From assembly GCF_025056915.1 (NCBI RefSeq), contig NZ_JANWVH010000002.1, positions 1,024-65,023 of the forward strand: a stretch of DNA of 64,000 nt. Direction: 5' to 3'. Of this stretch, positions 1 through 64,000 are shown piece by piece. Source of the stretch: Meiothermus sp. Its GTDB lineage: Bacteria > Deinococcota > Deinococci > Deinococcales > Thermaceae. The position numbers and the translations under genes were made by a program. The notes under the pieces were generated by a model that did no database searches, was not told the DNA's origin, and saw only the letters and a list, made by a program, of their open reading frames with translations. How positions within the stretch are numbered: the stretch's first letter is position 1; each line of letters begins with the position of its first letter.

Positions 1-1
1 C

Positions 2-646
2 CTTTTCGAGCCTGACCTCGAGCCCGAACTCTGGCAAGGCGACGCCCTGACCCAGAGCCTGGGCGCCGCCGGGCGCAAGCTGGCCGAGTGGGATCTGCTA
101 CCCACGGCCTTCCCCATCGAGGAAATTTTGCCGCCCGAGGACCTGCGCCACGTCAAACGGCTGTATGGCATCGGGGGGCTCTCGTATGGCAACCTTTCAG
201 TGCGCAAGGACGAAAGACGCTTCTGGATGTCGGCCAGCGGGGTGGACAAGGCCAACCTGCGCGAGGTGGGGCGCGACATTCTGCTGGTCACCGACTACGA
301 CCCCACCCAAAACGCCATGCGCCTCTCGGTGCCCCCCCACGTGGAGCCCCGCCGGGTGAGTGTGGACGCCATCGAGCACTGGATGATTTACCGCGAACAC
401 CCCCAGGTGGGGGCCATCCTGCACGTGCACGCCTGGATGGAGAACATCGGCTCGACCCAGTTCAACTACCCCTGCGGCACCTACCAGCTGGCCGAGGCCG
501 TGGCCGAAAAGGTGCGCGAGGCCCCCGACCCCAGCCGGGCGGTGGTGGGCCTCAAGAACCACGGCCTGACCATCACCGGCCACAGCCTGGAGGAGATTCT
601 GGAGCGCATCGAGGGGCGGCTGTTGCGCCAGGTGCCCATGAGCTAA
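2..646 (+). CDS. Class II aldolase/adducin family protein (5' end outside window)
   Basis: Frame is open from position 2 (LFEPDLEPELW...) to TAA at 646. Motifs YGNLS, EHWMIY, HVHAW and KNHG fit the Zn-binding His pattern of class II aldolases. Confidence 0.8.
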   Translation, partial: LFEPDLEPELWQGDALTQSLGAAGRKLAEWDLLPTAFPIEEILPPEDLRHVKRLYGIGGLSYGNLSVRKDERRFWMSASGVDKANLREVGRDILLVTDYDPTQNAMRLSVPPHVEPRRVSVDAIEHWMIYREHPQVGAILHVHAWMENIGSTQFNYPCGTYQLAEAVAEKVREAPDPSRAVVGLKNHGLTITGHSLEEILERIEGRLLRQVPMS

Positions 647-910
647 TCGGCGCTGGCCCCGGAAAAACACCGATTCAGCAGCAGACGCCGCTCAGCCGGG
701 CTCTGGCAGGTCTTGGGCAGGAGTCTCCCTAAGGCCCACCTGGCCTCTCCTTGTGGAGCGGGGTGGCAGAAGCTACCTGCTCCGAAGTTTCACCCTCGAG
801 TCCCTCAAAAGCCTGGGCCCGTAATGTTCCGGGCAGTCGAGCATGAAGCGGGCCAGGGTTAGCTTGACTGCCAAAAATACGTGGCACCTGGATTTTGCTG
901 GCCTGGTGGG

Positions 911-1612
911 TTATACCTCGCCCTGCATGGCTTCTAGGCCGGAAGTCCGACCGGCCTGTTCGAGCCGGTCTCTCAGGCGCCTGGCCCGCTCTAAAAGCGG
1001 CTCGGCTTTGCCGGCGAGCTGGGCCTGGAATTCCAGTGCGACCACCTTACCGGGGGTAAAGGCCCGTCCGTCGGGGTTGGGAAACAGGCTGTTGAGCAGG
1101 GAAAAATCTTCATCGGAGCGCCAGTCTGCTTCCTTTTTGAGCCGATCCAGGTAGCCCCACTGGAAGCGCTCCTCGCTGAGGGCTCCGGCGATAAAGCGAT
1201 CCAGTAAATCTCGGTAGAAGTGAAGCCCCACCACGGCGGGGTTGTGCACCGGACGGCCAACCTGTACCGGCAGCGCCTGAAGCAGAAGGGGCTCGAGGTG
1301 TTCGGGGTTGATTTTCCAGTTGTCGAGGTCGAAGAGGGGCCGGGCCTGCCGGAAGACGATCAACTGCGGGCTCTGGTGCTGAATGCCGGTGCGGGCCTCC
1401 ACATGGTTGGAAGCCGGGCGGTCTTCGGGGATGCGAATAATCCCGATGGCTACGTCCGGGCGGGGCTCCAGGTACTTCTGGACGTACTGCATGGCCTCGA
1501 GGGTCTTGTCGCTGGTGCTGGCCTTGAAAATGGCTGCTAGCTCGTAGCGCTCCAGAAAGGCATCCACATCCTCGGGTGTCTTGAGCGAGAAAACCCGTTC
1601 GCGCAGGCTCAT
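911..1612 (-). CDS. BrxC/YtxJ-like thioredoxin-fold protein with C-terminal colicin-immunity-like helical domain (AbxC-like); motif Cys replaced by Ser
   Basis: IFKASTSDKT, DRPASNHVEARTGIQHQSPQ and DNWKI resemble YtxJ/BrxC. The C-terminal YRDLLDRFIAGALSEERFQWGYLDRLKKE resembles the colicin-D-immunity fold. Confidence 0.7.
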   Translation of the reverse strand: MSLRERVFSLKTPEDVDAFLERYELAAIFKASTSDKTLEAMQYVQKYLEPRPDVAIGIIRIPEDRPASNHVEARTGIQHQSPQLIVFRQARPLFDLDNWKINPEHLEPLLLQALPVQVGRPVHNPAVVGLHFYRDLLDRFIAGALSEERFQWGYLDRLKKEADWRSDEDFSLLNSLFPNPDGRAFTPGKVVALEFQAQLAGKAEPLLERARRLRDRLEQAGRTSGLEAMQGEV

Positions 1613-1791
1613 GGCCCTATCAAAATAGGCTCTTTTGGGTCAGGTCTCCGTGAGATACACCCCGATTTGCCCTGTGAACCGGTGCCTTGCTGCTCTCTGG
1701 ACCTGGTCACTGGGCTGGGCCTGGGGCCACGATGGAACTGTGACCGATGGCAAGGGTGATGCACACTCGGTGCGCTACCCTGGGTTGTGGA

Positions 1792-2526
1792 ATGGAACGA
1801 CTGCTTGCGTTGAGGTCTTTGCCCATCCTGCCCATACTGCTTTTCTTGCTTCTGCTGGCCAGCGCCCTGGTGGGCTCGTATTTTTTGTTTCCGGGCTTCA
1901 AAGCGCGCATAGATGCGGCCTATGGCTTGCTTTCCAGCGGCAACCCCCAGGCTCTTCAGGCCTGGGTCGCCGGTCTGGGCTTCTGGGGCCCTTTGAGCAT
2001 CATCGGTCTGATGATTGCCCAGACCCTGGTCTCGGTGGTGCCGATGACCCTGGTCATGCTCATCTCGGTGCTGGCTTTTGGGCCGGTGATGGGCGGCATT
2101 CTGGGCTGGGTGGGGGCCATTATTGCCGCCATGCTGGGCTACAGCCTGGCCCGGATGCTGGGGCCGGTGCTGGTCGACCGCTTTGTGAGCGAGAAAATTC
2201 GACGCAGGGTGGAAGAACAGGTTGAACGCTACGGCCCCTGGGCCATCATCGCGCTGCGCTTGTCTTTCGTGGTACCCACCGACAGCGTGAACTTTGTGGC
2301 CGGACTGGTGCGGATGCACCCCCTCAAGTTCCTGCTGGCCACCTCGGTGGGGGCAGCCCCGGTGGCGGTGGTGGTGGCCTGGCTGGGCGCCGATTTCTCC
2401 CGCCTGGGGCCCTTTCTACTGGTGGCCACCCTGGTGGGCCTTGCCGCGCTGGGCGGCTGGATTCTCTACGACCAGTCCCGCTTGCGTCGCAAGACCCTCT
2501 CCGGCGAGAGCGAGGGGTCGGGTTAG
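1792..2526 (+). CDS. TVP38/TMEM64 (DedA/VTT, SNARE-associated Golgi) family membrane protein
   Basis: Several hydrophobic helices, QTLVSVVP, FGPVMGG, LRLSFVVPTDSVNFVAGL. Start placed at the ATG at 1792. Confidence 0.85.
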   Translation: MERLLALRSLPILPILLFLLLLASALVGSYFLFPGFKARIDAAYGLLSSGNPQALQAWVAGLGFWGPLSIIGLMIAQTLVSVVPMTLVMLISVLAFGPVMGGILGWVGAIIAAMLGYSLARMLGPVLVDRFVSEKIRRRVEEQVERYGPWAIIALRLSFVVPTDSVNFVAGLVRMHPLKFLLATSVGAAPVAVVVAWLGADFSRLGPFLLVATLVGLAALGGWILYDQSRLRRKTLSGESEGSG

Positions 2527-2878
2527 CCAATCCCGGTGTCGGTGCGAACAGCTCGAGGTGTCTGGCACGTCTGTAACTCCTTGTGTTGACCGCTCCTCTT
2601 CAGCAGCAGACTCCCCGGTGTACTCTGAATGACTCGGAGTTAGAGCCTCTTCGTGTATTTTGTGCCTTGCGACCTCGAGAAAGGTTTGGCCTGGAGGGGC
2701 AGCCGCGTTGCGAAGGGCGCAATGGAGCGGGCGGTCAAAGAGCGGCTCAGCCGATTACGGGGTTCTTCCATCCTTGCATGAACACCGGTCAGGGTGTAGC
2801 AGGGGCTGGAGACCTTCCCCCGACCGCACAGCCGCACGTTTGCATGATTGAACGCTGGCTGAATGCCTCAGGGTGGCA

Positions 2879-3613
2879 TCAGTTCAAACCAGCCATCAGG
2901 GCTTCCATTCCCTCCACCGCGCCCATTCTGAGGATGCAGTCGGCCCAGCTCGAGAGTGGGGTGGGGTCGGGGTTAATCTCTATCAGATAGGCTCCGCTCA
3001 GGCGGGCCAGGCGCCCCAGGCTGGCGGCAGGTTCAACCTCAGCGCTGGTGCCTATGACCAGCGCCACCTCGGCCTGGACAAAGGCCTGCTCGGCCTGTTC
3101 GAAGGCCCCGAGGGGCAACATCTCCCCAAACCAGACCACATCCGGGCGGCCCCGACCCCCACAACCGGGGCAGTAGGGCGGGGGAACGAACTCGGCGGGG
3201 TCGGGGAGGGAGAATCGCTGTCCGCAGCCCTCGCAACGGCCCCTGGCAAGGTTCCCATGCAGCTCGACCAGCTGGCTCGAGCCGGCCCGGCGGTGCAGGC
3301 CGTCCACATTCTGGGTTACCAACAAAAAGCCCTCCCCCACCCGCTTTTCGAGCGCTGCCAATAGAGCGTGGGCCCGGTTGGGCTGGGCCTGCATCACGTT
3401 CTGGTAGCGCCAGGCGTACCACTCCCAGACTTTTTGGGGATTGCGGGCGTAGGCGCCAGGGGTGGCGTATTCCTCCAGGTCGAAGTCCTTCCACAAGCCC
3501 GCCGCATCGCGGAAGGTAGGAATGCCCGAGGGCTTGGAGATGCCCGCACCGGTCAGCACCGCAACCCGCCGAGCCCCGGCCAGGCGTTCTTGAGCAGAGG
3601 TCAGGTGGCTCAT
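2879..3613 (-). CDS. cobB: NAD-dependent protein deacylase (class III sirtuin)
   Basis: LTGAGISKPSGIPTFR, TQNVDGLH, ELHGN, two CxxC Zn motifs, GTSAEVEPAA. The YxxR motif (YAWR) suggests desuccinylase preference. Confidence 0.93.
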   Translation of the reverse strand: MSHLTSAQERLAGARRVAVLTGAGISKPSGIPTFRDAAGLWKDFDLEEYATPGAYARNPQKVWEWYAWRYQNVMQAQPNRAHALLAALEKRVGEGFLLVTQNVDGLHRRAGSSQLVELHGNLARGRCEGCGQRFSLPDPAEFVPPPYCPGCGGRGRPDVVWFGEMLPLGAFEQAEQAFVQAEVALVIGTSAEVEPAASLGRLARLSGAYLIEINPDPTPLSSWADCILRMGAVEGMEALMAGLN

Positions 3614-3850
3614 GTGCTTTTAGTATGACCCGGTTTTTCACTTCCTTCCTAGGGTGAGGGCGCCGCCCGTTCCATTGGTGGAGGCCAAAGACCCGAAGCA
3701 ACGGAGGGGAAGGGCCGTTGGGCGCGGGGGTGCTGGGTCAGGGCTTGCCGGGCCCATGCGTCTGGTGTGCGCCTTGGCTGCAAACTCAATAGAATAGACG
3801 GGATTCGGTTTGAGTTGGAAACCCGAATCGCAGAGATTTGAACGTTCTCC

Positions 3851-5380
3851 ATGCGACTCTTTACTGCCCAGGCTATGCGCGAGGCCGACCAGCGGGCCGT
3901 AGCCCTGGGCTACCCCAGCCTGGTGTTGATGGATGCCGCCGGCAGGCGCACGGCCAAGCGGCTGTTGCAGCACTTTCCGGGCCGCAAAATTGTGGTGCTG
4001 TGCGGGAAGGGCAACAACGGAGGAGACGGGCTGGTGGCCGCCCGCTGGCTGGCCCACTGGGGCCACGAGGTTTCGGTCTATGCAGCCGACGGCCAGGAGG
4101 GCGATGCGGCCATTGCCCGGCAAGCCCTGAGGGCCCACGGCCTGAACCTCGAGGCCCTTGCAGCCTGGAGGCCCGAGGCCCATACCGTGGTGCTGGATGC
4201 ACTGTTTGGCACCGGGCTGCGGGGGCCCTTGGAAGGCTTTTACGCAGAGCTGGTCGAGCGCATCAACCAATCGGGCCTGCCGGTGGTGGCGGTGGATCTC
4301 CCTTCGGGGCTGCCCTACCAACCCCACGTACGCGCCGACCTGACCGTGGCGCTGGCGGGCCTCAAGCACGAGCATCTGTTTTACCCGCACCGGGCTGCGT
4401 GCGGGCGCATCCTGCTCGACTCGATTGGGATGCCGCCGCAGGCCCTGGAAAACCCCCAGCTACCGGAACTGTTGGCACACAACAGCCTCAGCCCTCTGCT
4501 CCCGGTTCGTCCCGGTAACGCACACAAGGGCTCGGTGGGGCGGGTGCTGGTGGTGGGGGGGTACCACAGCTATACAGGTGCGCCCAGCCTGGCGGCCCTG
4601 GGGGCCTACCGAAGCGGAGCCGGACTGGTCACGGTGGCCTACCCCGCCGACTGCGACCTGCAGCCCCCGCTGGAAGCAGTGCGGCTGCCCCTGTTCGAAT
4701 GGAACACCGCCAACCTCCAGACGGCCCGGGCCGAAGCGGTGGCGGTCGGGATGGGGGCCGGGGAAGGCGGGGTCGAGGCGGCCCTGGCGGCCCTGGGGCT
4801 GGCCCTTCCCACCGTGCTCGATGCGGATGCCCTGCATGAGCGGGTGCTGCAAGCCTACGCCCGGGCGGGGCGGCCCACCATCCTCACCCCTCATCCCGGT
4901 GAGGCCAGCCGGCTGATGGGGGTTCCAAGCGAGCAGATTGCCCGGTTTCCCCTCGAGGCCGCCCAAAGCCTGGCGCAGCGCTATCCGGGGCTGGTGGTGG
5001 TGCTCAAAGGGGGGCCCACGGTGCTGGCCTGGAGGCCCCCCGGCTCGTCCGAGGCCCGGCTGGCCGTCAACAGCACCGGCAACCCCCAGATGGCCACGGG
5101 CGGGATGGGCGATGTGCTGGCCGGGGTGATGGCTGCTCTGCTGGCCGCAGGTTTATCGGCCTGGGACGCCGCCCGGCTGGGGGTGTACCTGCATGGGCTG
5201 GCCGGAGACCTGGCCCGCAAAACCGGCCTCCTGGCGCACGAGGTTGCCCATGCCCTGCCCACCGCCCTCGAGCAGCTACAAGGGGCGCAGGTCAGGGACT
5301 TCTGGGAGCCGGGGTATGACGGGCCCCCAGCCACAGCACGCTCATCGCCAGCATCCACAGAAGGTCATAGGCCACAATAG
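3851..5380 (+). CDS. nnr: Bifunctional NAD(P)H-hydrate epimerase/dehydratase (NnrE-NnrD, YjeF)
   Basis: N-terminal GKGNNGGDG, DALFGTG, VAVDLPSG; C-terminal HKGSVG, DADAL, LTPHPGEA, VLKG, GGMGDVLAG. Confidence 0.93.
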   Translation: MRLFTAQAMREADQRAVALGYPSLVLMDAAGRRTAKRLLQHFPGRKIVVLCGKGNNGGDGLVAARWLAHWGHEVSVYAADGQEGDAAIARQALRAHGLNLEALAAWRPEAHTVVLDALFGTGLRGPLEGFYAELVERINQSGLPVVAVDLPSGLPYQPHVRADLTVALAGLKHEHLFYPHRAACGRILLDSIGMPPQALENPQLPELLAHNSLSPLLPVRPGNAHKGSVGRVLVVGGYHSYTGAPSLAALGAYRSGAGLVTVAYPADCDLQPPLEAVRLPLFEWNTANLQTARAEAVAVGMGAGEGGVEAALAALGLALPTVLDADALHERVLQAYARAGRPTILTPHPGEASRLMGVPSEQIARFPLEAAQSLAQRYPGLVVVLKGGPTVLAWRPPGSSEARLAVNSTGNPQMATGGMGDVLAGVMAALLAAGLSAWDAARLGVYLHGLAGDLARKTGLLAHEVAHALPTALEQLQGAQVRDFWEPGYDGPPATARSSPASTEGHRPQ

Positions 5381-6008
5381 ACCAGTGCGCGGGGGGCGCA
5401 CCCCCCAGTACATAGACCACTCGAGCCAGGCTGCCCAAAACGAGGGCCCAGACCACCCCTTGCAGGTACCGCCCAATGCGCCCTCCGGCCAGCACCGGGG
5501 TCTGCTGGAGGAAAAGCAGGGTCAGGTAAAACGCCACCCCGGCATAAATCAGTTCAACGACCCGCAGGGGACGAATCAGGGTGGTGAGGGCCGCCAGCAG
5601 CAGGCCCCCCAGCACCGCCAGAAGCGCCAGACGGGATGCAAACCCCAGCGCATACAAACCCTGGCGCTCCATGCTCAGGGGTAGAAGGGTTCCCATAGCC
5701 AGAAACAAGGCCACCCCTGCCAGATAGATTCCCTCACGCACAGCCTGGGTGCTGACGCCGGTGGCCACGTTGTATGTAAAAAGCAGATCGCCCAGCCCTA
5801 AAAAAAGCAGCCCCGTTGCCAGACCCCCCAGGGCCCGCTTCAGGATTCCAGGAGAGCGGGCCGCCGCCTGCCAGAGCGCATAGGCCCCCACAAAGTTAGA
5901 AAGGCTGACGGCCAGGCTGCGCACAAAGGTGTCGGTGAGCAGCCCTCCCAACCACATCAACCACAGCAAGCCCAGCAGTCCCGTAATCACCATGAACCCC
6001 GTTATCAT
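5292..6008 (-). CDS. Hypothetical multi-pass membrane protein (~7 TM)
   Basis: Long ORF with about 7 hydrophobic stretches; GGAGG just upstream of ATG 6008. Its 3' end overlaps that of nnr by 89 bp. Confidence 0.6.
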   Translation of the reverse strand: MITGFMVITGLLGLLWLMWLGGLLTDTFVRSLAVSLSNFVGAYALWQAAARSPGILKRALGGLATGLLFLGLGDLLFTYNVATGVSTQAVREGIYLAGVALFLAMGTLLPLSMERQGLYALGFASRLALLAVLGGLLLAALTTLIRPLRVVELIYAGVAFYLTLLFLQQTPVLAGGRIGRYLQGVVWALVLGSLARVVYVLGGAPPAHWSIVAYDLLWMLAMSVLWLGARHTPAPRSP

Positions 6009-6117
6009 ACGCCTCCGGTGCGAGCTACCTGTCAAGAGCAGCAACCCGGCGACTTCGTGTTGCCAGGCTCGCGGTCTGGTTCATCCGCAGGCCGCCTCGT
6101 TGGGCCTTTTACAGAAC

Positions 6118-6188
6118 TGGCCGCCTTCCTTCTGTTCAGGACAAAGCCCTCCCGCAGTCGAATGGCCGATAACAGGTGGAAAGCGCTC
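6118..6188 (+). repeat. Degenerate 3' half of MITE-like repeat family 1, head-to-tail with the next copy
   Basis: ttctgttcagga...tcgaatggccgataacaggtggaaagcgctc aligns with the family 3' half (ttctgttcagaac...tcgaatggctcataatttgtgaagagcgctc). Confidence 0.55.
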
Positions 6189-6190
6189 TA

Positions 6191-6292
6191 TCGCGCTCTT
6201 CACAGATGTGGCCGCCCATCCAGGCGGCCATTGCTCTGTTTAGAAACAGGCTTTCTCGAACTCGAATGGTTCATGATATGTGAAGAGCGCTC
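6191..6292 (+). mobile_element. MITE-like repeat family 1, 102-bp short variant, TA-flanked
   Basis: TA|TCGCGCTCTTCACA...TGTGAAGAGCGCTC|TA; internal junction gtggccgcccatccaggcggcca. Confidence 0.8.
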
Positions 6293-6397
6293 TAAACTGT
6301 GTCGCACAAAAGCCCGTACAACATACACCCGCACGGCGAGCGGATTAAGTCAATCCTGGCCGCGACTCGCCCCCTCCCGACCCCGTACGACTTTGCA

Positions 6398-7330
6398 CTA
6401 AAGCGTTGGACGGAGCAGCCGGTCAAAAAGGGTGGCCGCGTTGGGCTCGAGGCTCTCGTTCATCCAGCGGCGCAGGTCTTTCTCCAGCAGGGCGGGGTCG
6501 TCGGTGGTGTGGATTCTTTGGAGGCGCTCGAGGGCAGCGGGCGCACCGCGTCCCATGTATTCCCGCAGGACTTCCTGGGTCGCGTTCCACACGACATTCA
6601 GGCGGGCCCTGCGCTGCTCCTGGTCCTCCTGCCGGGCCTGCTCGAGCAAGTCGGGTGGCGCCTTGCTGGGGGCCTGCACCAAATGCAGTCGGCCCTCACG
6701 AAACTGGGAGGGCAACACCCCACCAAAAAGGTGCTTCCCTCGAGCAAAAAACCAGGCCCGTCCCACCAGGCCATCCTCCAGGATCAGCGCACCGGTAAAC
6801 TGTTCGCGCACCAACAAGTCCACCAGGTCGGCCACTATAGCGCTGGCGGCCCCGTCCGTCCTGCGCAGGTACCCCTGGGTGAGGGCCACCACCGGGGGCA
6901 GGTCGTCGGGTTGAAGGCGGTAGAGCGAGAGCGTTCCCTGTCCCAGCTCACGCTGCAAGGCTCGGTAGGCGGTGGTGCCGGAAAGGTGGCCGTAGGTGGT
7001 CTGTCGCCAGGCCTCCAGGAGCCGCCCTCGGTAAAACGCCAGCCAGCCCCGCTCCTCCCCTGGAAAACGGACCAATGCATAGCCGCAAAAATTGTCCTTG
7101 CGCAGCCGCTCGACGAGTTCAGAAGTCAACAGGCCCCCCGGCACACTCTCGGCCAGGGGGTCTTGCTGAGGCAAAAAGCTAAGCAAGTAGCCCATCAGCG
7201 CCGGCGAGATGTGCTCGAGCAAGCCCCGGTTTGCGCTCACACGGCCCCCTGCAGCGATGCTCGACTTGGCGAGGAAGTACAAATTGCCCCTCGGTAGGAG
7301 ACCCAATACCAGCGGAGCGCTACCGTCCAC
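6398..7330 (-). CDS. Hypothetical protein with two DUF4388-like alpha/beta units (LVERLRKDNFCGYALV; LVDLLVREQFTGALIL)
   Basis: 310-aa ORF with an internal repeat of a helix-FxG-strand pattern. The family call is by resemblance only and the start codon is uncertain. Confidence 0.55.
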   Translation of the reverse strand: MDGSAPLVLGLLPRGNLYFLAKSSIAAGGRVSANRGLLEHISPALMGYLLSFLPQQDPLAESVPGGLLTSELVERLRKDNFCGYALVRFPGEERGWLAFYRGRLLEAWRQTTYGHLSGTTAYRALQRELGQGTLSLYRLQPDDLPPVVALTQGYLRRTDGAASAIVADLVDLLVREQFTGALILEDGLVGRAWFFARGKHLFGGVLPSQFREGRLHLVQAPSKAPPDLLEQARQEDQEQRRARLNVVWNATQEVLREYMGRGAPAALERLQRIHTTDDPALLEKDLRRWMNESLEPNAATLFDRLLRPTL

Positions 7331-7618
7331 ATACCGAACAAAACCAGGCCACTACCCTGCTTAAGGTGCTTCATACTCGCCCTGGTTCTGGTGAAAAGGT
7401 CTCGGTCTTGAGGCCATTTCTTGGCCCGCAACCAGGCGCACGCAATGTGAAAGGGGCTTTGGCGTCCACAGTAAGCTAACTGGCAGTGTACCACGTGGGC
7501 CGATGGGATTATGACCGGAGCACGGCTTTGGCTGTAGAGAACTTCGTCCCCATTTTTTGAGCATTCCACAGGTCGTTCAGAGGTTATGATGTCAGGAGTC
7601 GCCCTGGGCGGGAGAAAT

Positions 7619-8521
7619 ATGTCCGACGAAACTTTGTACGTCCAAGTTCCGGCCACCCTGGCCAACCTGGGTTCTGGCTTCGACGCCCTGGGGGTCGCAC
7701 TTGACCTGTACCTCGAGGTCAGCGCCTCGCCAGCCTCCACCGACCAGCTGCACTACACCGGCCAGGGGCAGGTGCCCAATACCCCCGACAACCTGATCCA
7801 CCAGGGCTACCGGGCCGCCTGGCAGGCCCTGGGCGAACCCAATCCGCCCTCGCTTGTTGTTCACGCCCACAACCCCATCCCGCTGGCGCGGGGCATGGGC
7901 AGCAGTTCGGCGGCCCTGGTGGCCGGAGCCGCACTGGCCGATGCCCTATCGGGTCGGCAGCTGGGCCTGGATGGGGTCTTTCGGGTGACAGCGGCGCTGG
8001 AGGGTCATCCGGACAATGTGGCCCCGGCAGTATATGGGGGCTTTGTGGCCGCACTGGCCGAACCCCCCCTGGCCTTGCCCCTGCCCGCCCCCAAAGGGCT
8101 GCTGTTTGTGCTGGGGGTGCCCGCGTACGAGGTGCCGACTCCGTTGGCCAGGGCGGCGTTGCCAAAAACCATTCCCCATGCGGATGCGGTCTTTAATCTG
8201 GCCCGCAGCGCCCTCTGGCCGGCAGCCCTGTACGCGGGGCGCTGGGAGGCCTTGCGCGAGGCTGCACGGGATCGCCTGCACCAGCCCTACCGGGCGCACC
8301 TGATGCCGGGCCTCGAGGCGACCCTCGAAGAGGTCTATGCGGCGGGTGCGCTGGCGGCCTTCGTGGGGGGGGCCGGCCCAACCCTGGCGGCCCTGACCGA
8401 ACCCCGCCATATCGAGGCCATTCGCCGGGCCATGCAGGGCTATGTGGGCCAGGGCTCCACCCTGGTGCTAGGACTAGGAGAGGGGTTGCGGTGGAAGGCA
8501 GTTTCAGTACCATCCCACTGA
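7619..8521 (+). CDS. thrB: Homoserine kinase
   Basis: PATLANLGSGFDALG, IPLARGMGSSSAA (GHMP ATP motif), EGHPDNVAPA, GAGPT. Confidence 0.95.
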   Translation: MSDETLYVQVPATLANLGSGFDALGVALDLYLEVSASPASTDQLHYTGQGQVPNTPDNLIHQGYRAAWQALGEPNPPSLVVHAHNPIPLARGMGSSSAALVAGAALADALSGRQLGLDGVFRVTAALEGHPDNVAPAVYGGFVAALAEPPLALPLPAPKGLLFVLGVPAYEVPTPLARAALPKTIPHADAVFNLARSALWPAALYAGRWEALREAARDRLHQPYRAHLMPGLEATLEEVYAAGALAAFVGGAGPTLAALTEPRHIEAIRRAMQGYVGQGSTLVLGLGEGLRWKAVSVPSH

Positions 8522-9240
8522 GCGATGTCCTGGAGATGGTTCACGCCAACCGTGGAACCGGGGTCTTGCACCTGACCAGCGGCAAACTCCCCTTGCAGCT
8601 GCAATTCGAGGAGGGCGAGGTGGTGGGGGGAGGCATCCTGGACTGGGAGGGCTTCGAGGCCATCTCAACCTTTCCGCTGCACCCCGAGCAGGGCCGCTTC
8701 AGGTTCGAGGCGGGCCAGGTCAAGGGTCTGCCCTTGATGCCCTTCAAGGCCTTTATGGGCGAGTGGGCCCGGATGAACGACCAGTGGGCCCGTTTTCGCA
8801 GCGTCCTGGACTCCCCCAGCCGGGTGCTGGAGACCCCCCGGGCGGTGGAGCCGTTTGCGGTGTTTGTGGGGGGCAAAAGCGTGCGCGCAGCGGCCAAGAG
8901 CTGGGGGGTTCCGCTGATTATCGCCACCGAGCGGGCCTGGCGCGGGCTGCGCGAGGGCGACCTGACCAGGCTGCGCAAGTATGCCTGGTTTGCCCTGCGC
9001 ATCCGCCACCCCTCGGCCCGCCGCACGCAAGCTGGCATTCGAGACCCCAAGGACCTGACGGTATTGCTCGATGGCAGCCGTAATCTGGGTGAGCTGATCC
9101 AGGCCGGTCTACCGATTGCCAGGGTGCGGGACTATTTGATTGAGCGCATCAGCAGCGGCGAGTTGCAAGCCGCTGGCAGGGGCTGGATCTTACGCGATTT
9201 GCTGTGGGAACTCGAGGCCGAGCAGCACCCCCCGAAGTGA
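8491..9240 (+). CDS. DUF4388 (PatA-N-like) domain protein
   Basis: N-terminus MEGSFSTIPLSDVLEMVHANRGTGVLHL is the typical DUF4388 start. GTG start overlaps the thrB 3' end. Confidence 0.8.
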   Translation: MEGSFSTIPLSDVLEMVHANRGTGVLHLTSGKLPLQLQFEEGEVVGGGILDWEGFEAISTFPLHPEQGRFRFEAGQVKGLPLMPFKAFMGEWARMNDQWARFRSVLDSPSRVLETPRAVEPFAVFVGGKSVRAAAKSWGVPLIIATERAWRGLREGDLTRLRKYAWFALRIRHPSARRTQAGIRDPKDLTVLLDGSRNLGELIQAGLPIARVRDYLIERISSGELQAAGRGWILRDLLWELEAEQHPPK

Positions 9241-9431
9241 AGCCCGCGAGGCTTTACCCAACGCCCCGTACGGGGCAAAAAACCTGACGAGAACGGTGCT
9301 CTGACCAGCGCAGGCCCCCGTTGATTCGCACAGGCTCGAGTGACCCCGGACAGCATTCTTCGCGGGCGCCGCTGGACTTGCACAAGCCAAGCGCGCCTTG
9401 CACTGGGCGGAAACCCGGCGCGCGCGGGCTT

Positions 9432-9459
9432 TTGACCCTGGTATACCATGCCCTACAAT
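9432..9459 (+). promoter_or_regulatory. Sigma70-type promoter of metH (TTGACC-N16-TACAAT), probably leaderless
   Basis: TTGACC at 9432-9437 and TACAAT at 9454-9459; an in-frame GTG lies 7 nt downstream at 9467. Confidence 0.7.
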
Positions 9460-9466
9460 GGCCCTT

Positions 9467-12400
9467 GTGAGTGTGAGCGCACCGCGTGACTTCTTCGCCG
9501 AGCAAGGACTCGAGCCCCTCACCGCCCAGGGCTACCAGCGCGCCGCCCGGGCCGAGGCTTTCCCCTACCTGAAAGCCCTCTCCGAGCGGGTGCTGGTCTT
9601 CGACGGGGCCATGGGCACCGAGATTTTCAAATACAGCCTGAGCGACGCCGACTATGGGGGCGAGCAGTACAGCGGCTGCCCCGAGATTCTGAACCGCACC
9701 CGGCCCGATGTGATTGCGGCCATTCACCGGAGCTACCTCGAGGCCGGCGCCGACGTCATCGAGACCAACACCTTCGGCTGCCTGCCCCACGTGCTCTCGG
9801 AATACGGCCTGGAGGCCGAGGCCGAAGACCTGGCCTATGCGGCGGCCCAAATCGCCCGGCAAGTGGCAGAAGCCCACGGCCAGCAGCCCCGCTTCGTGGC
9901 CGGGGCGCTGGGGCCGGGTACCAAGCTCATCTCCCTGGGGCAGATTGGCTGGCGGGAGCTTTTTGAGTCGTACCGCACCGGGGCCAGGGGCCTGGTGCGC
10001 GGGGGGGTGGATCTGCTCCTCATCGAGACCTGCCAGGACATCCTGCAGGTGCGCTGTGCGGTGCTGGCCGCCCGGCAGGCCATGCAGGATGTGGGCCGGG
10101 AGGTGCCCTTGCAGGTGCAGGTCACCATCGAGGCCACCGGCACCATGCTGGTCGGCACCGACGACAGCGCAGCTTTGACCGTGCTGGAAAACCTGCCGGT
10201 GGATGTGGTGGGCATCAACTGCGCCGTGGGGCCCGACCTGATGGACTCCCACATCCGCCACTTCTGCCAAAACAGCACCCGCTGGGTTAGCTGCCTGCCC
10301 AACGCGGGCCTGCCCCGCAACGAGGGGGGCCGGGCGGTGTTCGACCTGACCCCCGCCGAGCTGGCCCGCTGGCAGCTCAAGTTTGTGCAGGAGTACGGCC
10401 TGAACGCGGTGGGCGGCTGCTGCGGCACCGCCCCTGAACACATCGCGGCGCTGGCTCGGGCCGTGGAGGGCCTGAAAAAGCCCGCCGCGCCCGCCCCCGC
10501 AGCCCGGCCCGCCGGGCTGGTGGCCAGCCTTTACCAGAGCGTGCCGCTGCGGCAGGAGACCGGCATTTTGATTGTCGGGGAGCGCACCAACGCCACCGGC
10601 AGCAAGAAGTTTCGGGAGCTTCTGTTTGCGGGCGACTTCGACGGGATGAGCGAGCTGGCCGCCGAGCAGGTGGCCGAAGGGGCCCATGTGCTGGATGTCT
10701 CGGTGGCCTGGACGGGGCGCGACGAGGTGCGCGACATGCGCGAGGTGCTCAAGCGCTTTGCGACCAGCGTGCCCATTCCCATCATGATTGACTCCACCCA
10801 GCCCGAGGTGATGGAGGAGGCCCTGAAGCACCTGGGCGGGCGGGCCATTCTGAACTCGGTCAACCTCGAGGATGGCCTGGAGAAGTTCGACCGGGTGGCG
10901 GCCTTAGCCAAGCGCCACGGGGCCGCGCTGGTGGCATTGACCATTGACGAAGACAAGGAAGCCGGCATGGCCAAAACGGTCGAGCGCAAGGTGGAGATTG
11001 CCCTCCGCATGTACGAGCGCCTGACCCAGGTGCACGGCATTCCGGGGGAGTCGCTTTTGTTCGACCTGCTCACCTTTCCCATCACCCAGGGCGACGAGGA
11101 CACCCGCAAGCTGGCCCTCTGGACCATCGAGGGCATCCGCCGCCTGCGCCAGGAGCTGCCCGAGGTGGGCTTTATCCTGGGCGTCTCCAACGTTTCGTTC
11201 GGGCTTTCGCCCCAGGCCCGGGTGGTGCTCAACTCGGTTTTTCTGGATGAGTGCATCCAGGCCGGTCTGACCGCCGCCATCCTCAATGCGGGCAAGATTC
11301 TGCCCATCCACCAAATCCCGCAGGAGCCCTACCGGCTGGCCCTCGACCTGATTTACGACCGCCGGCAGTGGGGGCCTGCGGGCGAGGTGACCCACGACCC
11401 CCTGTTTGCCTTCGTGGACTATTTCGCCAAGCACAAGAGCGACCGGGCCCAGACCCGCGACCCCCTGGCCGGGCTGCCGCTGGAGGAGCGGCTGCAAAAG
11501 CGGATTATTGAGGGTCGCAAGGTGGGCCTCGAGGCCGACCTCGAGCAGGCCTTGGCCCGGTACAGCCCCGTCGAAATCATCAACAAAATTCTGCTGGAGG
11601 GGATGAAGGTGGTGGGCGATTTGTTCGGCGCGGGCAAGATGCAGCTGCCCTTCGTGCTTCAGGCCGCCGAGACCATGAAGGCTGCGGTCAGCTACCTCGA
11701 GCCCCGCATGGAGAAGCTCGAGGGCGTCCACAAGGGCACCATGGTGCTGGCTACGGTCAAGGGCGATGTGCACGACATCGGCAAGAACTTAGTGGACATC
11801 ATCCTCTCCAACAACGGCTACAAGGTGGTGAACCTGGGCATCAAGAAGCCCATCGAGGAGATTCTGGCCGCCGTGGAGGCGCACCGGCCCGACGCGGTGG
11901 GCATGAGCGGGCTGCTGGTCAAGAGCACCGTGGTCATGAAGGAAAACCTCGAGTACATGGCCGCGCGGGGCTACCAGATCCCGGTGGTGCTGGGCGGGGC
12001 CGCGCTCAACCGGCACTATGTGGAAAACGACCTGCGCCAGACCTACACCACCGGCCAGGTCTACTACGCCTCCGACGCCTTCGACGGGCTGCAAATCATG
12101 GAGGAGCTGACCGGTCATGCCCCGCCCCGCCTGACCAGCCGCGAGGTGAGCGGACACAAATACAAAACCGCCTACGAGATTCTGCAGGAGAAGCTGATGG
12201 CCGGTTCGGAGTACATCCCTTCCAACATCCCCCCCGCCCCCCGCATCCCCAGGCCACCCTTCTGGGGCCGGCGGGTGGTGGACGCAGGCGAACTCGAGAT
12301 TGGGGTTATCTCGCGCTACGTGAACAAAAACGCCCTCTTCCGGGGACAGTGGGGTTTCCGCCGGGGCGAGATGAGCCAGCCGGAGTACGAGGCCTACCTC

Positions 12401-13099
12401 GAGCGGCTGGCCGAGCCCATGTTCGAGGAGATGGTGCTGCAAGCCATGGGCGAGGGCTGGCTCGAGCCCGCCGTGGTCTATGGCTACTGGCCGGTGGCCT
12501 CGGACAAAAACGACCTGATTGTCTTCGACCCGGACACAGGTCTAGAACTCTTCCGCTTCAACTTTCCCCGTCAGATGGGCGCGGGCTCCCGCCACCTCTG
12601 CATCGCCGACTTCTTCCGCCCCCGCCACGCCGAGCCCATCGGAGACGAGCCCTCGTGGTTTCCCCCGGCGGCCTGGGCCAACGGCGCGCGGGACGTGCTG
12701 GCCGCGCAGGTGGTCACCATGGGGCGCAAGGTTTCGCAGGTGGCCCAGGAGCTATTCAAGGCCGATGCCTACCAGGATTACCTCTACCTGCACGGCTTCT
12801 CGGTGGAGATGGCCGAGGCCTTGGCCGAGTACTGGCACAAGCGCATCCGCCAGCAGCTAGGCATCGCCCAGGACGACGCCACCAGCCTGGAAGAACTCTT
12901 CCGCCAGGGCTACCAGGGCAGCCGCTACAGCTTTGGCTACCCGGCCTGCCCCCGCCTGGAGGACCAGAAACACCTCCAGGATTTGCTCCAGTGGCAGGAG
13001 ATTGGCGTGGAACTGAGCGAGGAGTACCAGCTCCACCCCGAGCAGTCCACCAGCGCCATCGTGGCCCATCACCCCTCGGCGCGCTACTTCAACCTCTGA
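9467..13099 (+). CDS. metH: B12-dependent methionine synthase
   Basis: DGAMGT, GINCAVGP, GGCCGT (Hcy/Zn), IVGERTN (pterin), GDVHDIGKN (cobalamin), RYSFGYPACP (reactivation). Start reassigned from promoter geometry. Confidence 0.97.
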   Translation: MSVSAPRDFFAEQGLEPLTAQGYQRAARAEAFPYLKALSERVLVFDGAMGTEIFKYSLSDADYGGEQYSGCPEILNRTRPDVIAAIHRSYLEAGADVIETNTFGCLPHVLSEYGLEAEAEDLAYAAAQIARQVAEAHGQQPRFVAGALGPGTKLISLGQIGWRELFESYRTGARGLVRGGVDLLLIETCQDILQVRCAVLAARQAMQDVGREVPLQVQVTIEATGTMLVGTDDSAALTVLENLPVDVVGINCAVGPDLMDSHIRHFCQNSTRWVSCLPNAGLPRNEGGRAVFDLTPAELARWQLKFVQEYGLNAVGGCCGTAPEHIAALARAVEGLKKPAAPAPAARPAGLVASLYQSVPLRQETGILIVGERTNATGSKKFRELLFAGDFDGMSELAAEQVAEGAHVLDVSVAWTGRDEVRDMREVLKRFATSVPIPIMIDSTQPEVMEEALKHLGGRAILNSVNLEDGLEKFDRVAALAKRHGAALVALTIDEDKEAGMAKTVERKVEIALRMYERLTQVHGIPGESLLFDLLTFPITQGDEDTRKLALWTIEGIRRLRQELPEVGFILGVSNVSFGLSPQARVVLNSVFLDECIQAGLTAAILNAGKILPIHQIPQEPYRLALDLIYDRRQWGPAGEVTHDPLFAFVDYFAKHKSDRAQTRDPLAGLPLEERLQKRIIEGRKVGLEADLEQALARYSPVEIINKILLEGMKVVGDLFGAGKMQLPFVLQAAETMKAAVSYLEPRMEKLEGVHKGTMVLATVKGDVHDIGKNLVDIILSNNGYKVVNLGIKKPIEEILAAVEAHRPDAVGMSGLLVKSTVVMKENLEYMAARGYQIPVVLGGAALNRHYVENDLRQTYTTGQVYYASDAFDGLQIMEELTGHAPPRLTSREVSGHKYKTAYEILQEKLMAGSEYIPSNIPPAPRIPRPPFWGRRVVDAGELEIGVISRYVNKNALFRGQWGFRRGEMSQPEYEAYLERLAEPMFEEMVLQAMGEGWLEPAVVYGYWPVASDKNDLIVFDPDTGLELFRFNFPRQMGAGSRHLCIADFFRPRHAEPIGDEPSWFPPAAWANGARDVLAAQVVTMGRKVSQVAQELFKADAYQDYLYLHGFSVEMAEALAEYWHKRIRQQLGIAQDDATSLEELFRQGYQGSRYSFGYPACPRLEDQKHLQDLLQWQEIGVELSEEYQLHPEQSTSAIVAHHPSARYFNL

Positions 13100-13175
13100 C
13101 CAGAGTGCTCTTCGGCGGTGGTCTGCATCGCCGCACCGTGCCTGCCCATCCAGCGGCCATTGTTCAGGAAACCGC

Positions 13176-14279
13176 TCACTCCCCAGTAACGTCCGTCATT
13201 ATGGCCTCGAGCCGGCCCAGGTGGGCCTCGAGCGCCTCGGGGGTATCGGCGCGCAGGGTGATGTGCCCCACCTTTCTGCCGGGACGGGGTTCCTTGCCGT
13301 ACAGGTGGAGGTGCGCCCCTGGAACCGCCAGCACCTTTGCTGCTTCGGGCCGCTCTCCAATCAGGTTGAGCATGGCCGCGTGCCCCCTGGCCGCAGTGGA
13401 ACCTAAGGGCCAGCCCAGCACCGCCCGCAGGTGGTTTTCAAACTGGCTGGTCTCGGCCCCCTCGATCGTCCAGTGGCCGGAGTTGTGCACCCGGGGGGCC
13501 ATCTCGTTGGCCCAGAGCGCACCCTCGACCTCGAACAGCTCGATAGCCAGTACCCCCACGTAGTCCAGTTTCTCCATCACCCGAAGGGCGATGCTTTCGG
13601 CTTCGTGTTGCAGGCGGGCCGGGGTCGCCGGGGCGGGCGCCAGGCTTTTGCGCAGGATGCCCCCGGCGTGGTGGTTTTCCACCAGCGGATAAAACCCCAC
13701 CTGGCCGCTTCGGCTCCGCACCGACAGGATCGAAAGCTCACGCTCAAACGGCACGAAGGCTTCCAGAATAAGGGGCTGCCCCCCCAGCTGGGCCCAGGCC
13801 GCTTCCACCTCGGCAGGCGAACGCAGGAGCTGTTGGCCTTTGCCGTCATAGCCCAGCCGACGGGTTTTGAGCAGGGCCGGAAAGCCGGTGCGCTCCAGGC
13901 CATCCAGCAGGTCGTTGTGGGTCTGTACCGGGTAGAACAGCGGGGTCGGAATGCCCAGGCCCTGAAAAAAGGTCTTTTCGGCAACCCGATCCTGGGCAAC
14001 CTCGAGCGCCCTGGGCGGCGGGTAGACCGGCAGGCGCTCGGCCAGCCAGGTCGCTGCGGCCAGCGGCACGTTCTCGAACTCGTAGGTTACAAGCTCGAGG
14101 CCCTCGGCAAAGCGCGCCAGCAAGCTCTCGTCGGTATAATCGCCTACCAGCAGCTCGGCCAGCGGCCCCGCCGGGGCCTCGGCCACCGAATCCAGAAACC
14201 GAAAGCGAAGCCCCAGGGGATACCCGGCCAACGCCAGCATTCGCCCCAGCTGTCCACCTCCCAAAACGCCTACTCGCAC
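13176..14279 (-). CDS. purK: N5-CAIR synthetase
   Basis: GVLGGGQLGRM, TYEFENV, LKTRRLGYDGKGQ, NEMAPRVHNSGHWT, SQFENH, RKVGH. Confidence 0.96.
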   Translation of the reverse strand: MRVGVLGGGQLGRMLALAGYPLGLRFRFLDSVAEAPAGPLAELLVGDYTDESLLARFAEGLELVTYEFENVPLAAATWLAERLPVYPPPRALEVAQDRVAEKTFFQGLGIPTPLFYPVQTHNDLLDGLERTGFPALLKTRRLGYDGKGQQLLRSPAEVEAAWAQLGGQPLILEAFVPFERELSILSVRSRSGQVGFYPLVENHHAGGILRKSLAPAPATPARLQHEAESIALRVMEKLDYVGVLAIELFEVEGALWANEMAPRVHNSGHWTIEGAETSQFENHLRAVLGWPLGSTAARGHAAMLNLIGERPEAAKVLAVPGAHLHLYGKEPRPGRKVGHITLRADTPEALEAHLGRLEAIMTDVTGE

Positions 14280-14462
14280 GCCAATAGCCTACTCGAGGTT
14301 GGTTCAAGAGCCCAATAGCACAGCCAGGCATGGTCGGAGGGGTTTGTGCTCCGGCGCTGGCCTGGTGCGCCCGGAGCCCGGTGGGGCCCCAGGTTGCAGG
14401 TCCTTTGGCAACCCGACCGCAGCAGCGAGAATATAGCCTGGAATAGGCCCACCGTCCGGCCC

Positions 14463-17400
14463 CTAGCGATCCGGCCCGAGCGAGGTGAGCAGCAGTCGCT
14501 CGTTGGGCTCCGCCGGCGGCCAATGCTCAATCGGGACGGGGTGGCCCACCAGATACCCCTGAACCAGATCGCAGTCGTTCTCGTGCAGCCACTCGAGCTG
14601 CTGGAAGGTCTCTACACCCTCGGCCACCACATCGGCCTCGAGGCTATGCGCCAGGTCTATGGCCGCCCGAACCAGTTTCTCATCCCGCACACTGCTGCCC
14701 AGATAGCTTATGAAGCTGCGGTCTATTTTGAGCCGATCCAGGGGTAGCTGGCGCAGGTAGCCCAGCGATGCGTAGCCGCTGCCAAAATCGTCAATCGCCA
14801 CCCGAACCCCCAGGGCCTTGAATACGCTGAGCACCCTGCGGGCCTGGTCGGGGTCGCGCAGCAGGACACTCTCGGTAATTTCCAGGGTGAGCCACTGGGG
14901 GTCTACCTGGGCCTCGGTCAGTTGCTGCAACAGTTCCCGAACCACCTCCGGCTGCACCAGCGACTGGGTGGAGATGTTGAGCGACAGGCGATACGGTTGT
15001 TTGCGCTGATGCCACTGCCTTAGCTGCTTTAAACCTTTTCGCAAAGCCAGCAGATCCATCTGCTCGACCAGATGAACCTCCTCGGCCAGGGGTACAAACT
15101 CCGAGGCGCTCAACACTTTTTCCTGATATGGCCAGCACAAAAGCGCTTCCGCTCCCTCGATGCAGCGCTTCTTGAGGTGCCAGATTGGCTGATATAGCAT
15201 CTGGAGCTGTTGCTCCTGGGTGGCTTTGCGCAAATCCCCCTCAAATTGCAGTCGCTCATCGGTGTAAGGGCTTTTGGAAGGGTCGTAGATCACCACCCGG
15301 CTGCCGGAGTCCTTGGCCTGGTACATGGCGATATCGGCGACCTTGAGCAGTTCGACAAACGAACGTCCATCCTTGGGGAAGCTGGCAATGCCCACGCTCA
15401 CCCCCAGGCTGGGCAGGTTGAGCGAGGAGTTGCCCACACCCAGGGTGCTGCGAATTGCCTTGGACATACGAAAGGCGACTTGCTGGGCCTGCTCTGCGTC
15501 GGTGTTGTACAGAATACAAGCAAACTCATCGCCTCCCAGCCGGGCCAGCACATCGTCGGAACGAAGCTGTTTGCTCAGAATCTGCGAGACCTCCACCAGC
15601 AGCTCGTCGCCCACATCGTGCCCCAGGGTATCGTTGACGGTTTTGAAATTGTCCAGATCGAGATAGAGCAGGCTTACCGGGGTTTCCTGCAAGGCCGCTC
15701 TGGTCAGCGACTCCTCGGCTGCCCGCCGCAAGGCCCGGCGGTTGGGTAGCTTGGTCAGCTCATCGTGGTAGGCCATATATTCGACATAGGCCTGTTGCCG
15801 CTTTCGTTCGCTGATATCGCGCATCCCGACCACAATTCCCTGCAATGCCTCGGTGTCGTCCCAAACAAAGTTGATCAGCGCCTCAATCCAGATGGGGTGT
15901 TTGTCTTTATGCAGGCATTCATACTCCACCTTGAAAGCACGTCGCTCTCGTATGGCCTGAAAGGCCTCCTGCCTCAAGCGGCCCCAATCCTTGGCTGCAA
16001 CCAGGGTTGAGACACGCCGTCCCATCAGCTCCTCGGGCGTGTAGCCCAAGACCTGCCTCACGGATGGCGTGATGTATTGAATGGTTGCTTTCGGGTCCAG
16101 CAACAACACCACATCCTGGATGGAGTTGGTGATCTGGCGCAGGCGGTACTCCCGTTCCCGCAGGGTTTCTTCAGCCTGGCGCCGCTCGGTGACATCGCGG
16201 CCACTGACCACGCTGCCAATGGGGTTTCCCTGCCCATCGAAGATAAAGTTGACCAGGGTGTCAATCCAGAGGTAATGACCCTCCGCGTGCAAATAGCGAG
16301 CCTCGAGGCGGTACGATCTCTCCCCCGCAAGGCTTCGCTCAGCCAGAAGCATGGCCTTGGCCCGGTCTTCGGGAACCAGGTAATCGAAGGCCAGGCGGCC
16401 CAGCATCTCTTCCGGCCTGTAGCCCAGCAAGCGCTCCACCGAGGGCGTAACGTAGCGAAAATAACCCGACAGATCGGTCAAGGCCACCACATCCTGCATG
16501 GCATCGGTAATTTGCCGCAGCATCTGTTCGCTCTGGCGCACCGCCTGCTCGGCCTGGTAGCGTTCGGTGACATCTCGAATCCCCGTCACCGCACCCCGGT
16601 CGCGGCCCTGGGCGTCGAACAGGAAGTTGATTGAGGCTTCCATATGGAGTTCGCGGCCATCGGGTCGCACAAAAGTGAAGCTGGACTGGGCGTGGGGTTG
16701 TTCAGGGGTTGCGGCTGCCGACAGATCCCGAAAGCGCTGCGACTGTTCGGCATCCAGCAGGTCATAAGCCGAGCGACCCAGGATGGCCTCAGGAGCCATG
16801 CCCACCACTTTCTGCACCGAGGGGGTAATGTAGCGAACGATGGCGTTTTCGTCGGTCAGCATTACGATATCCTGAATGGCGTCGGTAATCTGCCGCAGCA
16901 TCTGCTCGCTTCGCCGCAGTTGTTCCTCAGCCTCGCGGCGGTCTTGAATCTGGCGAGCACCCAGTACCATCCGCACGGGCCGGCCCTCCGGGTCGTGGAT
17001 GAAATCGAGGTTGGTCTCGAGCCAGACCCTGAAGCCCTCCCGGTGGCAATGTTGATACTCCAGCCGCAACGAGCGTCTTTCCTCGCGTGCAGCCCGCACC
17101 GCCTCCAACACCCATGGTTGGTCTTCTGTGTCGAAGAAGTCAAACGCACTGCGGCCCAGGAGTTCCTCGGGGTCGTAGCCGAGCGCGGCCTTGACTGAAG
17201 GCGTGACGTATTCAATCCTGCCGTCCAGGTCGAGCAGCAAAACTACGTCGCGCATGGAGTTGGTCAGCTCGCGTAGCCGCTGTTCACTCTGACGCACGGC
17301 CTGCTCGGCCTGATAGCGCGTGGTCACATCACGCACGCCCACGACCGCCCCCTGAAACACATCCTCCGGCCCAAAGAGAAAATTAATGGAAGCCTCCAAA

Positions 17401-18227
17401 ACCCGCGGTCGGCCGTCGGGATGCTGATACACAAAACCCGCCTGCGCCGTGTGCTTTTGTGGCGTGGCGTCACGAATCATCTGCTCAAAAATGCGGGCTT
17501 GCTCGGGGTCTAGCACACTGTAAGCTGAACAACCTATCAAATCCTCTGGCTTCAGACCCGCCACAGGGAAAATCGAGGGAGTCGCGTACTGAATGATGGC
17601 CTCAGCGTCGGTTAGCAGCACCACATCCTGCACCGTCTCGGCAATCTGGCGGAGTATCCTCTCACTTCTCAGGCGGTCTTCTTCGGCCCGTTCATAGGCC
17701 GAAATTTCCTGCCCGATGGCGGTGGTTCCGACCACCCGGCCCTGCTCATCTCGCAGCAGGGAGATATTCCACAAAACCTGCCTTTGTTCGCCCTGCCGGG
17801 TCAAAATGTGGGTCTTGTGCTGGGGCGCGACTTCGGCCTGGGCTATGACCTTCGCATAACCCTCCTGGCCGCGCTCCTGGGGTGGAACGAACACCTCGAA
17901 CCAGTTGCGTCCGGCGACTTCGGGCCATGTCCAGCCGGTGAGCTCGAGCAAATACCGGTTGCAAAAAATGATCCGGCCCTCTCGATCCAGTTTCACAACC
18001 AGCAGATCTACATTTTGAAAAACTTCCTCCGACTGTCGCTCGGAAAGGCGGTACTTGCGCTCGAGCCCTCTCAACTGCAAGTACAAAAGCGCTACCAGAA
18101 CAAAAAAAAGCGAAATCGCCAGCAACAAGTCCCAGGGATGGGGGAGCTGTAGAAATCCCGCAAACAAAAGCCCTGCCGGCACAACTGCCATTGGTGCCCA
18201 CCGGTAGGCTTGTTTGCTCATGTTCAC
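14463..18227 (-). CDS. Membrane-anchored 6xPAS/PAC-GGDEF-EAL c-di-GMP signalling protein
   Basis: Two N-terminal TM helices, six PAS/PAC repeats, RSDD I-site plus ARLGGDEF, EALLCW, DDFGSGYASL, KIDRSF, EGVE. Start placed at GTG 18227, 7 nt after TAAAAT; the ORF track uses ATG 18236. Confidence 0.92.
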   Translation of the reverse strand: MNMSKQAYRWAPMAVVPAGLLFAGFLQLPHPWDLLLAISLFFVLVALLYLQLRGLERKYRLSERQSEEVFQNVDLLVVKLDREGRIIFCNRYLLELTGWTWPEVAGRNWFEVFVPPQERGQEGYAKVIAQAEVAPQHKTHILTRQGEQRQVLWNISLLRDEQGRVVGTTAIGQEISAYERAEEDRLRSERILRQIAETVQDVVLLTDAEAIIQYATPSIFPVAGLKPEDLIGCSAYSVLDPEQARIFEQMIRDATPQKHTAQAGFVYQHPDGRPRVLEASINFLFGPEDVFQGAVVGVRDVTTRYQAEQAVRQSEQRLRELTNSMRDVVLLLDLDGRIEYVTPSVKAALGYDPEELLGRSAFDFFDTEDQPWVLEAVRAAREERRSLRLEYQHCHREGFRVWLETNLDFIHDPEGRPVRMVLGARQIQDRREAEEQLRRSEQMLRQITDAIQDIVMLTDENAIVRYITPSVQKVVGMAPEAILGRSAYDLLDAEQSQRFRDLSAAATPEQPHAQSSFTFVRPDGRELHMEASINFLFDAQGRDRGAVTGIRDVTERYQAEQAVRQSEQMLRQITDAMQDVVALTDLSGYFRYVTPSVERLLGYRPEEMLGRLAFDYLVPEDRAKAMLLAERSLAGERSYRLEARYLHAEGHYLWIDTLVNFIFDGQGNPIGSVVSGRDVTERRQAEETLREREYRLRQITNSIQDVVLLLDPKATIQYITPSVRQVLGYTPEELMGRRVSTLVAAKDWGRLRQEAFQAIRERRAFKVEYECLHKDKHPIWIEALINFVWDDTEALQGIVVGMRDISERKRQQAYVEYMAYHDELTKLPNRRALRRAAEESLTRAALQETPVSLLYLDLDNFKTVNDTLGHDVGDELLVEVSQILSKQLRSDDVLARLGGDEFACILYNTDAEQAQQVAFRMSKAIRSTLGVGNSSLNLPSLGVSVGIASFPKDGRSFVELLKVADIAMYQAKDSGSRVVIYDPSKSPYTDERLQFEGDLRKATQEQQLQMLYQPIWHLKKRCIEGAEALLCWPYQEKVLSASEFVPLAEEVHLVEQMDLLALRKGLKQLRQWHQRKQPYRLSLNISTQSLVQPEVVRELLQQLTEAQVDPQWLTLEITESVLLRDPDQARRVLSVFKALGVRVAIDDFGSGYASLGYLRQLPLDRLKIDRSFISYLGSSVRDEKLVRAAIDLAHSLEADVVAEGVETFQQLEWLHENDCDLVQGYLVGHPVPIEHWPPAEPNERLLLTSLGPDR

Positions 18228-18289
18228 CCTGCTCATTTTAAGACAACACCTATGCAGGCTTTGCTAAAAACTGCCTGTTGCTGGCAATA

Positions 18290-18796
18290 TCACCCTCCTG
18301 GACGGGGGTCTGGCTCGGCCAAAACGGACTCGGTCTGGGTTTTGCGGTACTGCTCCAGGGCGCGCTTGCATTGAGGATATTTGTTACCCAGGATACTAAC
18401 GGCCAGCAGGGCCGCATTGACCGCACCTGCCCGACCGATGGCCAGGGTGCCTACGGGCACTCCAGCCGGCATCTGCACGATAGACAATAGGGAATCTAGC
18501 CCCTTCAGGCTTCTGGATTCCACCGGAACCCCCAGCACCGGAAGGCTGGTTTTGGCAGCGGTCATGCCCGGCAGGTGAGCGGCCCCACCGGCCCCGGCGA
18601 TGATCACCTCGAGGCCCCGCGCGGCAGCTTCTTCGGCATACCTGAACAGCAGATCCGGCGTTCGGTGGGCCGAAACCACCCGCACTTCGTAAGGAACCTC
18701 GAGTTCCTCTAAGGTTTGTGCAGCATGCTGCATGGTCTCCCAGTCCGACTTAGAACCCATAATGATTCCAACCAGGGGATAATCGGGCAGGTTCAT
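18290..18796 (-). CDS. purE: N5-CAIR mutase
   Basis: [45 protein letters not shown]. Confidence 0.97.
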
Positions 18797-19180
18797 TGCA
18801 TAGCAGTTTAGCGCAAAGGGCTTGGTGCCCCGTCTATCCTGTGCCCCGAATCCAGGTAACAGCCTTCACACCCCATCGCCAATCCTTTTGCCCCAAACCC
18901 CTTCGGCGCCTGCTTCCAGAAAAGGGCCCTTCGCCGGCCATCAACCCTGCAGGACGCCCCTTGCGAAGCGGCCCCCCGGGATGGGGGCAGCGGGTTCACC
19001 CCTCACAGCCAACTCTCGGGGCCATAGGGGGAACGTCTGTGGAACAGGCGCTCCGCAAAAATGCTGTTATTTCCCAGGATAAATGGAGTTTAGCAGAAAT
19101 TGACCATAACACAACCCGATTTTTCTTGAACCGGGTTGACCTAGATTGACGGCAAGCGCCCAACGGCGCAAGGAGAAAAA

Positions 19181-20626
19181 ATGAGCAAGACACCCATCAC
19201 AGTCGCTTTTGGCGATGGCATCGGCCCGGAAATCATGCGGGCGGTGCTGCAAATTCTGGAGGCCGGAGGGGCACAGCTAGAGCCCGAAATCATCGAGATT
19301 GGCGAGAGCGTCTATCGCCGTGGGCACACCAGCGGCATCGAGGAGAGCGCCTGGGAGAGCCTGCGGCGCACCAAGGTTTTCCTCAAGGCCCCCATCACCA
19401 CCCCTCAGGGCGGGGGTTACAAAAGCCTCAACGTGACCGTGCGCAAAACCCTGGGGCTATACGCCAACGTGCGCCCGGTGCAGAGCTACGAGCCCTTTGT
19501 GACCACCAAGCACAAGTCCATTGACCTGGTGATTGTGCGCGAGAACGAGGAAGACCTCTACGCTGGCATCGAGTACCAGCAGACCGACGAGGTCACCATG
19601 GCCCTCAAGCTCATCTCCAAGCCGGGCACCGAGCGCATCGTGCGCTACGCCTTCGAGTTCGCCCGGCGCAACGGGCGCAAAAAGGTTACCTGCATCTCCA
19701 AAGACAACATCATGAAGATTACCGACGGTCTCTTTCACAGGATGTTCGATGAGATTGGGGCCGAATACCCGGAGTTGCAAAAGGAACACATGATCGTGGA
19801 CATCGGCGCGGCCCGCCTGGCCGAGATGCCCGAGCGCTTTGATGTGATTCTGGCGCCCAACTTGTATGGCGACATCCTTTCCGACATCGCTGCAGAGGTC
19901 GCGGGTTCGGTGGGGCTGGCCGGCTCGGCCAACGTGGGCGACGACTGCGCCATGTTCGAGGCTGTCCACGGCAGCGCGCCGGATATTGCCGGCAAAGGCA
20001 TCGCCAACCCTTCCGGGCTTTTGCAGGGCGCAATCTTAATGCTCGTGCACATTGGGCAGCCCGAGGCCGCCGCCCGCATCAAGAACGCCTGGCTCAAAAC
20101 CCTGGAAGACGGCATCCACACCGCCGACATCTACGACGAACGGGTGAGCGAGCAAAAGGTGGGCACCGAGGCTTTCGCCCAGGCCGTCATTGAGCGGCTG
20201 GGCCAGCTGCCCGAACGCCTGCGCCCGGCTCGGTTTGGCGAGGCCAGCAAGGAGCCCATGGTGCCGCTGATGGTGCGCAACCCCAAACCGGCCCGCAAGG
20301 AGCTGGTGGGCATTGACGTTTTCTTCAACTGGCGCGGCACCAAGCCGGAGGAGCTGGCCCGGCTTTTGGAACCCCTTTCTACCGAGAAGCTCAAGCTCCA
20401 GCTCATCACCAACCGGGGGGTGAAGGTATGGCCGGGAGGCTTCCCCGAGACCTTCCGCACCGACCACTGGCGCGGGCGCTTTATGGCCCAGAACGATACC
20501 CCCACCCACCACGACATTGTGGAACTGATGGGCAAAATTGCCGCAGCCGGAATGGACTTCATCAAAACTGAACACCTCTACAACTTCGATGGCAAGCCGG
20601 GGTATTCGCTGGGCCAGGGGCAGTAA
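19181..20626 (+). CDS. icd: NADP-dependent isocitrate dehydrogenase (Thermus-type)
   Basis: GDGIGPEI, KAPITTPQGGGYKSLNVT, RENEEDLY, NLYGDILSD, FEAVHGSAPDIAG; RBS AAGGAG upstream. Confidence 0.95.
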   Translation: MSKTPITVAFGDGIGPEIMRAVLQILEAGGAQLEPEIIEIGESVYRRGHTSGIEESAWESLRRTKVFLKAPITTPQGGGYKSLNVTVRKTLGLYANVRPVQSYEPFVTTKHKSIDLVIVRENEEDLYAGIEYQQTDEVTMALKLISKPGTERIVRYAFEFARRNGRKKVTCISKDNIMKITDGLFHRMFDEIGAEYPELQKEHMIVDIGAARLAEMPERFDVILAPNLYGDILSDIAAEVAGSVGLAGSANVGDDCAMFEAVHGSAPDIAGKGIANPSGLLQGAILMLVHIGQPEAAARIKNAWLKTLEDGIHTADIYDERVSEQKVGTEAFAQAVIERLGQLPERLRPARFGEASKEPMVPLMVRNPKPARKELVGIDVFFNWRGTKPEELARLLEPLSTEKLKLQLITNRGVKVWPGGFPETFRTDHWRGRFMAQNDTPTHHDIVELMGKIAAAGMDFIKTEHLYNFDGKPGYSLGQGQ

Positions 20627-20659
20627 AACCAACCAGGGCGTTATTCACTGCCCAGCCGT

Positions 20660-20848
20660 AAAGATACCCCTGCTCGCCCACAGATTCCAAAGAGCGATAG
20701 CCCACAAGCCCCACCCGACCGCGTTGGGGAGGGTATCGGACAAGACCCTCCATCTGCTGGTGGCGTGAAAGGCCAGGCCCGCAACCCCACCTGGCCTACC
20801 CTGCGAGGTCGGGGAGGAACCGAGCGAGTCCAGGCGAGGATTGACTTA
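20660..20848 (+). repeat. Dispersed repeat family 2, copy 1
   Basis: agataccc...cacagattccaaag..gatagccc...gagggtatcggacaagaccc.ccatctgctg...ggaaccgagcgagtccaggc.aggattgactta matches 39174-39345 (reverse) and 47724-47853. Confidence 0.8.
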
Positions 20849-21034
20849 GAGCGCACTTCACATATTAGGAGCCACTCGAGTTCGAGAAAGGCTGGTTCTG
20901 AACAGAACCGTGGCGGCCTGGAAACTCGAAAACATGGGTCGGCCCGGACGCAACGCAGACAGACGTGCCTCACCGAGGTGAGGCACGTCTGCTTGTCCCT
21001 TTTTCGTGGGCGGCCACGTCTGGGAAGAGCGCGA
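20849..21034 (-). mobile_element. MITE-like repeat family 1, near full-length copy
   Basis: TA|GAGCGCACTTCACA...GGGAAGAGCGCGA|TG; central perfect hairpin agacgtgcctcacc-ga-ggtgaggcacgtct. Confidence 0.85.
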
Positions 21035-21124
21035 TGATTCGCTCAGCGTGCGGTGTGGTTGCATGGGCTTTCATGGAACACAGTATCCACCGACCCCGCA
21101 AGGAAAGGAGTAGAATCCTGGACA

Positions 21125-22093
21125 GTGGACACGCTGGAACTGCTTCGCATCAACCTGCTCTCCCCTGCCGTGCTGGCTTTTGCCCTGGGCATCACCGCCA
21201 CCCTGGTCAAGTCCGACCTCAAAATCCCGGATGCCCTCTACACCACCCTCTCGATCTATCTGCTGCTGGCCATCGGCCTCAAAGGCGGGGCCGCCCTTTC
21301 CACCACGCCCTTGGCCGAGTTGTGGAAACCGGCCCTGGCTACGCTGCTGTTGAGTGTTCTTACCCCCCTCCTCTCCTACGCTGTGCTAAGGCGCCTGGGG
21401 CGTTTTGATGTGGTCAATGCGGCGGCCATAGCAGCCCACTATGGCTCGGTCTCGGCGGTGACTTTCATTGCGGCCACCACCTTTATGCAGGCAGCCCAGC
21501 AACCGGTGGAGGGCTTTATGCCTACGCTGGTGGCCATTTTGGAAGTCCCGGCCATTGTGATTGCCTTGCTGATTGCCCGCCGAAGCCTGGGCGAAGGCTC
21601 GCTGGGCGAGGCGGTGCGGGAGATTTTCGCCGGCAAAAGCATTCTGCTGCTCGTGGGGGGCTCTTTGATGGGCTTTCTGGCGGGCCCGGAGGGCCTCAAG
21701 CAAATTGCTCCGGTGTTCGTAGACCCCTTTCGCGGCGTGCTGGTGTTGTTTTTGCTCGAGCTTGGCATGGTGGCGGCCAAGCGCCTGCGTGATTTGCAAA
21801 AGGTGGGGGTTTTCCTGATTGGTTTTGGCATAGGCATGCCCCTCGTACAGGGGTTTTTGGGCGTGTGGTTGGGGAGCCTGGCCGGCATGTCGGTGGGGGG
21901 CGCGATGGTCTTGGGCACCATGGCGGCCAGCGCCTCGTACATTGCGGCCCCTGCCGCCGTGCGCATCGCCCTGCCCCAGGCCAATCCCAGCTACTACCTC
22001 ACTGCCTCGCTGGGTGTTACCTTTCCCTTCAACCTGACGCTGGGCATCCCCCTCTACTTCGCCCTTTCCCGCTGGCTGCACGGAGGTAGCTAA
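21125..22093 (+). CDS. sbtA: Sodium-dependent bicarbonate transport family permease (SbtA/Sbt_1-like)
   Basis: SDLKIP, YLLLAIGLKGG, AAHYGSVSAVTF, ILEVPAI, LFLLELG, SASYIAAPAA, LGVTFPFN. Confidence 0.88.
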   Translation: MDTLELLRINLLSPAVLAFALGITATLVKSDLKIPDALYTTLSIYLLLAIGLKGGAALSTTPLAELWKPALATLLLSVLTPLLSYAVLRRLGRFDVVNAAAIAAHYGSVSAVTFIAATTFMQAAQQPVEGFMPTLVAILEVPAIVIALLIARRSLGEGSLGEAVREIFAGKSILLLVGGSLMGFLAGPEGLKQIAPVFVDPFRGVLVLFLLELGMVAAKRLRDLQKVGVFLIGFGIGMPLVQGFLGVWLGSLAGMSVGGAMVLGTMAASASYIAAPAAVRIALPQANPSYYLTASLGVTFPFNLTLGIPLYFALSRWLHGGS

Positions 22094-22395
22094 TGGCCCT
22101 GGTCTCACTTAAACTGGTCACCATCATTGCGGAAGGCTTTCTGGAAGAGAAGCTCGTCCGGGAGGTCAAGAAGCTCGGCGCCAAAGGCTATACCATCACC
22201 CCTGCCAGGGGTGAGGGCAGCCGGGGGGTGCGGGCCAGCGAGTGGGAGGGAAACAACATCCGCCTCGAGACCATCGTGAGCCCTGCCGTGGCCGAAAAAA
22301 TCCTGAACCGCCTGGCTGAGGTGTATTTTCCCAACTACGCCGTGATTGCGTTCGTGGAGAACGTAGAGGTGGTTCGCGGCGAAAAATACACTTGA
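22093..22395 (+). CDS. sbtB: PII-like protein, SbtB-type
   Basis: 100 aa: KLVTIIAE, GAKGYT, RGEGSRG, NIRLETIV. TAATG stop/start overlap with sbtA. Confidence 0.85.
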   Translation: MALVSLKLVTIIAEGFLEEKLVREVKKLGAKGYTITPARGEGSRGVRASEWEGNNIRLETIVSPAVAEKILNRLAEVYFPNYAVIAFVENVEVVRGEKYT

Positions 22396-22505
22396 TGGCC
22401 TCCAATCAACCTTCAAGAATACACAAGGTGGTGGGTGGGACGTGAACACCTGCCCCGACTCCCAAACCCCTGCTTTCTGCCTCACCGCTCCCAATAGCGT
22501 GCAAA

Positions 22506-22710
22506 GTGGCCGCCCGCGAAAACCTGAAGGGACAAGCAAACAGGCCTCACGGAGGTCAGGCACGCTCGTCTGCGTTGCGCCTGGGCCGAGCCGCAGGTTA
22601 CGCACCCAAGCGGGGGCTGGGCCCGGCCCACAGGTGCCTGGGTTTCGAGTATCCAGAAAGCCAAGGCTCTGCCACAAAGCTTTCTTGAACTGGGTAAGCG
22701 GAGGGCGCTC
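22506..22710 (+). repeat. Degenerate copy of MITE-like repeat family 1 with internal insertion
   Basis: gtggccgcccgcgaaaac..gaagggacaa..gcctcacggaggtcaggcacgc..tctgcgttgcgcctgggccgag ... gtttcgagtatccag ... gagggcgctc. Confidence 0.65.
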
Positions 22711-22742
22711 AGAGCTTGGGGCCTCTGGTGTAGCACCGGGTT

Positions 22743-24005
22743 TCAGCCAATGGGCTGGGGCAGGCCCGCGGAGTGAAACACCTGGCCTGCTTTCATCACC
22801 AGCTTCAGGTGGCGCTCGGGGCGGGCGAGAATCCGGATGTCCTCGAGGGGATTCCCCTCCACCGCTATCAGGTCGGCATAGGCTCCTGGAGCCACTTCCC
22901 CCAACTGACCCTCAGCCCGGAGCAGTCGGGCGGCGTACAGGGTGGCGGCCCGGATGACCTCGAGGTTGGGTTGCACCTGCGCCCGAATGGTGAACTCCTC
23001 GAGCTGCCGCCGGTGCATGGCCCCCAGCAGGTCGGTTCCATAGGCCAGGTTCACCCCGGCCCTGGAAGCCATCTCCAGCGCGGCCAGACCCTTGTCCAGA
23101 ACCAGGTAAATTTTGTGCTCCACCTCTTTGGGCAAGCCCGCCGCGACCCCCTCCTCGGCCAGCGCCTGATAGGTGACCAGGGTGGGTACCATCCAGGCTT
23201 TGTGCTTCAAGAACAGCTCCACACTGTGCTCGTCAATCAGGTTGCAGTGCTCGAGGCTGCGCACCCCGCACTCTAGCGCCCGGTTGACGGTGCGGGCCGT
23301 ATAGGTGTGGGCCATCACGTAAAGGTCGGCCATCTCGGCCTCCTCAACCGCCGCAAGGATTTCCTCCCTGGAAAACTGGTCGTTGGTCAGGCGGTCGGTC
23401 GGCGAGGCAACCCCTCCCCCCAGCATCAGCTTGAGGTGGTCGGCCCCCCGGCGAATCTCCTCCCGGGCTGCCCGCCGCACTTCGGGCACCCCGTCCACCA
23501 CCGTTCCGAAGGCCACAGGCGAGCTCACCGTCTCAACCCGGGTCTCCCCCGCCGCCCGGCTGTCGGCATGGCCCCCGGTCTGGCTCAGGGCGCGCCCGCA
23601 GATGTAGAGCCGGGGCCCCACTACAAGCCCTTCCTCCACAGCCCGCTTGAGGCCAAAGTCGGCCCCGGCAGCGTCGCGCACAGTGGTGAAGCCCCGCAGC
23701 AGCATCTCGTGCATGATTCTGGCCGCTTGCAGGGCGTTGTAGTGCGGCGAAGCGTTGGAGAGCTCACGCAGATTGGCCGTCCAGGCCATCACATGTACGT
23801 GAGCGTCCATCAAACCGGGTAGCAGGGTCAGGCCCCTCAGGTCGAGCGTCACCGCTTCGGCTGCCCGGGCCTCAGGGGCCTCAAGCTGCATGGGCTCGAG
23901 GCGCTCAATCTTGCCGTCTTTGATGACCACCCGACGACCCGGCAAAAGCTGACCCGAACGAACATCCAGAACCGTCGCATTTTGGAGCAGCGTGATGGAA
24001 GGCAT
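22743..24005 (-). CDS. Metal-dependent amidohydrolase (Xaa-Pro dipeptidase-like subfamily)
   Basis: LLPGLMDAHVH, GFTTVRDAAG, KLMLGGG, MAH, SLEHC, YGTD, GAYADLI. Confidence 0.88.
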   Translation of the reverse strand: MPSITLLQNATVLDVRSGQLLPGRRVVIKDGKIERLEPMQLEAPEARAAEAVTLDLRGLTLLPGLMDAHVHVMAWTANLRELSNASPHYNALQAARIMHEMLLRGFTTVRDAAGADFGLKRAVEEGLVVGPRLYICGRALSQTGGHADSRAAGETRVETVSSPVAFGTVVDGVPEVRRAAREEIRRGADHLKLMLGGGVASPTDRLTNDQFSREEILAAVEEAEMADLYVMAHTYTARTVNRALECGVRSLEHCNLIDEHSVELFLKHKAWMVPTLVTYQALAEEGVAAGLPKEVEHKIYLVLDKGLAALEMASRAGVNLAYGTDLLGAMHRRQLEEFTIRAQVQPNLEVIRAATLYAARLLRAEGQLGEVAPGAYADLIAVEGNPLEDIRILARPERHLKLVMKAGQVFHSAGLPQPIG

Positions 24006-24229
24006 GCGTCAGTCTATCGCTCGGAGCGTGCAGAAACCATCCCTCTGGCCGTTGTTGGTCGCGCCGCTGGGAAGGCATCGGAGGAAAAAGATGCAATCTA
24101 TCCTGAACCCATCCATCTTGTGCCACATTTCCCATGAAATAGGGCCTAAAGTCACTCAAGCACCCGCCCAAATTCCGATAGGATAGTGAAGCAGACCAAT
24201 GCTGGCCTGACCAAGCACTAGGAGGTGCC

Positions 24230-26056
24230 ATGAGCGTTCTGGAACGACAGCAAGAGGCGGGCTATGCCACGCGCTCACCGGTGATCAACGACTTCTCCCT
24301 GGTTGTGGCAACCGCCAACGGTACCGGCAGTCAGACCGCCAACCTCACCCTGTTGCGGTCTTTTTTTAAGCTGGGCATTCCGGTACACGGCAAGAACATT
24401 TTTCCCTCGAATATTCAGGGCCTGCCCACCTGGTACCACATCCGGGTCAGCCACAAGGGCTACATCGCCCGTAAAACCTCTGAAATTCTGGTGGCCTTCA
24501 ACCCGGCCACCGCTGCCGAGGACGTAAGGGAGCTTCCGGCTGGGGGGGTCTGCGTTTACAATGCCGACCTGAAGAACCTGCCCCAACGCGATGACCTGAT
24601 CTACTACCCCGTTCCGGTCAACGAGCTGATCGCCGGGGTAGAAGTGCCGGTCAAGCGCAAGCCCTACATTGCCAACATGGCCTACGTGGGGGTGCTGGCC
24701 TGGATGCTGGCGTTGCCCCTGGAGGTGGTGGAAGAAGCCCTGGGGGCGCAGTTTGGCTACCGCCAGAAGCTCATCGAGAGCAACCTGCAGGTGGTGCGGA
24801 GGGCTCATGAATGGGCCACCCAGAACCTCCGCAAGCAAGACCCCTATCGCCTCGAGCCCATGAACAAAACCGAGGGGCTCATCATCATGACCGGCAACGA
24901 GGCCGGGGCTTTAGGGGCGGTGTTTGGCGGGGTGAGCGTGGCGGCCTGGTATCCCATCACCCCTTCCACCAGCTTCATGGACGCTTTGCGCGAGTTTTTG
25001 CCCAAGCTACGTAAAGACCCTGGCGGCCACCCCACCTACGCCGTGATTCAGGCCGAGGACGAACTCGCCGCTGCCGGCATCGTGATGGGCGCGGGTTGGG
25101 CAGGGGCCCGGGCCCTGACCGCCACCAGCGGCCCTGGCATCAGCCTGATGGCCGAATTCGTGAGCTATGGCTACTTCGCCGAGATTCCCGCGGTGATCTG
25201 GGATATCCAGCGGGTCGGCCCCAGCACCGGTCTGCCCACCCGCACCAGCCAGGGCGATGTGTCGTTTGCCTACACCCTGGGCCACGGCGACACCAAGCAC
25301 CCGGTCTTGTTCCCCTCCTCGATTGAGGAGTGCTTCGAGTTTGGCTGGAAGTCGCTCGACTTAGCCGAGCAGTTGCAAACCCCGGTGTTTGTGCTCTCCG
25401 ACCTCGACCTGGGCATGAACAACTGGATGGGACGGCCCTTCGACTACCCCGACCGGCCCCTGGAGCGGGGCAAGGTGCTCGATGCGGCGCAGCTCGAGGC
25501 CCTGGGGGGCTTCGCCCGTTACAAGGATGTGGACGGCGATGGCATCCCCTACCGCACGCTGCCCGGCACCCCCCACCCCCTGGCCGCCTACTTCACGAGG
25601 GGCAGCGGCCACAACGAACAGGCCCAGTACAGCGAACGGGCCCAGGATTACGAACGCCTGATGGCCCGACTGGCCCACAAATTCACCACCGCCCGCTCCC
25701 TGGTGCCCGAACCCGCCGTCGAGCTGCACCCCTCGGCCAAGGTTGGCATCATTGCCTACGGCACCACCCGCTACGCCATCGAGGAGGCCCGCGACCGCCT
25801 GGCAAGGCAGCTCCCCACCAGCTTCCTGCGTCTGCGGGCCCTGCCCATGGGCCAGGCCGTGCGGGAGTTTGTGGCGGCCCACGAACGGGTGTACGTCATC
25901 GAGCTCAACCGCGACGGCCAGCTGCACAGCATCCTGCAAAACGAGATGCCGGAGTATGCTGCCCGGCTCTTCTCGGTAGCCCACCTCGACGGCCTGCCCC
26001 TCACCGCCGAGTGGGTGCAGAAGCGCTTGCTACAGGAAGAGGCCCGTCTCAGATAG
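24230..26056 (+). CDS. korA: 2-oxoacid:ferredoxin oxidoreductase alpha subunit
   Basis: N-terminal gamma-like domain (NGTGSQTA), WYPITPST, QAEDELAA, TSGPGISLM, QRVGPSTGLPT; RBS AGGAGG. Confidence 0.9.
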   Translation: MSVLERQQEAGYATRSPVINDFSLVVATANGTGSQTANLTLLRSFFKLGIPVHGKNIFPSNIQGLPTWYHIRVSHKGYIARKTSEILVAFNPATAAEDVRELPAGGVCVYNADLKNLPQRDDLIYYPVPVNELIAGVEVPVKRKPYIANMAYVGVLAWMLALPLEVVEEALGAQFGYRQKLIESNLQVVRRAHEWATQNLRKQDPYRLEPMNKTEGLIIMTGNEAGALGAVFGGVSVAAWYPITPSTSFMDALREFLPKLRKDPGGHPTYAVIQAEDELAAAGIVMGAGWAGARALTATSGPGISLMAEFVSYGYFAEIPAVIWDIQRVGPSTGLPTRTSQGDVSFAYTLGHGDTKHPVLFPSSIEECFEFGWKSLDLAEQLQTPVFVLSDLDLGMNNWMGRPFDYPDRPLERGKVLDAAQLEALGGFARYKDVDGDGIPYRTLPGTPHPLAAYFTRGSGHNEQAQYSERAQDYERLMARLAHKFTTARSLVPEPAVELHPSAKVGIIAYGTTRYAIEEARDRLARQLPTSFLRLRALPMGQAVREFVAAHERVYVIELNRDGQLHSILQNEMPEYAARLFSVAHLDGLPLTAEWVQKRLLQEEARLR

Positions 26057-26065
26057 GAAATCGCC

Positions 26066-27115
26066 ATGGAAAACCCGTTGACCTCCGAACGCACCCCGCT
26101 CAAGCTCAACACCGTGGGCCTGAGCAAGAAAGACTACGACGGCGCCCCCAGCACCCTTTGCAAGGGCTGTGGGCACAACAGCATCTCCAGCCAGATCGTG
26201 CAGGTCGGCTACGAGCTGAACCTCCGGCCCCACGAACTCATCAAGCTCTCGGGCATTGGCTGCTCGTCCAAATCGCCCGCCTACTTTTTGGGCATGTCCC
26301 ACGGCTTCAACGCCCTGCATGGCCGGATGCCCAGCGTGGCCACGGGCGCGCTGCTGGCCAACCATACCCTCAAAGCCATTGGGGTTTCGGGCGATGGCGA
26401 CACCGGCAGCATTGGAATGGGCCAGTTCAAGCACCTCATGCGCCGCAATGTGCGGATGGTCTACATCGTGGAGAACAACGGGGTGTACGGCCTGACCAAA
26501 GGCCAGTTCTCGGCCACCGCGGAGGAGGGCCTCGAGCTCAAATACGCCGGGCACAACGAGTTTCCCCCCATAGACCTGTGCATGGAGGCCATCGTGGCCG
26601 GGTGTGGCTTTGTGGCCCGCAGCTTTGCCGGCGATGCCAAACAGGTGCGCGAGCTGCTCAAGGCGGCCCTCTCCTTCCGGGGTACGGCACTGCTGGACAT
26701 CATCAGCCCCTGCGTGACCTTCAACAACGAAGACGACAGCCCCAAAAGCTACGGCTACGGCACCAAACACGAAAAGCCCCTGCACGAGCTTGGCTTTATC
26801 CCCTATGCGGAGGAAATCCAGATTGCGCCCATGGAGCCGGGCGAGCTTCGCACCGTCCGGCTGCACGACGGCTCCTTGATCAGCCTGCGCAACCTGGACA
26901 GCGACTACGACCCCACCCACAAACTCGCGGCCCTCGAGCGCCTCCAGAGAGCCCAGGAAACCGGCGAGTTCATCACCGGCCTGATTTACTACAACCCCGA
27001 CCGGCCCAGCCTGGCCGAGGTCGAGGAGCTTCACACCCCGCTGGCGCAGCTCCCCCCCGAGCAACTGCGGCCCGGCAGGGAGAGCCTCGAGGCGTTCTTG
27101 CAGGCTTACCGCTAG
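26066..27115 (+). CDS. korB: 2-oxoacid:ferredoxin oxidoreductase beta subunit
   Basis: LCKGCGH, SGIGCSSK, HGRMP, TPP motif GDGD...NNGVYGLTKGQ, SPCVTFN. Confidence 0.9.
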   Translation: MENPLTSERTPLKLNTVGLSKKDYDGAPSTLCKGCGHNSISSQIVQVGYELNLRPHELIKLSGIGCSSKSPAYFLGMSHGFNALHGRMPSVATGALLANHTLKAIGVSGDGDTGSIGMGQFKHLMRRNVRMVYIVENNGVYGLTKGQFSATAEEGLELKYAGHNEFPPIDLCMEAIVAGCGFVARSFAGDAKQVRELLKAALSFRGTALLDIISPCVTFNNEDDSPKSYGYGTKHEKPLHELGFIPYAEEIQIAPMEPGELRTVRLHDGSLISLRNLDSDYDPTHKLAALERLQRAQETGEFITGLIYYNPDRPSLAEVEELHTPLAQLPPEQLRPGRESLEAFLQAYR

Positions 27116-27137
27116 TAGGCGCTCGGAGGCTTTCCGG

Positions 27138-27923
27138 CTAGATCCAACCGTTCAGGCGGTACTTGAGCAACCCCAGATACTCCCGCGCCAGGGGGGTGAG
27201 GGCCTGTAATCGGTCGGCAGGGGCGGCAAGGGCCAGGTCGAAGCGGGGTTCGCTCGAGACCACGCTCACCACGTCCAGCCCCAGCTTTCGAAAAGCCCCC
27301 ACCGAGCGGCGGCTATGGGCCGGGGTGGTCACCAGCAAGATTCGCTTCCAGCCCCGCGCCCTGACCACCTCGGCCACCGCCAGGGCCTCGGTGCGGGTGG
27401 TGCGCATCTTCGGCAGCAGCACAATCTCCGGGCCTTCCGCGCCGTACAAAGCCTGCACCCGCGCACGGGCCTCGAGGCCCAGCGAAGGGCAGCGGGCATC
27501 GCCGAAAATTTCGCCCACGGTGTCGGAGAGACTGATGCGGGGGGCAAAGCCAGCCCGCCAGAGCTCGAGGCCCTTCTGCAAGCGGGCCAGCGAGGAGGCC
27601 TCGAGTTCCCCCGCCCCGCAATGCATCCCACCCCCCAGCACCACAATCAGGTCGGCTTTTTGCGGAGCCTCCTGCACGACCAGCCAGTCTGTGAGCCACT
27701 TGGTCAGCGGGGTAAAGACCACTGCGGCCACCAACAGGGCACAAAGCCCACTCCCAAGCAGCAAAATCCGAAAAGTCGGGCCGAACAAACCCGCCAGCGT
27801 ACCCCCCAGCCAAAGCCCCAGCAATGGCCCGAGCCCAATGTCGGGATTGATGATGAGTCCAATCGGCAACAGCAGCAGGCTTAACCCCGCCGCTATGAGC
27901 AATCGCTTTGTTTGCGTCCACAT
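27138..27923 (-). CDS. YdcF/DUF218 (ElyC/SanA-like) family protein
   Basis: N-terminal TM helices, ADLIVVLGGG, RLQKG, TRTEA, LLVTTPAHSRR, REYLG. Confidence 0.8.
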   Translation of the reverse strand: MWTQTKRLLIAAGLSLLLLPIGLIINPDIGLGPLLGLWLGGTLAGLFGPTFRILLLGSGLCALLVAAVVFTPLTKWLTDWLVVQEAPQKADLIVVLGGGMHCGAGELEASSLARLQKGLELWRAGFAPRISLSDTVGEIFGDARCPSLGLEARARVQALYGAEGPEIVLLPKMRTTRTEALAVAEVVRARGWKRILLVTTPAHSRRSVGAFRKLGLDVVSVVSSEPRFDLALAAPADRLQALTPLAREYLGLLKYRLNGWI

Positions 27924-28022
27924 CTTCCCAATCTTACGAAACCTTTCGGCTCCCTGGCTTGCGCCTCAGACACCTGGTTTCATAACGCTTTTTCAACACA
28001 AGCCGCATGATACGATATATTT

Positions 28023-29144
28023 ATGGCTGTTCTGACCACCGACCAAAAGATGGTGCTGGACATGGTGCGGGCTGTTTCCCGCGAGGTGTTGTGGCCCCTG
28101 GCGCCCGAGTACGACCGCACGGGGCAGTACCCCTGGCCCCAACTGAAAAAGCTGGGCGAGCTGGGCCTGCTGGGCATGACCACCCCGGAGGCCTGGGGCG
28201 GGGCCGGCCTCGACTCGGTCACCTGGGCCTTGGCCATGGAGGAAATCGCAGCCGCCGACCCCAGTGTGGCGGTAATCCTTTCGGTAACTTCGGGCCTACC
28301 TCAGTACATGCTGAACAAGTTTGGCACCGAGGCCCAGAAAAAGAAGTACCTGGTGCCGCTGGCCAGGGGGGAGTGGATTGGGGCCTTCTCGCTCACTGAG
28401 CCGCACGCCGGTTCCGACCCGGCCTCGCTCAAAGTCTCGGCCCGCAAGGTGCCAGGAGGCTGGCTGCTCGACGGCCTCAAAAGCTGGGTGACCTCGGGGG
28501 GTCAGGCCCAGCTTTATGTGGTGATGGCCCGGAGCGAGGGCGGCATCAGCAGCTTTATTGTGGAGAAGGACACGCCTGGCCTCAGCTTTGGCCGCCCCGA
28601 GGACAAGATGGGCCTCCACGCCGCACACACCTGCGAGCTGCGCCTGGAAGGGGTTTTTGTGCCCGAAGAAAACCTGCTCGGCGAGGAGGGCCGGGGGCTG
28701 GCCCAGGCTTTGGCCGGGCTCGACTCCGGGCGCATCGGGATTGCAGCCCAGGCCGTAGGCATGGCCCGTGCGGCCTTCGAGATTGCCAAGCAGTACGCCG
28801 ATGAGCGCACCCAGTTCGGCCAGAAGATTCGGGCCTTCCAGGGGGTCGGCTTCAAACTAGCCGAGATGCACACCCAGATTGCCGCGGCGCGGGCTTTGGT
28901 GCTCGAGGCCGCCGCCAAGAAAGACCGGGAGGAGAAGTACACCCTGGAAGCCTCCACCGCCAAACTCTTCGCTTCCGACGTGGCTGTCGGTGTAACCCGC
29001 CAGGCCGTGCAGATACTGGGCGGCTATGGCTACCACCGCGAATATCGGGTGGAACGCTACTACCGCGACGCCAAGATTACCGAGATTTACGAGGGCACCA
29101 GCGAAATTCAAAAGCTGGTGATTGCCCGGGAACTGTACCGATAA
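28023..29144 (+). CDS. Acyl-CoA dehydrogenase
   Basis: FSLTEPHAGSD, GLKSWVTSG, GRIGIAAQAVG, QILGGYGY, RDAKITEIYEGTSEIQ. Confidence 0.95.
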   Translation: MAVLTTDQKMVLDMVRAVSREVLWPLAPEYDRTGQYPWPQLKKLGELGLLGMTTPEAWGGAGLDSVTWALAMEEIAAADPSVAVILSVTSGLPQYMLNKFGTEAQKKKYLVPLARGEWIGAFSLTEPHAGSDPASLKVSARKVPGGWLLDGLKSWVTSGGQAQLYVVMARSEGGISSFIVEKDTPGLSFGRPEDKMGLHAAHTCELRLEGVFVPEENLLGEEGRGLAQALAGLDSGRIGIAAQAVGMARAAFEIAKQYADERTQFGQKIRAFQGVGFKLAEMHTQIAAARALVLEAAAKKDREEKYTLEASTAKLFASDVAVGVTRQAVQILGGYGYHREYRVERYYRDAKITEIYEGTSEIQKLVIARELYR

Positions 29145-29191
29145 AGGCGCCCGTTGCAGCCCTGGGGCCTTTAGCCGTAGGCTTTGAGCCG

Positions 29192-29788
29192 ATGAACGTA
29201 CTGATTATCCACGCGCATCCCAATCCTGATTCGTTCAATGCGGCCCTGCGGGATACGGCGGTTCGAACCCTGAGCCGTGAGGGACACAGTATTTTGCTCT
29301 CAGACCTCTACACCATGCACTTCAACCCGGTGCTGAGCGCCCAGGAGCTTCAGGGCGATTTGCAGGAGATAGAGCCCGAGATGGACAAGGTACGCCGGGC
29401 CGACCTGCTGCTGTTTCAGTTTCCCAACTGGTGGTACGGGATGCCCGCCATCATGAAAGGCTGGATAGACCGGGTGTTTGCCTTTGGCTTTGCCTACGAC
29501 GATGAGCATTCTTTTGAAAATGGCCTCTTGAAGGGCAAAAAGGCCATGCTGAGTCTGACCGTGGGGGCCCGCGCAGACTACTACCGCGAGGCCCCCCAGC
29601 GCGACCTGATGCGGGTGCTCGAGCCCATCCACTACGGCATCCTGGCCTACTGCGGCCTGGAGGTGCTGCCTCCCTTCATTGCCTACGGGCCCGGAGAGAT
29701 GAGCGAGGCCGAGCGCAAAGCCACCCTCGAGGCCTTCCGCGAACACCTGCAAAACCTGCCGAAGCTCACCCCCCTCCGCTTCAGCTAA
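29192..29788 (+). CDS. NAD(P)H-dependent oxidoreductase (flavodoxin-2/NQO-like)
   Basis: HAHPNPDSFN, SDLY, QFPNWWYGMPAIMKGWIDRVF. Confidence 0.9.
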   Translation: MNVLIIHAHPNPDSFNAALRDTAVRTLSREGHSILLSDLYTMHFNPVLSAQELQGDLQEIEPEMDKVRRADLLLFQFPNWWYGMPAIMKGWIDRVFAFGFAYDDEHSFENGLLKGKKAMLSLTVGARADYYREAPQRDLMRVLEPIHYGILAYCGLEVLPPFIAYGPGEMSEAERKATLEAFREHLQNLPKLTPLRFS

Positions 29789-29817
29789 ACTTCAGCCGGG
29801 GCCCCTAGGCTAAAGCC

Positions 29818-30849
29818 ATGCACCGCCGCACCGTCCTCAAGGGTCTCGCTGCCTGGGTGGCCTCGAGGGGGTTCGCCCACGCAGCCCAGCCCAACAACCC
29901 CCTGTTTCACCAGCGAGCCGCCGCCTATTCCGCCCAAAACCGGGGCCTTGCCCTTTTGGTGATGGTGGACGGCCAGATTGTGTTCGAGGACTACCCCGGA
30001 AGAGGCAGCCCGACCCGCGCCCACGAACTCGCCAGCGGCACCAAAAGCTTTTGTGGGGTGATGGCGGTGGCGGCAGCACAGGACGGGCTGCTCGTGCTGG
30101 ACGAGCCGCTGGCCCAGACCCTGACCGAGTGGCAGAACGACCCCCTGCGCTCGCAAATCACCCTGAGCCAGCTCCTGCACCTGACCAGCGGCATTCCCGG
30201 CGGCCCCCTGGCCCGCCCCCCGACCTATCAGGCCGCCATTCAAACCCCTGCCGAGGCCCCCCCCGACACGCGGTTTTCCTACGGCCCCATTCCCTTTCAG
30301 ATTTTTGGCGAGTTCATGCGGCGAAAACTGAAGGGCGACCCCCTTCGCTACCTGGAGCGGCGCATTTTTGAGCCGATTGGCCTCGAGTACGCCTTCTGGC
30401 GCCGGGGGCCCGACGGCCACCCCCACCTGCCCTCCGGGGCTTTCCTGACCGCGCGCAACTGGGCCCGGTTTGGAGAGCTGCTGCGAAACCAGGGGGTCTG
30501 GCAGGGACAGCGCCTTCTGGATGCTGGGCTTTTGGAGAGGTGCTTCGAACCCTCAAGGGTCAACCCCATCTACGGCCTGACCTGGTGGCTGGGCCGCCCC
30601 ATCAGCCCGGCGCAGCGGGCCGCCATTGGGCGGGTGGGGCGGGAGATTGACGCGCTGGGGGGTACCCCGGGCCTGCCCGACGACCTGGCGGTTGCGGCGG
30701 GAGCCGGCGACCAGCGGCTCTACCTCAGCCGCCAGCTCCGACTGGTGGTGGTCCGGCAGGCCGAGGGCATTGTCGAAAGCCTTGCTGGGCGTCGAACCGC
30801 TTTTTCAGACGCCACATTTCTGCGCCTCTTGCTGACCGGCCAGCCCTGA
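29818..30849 (+). CDS. Serine hydrolase (beta-lactamase-related) with Tat signal peptide
   Basis: SxxK in ASGTKSF, QLLHLTSG, FSY, YGLTWW, AAG; N-terminal MHRRTVLK...AHA. Confidence 0.85.
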   Translation: MHRRTVLKGLAAWVASRGFAHAAQPNNPLFHQRAAAYSAQNRGLALLVMVDGQIVFEDYPGRGSPTRAHELASGTKSFCGVMAVAAAQDGLLVLDEPLAQTLTEWQNDPLRSQITLSQLLHLTSGIPGGPLARPPTYQAAIQTPAEAPPDTRFSYGPIPFQIFGEFMRRKLKGDPLRYLERRIFEPIGLEYAFWRRGPDGHPHLPSGAFLTARNWARFGELLRNQGVWQGQRLLDAGLLERCFEPSRVNPIYGLTWWLGRPISPAQRAAIGRVGREIDALGGTPGLPDDLAVAAGAGDQRLYLSRQLRLVVVRQAEGIVESLAGRRTAFSDATFLRLLLTGQP

Positions 30850-31000
30850 TACCGGTCCTCTCCGGCCAATCCACTCCAGATGTGCGAAGCGCTCCATCAT
30901 CCGGCAAACCCCCGAAGCAGCCAGGTTCACCGCGATGGATGGTTTGGGCCAGACCTTCAGCCAGTGGAAGCTTGTGGCTTCCAAATCAGTATGAATCGTC

Positions 31001-31579
31001 ATGCGATACACTGCGCTCGTGACGCAAGGTGAAGTACGCGAAATGGTCTGGAGCGCCCTGGCGCAGCACCGGGCCGCCACCTACCCCACCCCGCCCCACG
31101 GACACCATCCCAATTTCGTGGGGGCCAGCCGGGCCGCCGAGCGCTTGATGGGCCTGAAACTCTGGCAACAGGCCAGGGTGGTGCTTTCCGGCCCGGATCA
31201 GGTGCTCAAGCCCTTGCGGGAGGCTGCGCTAAAGTCGGGCAAACTGGTGCTCATGCCCCACCCGGACAAAGCCGGGCGGTATCTGAGCCTGGAGGGCCTC
31301 CTGCCCCATCAGCTCAAGCGGGTGCGGGAAGTTGCCCAGCTGGGCAAACCCATAGAACTAAGCCTGACCGCCATTGACCTGGTTTTGGTGGGCTGCGTGG
31401 CCGTGGACGAAGAGCGCAACTGGATTGGCAAGGGCTACGGTTTTCCCTACAAAGACCTCCAGGTGGCCGCCCCCTGGGCCACCCTGGCCCATACCCTGAT
31501 GGTTTTTGACAAACTGCCCTGCCCACCGGAGCGTACGGTAGACCTGGTGGCCACCCCCCATCAGGTGATGGGCGCTTGA
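31001..31579 (+). CDS. 5-formyltetrahydrofolate cyclo-ligase-family protein (paralogue-like)
   Basis: PNFVGASRAA, IDLVLVGCVAVD, IGKGYGF, VDLVATP. Confidence 0.7.
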   Translation: MRYTALVTQGEVREMVWSALAQHRAATYPTPPHGHHPNFVGASRAAERLMGLKLWQQARVVLSGPDQVLKPLREAALKSGKLVLMPHPDKAGRYLSLEGLLPHQLKRVREVAQLGKPIELSLTAIDLVLVGCVAVDEERNWIGKGYGFPYKDLQVAAPWATLAHTLMVFDKLPCPPERTVDLVATPHQVMGA

Positions 31580-31715
31580 ACGACTCGGTTCTTTTTGTGG
31601 TTTTCCCACGCGTGAGGCACGGGTTTGCGCACATCCAAAAGCCGCGCCGCCCATCTCCGCCCCAGAGCCGGCCCCCACAACCGACCCTAGACGATAGACC
31701 ATTGACAATGAATCG

Positions 31716-32111
31716 CTAGCCCTCCCCCAACCCCCATATCGCCGCAGGCGCCAGCTCGACCAGGTTTCCGGCGGGATCGCGCACGTACAGGCTTTGGCCC
31801 GCTTTCCACTTGGCCCAGGTGACAGCGTAGCCGTGGGCCTCGAGGCGTGCGGCCCAGCCGGGCAGCTCCTCGGCGGCCACGCGAAAGCATACATGCACGC
31901 TGCCCGCGGCGCCGTGCGGCGGCAGGGCGGTTTCCTGCCGGGTGGCTTCGGGGTTGAAGACCAGAAAGACCCCTGACCCGGTACGAAAAAACAGATGCCG
32001 CCCCGGCTGCTCGGCGAAAAGCTCGAGGCCCAGCAACCCCTGGTAGAAGCTTTTGGCCGCTTCCAGGTCGGGCGCGTACAGGCAGGTCTCGAGCACCCCC
32101 GCAATCTTCAT
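31716..32111 (-). CDS. VOC/glyoxalase family protein
   Basis: LETCLYAPDLEAAKSFY, HVCF, SLYVRDPAGNLVEL. Confidence 0.88.
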   Translation of the reverse strand: MKIAGVLETCLYAPDLEAAKSFYQGLLGLELFAEQPGRHLFFRTGSGVFLVFNPEATRQETALPPHGAAGSVHVCFRVAAEELPGWAARLEAHGYAVTWAKWKAGQSLYVRDPAGNLVELAPAAIWGLGEG

Positions 32112-32122
32112 CTAAACCCTCG

Positions 32123-33628
32123 CTAAACCCGCCGATTGGCTCTGGCCAGGGCACTCAGTCCGGCGGCCAGGCCGGGCTCGAGGGCCTTTTCGGCATAGCG
32201 CCAGGCCCAGTTGCCCCCCAGCCTGCCGGGGAAGTTCATCCGGGCTTCGGGGCCCAGCCCCAGCACATCCTGCAAAGGCACCACTGCCAGCCGGGCCGGG
32301 CTCTTGAAGGCCAGCTCAATCAAGGCCCCGGCCACCTCGTACTCCGACAGACAGCGAACCCCAGAGCGGGCCAGGTAGTCGCGCATAAAGGCCCGTTCGG
32401 CCTCGGGGGCAGTGCGGAACCACCCTAAGCTGGTGTCGTTGTCGTGGGTTCCGCTGTACACAATCACGTTGCCGTGCGGGGGGTAGTTGTGCGGCAGGAA
32501 CACATTGGTTTCATCGGAAAAAGCAAACTGCAAAATTTTCATGCCGGGAAAACCAAAACCATCGCGCAGGGCCTCCACTTCAGGCGTAATGACCCCCAGG
32601 TCTTCGGCCACAATCGGGGCCTCCCCCAGCAGAGCCCGCACCGCCTGGAAGAGCTTCTCGCCCGGCGCCTTGACCCACCGGCCTTTCACGGCATTGGGCA
32701 TGCCAAAAGGAATTTCCCAGTAGGCTTCAAAACCCCGAAAGTGGTCAATGCGTACCAGGTGGCACTGCTTGAGCGCCTGTCGGATACGGGAAATCCACCA
32801 GGCAAAGTTCTCCTGCTCCATCACTTCCCAGCGGTACAGCGGGTTGCCCCAGAGCTGGCCGGTTTCGGAGAAGTAGTCGGGCGGTACACCCGCCACCACG
32901 GTGGGGTTGCCACTGGCATCGAGGTAGAAATACCTCTGGTTGGCCCACACATCGGAGGAGTCGAAGGCCACAAAAATGGGCATATCTCCAATAATCCGAA
33001 TGCCTCTGGACTCGGCATAGGTCTTGGTCTTGTCCCATTCGCTGTAAAACAACCACTGCACCCACTCGTGCAAAGCCACCTCATAGGCCAGCTCTTCGCG
33101 GGCTTTGGCCAGGGCTGCGGGTTTGCGGTCGCGCAGCTCGGGGCTCCACTCGTTCCAGGGTTTGCCGCCAAAACGGGTCTTGAGGGCCATAAAAAGAGCA
33201 AAGTCTTCCAGCCAGGACTGCTCGGCCTGTATAAAAGCCTCCAGCATGGCTTTGTCCTGCTCGGTAGCCCGGGCCAAAAACCCGGTGAAAGCCCGCCGCA
33301 GCAGGGGCCAGCGGGTCTCATAAAGCCAGCCGTAGTTCACACTGTCGGCAGGATACTGCGGGGGCTCTTCGGTTTTTTCCAGCCAACCCTTTTCTATGAG
33401 CATTTCCGGGTCAACCAGATAGGGGTTCCCGGCGAACGCCGAAAAAGACTGATAGGGCGAGTCGCCGTAGCTGGTGGGGCCCAGCGGCAAGACCTGCCAC
33501 CACTTAGCCCCGGCAGAAGCCAACCAGTCTAAAAACTGCTCAGCGGCACGGCCCAAAGCCCCAATCCCCCATCGGCCCGGAAAGCTGGTGGGATGGAGCA
33601 AAATCCCAAACGAGCGCTCAATTTGCAT
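32123..33628 (-). CDS. malQ: 4-alpha-glucanotransferase (amylomaltase, GH77)
   Basis: GILLHPTS, QVLPLGP, DSPY, GDMPIFV, GQLWGNP, RIDHFRGF, AEDLG, GTHDNDT. Confidence 0.97.
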   Translation of the reverse strand: MQIERSFGILLHPTSFPGRWGIGALGRAAEQFLDWLASAGAKWWQVLPLGPTSYGDSPYQSFSAFAGNPYLVDPEMLIEKGWLEKTEEPPQYPADSVNYGWLYETRWPLLRRAFTGFLARATEQDKAMLEAFIQAEQSWLEDFALFMALKTRFGGKPWNEWSPELRDRKPAALAKAREELAYEVALHEWVQWLFYSEWDKTKTYAESRGIRIIGDMPIFVAFDSSDVWANQRYFYLDASGNPTVVAGVPPDYFSETGQLWGNPLYRWEVMEQENFAWWISRIRQALKQCHLVRIDHFRGFEAYWEIPFGMPNAVKGRWVKAPGEKLFQAVRALLGEAPIVAEDLGVITPEVEALRDGFGFPGMKILQFAFSDETNVFLPHNYPPHGNVIVYSGTHDNDTSLGWFRTAPEAERAFMRDYLARSGVRCLSEYEVAGALIELAFKSPARLAVVPLQDVLGLGPEARMNFPGRLGGNWAWRYAEKALEPGLAAGLSALARANRRV

Positions 33629-33661
33629 AGTAAGACCAGTCTATCCCACCTGGGCACAGGA

Positions 33662-33675
33662 TGGAAGCGCTTCTA
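33662..33675. promoter_or_regulatory. LacI-family operator-like site upstream of malQ (TGGAAGCGCTTCTA)
   Basis: 14-bp quasi-palindrome with central CG, 33 nt upstream of the start. It overlaps the -35 position of a promoter whose -10 is TAGACT (33638-33643). Confidence 0.65.
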
Positions 33676-33779
33676 CAGCGGAAGACACCCCATGCCTCTC
33701 TTCCTGAAGAAGCACATCATGCAATCAGACTTCTGGCCAAGCCTGCCCTTATACCAAATCTACGACGAGGTAACACATA

Positions 33780-33973
33780 TCGCGCTCTTCACAGACGTGG
33801 CCGCCCACGAAAACGAGAAGGGACAAAGAGACGTGCCTCACCTCGGTGAGGCACGCTTAACTGCGTTCTGTCTGGGCCGAGACGCATGTGTTCGAGTTTC
33901 CAGGCGGCCACTGTTCTGTTCAGAACCAGGCGTTCTCGAACTCGAGTGGCTTTAAATATTGTGAAGAGCGCCC
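33780..33973 (+). mobile_element. MITE-like repeat family 1, full-length 194-bp copy, TA-flanked
   Basis: TA(33778-9)|TCGCGCTCTTCACA...TGTGAAGAGCGCCC|TA(33974-5). Confidence 0.88.
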
Positions 33974-35313
33974 TAGTCGGCAGCCGCCCCCACCACGCCC
34001 AGGGCTTCATCCACCAGGGCTAGGCCCTCTTCAATCACGTCCAGGCCGTATTTTAGCTCCTCGCGGTTGATGACCAGGGGTGGGCAGACCCAGAGCATGT
34101 TGAAGCGGCTGAAGGCGTAGATATGCCTGGACTTGAGGTAGCCCGCCAGCTTTTGCATCTCGGGCGAGGTGCCGTTGAAGGTGGACAGGGGCTATTTGGT
34201 GGCCTTGTCCCTGACCAGCTCGAGCACGCTGAAAAGCCCGATATAGCGCACATCACCCACACAGGCGTACTTCTTGCGCATGGCCTCGAGGCGCTCGCCT
34301 AGGTACCGGCCCTGTTCCTCGGTGTTTTCAAACAGGCGCTCCTCCTCGTAAACCGAGAGGTTGGCCACCGCAGCGGCGCAGGAGACCGGGTGGCCGGAGT
34401 AGGTCAGGCCCCCCCAGAGCATGTGGTCTTCGAAGAAGTCGGCAATCGGCTTGGAGACAATCACCGCCCCCAGGGGCATGTAGCCGCTGGTCAGGCCCTT
34501 GGCGCAGGTCACGATATCCGGCATGATGCCGTAGTGCTGCGTGGAAAGCCACTTGCCGGTGCGGCCAAAACCGCTCATCACCTCGTCGGTGATGAGCAGG
34601 ATGCCGTACTTGTCGCACAAGGCCCGCAGCTTGGGGTAGTAGTCGTCCGGGGGCACCAATAGCCCGTTGGAGCCGGTGATGCCCTCGACCATGATGGCCG
34701 CAATGGTGTGGGGGCCTTCCATCTGGATGATTTCCTCGATGTGGCTCACGCACTCCCGCCGGCAGCTGTCCGGGGTCTTTCCGAAGGGACAGCGGTAGCA
34801 GTAGGGGTCGAAAGCCCGCACAATGCTGGGAATGCCCGGCTCCACCGGCCAGCGCCGGGGGTCGCCCGAGGCGGTCATGGAACCCATGGTGGCCCCGTGG
34901 TAGCTGCGGTAGCGGGTGATGATTTTGTCGCGGCCCGTGTAGAGGCGGGCTATCTTCATGGCGTTTTCGTTGGCCTCGGCCCCCCCCAGGCAGAAGAACG
35001 ACTTGGCCAGCCCCGTGACCTCAGCGAGTTTCCGGCCCAGTTGTCCTCTGGGCTCGGTGGCAAAGCTGGGGCCTGCAAAGCAGAGTTCGTCCACCTGCTT
35101 CTTGATGGCCTCGAGCACCTTAGGGTGCTGGTGCCCCACGTTGATGTTGATGAGCTGGCTGCTAAAGTCCAGCCACTTGTTCCCCTCGCCGTCCCAGAAC
35201 CACACCCCTTGCGAGCGAACCATGTGGATGGGGTTCGAGGTGCTCTGCACCGACCACGAAAACAAGGTGTAGTCGCGGTTCTCCTGGATAACTTCCTTGG
35301 ATGTGCGTTCCAC
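33973..35313 (-). pseudogene. Class III (omega-amino acid) PLP aminotransferase interrupted by an in-frame TAG
   Basis: GTG 35313 after AGGAGG; DFSSQL, YRSYHG, DEVMSGFGRTG, CAKG. TAG at 34192-34194 is followed in frame by PLSTFNGTSPEMQ...CPPLVI...AAAD. Confidence 0.8.
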
Positions 35314-35577
35314 GCTGAGCCTCCTTCTTGGCTTTGTGATTATGGTAGGGCCGCACCCCACCCCATGCAATGGACAATATGTCCAAGAGTCATAAGGATT
35401 TCTTAGCTTTCAAAAAATCTTTTTCAAACTTAAAAGCAAGTCCCGGCGGTCAGTGGCTAAAAGAACCGTCGGGGCCAAGCCTGGGGCAGCTAGAAATCTC
35501 GGTTGTGCTGTTCGGAGCATGAAATATTGACCCATGAGCGCATCTTGCAAAAGGCCCCGTCCGGCCAACCCTTCATA

Positions 35578-35770
35578 TCGCGCTCTTCACAGACGTGGCC
35601 GCCTATGAAAACAAGAAGGGACAAAGAGACGTGCATCACCTAGGTAAGACACGCTTGTCTGCGTTGCGTCTGGGCCGAGACGCATGTTTTCAAGTTTCCA
35701 GGCCGCCACTGTGCTGTTCAGAACCAGGCTTTCTCGAACTCGAATGGCACATAATATGCGAAGAGCGCTC
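35578..35770 (+). mobile_element. MITE-like repeat family 1, 193-bp copy, TA-flanked
   Basis: TA(35576-7)|TCGCGCTCTTCACA...TGCGAAGAGCGCTC|TA(35771-2). Confidence 0.87.
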
Positions 35771-36804
35771 TAGCTGCTGCGCAACGGGTTGGGCGTCAGC
35801 TTCAGCTCGATTTTTAGAATCTGGCTGCCCCGGCGAATCGTCAGGGTCACGCTCTCGCCCACCTCTTTGCTGCGGATGTACCTTTGCAGGGCGGTGACAT
35901 CGTTGAAGGCCCGGCCATCGGCCTCGAGGATCACGTCAAAATCGTAGACTTCCTGGCCGTTTTCGCGGCGAACCACAAAACCGCGCAGACCGGCCCGCTC
36001 GGCGGCCCCCCCGCGCAGCAATCCGCGAATCAAAACGCCTTCTTTGGGGATGCGCAGGGTGGCAGCCGTTTCGTCGTCAATCTGGAAAAGCTGCACACCA
36101 ATGTAGGGCACATCGCGTTTGCGACCCGCCTGGAGCTGGCTTATCACCTCGCTCAGCCCCAGCAGGGGCGACAAATAGCTCTCAAAAACGCCGTTGGGCT
36201 GGCCAATCGCCACCACCACGGCAACCACCTTTCCGGCCTGGTTGAGCACCGGGCCGCCCGAGTCGCCGGGCGCCAGGGGGATGGTCGTGGAGATGGCAAT
36301 GGAGTTGAAGAAGGGGAAAATGTCCCGCTCAACGGTATTGACCAGGCCGTAGCGCGGCGCAATGAAGGCCCCCCTCGAGTTTCCAATCGCCAGCAATGGT
36401 TCACCCGCGCGGGGGCCCTGCTCGGTCTCGAGGGTCAGAAAGGGCACCGGGGCGTTGACCCGGGCCCGCAAAATGGCGATATCGCGGAACTCATCGTAGC
36501 CCAACAGCTCGGCAGGGAACGATTCGTTCCTGGAGTTGACCACCCGAACACTGCGGGTGTCCTCGATCACGTGGTATGCGGTCATGACCAGCCCATCGGC
36601 GCTGATAAAAAAGCCGGAGCCCGTGCCTTCGGGAACCGTTTCAATGCGAAGCGCTGCCGGCAGGGCGCGGGTGTAGACCGGCTCGAGGGCGCTCCGCATC
36701 TCGGCGCTCAGGGTGCGGGGGGTCTGTACCGGCTGTGCGTGAATCACCGCAGCCAGTGTGCCGAGGTAGGCCAATACCACGAAAATCAACCAGGAACGCC
36801 GCAT
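35770..36804 (-). CDS. HtrA/DegP-like trypsin serine protease with PDZ domain
   Basis: N-terminal signal/TM, GTGSGF, TAYHV, DIAIL, PGDSGGP, PYIGV PDZ start; RBS AGGAG. Confidence 0.9.
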   Translation of the reverse strand: MRRSWLIFVVLAYLGTLAAVIHAQPVQTPRTLSAEMRSALEPVYTRALPAALRIETVPEGTGSGFFISADGLVMTAYHVIEDTRSVRVVNSRNESFPAELLGYDEFRDIAILRARVNAPVPFLTLETEQGPRAGEPLLAIGNSRGAFIAPRYGLVNTVERDIFPFFNSIAISTTIPLAPGDSGGPVLNQAGKVVAVVVAIGQPNGVFESYLSPLLGLSEVISQLQAGRKRDVPYIGVQLFQIDDETAATLRIPKEGVLIRGLLRGGAAERAGLRGFVVRRENGQEVYDFDVILEADGRAFNDVTALQRYIRSKEVGESVTLTIRRGSQILKIELKLTPNPLRSS

Positions 36805-36918
36805 TGAAGGACTCCTGTTCGTGCGCCAGGGCGCAGCTATGAAAAATAGAGTAGCTTATTGGCCCAGAATTTCGATATCGGAACGCACACTTTTTCCTCT
36901 CATCTGCCCCGCAATTCA

Positions 36919-36942
36919 AACCCCCTTCAACCGAAGGGGGTT
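36919..36942 (-). terminator. Intrinsic terminator downstream of malE
   Basis: 10-bp stem aacccccttc/gaagggggtt with a 4-nt loop, followed by T-rich sequence on the minus strand. Confidence 0.6.
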
Positions 36943-36985
36943 CTGGCCAGGGTTCACGCCTTCGCACCTTTCGCGGTGGGACGTA

Positions 36986-37087
36986 GAACGCTCTTCACAT
37001 ATTGTGAGCCATTCGAGTTTGAGAAAGCCTGGTTCTGAACAGAACAGTGGCCGCCTGGATGGGCGGCCACGTCTGTGAAGGGCGCGA
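36986..37087 (-). mobile_element. MITE-like repeat family 1, 102-bp short variant
   Basis: TA|GAACGCTCTTCACA...TGTGAAGGGCGCGA|TG; same deletion junction as 6191-6292. Confidence 0.82.
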
Positions 37088-37150
37088 TGAACTTTTCAGC
37101 GCAGCAATGGCGGCTGTAGCGGGGACTCGGGGAATCGCCGTGAGTGCTGT

Positions 37151-38353
37151 TTATCGGCCCGAAAGACCCCGGTTAATTTCATTGACCATGGCCGTCACAA
37201 TCTGGGCCACGTTGGTGTCGGCCTTTTGAACCGCCTGCGAAAGGGCGTTCCCCCAGGGCCCCCAGACCTTGCCCATCTCCGGGATGTTGGGCATGGGCGA
37301 ACCCAGGGCAATGGTGGCCGAGAAGCCCGCCACCACTGGGTCGTTGCGCAGTTGCTGAACGGCTTGCTTGGAAACCGGCAGACGGCCACCGGCCTTGTTG
37401 AAGGCAATCTGGTTCTGGGTGCTGACCAGCAGCTTGGCGAAGTTGGCGGCGGCGGTCTTGTTGCGCGAGTAGGCGTTCATGGCCACGCCCTGCACCCCCA
37501 CAAACGGACGCCACTGCCCACCACCTGGGGGGTTGGGCAAGGGGGCAATGCCAAAGTCAATGTTGGCCTTCTTGTAGTCGCCAATCGCCCAGGGGCCATT
37601 GAGAATCATGGCCAGGGCTCCCTCTTTGAAAGCACTGTCGGCCACGCCGTAATCCACACCCTCGGGAATCAGGCGGTAGCGGTAGCGCAAGTCTTTGATG
37701 AAGCTGACCGCGCGGTTGCCCGCCTCACCCCCCAGCCGGGTCTGGCTCGCGTCCACCCCCTGGGCCGTGCGACCGAACACCGAGGCGCCAAAAGCGGTAA
37801 ACCAGCCGTAGTTGAAGTAGGGGTTGCCCAGGTCGTAGAGGAAGCCGAAGGAATTGCCCTTGGTGTTGTCCTGGGCAATTTTTAGAAACTCGTCCCAGGT
37901 CTTGGGAGCTTCCTTGACCAGCTTCTTGTTGTAGATAAGGGCCACCGACTCGGCAAACATGGGCAGCGCGAAGAGCTGGTTGCGGAAGGTGAGGGCTTCC
38001 ACCGCTACATCCGAGAGGCCTTGCAAATAACTGCTGGTGGCGTACTTGCCCATGGGCTCGAGCACACCTGCCGCCGCCATGGCCCCCACCCAGTCGTGGG
38101 GAATGCTCACCACCAGATCGGCGGCCTGGCCTTGGGGCGCTCCAAGGATGAACTTGTTCTGGATATCGCCAAAGGGCACCTCGACAATCTCCACCTGGGT
38201 TCCGCTGCTCTTGCTAAAGCTGGCCGCGGTTTGCTTGAGCCAGGCCAGTTCAGGGCCCCCGTAGTGCGTCCAGACCGTCAGCTTGCCCTGCGCCATAGCC
38301 GAGCCCAGCATACCCAGGGCCGCTACGGCTGCGATCAGTAGACCTTTTTTCAT
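37151..38353 (-). CDS. malE: Maltose/maltodextrin ABC transporter substrate-binding protein
   Basis: Signal peptide, GQAADL, PHDW, ALPMFAESVALIYNK, MILNGPW, RPFVGVQG, MPNIPEMGKVW. Confidence 0.88.
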   Translation of the reverse strand: MKKGLLIAAVAALGMLGSAMAQGKLTVWTHYGGPELAWLKQTAASFSKSSGTQVEIVEVPFGDIQNKFILGAPQGQAADLVVSIPHDWVGAMAAAGVLEPMGKYATSSYLQGLSDVAVEALTFRNQLFALPMFAESVALIYNKKLVKEAPKTWDEFLKIAQDNTKGNSFGFLYDLGNPYFNYGWFTAFGASVFGRTAQGVDASQTRLGGEAGNRAVSFIKDLRYRYRLIPEGVDYGVADSAFKEGALAMILNGPWAIGDYKKANIDFGIAPLPNPPGGGQWRPFVGVQGVAMNAYSRNKTAAANFAKLLVSTQNQIAFNKAGGRLPVSKQAVQQLRNDPVVAGFSATIALGSPMPNIPEMGKVWGPWGNALSQAVQKADTNVAQIVTAMVNEINRGLSGR

Positions 38354-38418
38354 GTTCTCCTCCTCGTTTCAAGCCATGCCCGGGGCCATACCCGGGATTT
38401 GAGCCACGACGGCAGTTA

Positions 38419-38432
38419 TGGCAGCGTTTCCA
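38419..38432. promoter_or_regulatory. LacI-family operator-like site upstream of malE (TGGCAGCGTTTCCA)
   Basis: Quasi-palindrome with central CG, 65 nt upstream of the ATG. Confidence 0.6.
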
Positions 38433-38998
38433 CGACGTTCCATACGTCAATTTGCAACCCTCTGCCTTCTGCGTCAATCGGTATCTTACTACAATCCTAT
38501 GCGAAGTAAAGAGTCTGGAATCACCCCAGGACACGGTTAAGCATTGGCTCAAGTTGATCCGTGCCGGCGTTATTTTCCGGTGAGCTGAGCCTGAAGAACC
38601 CGTAGGCTTGCATGGGGGACATTTGTCCGGTTTGATTGAAGCTGACCACACTGTTTTCCTCATGGAGCCCACTAACCAATACCGTGGTGCTCGAGACCCT
38701 GGGCTCTTGTATCTCACATCGCCAGCATTCACAGGGCGGTTTCCTGCCTGGTGAGCGAAATAATACCGAATCCACAGACGAGGTAACATAAAGCCTCCTG
38801 AATCCAAGACCAGAACCAAAGCTATCTGACCCTGGAGCTATCTGACCCTGGCAAGCTGGACGAGATGCCACTCGGCAGAAGGCGTTGGGGCTCCAGCCAA
38901 GGGTACCCATTGCCTTTAGTGTTCTGCCTGCTCCTTGAAGGTCGTATCGCCCAATTGTGGCTTTAGGCCTCTCTTTCAGGGAGATTTGGTATTTGTGC

Positions 38999-39105
38999 TG
39001 TCGTTCCGAGGAGCACGCAGTGTGGCGAGAATCTGATACTGCACAGGGGTGGTGAAGGCGGGGGGACGGTAGCGCATCCGATTCCTCGCTGCGCTCGAAA
39101 TGACA
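38999..39105. repeat. REP-like inverted pair (TGTCGTTCCGAG...GAGAATC / GATTCCTCGCTGCGCTCGAAATGACA)
   Basis: The left arm aligns with the reverse complement of the right arm (tgtcatttcgagcgcagcgaggaatc) across a short spacer. Confidence 0.55.
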
Positions 39106-39173
39106 CCTTACATAGCCCCATTCTGGCTTTAGGTGTCGCTATGAGGGAGATTCGCTATGGGCGAGATTTGGTA

Positions 39174-39345
39174 TAAGTCAATCCTTGCCTGGACTCGCTC
39201 GGTTCCGTCCGGACCAGGTAGGGTGGCCGACCTGGCAGCAGGTGGGGGGTTCTGTCCGATACCCTCACCCAACCCTACTTGCACGTTAGGGAGGGGCTCG
39301 AGGGCTATCACGTTTTGGAATCTGTGCAAGGCTATGGGTATCTTT
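39174..39345 (-). repeat. Dispersed repeat family 2, copy 2
   Basis: Reverse complement reads aagataccc...cacagattccaaa..gatagccc...gagggtatcggacag...cggaaccgagcgagtccaggcaaggattgactta. Confidence 0.8.
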
Positions 39346-39470
39346 TCGAGTGTGCACCAGGAGGTTGAACTTGTACGGGGCAATGGGTTGGGACGTGCAG
39401 CGTATCACGGCTCCTGAGGGTGGTTCGTGATTGGCGGGATGCCGGAGTTTCGAGAGACAGCAGAATAAAC

Positions 39471-39491
39471 CTTGAGTGCGGTATGCTCAAG
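39471..39491. promoter_or_regulatory. HAIR (HspR operator)-like site upstream of lon
   Basis: CTTGAGT-gcggtat-GCTCAAG; one mismatch from CTTGAGT-N7-ACTCAAG. Confidence 0.72.
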
Positions 39492-39614
39492 TAGCCTAAG
39501 TGTAAGATTTGACCCTATCCATGGAGCAACACCTTATAAAATCAAACCATATATCGCTCCCATCCCGCCGAGAGAGCGACGAACCCCAGGCGGAACTCAG
39601 GAGATAGATACCCT

Positions 39615-41996
39615 ATGCGCTTAGAACTGCCGGTCATTCCACTGCGAAATACTGTAATCCTGCCGCATACCACTACGCCAGTGGATGTGGGCCGTGCCAA
39701 AAGCAAACGGGCGGTTGAAGAGGCAATGGGCGCCGACCGGTTGATCTTCCTGGTCGCACAGCGCGACCCGGAAGTGGACGACCCCACCCCGGACGACCTG
39801 TATGAATGGGGGGTGCAGGCCGTGGTCAAGCAGGCCATGCGCCTGCCCGACGGTACTTTGCAGGTGATGGTGGAGGCCCGCGCCCGCGCTGAAATCAAGG
39901 ACTATATCGCCGGGCCCTTCCTGCGGGCTCGAGGCGAAGTCTACGCCGAAGCCTTTCCCGCCGACGAGACCGTAACCCGTGTACTGGTCGAAGAGCTCAA
40001 GGATGCCTTCGATAAATACGTGGCAAACCACAAGTCGCTGCGGCTCGACCGCTACCAGCTCGAGGCGGTCAAAGGCACCACCGACCCCGCCGTACTGGCC
40101 GATACCATTGCCTATCATGCCACCTGGACGGTGGCCGAGAAGCAGGAGATCCTCGAGCTAACCGACCTCGAGGCCCGGCTGAAAAAGGTGCTTGAACTGC
40201 TGAGCCGCGACCTCGAGCGCTTCGAGCTCGACAAGAGGGTCGCTCAGCGGGTCAAGGATCAGATGGACACCAACCAGCGCGAGTACTACCTGCGTGAGCA
40301 GATGAAAGCCATCCAGAAGGAGCTGGGCGGCGAGGATGGCCTGAACGACCTGGAGGCGCTCCGCAAAAAGATCGAAGAGCTGGGCATGCCGGAGGTGGTC
40401 AAGACCAAGGCCCTCAAGGAGCTGGATCGCCTCGAGCGCATGCAGCAGGGCAGCCCCGAGGCCACCGTGGCCCGCACCTACCTGGACTGGCTGACCGAGG
40501 TTCCCTGGACCAAAGCCGACCCCGAGGTGCTGGACATCAACCACACCCGGCAAATACTGGACGAAGACCACTTCGGCCTCAAGGATGTCAAGGAGCGCAT
40601 CCTGGAGTACCTGGCGGTGCGGCAGATGACCGCCCACCTCGAGGTGCGCAACAAGGCCCCCATCCTGGTGCTGGTGGGGCCGCCAGGGGTCGGCAAGACC
40701 TCGCTGGGGCGCAGCATCGCCCGGAGCATGAACCGCAAGTTCCACCGCATCTCGCTGGGCGGGGTGCGCGACGAGGCCGAAATCCGGGGCCACCGCCGCA
40801 CCTACATCGGGGCCATGCCGGGCAAGCTGATTCACGCCATGAAGCAGGTGGGGGTGGTCAACCCGGTGATCCTGCTGGACGAGATTGACAAGATGAGCTC
40901 GGACTGGCGCGGCGACCCCGCCAGCGCCATGCTGGAAGTGCTCGACCCCGAGCAGAACAACACCTTTACCGACCACTACCTCGACGTGCCTTACGACCTT
41001 TCCAAGGTCTTCTTCATCACCACCGCCAACACCCTGCAAACCATCCCCCGCCCCCTGCTGGACCGGATGGAGGTCATCGAGATTCCCGGCTACACCAACC
41101 TCGAGAAAGCCGCCATCGCCCGGCAGTACCTCTGGCCCAAACAGGTCAGGGAAGCCGGCATGGAGGGCAAGATCGAAGTGACCGACGCCGCCATCATGCG
41201 GGTCATCAACGAATACACCCGCGAGGCCGGGGTGCGGGGCCTGGAGCGCGAGCTGGGCAAGATTGCCCGCAAGGGGGCCAAGTTCTGGCTCGAGGGCAGC
41301 TGGGAAGGCCTGCGCACGGTGGACGCGCCCGACGTGCCTGCCTACCTGGGCATCCCCCGGTTCCGCCCCGACAAGGCCGAGACCGAGCCCCAGGTGGGCA
41401 CCGCCCAGGGCCTGGCCTGGACCCCTGTGGGCGGCACCCTGCTGACCATCGAGGTGGCTGCGGTTCCCGGAAGCGGCAAACTCTCGCTGACCGGCCAGCT
41501 CGGCGAGGTCATGAAGGAGTCGGCCCAGGCAGCCCTCACCTACCTGCGGGCCCACGCCAGCACCTATGGCCTTCCCGAAGACTTCCACAACAAGGTAGAC
41601 CTGCACGTGCACGTCCCCGACGGGGCCACCCCCAAGGACGGCCCCAGCGCCGGCATCACCATGACCACCGCCATCGCCAGTGCGCTCAGCCGCCGCCCTG
41701 TCCGCATGGACATCGCCATGACCGGCGAGGTCAGCCTGCGCGGCAAGGTGATGCCCATCGGCGGGGTCAAGGAGAAACTCCTGGCCGCCCACCAGGCCGG
41801 CATTCACAAGATTGTGCTGCCCAGAGACAATGAGCCCCAGCTCGAGGATCTGCCCAAAGAAGTGCTGGAAGGGCTAGAAATCAAGCTGGTGGAGGACGTG
41901 GGCGAGGTGCTGGCCTACCTGCTGCTGCCCGAGCCCGTAATGCCCCCTGTGGTTCAACCCTCGGACAACCGCCAGCAACCCGGCGCGGGCGCCTAG
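39615..41996 (+). CDS. lon: ATP-dependent Lon protease
   Basis: LON_N domain, Walker A GPPGVGKT, Walker B LLDEIDK, catalytic [14 protein letters not shown]. Confidence 0.98.
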
Positions 41997-42011
41997 GGCC
42001 CGAAAAACAAC

Positions 42012-42042
42012 CCCCCTCCCAGAAGCCAGGGAGGGGGTTTTT
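42012..42042 (+). terminator. Intrinsic, probably bidirectional terminator after lon
   Basis: ccccctccc-agaagcca-gggaggggg followed by TTTTT; A-rich tract on the 5' side. Confidence 0.8.
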
Positions 42043-42141
42043 GCTCGAACCCTTTGCCAGCTGTGGGAGCCGTCAGGCAGGGAGCGATGGTTTGGGGCAA
42101 GGTGGGCTGTTGTGAACCCACCCACCAGCCCACATGACCGG

Positions 42142-42408
42142 CTATTCGTTGAGGGCTTCCCAGAAGCTTCGCTGCAACTCCGGGGCCGTCATCAGGCGGC
42201 TGCCCTGCTTGCGCCGCACCCTGGGCTGTCCCCGCATCCCCCGCTCAGCCAGTTCCCGCGCTACTGCTTCCAGGGCTTGCTTGAGGTTCTGGGTGGGCCG
42301 GTAGAAGACCTCGCGCCGCAGTCGGCCCAGATGGTCGAAAAACTCCACCTGCACCACGGCCCGGCCCTGCTCCTGCCAGACCAGCACCTGATCCAGTCGA
42401 GGCTCCAC
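42142..42408 (-). CDS. Small hypothetical protein (88 aa)
   Basis: Fills the lon-nrdJ gap, plausible composition, TATCCT 6 nt upstream of the GTG (leaderless geometry). Confidence 0.6.
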   Translation of the reverse strand: MEPRLDQVLVWQEQGRAVVQVEFFDHLGRLRREVFYRPTQNLKQALEAVARELAERGMRGQPRVRRKQGSRLMTAPELQRSFWEALNE

Positions 42409-42577
42409 CAGTCCAGGATAACGGCTCGCCTGTGGATTCGGACGACCCCATCCAACCCTTCGGTAAGACCATCCGCAGGGCCCTACCCGGTACAGCCTTT
42501 GCTGACCGGCACACCATGCGCCGTCCGGGCAAGGCTAATGGAGAAAAGCGCGGTTAGAGCATCTCTACGGGATGGTA

Positions 42578-45547
42578 TCACCCGCACTTGCTATACCCAC
42601 AGCTATAGCACTTCGTGCATCCTTCCTCGCGCACCAGGTTTTCGTCGCCACACTCTGGACACCTGCCCAGGCCCGTGTTGCCCCTGGCAGACGGGCTGTT
42701 GTGGATGGGTGCGGTCATGGCCCGCTGCATGGCCTGGGGCACCCTGTTGTCGTCCAGGGGCATCTGGGCGGCCTTGCGCTCGCCTTCTGCAATCTGGATT
42801 TTGCTGGTGGTCTCCAGGGCGACTGCAATCAGGTCGGCCTTGCTGGTGACGAACCGGCCCTGGTAGCTGCCATACAGGCCGCCGTTGATGCCGCGCAGGG
42901 TCTTGACCAGCTCGGCCACCGGCACCCCATATTGCAGGGCTTTAGAAATGATGCGGCCCAGGGCCTCGCTGTCGGCGTTGGCTTCATCTCCGGCTTTGCC
43001 TGAGGTCAGGATGACTTCTACCGGATGCTCACCCTGCATGTTCACCGTAACCAGAAAGCCCCTGCGGGTGCCATCGGCGGCGGTGAGCTTGACCATGTCG
43101 GTGTACCCGACCAGGCGGCCCGTGCGCTCGAAGATGGGGCGGGCCGGGAGCTGACCCCCATGCTCGGTCGCAGGGCTCGAGGGGACCTCAAGCAAAGCCG
43201 GCTGCACGGCTATGGTCTCCTGGTTTTTATCCTCGGCTTTCTTTTCTTCTTTGCTCACCGAGAGCACCTGGTATTCGCGACTGCCATCGCGGTAAACCGT
43301 GATGCCCTTGCAACCGGTTCTGTAGGCCTCGGTGTAGGCCGCCTCCACATCCTCTACGGTGGCCTGGTTGGGCAGGTTGATGGTCTTGGAGAGCGAGTTG
43401 GCCGCGTAGCCCTCAGCGTCGAAGGCGGTCTGCACCACCCCCTGCATACGCACGTGATCCAGCGGCGGCACGTCGTGAGCGCCTTCAAACACATTGCCAA
43501 TGGCGCTGGGGATGCCCTCCAGCCCTTTCACGCTGCCGTGGTGGGCCTGAATGGCTTCAATAATGGCATCCCAGTCCCAGGCGCCGTTCTTGGCAAACCG
43601 CCCCTCGGCGGGGAACTGCTCCATCATCTCCACAAACAAAGGGTGCAATAAAGCCTTGTACTGACCGCCAATACGCCGCCACATGAAGGGGGAGAACATC
43701 GGCTCTATACCGCTGGAAACCCCCATCAGCATGCTGGTGGTGCCGGTGGGGGCCACCGTCAGCACCGCCACGTTGCGGCGGGGGCGGATGCCCAGCGCCT
43801 CGAAGGCTGCACGGTTTTGCTCATAGACCGGAAACACGCCCCGCTCCTGCCCCAGCCGCTCCGACTCGGCGATGGCCTCCTCGCGCATGACGTTCATCAC
43901 CTGAGCCACCACCCGACGGGCCGCCTCTGAGGAGTAGGGCAGCCCCATCTTGATCAGCATGTCGGCCAGGCCCATGACCCCCAGGCCCAGGCGGCGCAGG
44001 GTCTGACTGGCCACGCGGTTGTCTTCCAGGGCGAACACATTCACGTCCAGCACGTTGTCCAGGAAGCGGATGGCAGTGTGGACATCTTTGCGGAAGGCCG
44101 CATAGTCAAACTCGCCGTTTTCTACATAAGCCGCCAGATTAATGGCCCCCAGGTCGCAGGGCTCGCCCACGGTGAGGGGAATCTCACCGCAGGGGTTGGT
44201 GGAGCGAATCTGATACCGGGGCCCCAGGTTCTTGAGGGCTGAAAGCTCGTTGATGCGATCCACGAAGATCAGGCCGGGCTCGCCGGTGGCCCAGGCGTGC
44301 CAGGCAATCTCGTGCCAGAGCCACTTGGCCGGCACCTTACCACCGTAAACCGGAATGGGACGGGCGCCGTCCTGGGCGCGTTCGGGCAGGTCGGGCAAAA
44401 CCCCGTTGTACGCGCCCTGCACGGGATGAGGGTAGTACTTGCCCGGCACCTCGGAGGGTTCGACCGCCCACAGACCATCGGCCTGCAATACCTGCCAGAA
44501 GGCTTCGGTGACCAGGATCGAGATGTTGAAGGTGGAGATATCGCCCTCGCTGGCCTCACGGTCGAGGTCTTTGGCGGTCAGGAAGTCGAGCAGGTCGGGG
44601 TGGTCAATGGCGATGGTGGCCATGCCGGCTCCCCGCCGGGTGCCACCCTGGCGCACAACCCGCAGCACCGGGGCGTACACGTAACGCAGAGTGGCGACGG
44701 GGCCAGCTTTTTCGGCCCCCAGGTTGGCCCACTCCAGAAAGTTGTCGAAAATTTCCACTAGAAAACTCACCGGGCCACTGCTGGTGCCCCCACTGCCCTT
44801 AATCTCAGCACCTTCGGGGCGCAGGCTGCTGAAATCCACGTGCGGCTCCTGGCCCTTGACCGCCAGGCTCAGGGCGGCCTTGGCAGCCTCGATAATGCCA
44901 CGCATATCATCGGGCACCCCCAGCACGTCGCTGGGTTTTTCCCGCACAGTCATAACCCCGTTGCGCCGGGCCAGTGCGGCCAGTTCCGGCTTCAATAGTC
45001 CATAGACCACCCGTGTCCAGTTACGCACGGTGATGTTTTCCTTTTCGCCATCGGGGTTGATGGGGGGGCGCATGAGGCCCTTGATGAAGTCTTCGACGTC
45101 GGCATGATCGGCAGCAATGTAGGCAAAACCACGCACGGTTCCGCGGGAACCGGCGTTCTTGCGCGAGACGTAGGGGTCGAGGTTGACCCCATTGCCCCCA
45201 CCCACCTTGGTGACCAGGGCCAGCTTGGTGGCCACTTCCAGCACCCCATCAAAACTGCTGGGCTCGTGCTCGGTCGCTCCCTGCACGAAGCAGTTGAGCA
45301 CGTTGCCATGCTGGGTGCCCGCCCCTGCCAGTACCCGCCCACCCGGGCAGAAGCGTTTGGAGGCCATCAACTGGTAAAACTGCTCGGCCCAGTATTTTTT
45401 GTCCTGGTCAGATTTTTCAGGCGAGGCCACCCAGTTGGCCACCCGGCGAAACATGCCAAACACGTCCCCATCGCCTGGCTGCATGTACTGGCGCTTGGCG
45501 ATGGCTTGAGCGTGGTCATCAAACGGTGCGGGCGAAAAGCTATTCAT
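42578..45547 (-). CDS. nrdJ: Adenosylcobalamin-dependent (class II) ribonucleotide reductase with TSCPD-like domain and C-terminal Zn ribbon
   Basis: FCPGGRVL, LNCFV, RQGGTRRGA, TNPCGEIPL, CDLG, APTGT, KGITVYRDGSR, CPECG..CYSCGYSKCG; GGAGG RBS before ATG 45547. Confidence 0.95.
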   Translation of the reverse strand: MNSFSPAPFDDHAQAIAKRQYMQPGDGDVFGMFRRVANWVASPEKSDQDKKYWAEQFYQLMASKRFCPGGRVLAGAGTQHGNVLNCFVQGATEHEPSSFDGVLEVATKLALVTKVGGGNGVNLDPYVSRKNAGSRGTVRGFAYIAADHADVEDFIKGLMRPPINPDGEKENITVRNWTRVVYGLLKPELAALARRNGVMTVREKPSDVLGVPDDMRGIIEAAKAALSLAVKGQEPHVDFSSLRPEGAEIKGSGGTSSGPVSFLVEIFDNFLEWANLGAEKAGPVATLRYVYAPVLRVVRQGGTRRGAGMATIAIDHPDLLDFLTAKDLDREASEGDISTFNISILVTEAFWQVLQADGLWAVEPSEVPGKYYPHPVQGAYNGVLPDLPERAQDGARPIPVYGGKVPAKWLWHEIAWHAWATGEPGLIFVDRINELSALKNLGPRYQIRSTNPCGEIPLTVGEPCDLGAINLAAYVENGEFDYAAFRKDVHTAIRFLDNVLDVNVFALEDNRVASQTLRRLGLGVMGLADMLIKMGLPYSSEAARRVVAQVMNVMREEAIAESERLGQERGVFPVYEQNRAAFEALGIRPRRNVAVLTVAPTGTTSMLMGVSSGIEPMFSPFMWRRIGGQYKALLHPLFVEMMEQFPAEGRFAKNGAWDWDAIIEAIQAHHGSVKGLEGIPSAIGNVFEGAHDVPPLDHVRMQGVVQTAFDAEGYAANSLSKTINLPNQATVEDVEAAYTEAYRTGCKGITVYRDGSREYQVLSVSKEEKKAEDKNQETIAVQPALLEVPSSPATEHGGQLPARPIFERTGRLVGYTDMVKLTAADGTRRGFLVTVNMQGEHPVEVILTSGKAGDEANADSEALGRIISKALQYGVPVAELVKTLRGINGGLYGSYQGRFVTSKADLIAVALETTSKIQIAEGERKAAQMPLDDNRVPQAMQRAMTAPIHNSPSARGNTGLGRCPECGDENLVREEGCTKCYSCGYSKCG

Positions 45548-45590
45548 GATGTCCTCCAATGTGAACCAGAAATCCCCAGCCACCTAAGTG

Positions 45591-45637
45591 GCACAAGATA
45601 TGGGGGGTTTCGGGTTAGATGCTACTACTTGTTGTAT
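45591..45637. promoter_or_regulatory. Proximal tandem NrdR boxes (GCACAAGATATGGGGG; CTACTACTTGTTGTAT)
   Basis: Two 16-mers resembling acaCwAtATaTwGtgt, starts 31 bp apart, overlapping a minus-strand TTGCCA-N18-TAGCAT promoter. Confidence 0.68.
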
Positions 45638-45711
45638 GTTTTTGGCAAGAGGTTTTGATTTTGGTACAGGCAGAATACTGTAAAAGCTAAGAAATAATCA
45701 AGCCTCGAGCC

Positions 45712-45758
45712 CACATATATTTAGGATTTAGGGCAATGGATACTACTATACGTAGTAT
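45712..45758. promoter_or_regulatory. Distal tandem NrdR boxes (CACATATATTTAGGAT; CTACTATACGTAGTAT)
   Basis: Starts 31 bp apart, overlapping a minus-strand TTGACC(45764-9)-N18-TAGTAT(45740-5) promoter. Confidence 0.65.
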
Positions 45759-45959
45759 TTGTCGGTCAAATCTATTCTGCTATGTTCAGAAACTGGCTTC
45801 AGATTTACTTCGGTGCTATGAGCAAACAGGGCCTTAGTGTCCAAATTCATGTCGCGTCAGTAAGCGAGCAGCGCTTACGTAAAGAGCCGGTTTTTATCCA
45901 CCAGCCCCCCCCGAACACTTTGCGGGCTCGAGCGCATTGCTGGCTCCACCTCGAAATTT

Positions 45960-47417
45960 TCAAACCTGAAGGGTCTGCCAGACCGCCAGCGAGAATGGCT
46001 CCAGAACGCCGTCCTCGAGATAACCCCGCACACACCGGCCCTCCTTGCCCGATAGCAGGTCTGTGGCCTGCTCTCCACGAGGCCAGAGGCCGTGCAGCGG
46101 AACGCTGATGCGCCAGGGCTCGGGCGAGGCGTTGATGGTCACCACCACGCTGCTTTGTCCAAGGGTGCGGGCAAAGGCCAGATGGGCATCCTGGGCATAA
46201 AGGTACTGGTATCGGCCCCGCCGCAAGACCGGCAAGGACTGCCGCAGGGCCGCCATCCGCTGAATGGTTTGCATCAGGGGTTTATGCCAGCGGGCCTCAT
46301 CCCAGATCATCCCCCGGCGGTTGTCGGGGTCGTGGCCCCCGGCCATGCCTATTTCGTCGCCGTAATAGACCGTGGGCGCCCCCGGCAGGGTAAAAAGCAT
46401 GGCAAAAGCCAGCTGCACCCGCTCGAGCTGCCCCCGCAGGAGGCTGAAAATGCGGGGCGTGTCGTGCGAGGTCATGATGTTCATCTGGGCGGTTACGATA
46501 TCCCAGTCGTAGCGGCGAAAAAGCTCCTCGAGGCGGTTGTGGCAGGCCATAGCCCCCAGGGTTTCCAGCCGCCCCAGACCGCTCCTGGCAGCCAGGTCTT
46601 TGTCCAGCACCTCGCCCCCCACAAAACCCAGAATGGCCCGCCCCAGCGGGTAGTTCATCACCGCATCGAACTGGTCACCCTGTAGCCACCGGCTTGCGTC
46701 GTCCCAAATTTCGCCCACGATGTAGGCCTCGGGGTTCTGGGCCTTGACCCGGCGGCGAAACTCGCGCCAGAACTCGTCGTCGTCAATTTCGTTGGGCACA
46801 TCCAGCCGCCAGCCATCAATGCCATACTGAAACCAGTATTCCCCCACCGACAGCAAATACGCCCGACACTCGGGGTTGGCGGTGTTGAATTTGGGCAGCT
46901 CGGGGTTGTTCCACCAGGCCGCGTAGTTGGCGTGTTTGGCATAGGCGTTCAGGGGAAACCTGTAGATGTGGAACCAGTCGCGGTAGGGCGAGGCGGCCTC
47001 GTTTTCCATCACATGCTGAAAAGCAAAGTGGGCCCGCCCGCAGTGGTTGAAAACGCCATCCAGCACCACCCGCAGGTCTCGCCGGTGGGCTTCCTCGACC
47101 AGCTTCCGCAAGGCCACATTGCCGCCCAACATGGGGTCTACCTGGAAATAGTCGCTGGTGTGGTAGCGGTGGTTCGCGGTCGAGCTGAAAATGGGGCAAA
47201 AATAAAGTGCACTAAAGCCCAGCTCCTTGATGTAGTCGAGCTTCTCGATCACGCCCCACAGATTGCCCCCCTTAAAGCCGCGCAAGGTGGGCGGAGCGTC
47301 CCAGGCTTCAAAACCGCTGTGTACCGGCGCAGGGCTGGCCGGCGGCCCGGCCCCAATGCGAAAACGATCTGGAAATATCTGATAGAAAACTGCGTCTTTG
47401 ACCCACTCTGGTGTCAT
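45960..47417 (-). CDS. GH13 alpha-amylase family (neopullulanase/cyclomaltodextrinase-like)
   Basis: AVFYQIFPDRF, NHRYHTSDY, DGVFNH, DGWRLDVPNE, GEIW, SHD, YYGDEIG; GGGAG RBS before ATG 47417. Confidence 0.93.
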   Translation of the reverse strand: MTPEWVKDAVFYQIFPDRFRIGAGPPASPAPVHSGFEAWDAPPTLRGFKGGNLWGVIEKLDYIKELGFSALYFCPIFSSTANHRYHTSDYFQVDPMLGGNVALRKLVEEAHRRDLRVVLDGVFNHCGRAHFAFQHVMENEAASPYRDWFHIYRFPLNAYAKHANYAAWWNNPELPKFNTANPECRAYLLSVGEYWFQYGIDGWRLDVPNEIDDDEFWREFRRRVKAQNPEAYIVGEIWDDASRWLQGDQFDAVMNYPLGRAILGFVGGEVLDKDLAARSGLGRLETLGAMACHNRLEELFRRYDWDIVTAQMNIMTSHDTPRIFSLLRGQLERVQLAFAMLFTLPGAPTVYYGDEIGMAGGHDPDNRRGMIWDEARWHKPLMQTIQRMAALRQSLPVLRRGRYQYLYAQDAHLAFARTLGQSSVVVTINASPEPWRISVPLHGLWPRGEQATDLLSGKEGRCVRGYLEDGVLEPFSLAVWQTLQV

Positions 47418-47430
47418 CCAAGCTCCCACA

Positions 47431-47444
47431 AGAAAACGCTTGCA
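47431..47444. promoter_or_regulatory. LacI-family operator-like site upstream of the GH13 gene (reverse complement TGCAAGCGTTTTCT)
   Basis: Matches TGNAANCGNTTNCA except at the last base; 13 nt upstream of the start. Confidence 0.65.
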
Positions 47445-47723
47445 CGTTGCCAGGGGTTAGTCTAAACCTTACAGGCAAAATCTCAAGTGTAAGCAAACAG
47501 AAATTCGTTATGGGGATATTTGCAAAGGTTCGCAATGTGCTTGCGATAGGCTCCATCGCTGATGTAGAACCTGCCGTACCCCAAAGCGCCGCGATTCACA
47601 CCGCCACCGATGGGCCCTTCACAGGGTGGCCTTTTCCCCTGCCGAACAAGCTTTGTTCGTTTCCCAGTTTCTTTTTGGGCGCAGGCGGCCACACCCGCCA
47701 ACGCAGGTTCGATGTTCGCAGAT

Positions 47724-47853
47724 AGATACCCATACACCCCCACAGATTCCAAAGAATGATAGCCCTCAAGCCCCTACCAACCGCGCAGGTAGGGTCGGGG
47801 AGGGTCTCGGACAAGACCCCCCATCTGCTGGCAGGTCAGCCACCACGCCTGGC
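47724..47853 (+). repeat. Dispersed repeat family 2, copy 3 (3'-truncated)
   Basis: agatacccat..cacagattccaaagaatgatagccctcaagcccc...gagggtctcggacaagaccccccatctgctggcaggtcagccacc. Confidence 0.75.
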
Positions 47854-47880
47854 CCCGCGCCTTACACGTCTCTCGGCTTA

Positions 47881-48038
47881 TCGCGTTCTTCACAGACGTG
47901 GCCGCCCACGAAAACGAGAAGGGACAAAGAGACGTGCCTCACCGAGACGCATGTTTTCGAGTTTCCAGAGCGGTCACTTTTCTGTTCAGAACCAGGCTTT
48001 CTCGAACTCGAATGGCTCATAATTTGTGAAGAGCGCTC
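47881..48038 (+). mobile_element. MITE-like repeat family 1, 158-bp internally deleted copy, TA-flanked
   Basis: TA(47879-80)|TCGCGTTCTTCACA...TGTGAAGAGCGCTC|TA(48039-40); the deletion joins at a short ccgag repeat. Confidence 0.85.
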
Positions 48039-48228
48039 TATACCTCAAAACGAAGGGGGAATCTTTGGTTGATTTGTTACCCTATGTGCTGCCAGGACAG
48101 CCCTTTTCAGCCGTTGCGGTGGCCTTGCCGAGCGGGGCCAGGGCTTGAGGGCCTCTGCAAAGAGGCGGCTGCAAGATAAAGAAGACGAGCGGGACAAGGT
48201 GGGTTCGGTATGATACGATGCCCCAGTT

Positions 48229-48903
48229 ATGCCGCGTGGGAATCTGTTTGTTATGACCGGAGCTTCGGGGGTGGGCAAAGGCACCATCCGCGGGAGGCTC
48301 CTGGAATATCACCGCATGTACTACTCCATTTCGATGACCACCCGGCCCCCCAGGGTGGGGGAGCGTCATGGGGTGGACTATTACTTCGTCAGCAAGGCCG
48401 AGTTTGAAAGCAAAATCGCTCAAAACGGCTTCCTCGAGTGGGCCCAATACGTGGACGATTACTACGGCACCCCGCGCGAGCCGGTGGAGGAAGCCCTGGC
48501 CAACGGACGGGATGTCATCCTCGAAATCGAAGTGCAGGGTGCCTTGCAGGTCAAGCAGGCCATGCCCGATGCAATCCTGGTCTTCATCATCCCCCCCTCC
48601 CTTTCGGAGCTGCGCCGAAGGCTCTTGGTGCGGGGAACCGACAGCCTGGCCAAGATTCATAAACGGCTCAAGCGGGCCGAAGAAGAGATTCGCATGGCCG
48701 ACCAGTTCAAATACGTGCTGGTCAACGACCAGCTCGACAAGGCCGTCTCTGATTTTGCCGCCATCATTCAGGCCGAGCGGCTGCTGCAACCGCGTATGGG
48801 CGAGGCACTGGCCCAAGCCCTCTCCAAAGACCCCGTGCTGGAACGCGAACTCGATGAGCTGGAACGCAGGCGGCTCGAGGCCGGCGAGCAGAAAGGCAAG
48901 TAA
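48229..48903 (+). CDS. gmk: Guanylate kinase
   Basis: [45 protein letters not shown]. Confidence 0.97.
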
Positions 48904-48955
48904 ACATTTTTCACACTCTGATGTACAATCGGAGCTTAGTTGCAGAGGTAGACCT

Positions 48956-49264
48956 ATGGCAGAACCTGGCATTGACAACCTCTTGGCCCTAACCGACTCC
49001 AAATACCGTCTGACAGTGGTCACGGCGAAGCGAGCCCAGCAGCTTCTGCGTTATGACTTCAAGAATACCGTGCTGAGCAACGACGAAATACCCCGCATGC
49101 GCACTTTGGAGGGCGAGAAACCCGATCCCAACGCGGTCACCTGGGCCATGCAAGAGCTCCAGACCCGGCGTCTTCAGATTGGCGAAAACCTGATGGCCGA
49201 GGATCGCCTGACCAAGCTCCTCGACCAGATGTACCCCCGCGAGGTGATCGAACCTTCGGACTGA
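48956..49264 (+). CDS. rpoZ: RNA polymerase omega subunit
   Basis: [30 protein letters not shown] (Thermus-type omega); follows gmk. Confidence 0.95.
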
Positions 49265-49446
49265 ACCTGCCGAGACCAGACGGCGCATAAGCCCGCATCT
49301 TCATGCAGGGGTCGAGCGGGCCAGAAGGGTGGCCACCCACCCGTTCACATCGCGCATTTACGCTGGGAAGCCGTCTGTTTCCAGCCGTATAACAATAGCC
49401 CGGCGCCCTGTATAATCCCGAATTGGGACCGGGAGAAAAAGAGGCT

Positions 49447-49929
49447 ATGGCAAGTAAAGAACAGCGGCATCGAGCCATCCAGGAAATCATCAGCCGGGAG
49501 AGCATATCCACCCAGGCCGAGCTGGTAGAACGGCTGCGCAAGCTGAACTACGAGGTGACCCAGGCCACCGTGAGCCGCGACATCAACGAAATGCGCCTGG
49601 TGCGGGTTCCACTGGGGCGGGGCAAACACAAGTATGCCCTGGCCCAGCTCAACCTGGCCGAAGATGTCATGGAAGAGCTGCGGCGTATTTTCCCGACCTT
49701 CGTGCGGGATGTAGACCGGGGTGAGAATATCCTAATGCTCAAAGTGTCCGAAGGCCACGCCTCGGGCATCGCCTTGCTGATTGACCGCCTGCGCCGGGAC
49801 GATATTGTGGGCACCATCGCCGGGGAGGATTCGATTTTGGTGGTGGGCCGCACGGTTCGGGATGCAGAAGCCTTGCAGGAGGAATTCGAAGAAATGCTAT
49901 TCCCCGCAACCGAGCGACCTAGCCGGTAA
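49447..49929 (+). CDS. argR: Arginine repressor
   Basis: [24 protein letters not shown]; GAGG RBS before ATG 49447 and TATAAT at 49411-49416. Confidence 0.93.
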
Positions 49930-49961
49930 CTCCACCCCTTGCACCCCTTCCTTGAATCGCC

Positions 49962-50582
49962 ATGGTTGAATTTGCCCTGCAGGCCTTCCTTACCCTATTT
50001 GTGCTGATTGATCCCATCGGCCTGATTCCGCTTTTTCTGGCCCTGGTCGGTAGCCGCAGCTACCAGGAGCAAAAACGCATTGCGCTCCGGTCTACCCTGG
50101 TGGCGGGCCTCCTGGTGCTGGCCTTTGCCCTGCTGGGCGGAATGATATTGCGCTACCTGGGCATCAGCCTCGAGGCCCTGAAAGTGGCCGGCGGATTGCT
50201 GCTCTTCAAGATTGCCCTGGACATGATCAACGCCCAGCTCGAGCGCGAAACCGACGAAGAGCATGCCGAGTCGCAGACCCGGGCCGACATTTCGGTCTTT
50301 CCCCTGGCCATTCCCCTGATTGCCGGGCCGGGCACCCTGGCCGGGGTGCTGATTCTGGCCGGAACCGCCCCCCAGGGCGTTGGTGGGTTCGTGTTGGTGC
50401 TGGCCATGGCAGCACTGGTGCTCTTTATCACCTACTGGTCGCTCAGGGCCGCCCTGAAATTCTCGAGCTCGCTGGGCCGCACCGGTATCAATGTGATCAC
50501 GCGGGTTCTGGGCATTTTGCTGGCCGCGCTGGCGGTGCAGTATGTGGCCGATGGGGTGCGTGTACTGCTAAAGCTCGAGTGA
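49962..50582 (+). CDS. MarC family membrane protein
   Basis: [51 protein letters not shown]. Confidence 0.93.
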
Positions 50583-51914
50583 GTTGCGCACCCGGCGCTT
50601 GTCCACGTACATGGCCTGGTCGGCCTGGCTGAGGGCAGCCGACAAATCCTGCAGGGCGGAGACTGCCACCGCTCCGGCGCTCACCTCCACGTGGATGGCC
50701 GAGCGCACCCGCCGAACCATCTCCGGCACATCGGCAAGGTGCAGCCCCAGATGCAGGCTCACAAACTCGTCGCCCCCAATACGAAAAATCTGGTCTTCCT
50801 GACGGAAAACGCTGCGAAGGGTGGTGGCTAGAATCTTGAGGGCCTGATCGCCTGCGGCATGTCCGTACTGGTCGTTGATCCGCTTGAGGCCGTCCATATC
50901 CCAGTAAATCAGGGTCAGGGGCATATCCAGGCGTTCGGCCTGGGCCTTTACTTTGGGAAAGTTCTCTTCCAGGGCGTGGCGGTTGCCCAGTCCGGTGAGC
51001 GCGTCGCTCAGGGCCCGCTCGGACAGGTTCCGGCGCGTAAGCAAGCCGTACAGCACCGTGGCGGCTTGCAAGGCAAAGGTCTGGGCAATCACCAGGCTTT
51101 CGGATCCAAAAGCCTCGGTAGAGCTGAGCGAGTCCAGGTTCAGGGTGCCCATGACCCGGCCCTGCAGAACAATAGGAACCGTGATGGTGGCTTTTAGTTC
51201 CTGGAGCTTTCCGGCCTGCTCAAACAATTCGAGCTCGTGGGAGATGTATTGCTGTGTTCGCTCCTGGATGTGGGGGGCCACCAGCAGCCGGGGCTTGCCC
51301 AGCAGCCAGGCCTCTTCTCCAAGTCCGTACCAGGCCAGTTCGTGGTTGTAGCTCAGAGCATGCCGGGTCAGCTCCTCAGCAAAGCCAATCTGGGCCACAA
51401 AGCGAAACTCGCCCTGTTCCAGCAAGGTCAGGCTCCCGGCCTCGGCCCCTGGAACCACCGCAACCGCGGTTTGCAGCACCCGCATGAAGAGGGCCTCGAG
51501 CTTTTCTTCCTGGGTCAGCAGGCTGGAAAGCACCTCGAGGGAAGAGTGGTAGGCCAGGGCCTGGTTGTACTCACGGGTCACCTCGTTCAGGATGCATAGT
51601 TGGCCGTTTTTGAACGGGGCCTGGGTCACCTGAAACCAGCGCCATCGCTTGCCGGCAAGGCCGACCAGATTGCGCTGAGGGTGGCCCTGCCACCAACCGG
51701 CGTTGATTAGCTCTTGCAGGCGTGACTCGTTCACCGCCGGTTGGAACCAGTCTTCCAGCCGCCTGCCAAGCGGCTTGGGGTCGGGAAAGAGGGCGGCGGC
51801 TGCCGGGTTGTACCAGGCCATCTGCCCCTTTTCATCCAGCCACACCACCGCCTCCGGCAGGTGCTTAAGCCAGGTCAGGGTTTCTGGCTCGAGAGGAGGA
51901 GCAGTCGCATCCAT
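50568..51914 (-). CDS. PAS-GAF-GGDEF diguanylate cyclase
   Basis: PAS-like N-terminus, GAF (VPIVLQGRVMGTLNLD), DALTGLGNR, DMDGLKRINDQYGH, RQED I-site plus FRIGGDEF. Confidence 0.9.
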   Translation of the reverse strand: MDATAPPLEPETLTWLKHLPEAVVWLDEKGQMAWYNPAAAALFPDPKPLGRRLEDWFQPAVNESRLQELINAGWWQGHPQRNLVGLAGKRWRWFQVTQAPFKNGQLCILNEVTREYNQALAYHSSLEVLSSLLTQEEKLEALFMRVLQTAVAVVPGAEAGSLTLLEQGEFRFVAQIGFAEELTRHALSYNHELAWYGLGEEAWLLGKPRLLVAPHIQERTQQYISHELELFEQAGKLQELKATITVPIVLQGRVMGTLNLDSLSSTEAFGSESLVIAQTFALQAATVLYGLLTRRNLSERALSDALTGLGNRHALEENFPKVKAQAERLDMPLTLIYWDMDGLKRINDQYGHAAGDQALKILATTLRSVFRQEDQIFRIGGDEFVSLHLGLHLADVPEMVRRVRSAIHVEVSAGAVAVSALQDLSAALSQADQAMYVDKRRVRNSLEL

Positions 51915-51985
51915 AGGCGAACGAACTCGAAAATATTAACTCAGTGTATGGGCGCCCTTTCCTCTATGCAATGGGCTTTAACGGG

Positions 51986-53557
51986 TCACGTGACCGAACC
52001 CAACAAGAGTTCACGGGCATGCTCGAGGGCTGCTTCGGAGTAGCTACCCGAGAGCATACGGGCCAGCTCGCGCACCCGCTCTTCGTTTTCTACCCGCTCC
52101 ACCTGTACCGCCGGGCCGCTTTTGACCACCCGGTAGTGGGTTTTGGCCCTGGCCGCAATCTGCGGAAGATGGGTGACCACCAGCACCTGGCGGTGCTCGG
52201 CCAGACGGGCCAACCGCTCGGCCACCTGCCAGGCCGCCTCGCCCCCAACCCCCGCATCAATCTCGTCGAAAACCACCGTATCGGCCTCGGAGCCGGTGAG
52301 CAAGGCCAGCGCCAGCATCACCCTGGAAAGCTCGCCGCCCGAGGCGGCTTTCTCGAGGGGCGCTTGACCCAGGCCGGGGTTGGCCGAAAACAACAACTGG
52401 ACTTCCTCCAGCCCCTCGGGGCCAGGTTTTTCCAGCGGTAGCAGCGCTACCTGGAAGCGGGCAGCGGGCATCCCCAGGGCGCGAATCTCTTCGCTGGCCT
52501 TTCTGGAAAGCCGATCGGCGGCCTGAGCCCGGGCCTCGCTAAGCCGCTTGCCTGCGGCCAGCAGGGCGTTCCAGGCCGTTTCTTTTTGGGCGTGGAGCTC
52601 GGCCAAGCGATCCTCGGCGCCCTCGAGCTCGGCCAGCTCGCGCCGCGCGGCCTCGGCAAAGGCCAGAATCGCCGGGATGCCCTCGCCGTACTTGCGCCCC
52701 AGCTTCTCAATCAGGGCCAGCCGGGCCTCGACTTCATCGAGGCGGTGGGGGTCGGCCTCGAGGCCCTCCAGATAGTCCTCCAGTTCACGGCTGACCGCCC
52801 GCAGGCCATCCAGGGCGCTCTCGAGGTCCCGGCCCAGGGGCTCCAGCTGCGCATCGTGGCGCCCCGCCGCTTTCACCTCCCGCGAGGCCAGCGTGACCAG
52901 CCCCAGGGCGTCGCCATCTCCGCTGAGGGCCGCAATGGCGGCTGAAACCCGCTCGCGTAGGGTCTCGAGGTGGCGCAGGCGCTCGGCCTCCTGCAGGAGC
53001 TGCTCGTCCTCCCCGACCTCCAGTCGGGCCTGGTCTATTTCGCTGGTTTGAAAGCGCAGAATATCCAGCTTGCGCTCGCGTTCGCGGGCGGCGGCCTCGA
53101 GGCGTTCGGTCTCGCTCAGGATGGCCTGATAATGGGCGTAAGCCTGCTGATACTGCTCCAGCAAGCCCGTCTCCAGCTGCGAATCGAGCAGCCTGCGCTG
53201 GGCCTTGCGGCTGAACAGGGCCAGGGCAGCGTGCTGGGCATGGATGGTGAGGTGCTGCGCGGCCTCCTCGCTGAGTTCTTTGAGGCTCACCACCTCGCCC
53301 TCAATGCGTGGGGTGCTGCGCCCCTGAGAAACCTTGCGCGACAGGCTCTTGCCATCAAAGAAAGCTGTAACCAGCAGGGTGTCGGCCCCGGGCCGCATCA
53401 GGCCCTCGGCCTTCTCGCCCAGCAGCAACGACAAAGCATCCACCAGCACGCTCTTGCCTGCGCCGGTTTCACCCGTGAGCACCGTCAGGCCGGGGCCAAA
53501 CTCGAGCGCCACCCGCTCCAGCACCGCCAGGTTTTGCACCTCGAGGCGTTCCAGCAT
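51986..53557 (-). CDS. recN: DNA repair protein RecN
   Basis: LTGETGAGKS, coiled coil, FSANPG, ASGGELSR, FDEIDAGVGG, VTHLPQIAA. Confidence 0.97.
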   Translation of the reverse strand: MLERLEVQNLAVLERVALEFGPGLTVLTGETGAGKSVLVDALSLLLGEKAEGLMRPGADTLLVTAFFDGKSLSRKVSQGRSTPRIEGEVVSLKELSEEAAQHLTIHAQHAALALFSRKAQRRLLDSQLETGLLEQYQQAYAHYQAILSETERLEAAARERERKLDILRFQTSEIDQARLEVGEDEQLLQEAERLRHLETLRERVSAAIAALSGDGDALGLVTLASREVKAAGRHDAQLEPLGRDLESALDGLRAVSRELEDYLEGLEADPHRLDEVEARLALIEKLGRKYGEGIPAILAFAEAARRELAELEGAEDRLAELHAQKETAWNALLAAGKRLSEARAQAADRLSRKASEEIRALGMPAARFQVALLPLEKPGPEGLEEVQLLFSANPGLGQAPLEKAASGGELSRVMLALALLTGSEADTVVFDEIDAGVGGEAAWQVAERLARLAEHRQVLVVTHLPQIAARAKTHYRVVKSGPAVQVERVENEERVRELARMLSGSYSEAALEHARELLLGSVT

Positions 53558-53680
53558 ACTCCTAGATTAGGGTATCACAATCATTTTGTTGGCAACAGAA
53601 TGCAGGGTGATTGGGCACCCAGCCGGTTCACCAAAGGCAGGGGTTGCAGGCCGAATGTTTCCTGATAACCAAGACGAATT

Positions 53681-53719
53681 CTCGTTTTTCGTGGGCGGCC
53701 ACGTCTTTGAAGAGCGCGA
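53681..53719 (-). repeat. 5'-terminal fragment of MITE-like repeat family 1
   Basis: ctcgtttttcgtgggcggccacgtctttgaagagcgcga followed by TA. Confidence 0.72.
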
Positions 53720-53880
53720 TATAGGGGGAGACACCCGACCAACCTCCGCTCAGGCTCACCTTGTGGGCCCTGCAAAGTCGCTTGTGCGCCCGAAGTTGGT
53801 ATCGAAACTGGGTTTGGTAGAGGCTCGCTTTACAAACCCCGTTCGCGCCGAACCCGTTGCCGGCTTCCAGCCAGGATTGT

Positions 53881-54750
53881 TTAGAGGTTATGCAGTGCGC
53901 TCTGGAGGGCCTCCGCAAAAGCATAGGGCTGGTCAATCCAGGGGTAATGCCCGGCCCCCTCGATTAGTTCGAGCTGCCCACCGACCAGGTCGGTGATGGT
54001 CTGGGCTTCGGGGTAGCTGGTTCCATCGAGTGAGCCCAGCAGAACGGTGGTGGGGGTGTGAACCTCGAGCAGAAACGGGGTATAGTCCAGTCGCCACAAC
54101 CCGTTCAGCACAAACATCCGCCCCGGCGTGTCGGCCCCGACAATGTTCAGACCCTCGGCCACCCATTCGTACTCCATGCGGCTATGCTGGCTGGGAAACA
54201 TGAGCCTGTCGAACGCCGCTTTGGGCTCCACGTGGGCAAAGGCTTCCTGCAACAGACGAACGCCATCCTCCGGCACCTTTGGCTCGTCCGCCTGGTCTGC
54301 CAGGCCCCGCAGCCCCAGCGAGGCCCGGTAAAGCTGAGTGGCCAGCCAGGGAAAATTGGTCCAGGGGTTGATCAGCACCAATCGCTCGGCAGTCTGGGGG
54401 AATCGGCGGGCATAGTCCAGGGCCAGCAACCCCCCAAAGCCGTGGCCCAGCAAACACCAGGTATCGAGGCCCAGGTGATCGCGCAGGTGGGACAAATCGC
54501 CAACCAGGGCATCTATGGTAAAGAGGCCGGGCTCCTCCGGCAGCGCGGGGCTGCGCCCCCCACCCCGCTGGTCGAGGTAAAGCACCCGGAAGCCGTCCAG
54601 GTATTCTTCCAGCCCTTCCCGCAGGGCATAGCTACTGCCCCCTGGCCCCCCGTGCAACACCACAATGGCCGGGGCCTCGAGGGGGCCGGTGTCCTCGAGG
54701 TACACCTCGACGCCGTCCGCCACCGCAATCAAGTCTATTTCTTCACGCAT
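53881..54750 (-). CDS. Alpha/beta-hydrolase fold, proline-iminopeptidase-related, nucleophile Ser replaced by Gly
   Basis: HGGPGG, YLDQRGGGRS, LLGHGFGG, GAGHYPW. Confidence 0.85.
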   Translation of the reverse strand: MREEIDLIAVADGVEVYLEDTGPLEAPAIVVLHGGPGGSSYALREGLEEYLDGFRVLYLDQRGGGRSPALPEEPGLFTIDALVGDLSHLRDHLGLDTWCLLGHGFGGLLALDYARRFPQTAERLVLINPWTNFPWLATQLYRASLGLRGLADQADEPKVPEDGVRLLQEAFAHVEPKAAFDRLMFPSQHSRMEYEWVAEGLNIVGADTPGRMFVLNGLWRLDYTPFLLEVHTPTTVLLGSLDGTSYPEAQTITDLVGGQLELIEGAGHYPWIDQPYAFAEALQSALHNL

Positions 54751-54786
54751 AAGGTTCCTTGTCGGCCAAAAGCTCAAAGCGGGGCC

Positions 54787-55008
54787 CTAGCCGGATTGCC
54801 GGCTCCCCTCCTCCAGCAGCTCAAAACTCCAGCTACGAAACCCCTCCAGCTCCGAGGCCGCCTGCTCCATCTGGGCGGCATGGGCCCAGACCTCGAGCAG
54901 ATAGAGTTCCTGCTCCGCCCGGTAAAGCAGCCGATAGGGATGGGGAAACCGCCGGGCCAGCTGCCGCAGGGCTTCCAGGTTTCGACCCTCCACAAAGAGC
55001 ACCTTCAT
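54787..55008 (-). CDS. Small conserved-looking hypothetical protein (73 aa)
   Basis: MKVLFVEGRNLEALRQLARRF...YLLEVW...FRSWSFELL; lies co-directionally between the aldolase and the hydrolase. Confidence 0.6.
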   Translation of the reverse strand: MKVLFVEGRNLEALRQLARRFPHPYRLLYRAEQELYLLEVWAHAAQMEQAASELEGFRSWSFELLEEGSRQSG

Positions 55009-55137
55009 CGGCTTATACTTTATCTTCTGGTGCGGCGACAAGTCTTGAGCCAGGAATCGTCTCGGGTCAAGGTTGTGCGCCCAAACGTGGCCTGCCACAC
55101 TCGGGGACTCCCTTTCGCCCGCTTGTTTCGAGGAAGC

Positions 55138-55728
55138 TCAGCCGCTGTCTCCTCGCCACAGGCGTTCCAGGAATTTGACCTCACAGGCTTCCTCGAGGCT
55201 GGTCATCAGCGAATAGGCTTGTAAAAGCGCTTTTTCCGGAGCCTCTTGGGTGCCCTTGGTAAAAGCCCCATGGCCGCGCACCACACAGGCTTTGTGGCTT
55301 CGCAGGGCTTCGGCCACCGCGCGGGCGGCCTCTTCCGTGCCGGAGGTGGTGGGGGGGGCCACGACGGGAATCTGGTCGAAGTAGTAGCGCCCCTCGAGGT
55401 CAATGGGCAGAATGGCCCCTAAGTGAAACGAGAGCGCAATGGCGTGCCGGGGGTGTGCGTGAACAATTGCCGTGGCATCGGTCTCGCGGTAGACGGCACG
55501 GTGAATCACCCGCTCCACCGAGGCGCCCTGGTCGCGCTCGGGGTCGGGCTTCAGGGGCAGCCAGAGCAGGTCGTCCGGGGTCAGGTGGGCTTTCTGGACG
55601 CCCGAGCGGGTGATCCAGAGTCCCTCCCGTTCCCTCACCGAATAGTTGCCCGAGGTGGCCGAGGCCAACCCGGCGGCAAACAGGTCGGCTCCCACCTGTT
55701 GAAACGCGAGAAAGAGTCGGGCCTTCAT
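55138..55728 (-). CDS. Class II aldolase (fuculose-1-phosphate aldolase-like)
   Basis: SGNYS, ITRSG, ASVERVIHRAVY, IVHAHP, VRGHG. Confidence 0.85.
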   Translation of the reverse strand: MKARLFLAFQQVGADLFAAGLASATSGNYSVREREGLWITRSGVQKAHLTPDDLLWLPLKPDPERDQGASVERVIHRAVYRETDATAIVHAHPRHAIALSFHLGAILPIDLEGRYYFDQIPVVAPPTTSGTEEAARAVAEALRSHKACVVRGHGAFTKGTQEAPEKALLQAYSLMTSLEEACEVKFLERLWRGDSG

Positions 55729-56026
55729 GGGCGGGCTACTCTCCTGGCTTGAGCACCTTCCAGACTAAAGGCAGGGCGCAGGGGTCTGGGGGCAGGAAGC
55801 AAATCGTAGAAACCCACGACCCCCCGCTTCCTTCTGAGTTTGAGCAGGGGTCAGGGCGTAGGAGGCAGATGCTGGAGACCCACCACCCACCTCCGACCAC
55901 CCACTCCTCTATTTCATCGAAAGTTGCCTGTGGGCCCAAGGTTGGTAGCAGAGAGTTCAGGGCGCGACCCACAGGGCGCCCAGGGGCAAGGGCCATTGGC
56001 CTTAAGCCAGCGCCTCCAGCCCAGGG

Positions 56027-60610
<4,584 letters not shown>

Positions 60611-60690
60611 CGTTCACTCCGTGAACTTTTGTCTCGGGTCTCACAGGGGTCTCAGGCCAGTCGGTGGGGTTGTCTTGGCACGCCCAATCG

Positions 60691-63999
<3,309 letters not shown>

Positions 64000-64000
64000 C

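Follow-up and report, generated by a model that had tools for sequence, protein, structure and literature searches.

RUP of Streptococcus pneumoniae is a non-coding element of ~100-200 bp with terminal inverted repeats matching those of IS630-Spn1, an insertion sequence (IS) of the IS630 family; it is inserted at TA, in about a hundred or more intergenic copies and also inside other mobile elements (PMC2229807). Correia/NEMIS elements of Neisseria have TA-flanked inverted-repeat ends, long and short forms related by internal deletion (155 vs 107 bp), hundreds of copies, a strong transcript hairpin and no known host transposase (PMC2229807). In Thermus, the sister genus of Meiothermus, ISTth6 belongs to the IS630 family and has 2-bp direct repeats (PMC6352166).

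We analysed a window of 64 kb from a Meiothermus genome (contig C114:1024-65023 of a 3.02-Mb, 191-contig assembly, 63.5% G+C), in which an earlier note had described a TA-flanked, highly structured repeat. Our analysis makes it very probable that this repeat is an IS630/Tc1-mariner-type MITE family. RUP is its closest analogue: the two agree in size, IS630-matching ends, TA insertion, copy number and nesting in mobile elements, but they have no sequence relationship. The Meiothermus family resides in a GC-rich thermophile belonging to the Deinococcota, comes in four size classes that carry nested hairpins as cargo, and is accompanied in this genome by its cognate IS in degraded form only, whereas IS630-Spn1 is present in pneumococci. 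With Correia elements the family has in common TA-flanked ends, long and short deletion forms, hundreds of copies, a strong hairpin and the lack of a known host transposase; unlike them, it has a candidate parent IS. Correia ends are 26 bp long and unrelated in sequence to the Meiothermus ends, and an IHF site, promoters and RNase III processing are documented for Correia elements. A full-text literature search returned no description of MITEs in Meiothermus and none of this family, which is apparently unnamed. The element is thus of an ordinary kind, and the Meiothermus family is new as a member of it.

A repeat family of the genus Meiothermus

The earlier note had placed nine copies or fragments in the window, and all nine were recovered by blastn of the copy at 33778-33975 against the window together with a pattern search. 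A 14-mer from the element end matches the window 10 times with at most two mismatches, against 0.54 matches expected, and none of 100 shuffles reaches 10. By blastn of the element against the window, six copies are complete and three are fragments. Two full-length copies lie on the plus strand: that at 33778-33975 (198 bp, 197-bp class, TA at both ends) reads TA-TCGCGCTCTTCACA … TGTGAAGAGCGCC-CTA, and the other is at 35576-35772 (197 bp). A long-class copy on the minus strand (20847-21036, 190 bp, flanks TA and TG) sits inside a copy of a second repeat family, and a copy of the 167-bp class on the plus strand (47879-48040, 162 bp) is without the central GTGCCTCACC/GGTGAGGCAC hairpin. The remaining two complete copies, at 6189-6294 (plus strand) and 36984-37089 (minus strand), are both 106 bp long and lack consensus positions 31-121; the second has CA as its 5' flank and is absent from the orthologous spacer of five relatives (G003, G005, G006, G010 and G021). 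The fragments are a TA-flanked solo 5' arm at 53679-53721 (minus strand, consensus positions 1-43, 95% identical), a decayed internal piece at 22506-22598 (plus strand, positions 20-112, 78% identical) and a weak match at 6130-6166 (plus strand, positions 137-173, 76% identical, E = 0.12), which is marginal alone and stands just upstream of the 6189 copy. The flanks read from the alignment are those given in the earlier note, with TA at the 3' end of all six complete copies, TA at the 5' end of four of them and of the 53679 fragment, and CA at the 5' end of two. All six also lie between called ORFs, as had been claimed, and two share 3 nt with a stop codon.

Extrapolation from the window had suggested hundreds of copies in the genome. 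Whole-genome blastn found 274 loci covering 32.2 kb, or 1.06% of the assembly, and 116 of these have both termini; a motif scan of the genome gave ~193 5' arms and ~175 3' arms. Family members occur in both orientations across the 3.02 Mb, and 60 of the 274 copies are at contig ends.

Outside this genome, 24 other species genomes of Meiothermus were searched and 18 gave matches, and 16 genomes from other families of the order gave one weak match only. A plasmid collection held no match to the consensus. A 22-mer scan of a collection of species-representative genomes returned a single match, in a 1650-bp contig (L001) filed under an Armatimonadota MAG. We rejected this contig as a non-Meiothermus host: it is 97.8% identical to the end of contig C111 of our genome and continues into contig C190 through a copy of the element, and it is therefore mis-binned Meiothermus DNA.

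Deinococcus SNR repeats had initially been suspected on account of GC content and multi-replicon relatives, and were rejected as well, with DdrB absent from the genome and guanylate kinase placing the genome in Meiothermus. The identity of this kinase is 95% with M. hypogaeus, the closest named relative, and 89-91% with M. ruber, M. cerbereus and M. taiwanensis; the β' subunit has 1527 aa.

The consensus, built from 115 full copies, is 197 nt long and reads TA-TCGCGCTCTTCACA…TGTGAAGAGCGCTC-TA. Its ends have the form TA-TC-GCGCTCTTCACA … TGTGAAGAGCGC-TC-TA, and the terminal inverted repeats reported earlier are present, spanning 12-16 bp; the consensus and most of the copies behind it share their perfect 12-nt core (GCGCTCTTCACA/TGTGAAGAGCGC). 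The copies encode nothing and, at 106-198 bp, are too small for a transposase, so the family is non-autonomous, as proposed. They fall into four sharp length classes of 197, 167, 150 and 106 bp: the ~197-bp class (46 copies) has all consensus positions, the 167-bp class (23 copies) is missing positions 51-80, the 150-bp class (24 copies) positions 43-89 and the 106-bp class (22 copies) positions 31-121. Each deleted segment is one of three nested, helix-bounded domains of the predicted fold. The shorter forms would thus have lost successively larger nested hairpin domains, each then being amplified as its own subfamily, and we infer that the classes arose by deletion, not insertion. Reading of the consensus revealed no microhomology at the three deletion junctions, all of which lie between an A and a T, and we therefore make no claim of slipped mispairing. 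Association of subfamily-diagnostic substitutions with size class was weak.

Another species shows further variation of the cargo. In one complete Meiothermus genome (G019), ~60 copies are nearly identical over the first ~100 nt and are apparently young. A 282-bp form in this genome contains two additional hairpin modules; therefore, the hairpin cargo is modular across species. Longer copies in the same genome (520-726 bp) carry a nested, unrelated IS630-type MITE at a TA.

Target duplication and stop codons

Does insertion duplicate the TA? The earlier note had called for empty sites in sister strains. The coding DNA of relatives is ~91% identical and orthologous spacers are too diverged for base-exact empty sites, so we used paralogous empty sites instead, that is, uninterrupted sister copies of other repeat families that host an element. 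These demonstrated the duplication at three filled loci. (i) At C165:11094-11260 the filled site reads …GTCGCA-TA-[element]-TA-AAAGCC…, and five empty sisters read GTCGCATAAAAGCC (core CGCA-TA-AAAGCC). (ii) At C128:21904-22091 it reads CATAC-TA-[…]-TA-TTGAAG, and the empty sisters CATAC[TA/GA/CA]TTGAAG. (iii) The window copy at 20847-21036 (C114:21870-22059) reads GACT-TA-[…]-TG-ATTCGC, and the empty sisters GACTT[A/G]ATTCGC; more than 40 uninterrupted sister copies of its host repeat match across the junction, and ten that were aligned have a single T[A/G] dinucleotide there. At all three filled sites only one dinucleotide is doubled and the adjoining bases differ, which sets the target duplication at 2 bp exactly and excludes one of 3 or 4 bp. 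A CTAG duplication of 4 bp, as in the IS1380 type, is likewise excluded by the bases beside the doubled TA. Among the 115 full copies, TA flanks 96 of the 5' ends and 94 of the 3' ends.

The duplication bears on a different reading of the family, which would make the repeats not MITEs moved by cut-and-paste but either REP/BIME-type palindromes served by a RAYT tyrosine transposase or genes for small RNAs. What speaks for it is the abundance of the copies, their palindromic character, their intergenic position and the mosaics they form with other repeats. REP/BIME sequences are short (20-40 nt) imperfect palindromes, associated with RAYT, without target duplication and without IS-type terminal inverted repeats. 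The 2-bp duplication at empty and filled sites contradicts this reading, as do true terminal inverted repeats matching an IS630 element, a size of 106-198 bp that is far above that of REP, the occurrence of both orientations, and the lack of an Rfam match and of covariation (see below). We regard it as extremely improbable and return to the MITE reading.

The preferred target is YTAR, which was found at 51 of the 85 copies not located at stop codons, against 18% of intergenic TAs. IS630 prefers CTAG targets.

Many copies abut genes in a particular way. With 30 of the 115 full copies, the neighbouring gene reaches its first in-frame stop at a TAG provided by the 3' end (…CTA) of the element, the stop being made of the duplicated TA and the G of that end (…GCGCTC-TA, read on the other strand). 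Both full-length plus-strand copies in the window belong to this class: the 3' CTA of the 33778-33975 copy is the stop of an aminotransferase gene (minus strand, 33973-33975), and that of the 35576-35772 copy is the stop of an HtrA-like protease gene (35770-36804, minus strand). Element-free relatives already have CTAG at the end of both genes, and at the HtrA-like site three of them (G009, G008 and G011) have ...CCTAGC... without the element; at these two window sites (33778 and 35576), it is confirmed that the TAG stops pre-existed insertion. Conversely, the 5' end lies on a gene stop in none of the 115 copies; such an insertion would give TAT and extend the frame.

Gene context was taken from a crude ORF annotation with 2390 genes covering 81% of the assembly, and on these calls the stop-codon class amounts to 26% of copies against a naive expectation of 3.7%. 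TAR being a stop codon by definition, the YTAR preference makes this expectation higher, and the excess, which shrinks also because the ORF calls over-estimate intergenic DNA, is perhaps ~2-3-fold after allowing for the preference. How could the pattern arise? Since the target motif contains TAR and the element 3' end reads TAG on the opposite strand, landing on a stop codon in the TAG-forming orientation would leave the gene intact, and landing the other way round would destroy the stop. Harmless insertions of the first kind would then survive, and those in the opposite orientation, inside genes or in promoters would be lost. The stop-codon pattern would thus combine target preference with purifying selection, the latter being the presumed cause of the orientation bias.

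A bolder idea is that the family is more than selfish DNA, that the TAG-regenerating 3' end is an adaptation for precise docking on stop codons in the TA-poor, GC-rich genome of a thermophile, and that the interchangeable GC-rich hairpin modules now serve, by co-option, as bidirectional terminators stable to heat or protect the 3' ends of mRNA. We consider this improbable; if true, gain and loss of modules would tune gene-end behaviour across Meiothermus species.

Age of the copies and role of the fold

The consensus folds at -90.7 kcal/mol (z = -5.95), and the nested stems named in the earlier note are stems of this minimum-free-energy structure. The reverse strand folds as strongly (-89.5 kcal/mol, z = -6.1), as expected of a DNA palindrome. 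Is the fold maintained? Using the consensus structure and 115 copies, we counted 7 compensatory double changes, compared with 9.8 in shuffles (maximum 17). Base pairing behaved likewise: 92.5% of cells were paired, equal to the value with partners shuffled among copies. Thus, the copies decay neutrally. Nor did the window match any Rfam family at gathering thresholds, the sole sub-threshold match being STnc100 (15 bits against a threshold of 47).

The copies in this genome are 90-94% identical to their own class consensus (~6-10% divergence); no pair is identical, and the highest pairwise identities are 94-97%. Because the only IS copy is broken and the MITE copies stand ~6-10% off consensus, the family looks old in this genome and probably is now immobile.

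These results speak to the possibility that the elements are functional gene-end modules, whose GC-rich nested hairpins serve as bidirectional terminators, 3'-end stabilisers or RNase targets, and whose abundance is kept by selection and not by transposition only. Such action of hairpins in transcripts has been shown for Correia elements in Neisseria. The very stable fold of either strand fits such a role. So do hairpins within the element, on both strands, that resemble terminators and precede T-rich tracts, although these tracts are weak. The distribution of copies fits as well. They are enriched downstream of genes: of 111 full copies, 40 lie in convergent, 57 in tandem and 14 in divergent spacers, where the genome has 387, 1423 and 395 such spacers (convergent background ~18-20%), and the 30 copies of the stop-codon class start exactly at the stop. 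However, depletion from promoter-bearing spacers is the outcome of purifying selection on any insertion, and copies not belonging to the stop-codon class show no preferred orientation towards the gene upstream of them (47 vs 61). Whole hairpin domains are dispensable, with three deletion classes of more than 20 copies each, and the lack of excess compensatory changes, together with pairing no better than in shuffles, speaks against a functional fold. We therefore find it unlikely that the copies are kept as gene-end modules. The earlier note had also raised a possible action of the fold on mRNA ends; the lack of covariation gives this possible effect no support.

A candidate parent insertion sequence

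What would have moved the elements, if they are MITEs of the IS630 type? A Pfam DDE_3 (PF13358) search of this genome gave no IS630 transposase above threshold. Using relatives' transposases in tblastn, followed by reading of the DNA, we uncovered a degraded copy at C124:13089-13929. It is a transposase pseudogene that matches NCBIfam NF033545 'IS630 family transposase' (E = 1e-17) and also Pfam HTH_33, HTH_Tnp_IS630 and DDE_3. The remnant has a helix-turn-helix region, an A8 run, a …VDECG… motif and the C-terminal motif …ISPQDIADWFHHCSYPVAQFL before its stop, and has lost its second D and its E through an internal deletion of 123 bp. The MITE 3' end, …TGGCTCATAATATGTGAAGAGCGCTCTA, can be aligned with the right end of this copy, …TGGCTCAGTTCTTGTGAAGAGCGCTGTA. 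Here the inverted repeat contains the TGA that ends the transposase frame, 9 nt before the TA, and a 54%-identical IS in a relative (G041) has equal geometry; this right end is therefore a true IS end and not an abutting MITE fragment.

Closer relatives of this copy were found by protein search, among them two metagenome contigs of ~1 kb (L066 and L067), each made up of one intact IS of 984 bp. The L066 IS is 86% identical to the C124 copy at the nucleotide level and has ends TACAGCGCTCTTCACAG…; the left end of this type is TA-CAGCACTCTTCAGG… and the right end …CTGTGAAGAGCGCTG-TA. Its orfA encodes 111 aa and is followed by an A8 slippery run and an orfB with D (VDECG), D (WDNL) and E (SPIEQ), and the ORFs match NF033545, HTH_Tnp_IS630 and DDE_3. 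In its helix-turn-helix and DDE_3 domains, two ORFs with an A-run, length of ~1 kb, 2-bp TA duplication and CTAG-like target preference, the L066/C124 lineage is like the IS630 family at large.

Comparison of the ends gave agreement at 15 of 16 positions for the MITE 3' end and 13 of 13 for the 5' end, or 17 of 17 with the 5' variant of G019, and a GAGCCA box at positions ~22-28 is common to the MITE and the L066-type IS. The earlier assignment to the IS630 type is thus borne out by matching ends of an IS630-family IS, a degraded copy of which is in the same genome. The similarity ends there: the elements of the window are non-coding, and they share with the IS the outer ~16 nt and this sub-terminal box only, with no similarity in the interior, and the MITE is therefore no simple internal-deletion derivative of the L066-type IS.

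Intact cognate transposases were found neither in this genome nor in 25 other Meiothermus species representatives, and close homologues were likewise missing from those 25. In G019, none was detected despite the ~60 near-identical copies, and when exact 5' and 3' arms were paired there in search of an autonomous copy, no spacing fell outside 81-719 bp. Alternatively, then, the MITE could have been moved by some other transposase, either of another IS630 lineage (e.g., the G041 element, with ends TAGAGCGCC…) or of a family that duplicates 2 bp (the IS5/IS427 group). Such a source would be consistent with MITE-rich relatives that have no cognate IS (G019, G010, G021 and G006), with the presence of several IS630 lineages in the genus and with the tip TAGAGCG that the G041 IS and the MITE have in common. 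However, none of nine IS630-like loci sampled from relatives carries the family ends GCGCYCTTCRC, the L066/C124 lineage matches 15-17 terminal nucleotides plus the sub-terminal GAGCCA box, and no IS5-type evidence was seen. We hold another transposase to be an improbable source; the L066/C124 lineage is the likely parent lineage, judging from the ends.

The proposed mechanism is then as follows. The parent would be the 984-bp two-ORF IS with ends TACAGCGCTCTTCACAG…, of which one broken copy is left in this genome. Its IS630-family DDE transposase would recognise the element ends in trans, cut the element out and paste it into a TA, preferably in YTAR, with duplication of the TA. We infer that the MITEs were mobilised in this way by a transposase of the L066/C124 type.

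The known working of such elements is unchanged by these findings. The family explains the fragmentation of the assembly, given its copies at contig ends and the stray Armatimonadota-filed contig that bridges two of the contigs, and the consensus would allow annotators to mask it across the genus. It also provides an example of hairpin-domain deletion derivatives that were each amplified, and of a YTAR target and a TAG-forming end that together allow harmless insertion at stop codons in one orientation only. In Meiothermus, it is a thermophile example of a MITE family that, across most species of its genus, has outlived the IS630 element from which it descends.

The aminotransferase gene and sequences adjoining e1

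The 3' CTA of e1, a full-length family-1 copy (window 33778-33975, + strand), forms the TAG stop of a class-III aminotransferase gene. This gene also carries an in-frame TAG at window 34192-34194 (minus strand), where 8 relatives have GAG (Glu); past it, the frame stays open for 72 more codons, up to the normal stop at 33973-33975. A nonsense mutation is one possible explanation for the in-frame TAG; a polymorphism of the strain and an error in the assembly are the others.

The same normal stop codon is adjoined in the complete Meiothermus genome G019 by a diverged, ~70% identical family-1 copy, oriented as e1 (L028:1751-~2030, G019:C1). Relatives closer to the Meiothermus sp. assembly G000 than G019 have no copy at this stop. 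Either family-1 copies inserted at this TA more than once, or the polymorphism is an old one.

On its other side, e1 is adjoined by ~33 nt (window 33743-33777) that match the terminus (ATACCAAATCTACGACGAGGTGACACATA…) of another insertion sequence. This element is ~1.1 kb long, has inverted repeats of 31-39 nt and matches DDE_3 weakly; 3 copies are found in G019 (L041/L042), and in G000 it is collapsed into one 729-bp contig, C83.

Minimal, nested and hosted copies

A minimal element of ~33 bp (G000 C105:18448-18480) is made of nothing but the two inverted repeats back to back, and reads TATC GCGCTCTTCACA GACTA TGTGAAGAGCGC TCTA. The long family-1 copies of G019 (520-726 bp; L049-L052) contain a ~335-bp MITE nested inside at a TA, and the ends of this nested element, AGTGCTCTGGTAAC, are the same as those of an IS630 element of another relative, G009 (L037).

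Family-1 copies are also found within other repeats. The window copy at 20847-21036 is hosted by a member of a second family of dispersed repeats, which flanks it at window ~20660-20846 and 21037-21100; this family numbers dozens of copies (e.g., G000 C108:14496-14593 and C119:26143-26254). The copy at C128:21904-22091 sits in a different repeat family (e.g., C147:61657-61746).

Stop-codon usage and contig ends

Crude ORF calls over the whole G000 genome gave 932 TAG, 947 TGA and 424 TAA stops, a TAG share (40%) that seems high for a GC-rich bacterium. By the same calls, full family-1 copies account for only 30 of the TAG stops.

The 1650-bp contig L001 (JANZZA010000023.1) is filed as part of an Armatimonadota MAG. 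It matches the end of one G000 contig, C111, at 97.8% identity and the start of another, C190, at 95.8%, and its C111-like and C190-like parts are connected via a family-1 copy. Judged by these matches, L001 is likely a mis-binned Meiothermus contig. Within G000 itself, 60 of the 274 family-1 loci lie at most 50 bp from a contig end; thus, the family-1 repeat breaks the assembly.
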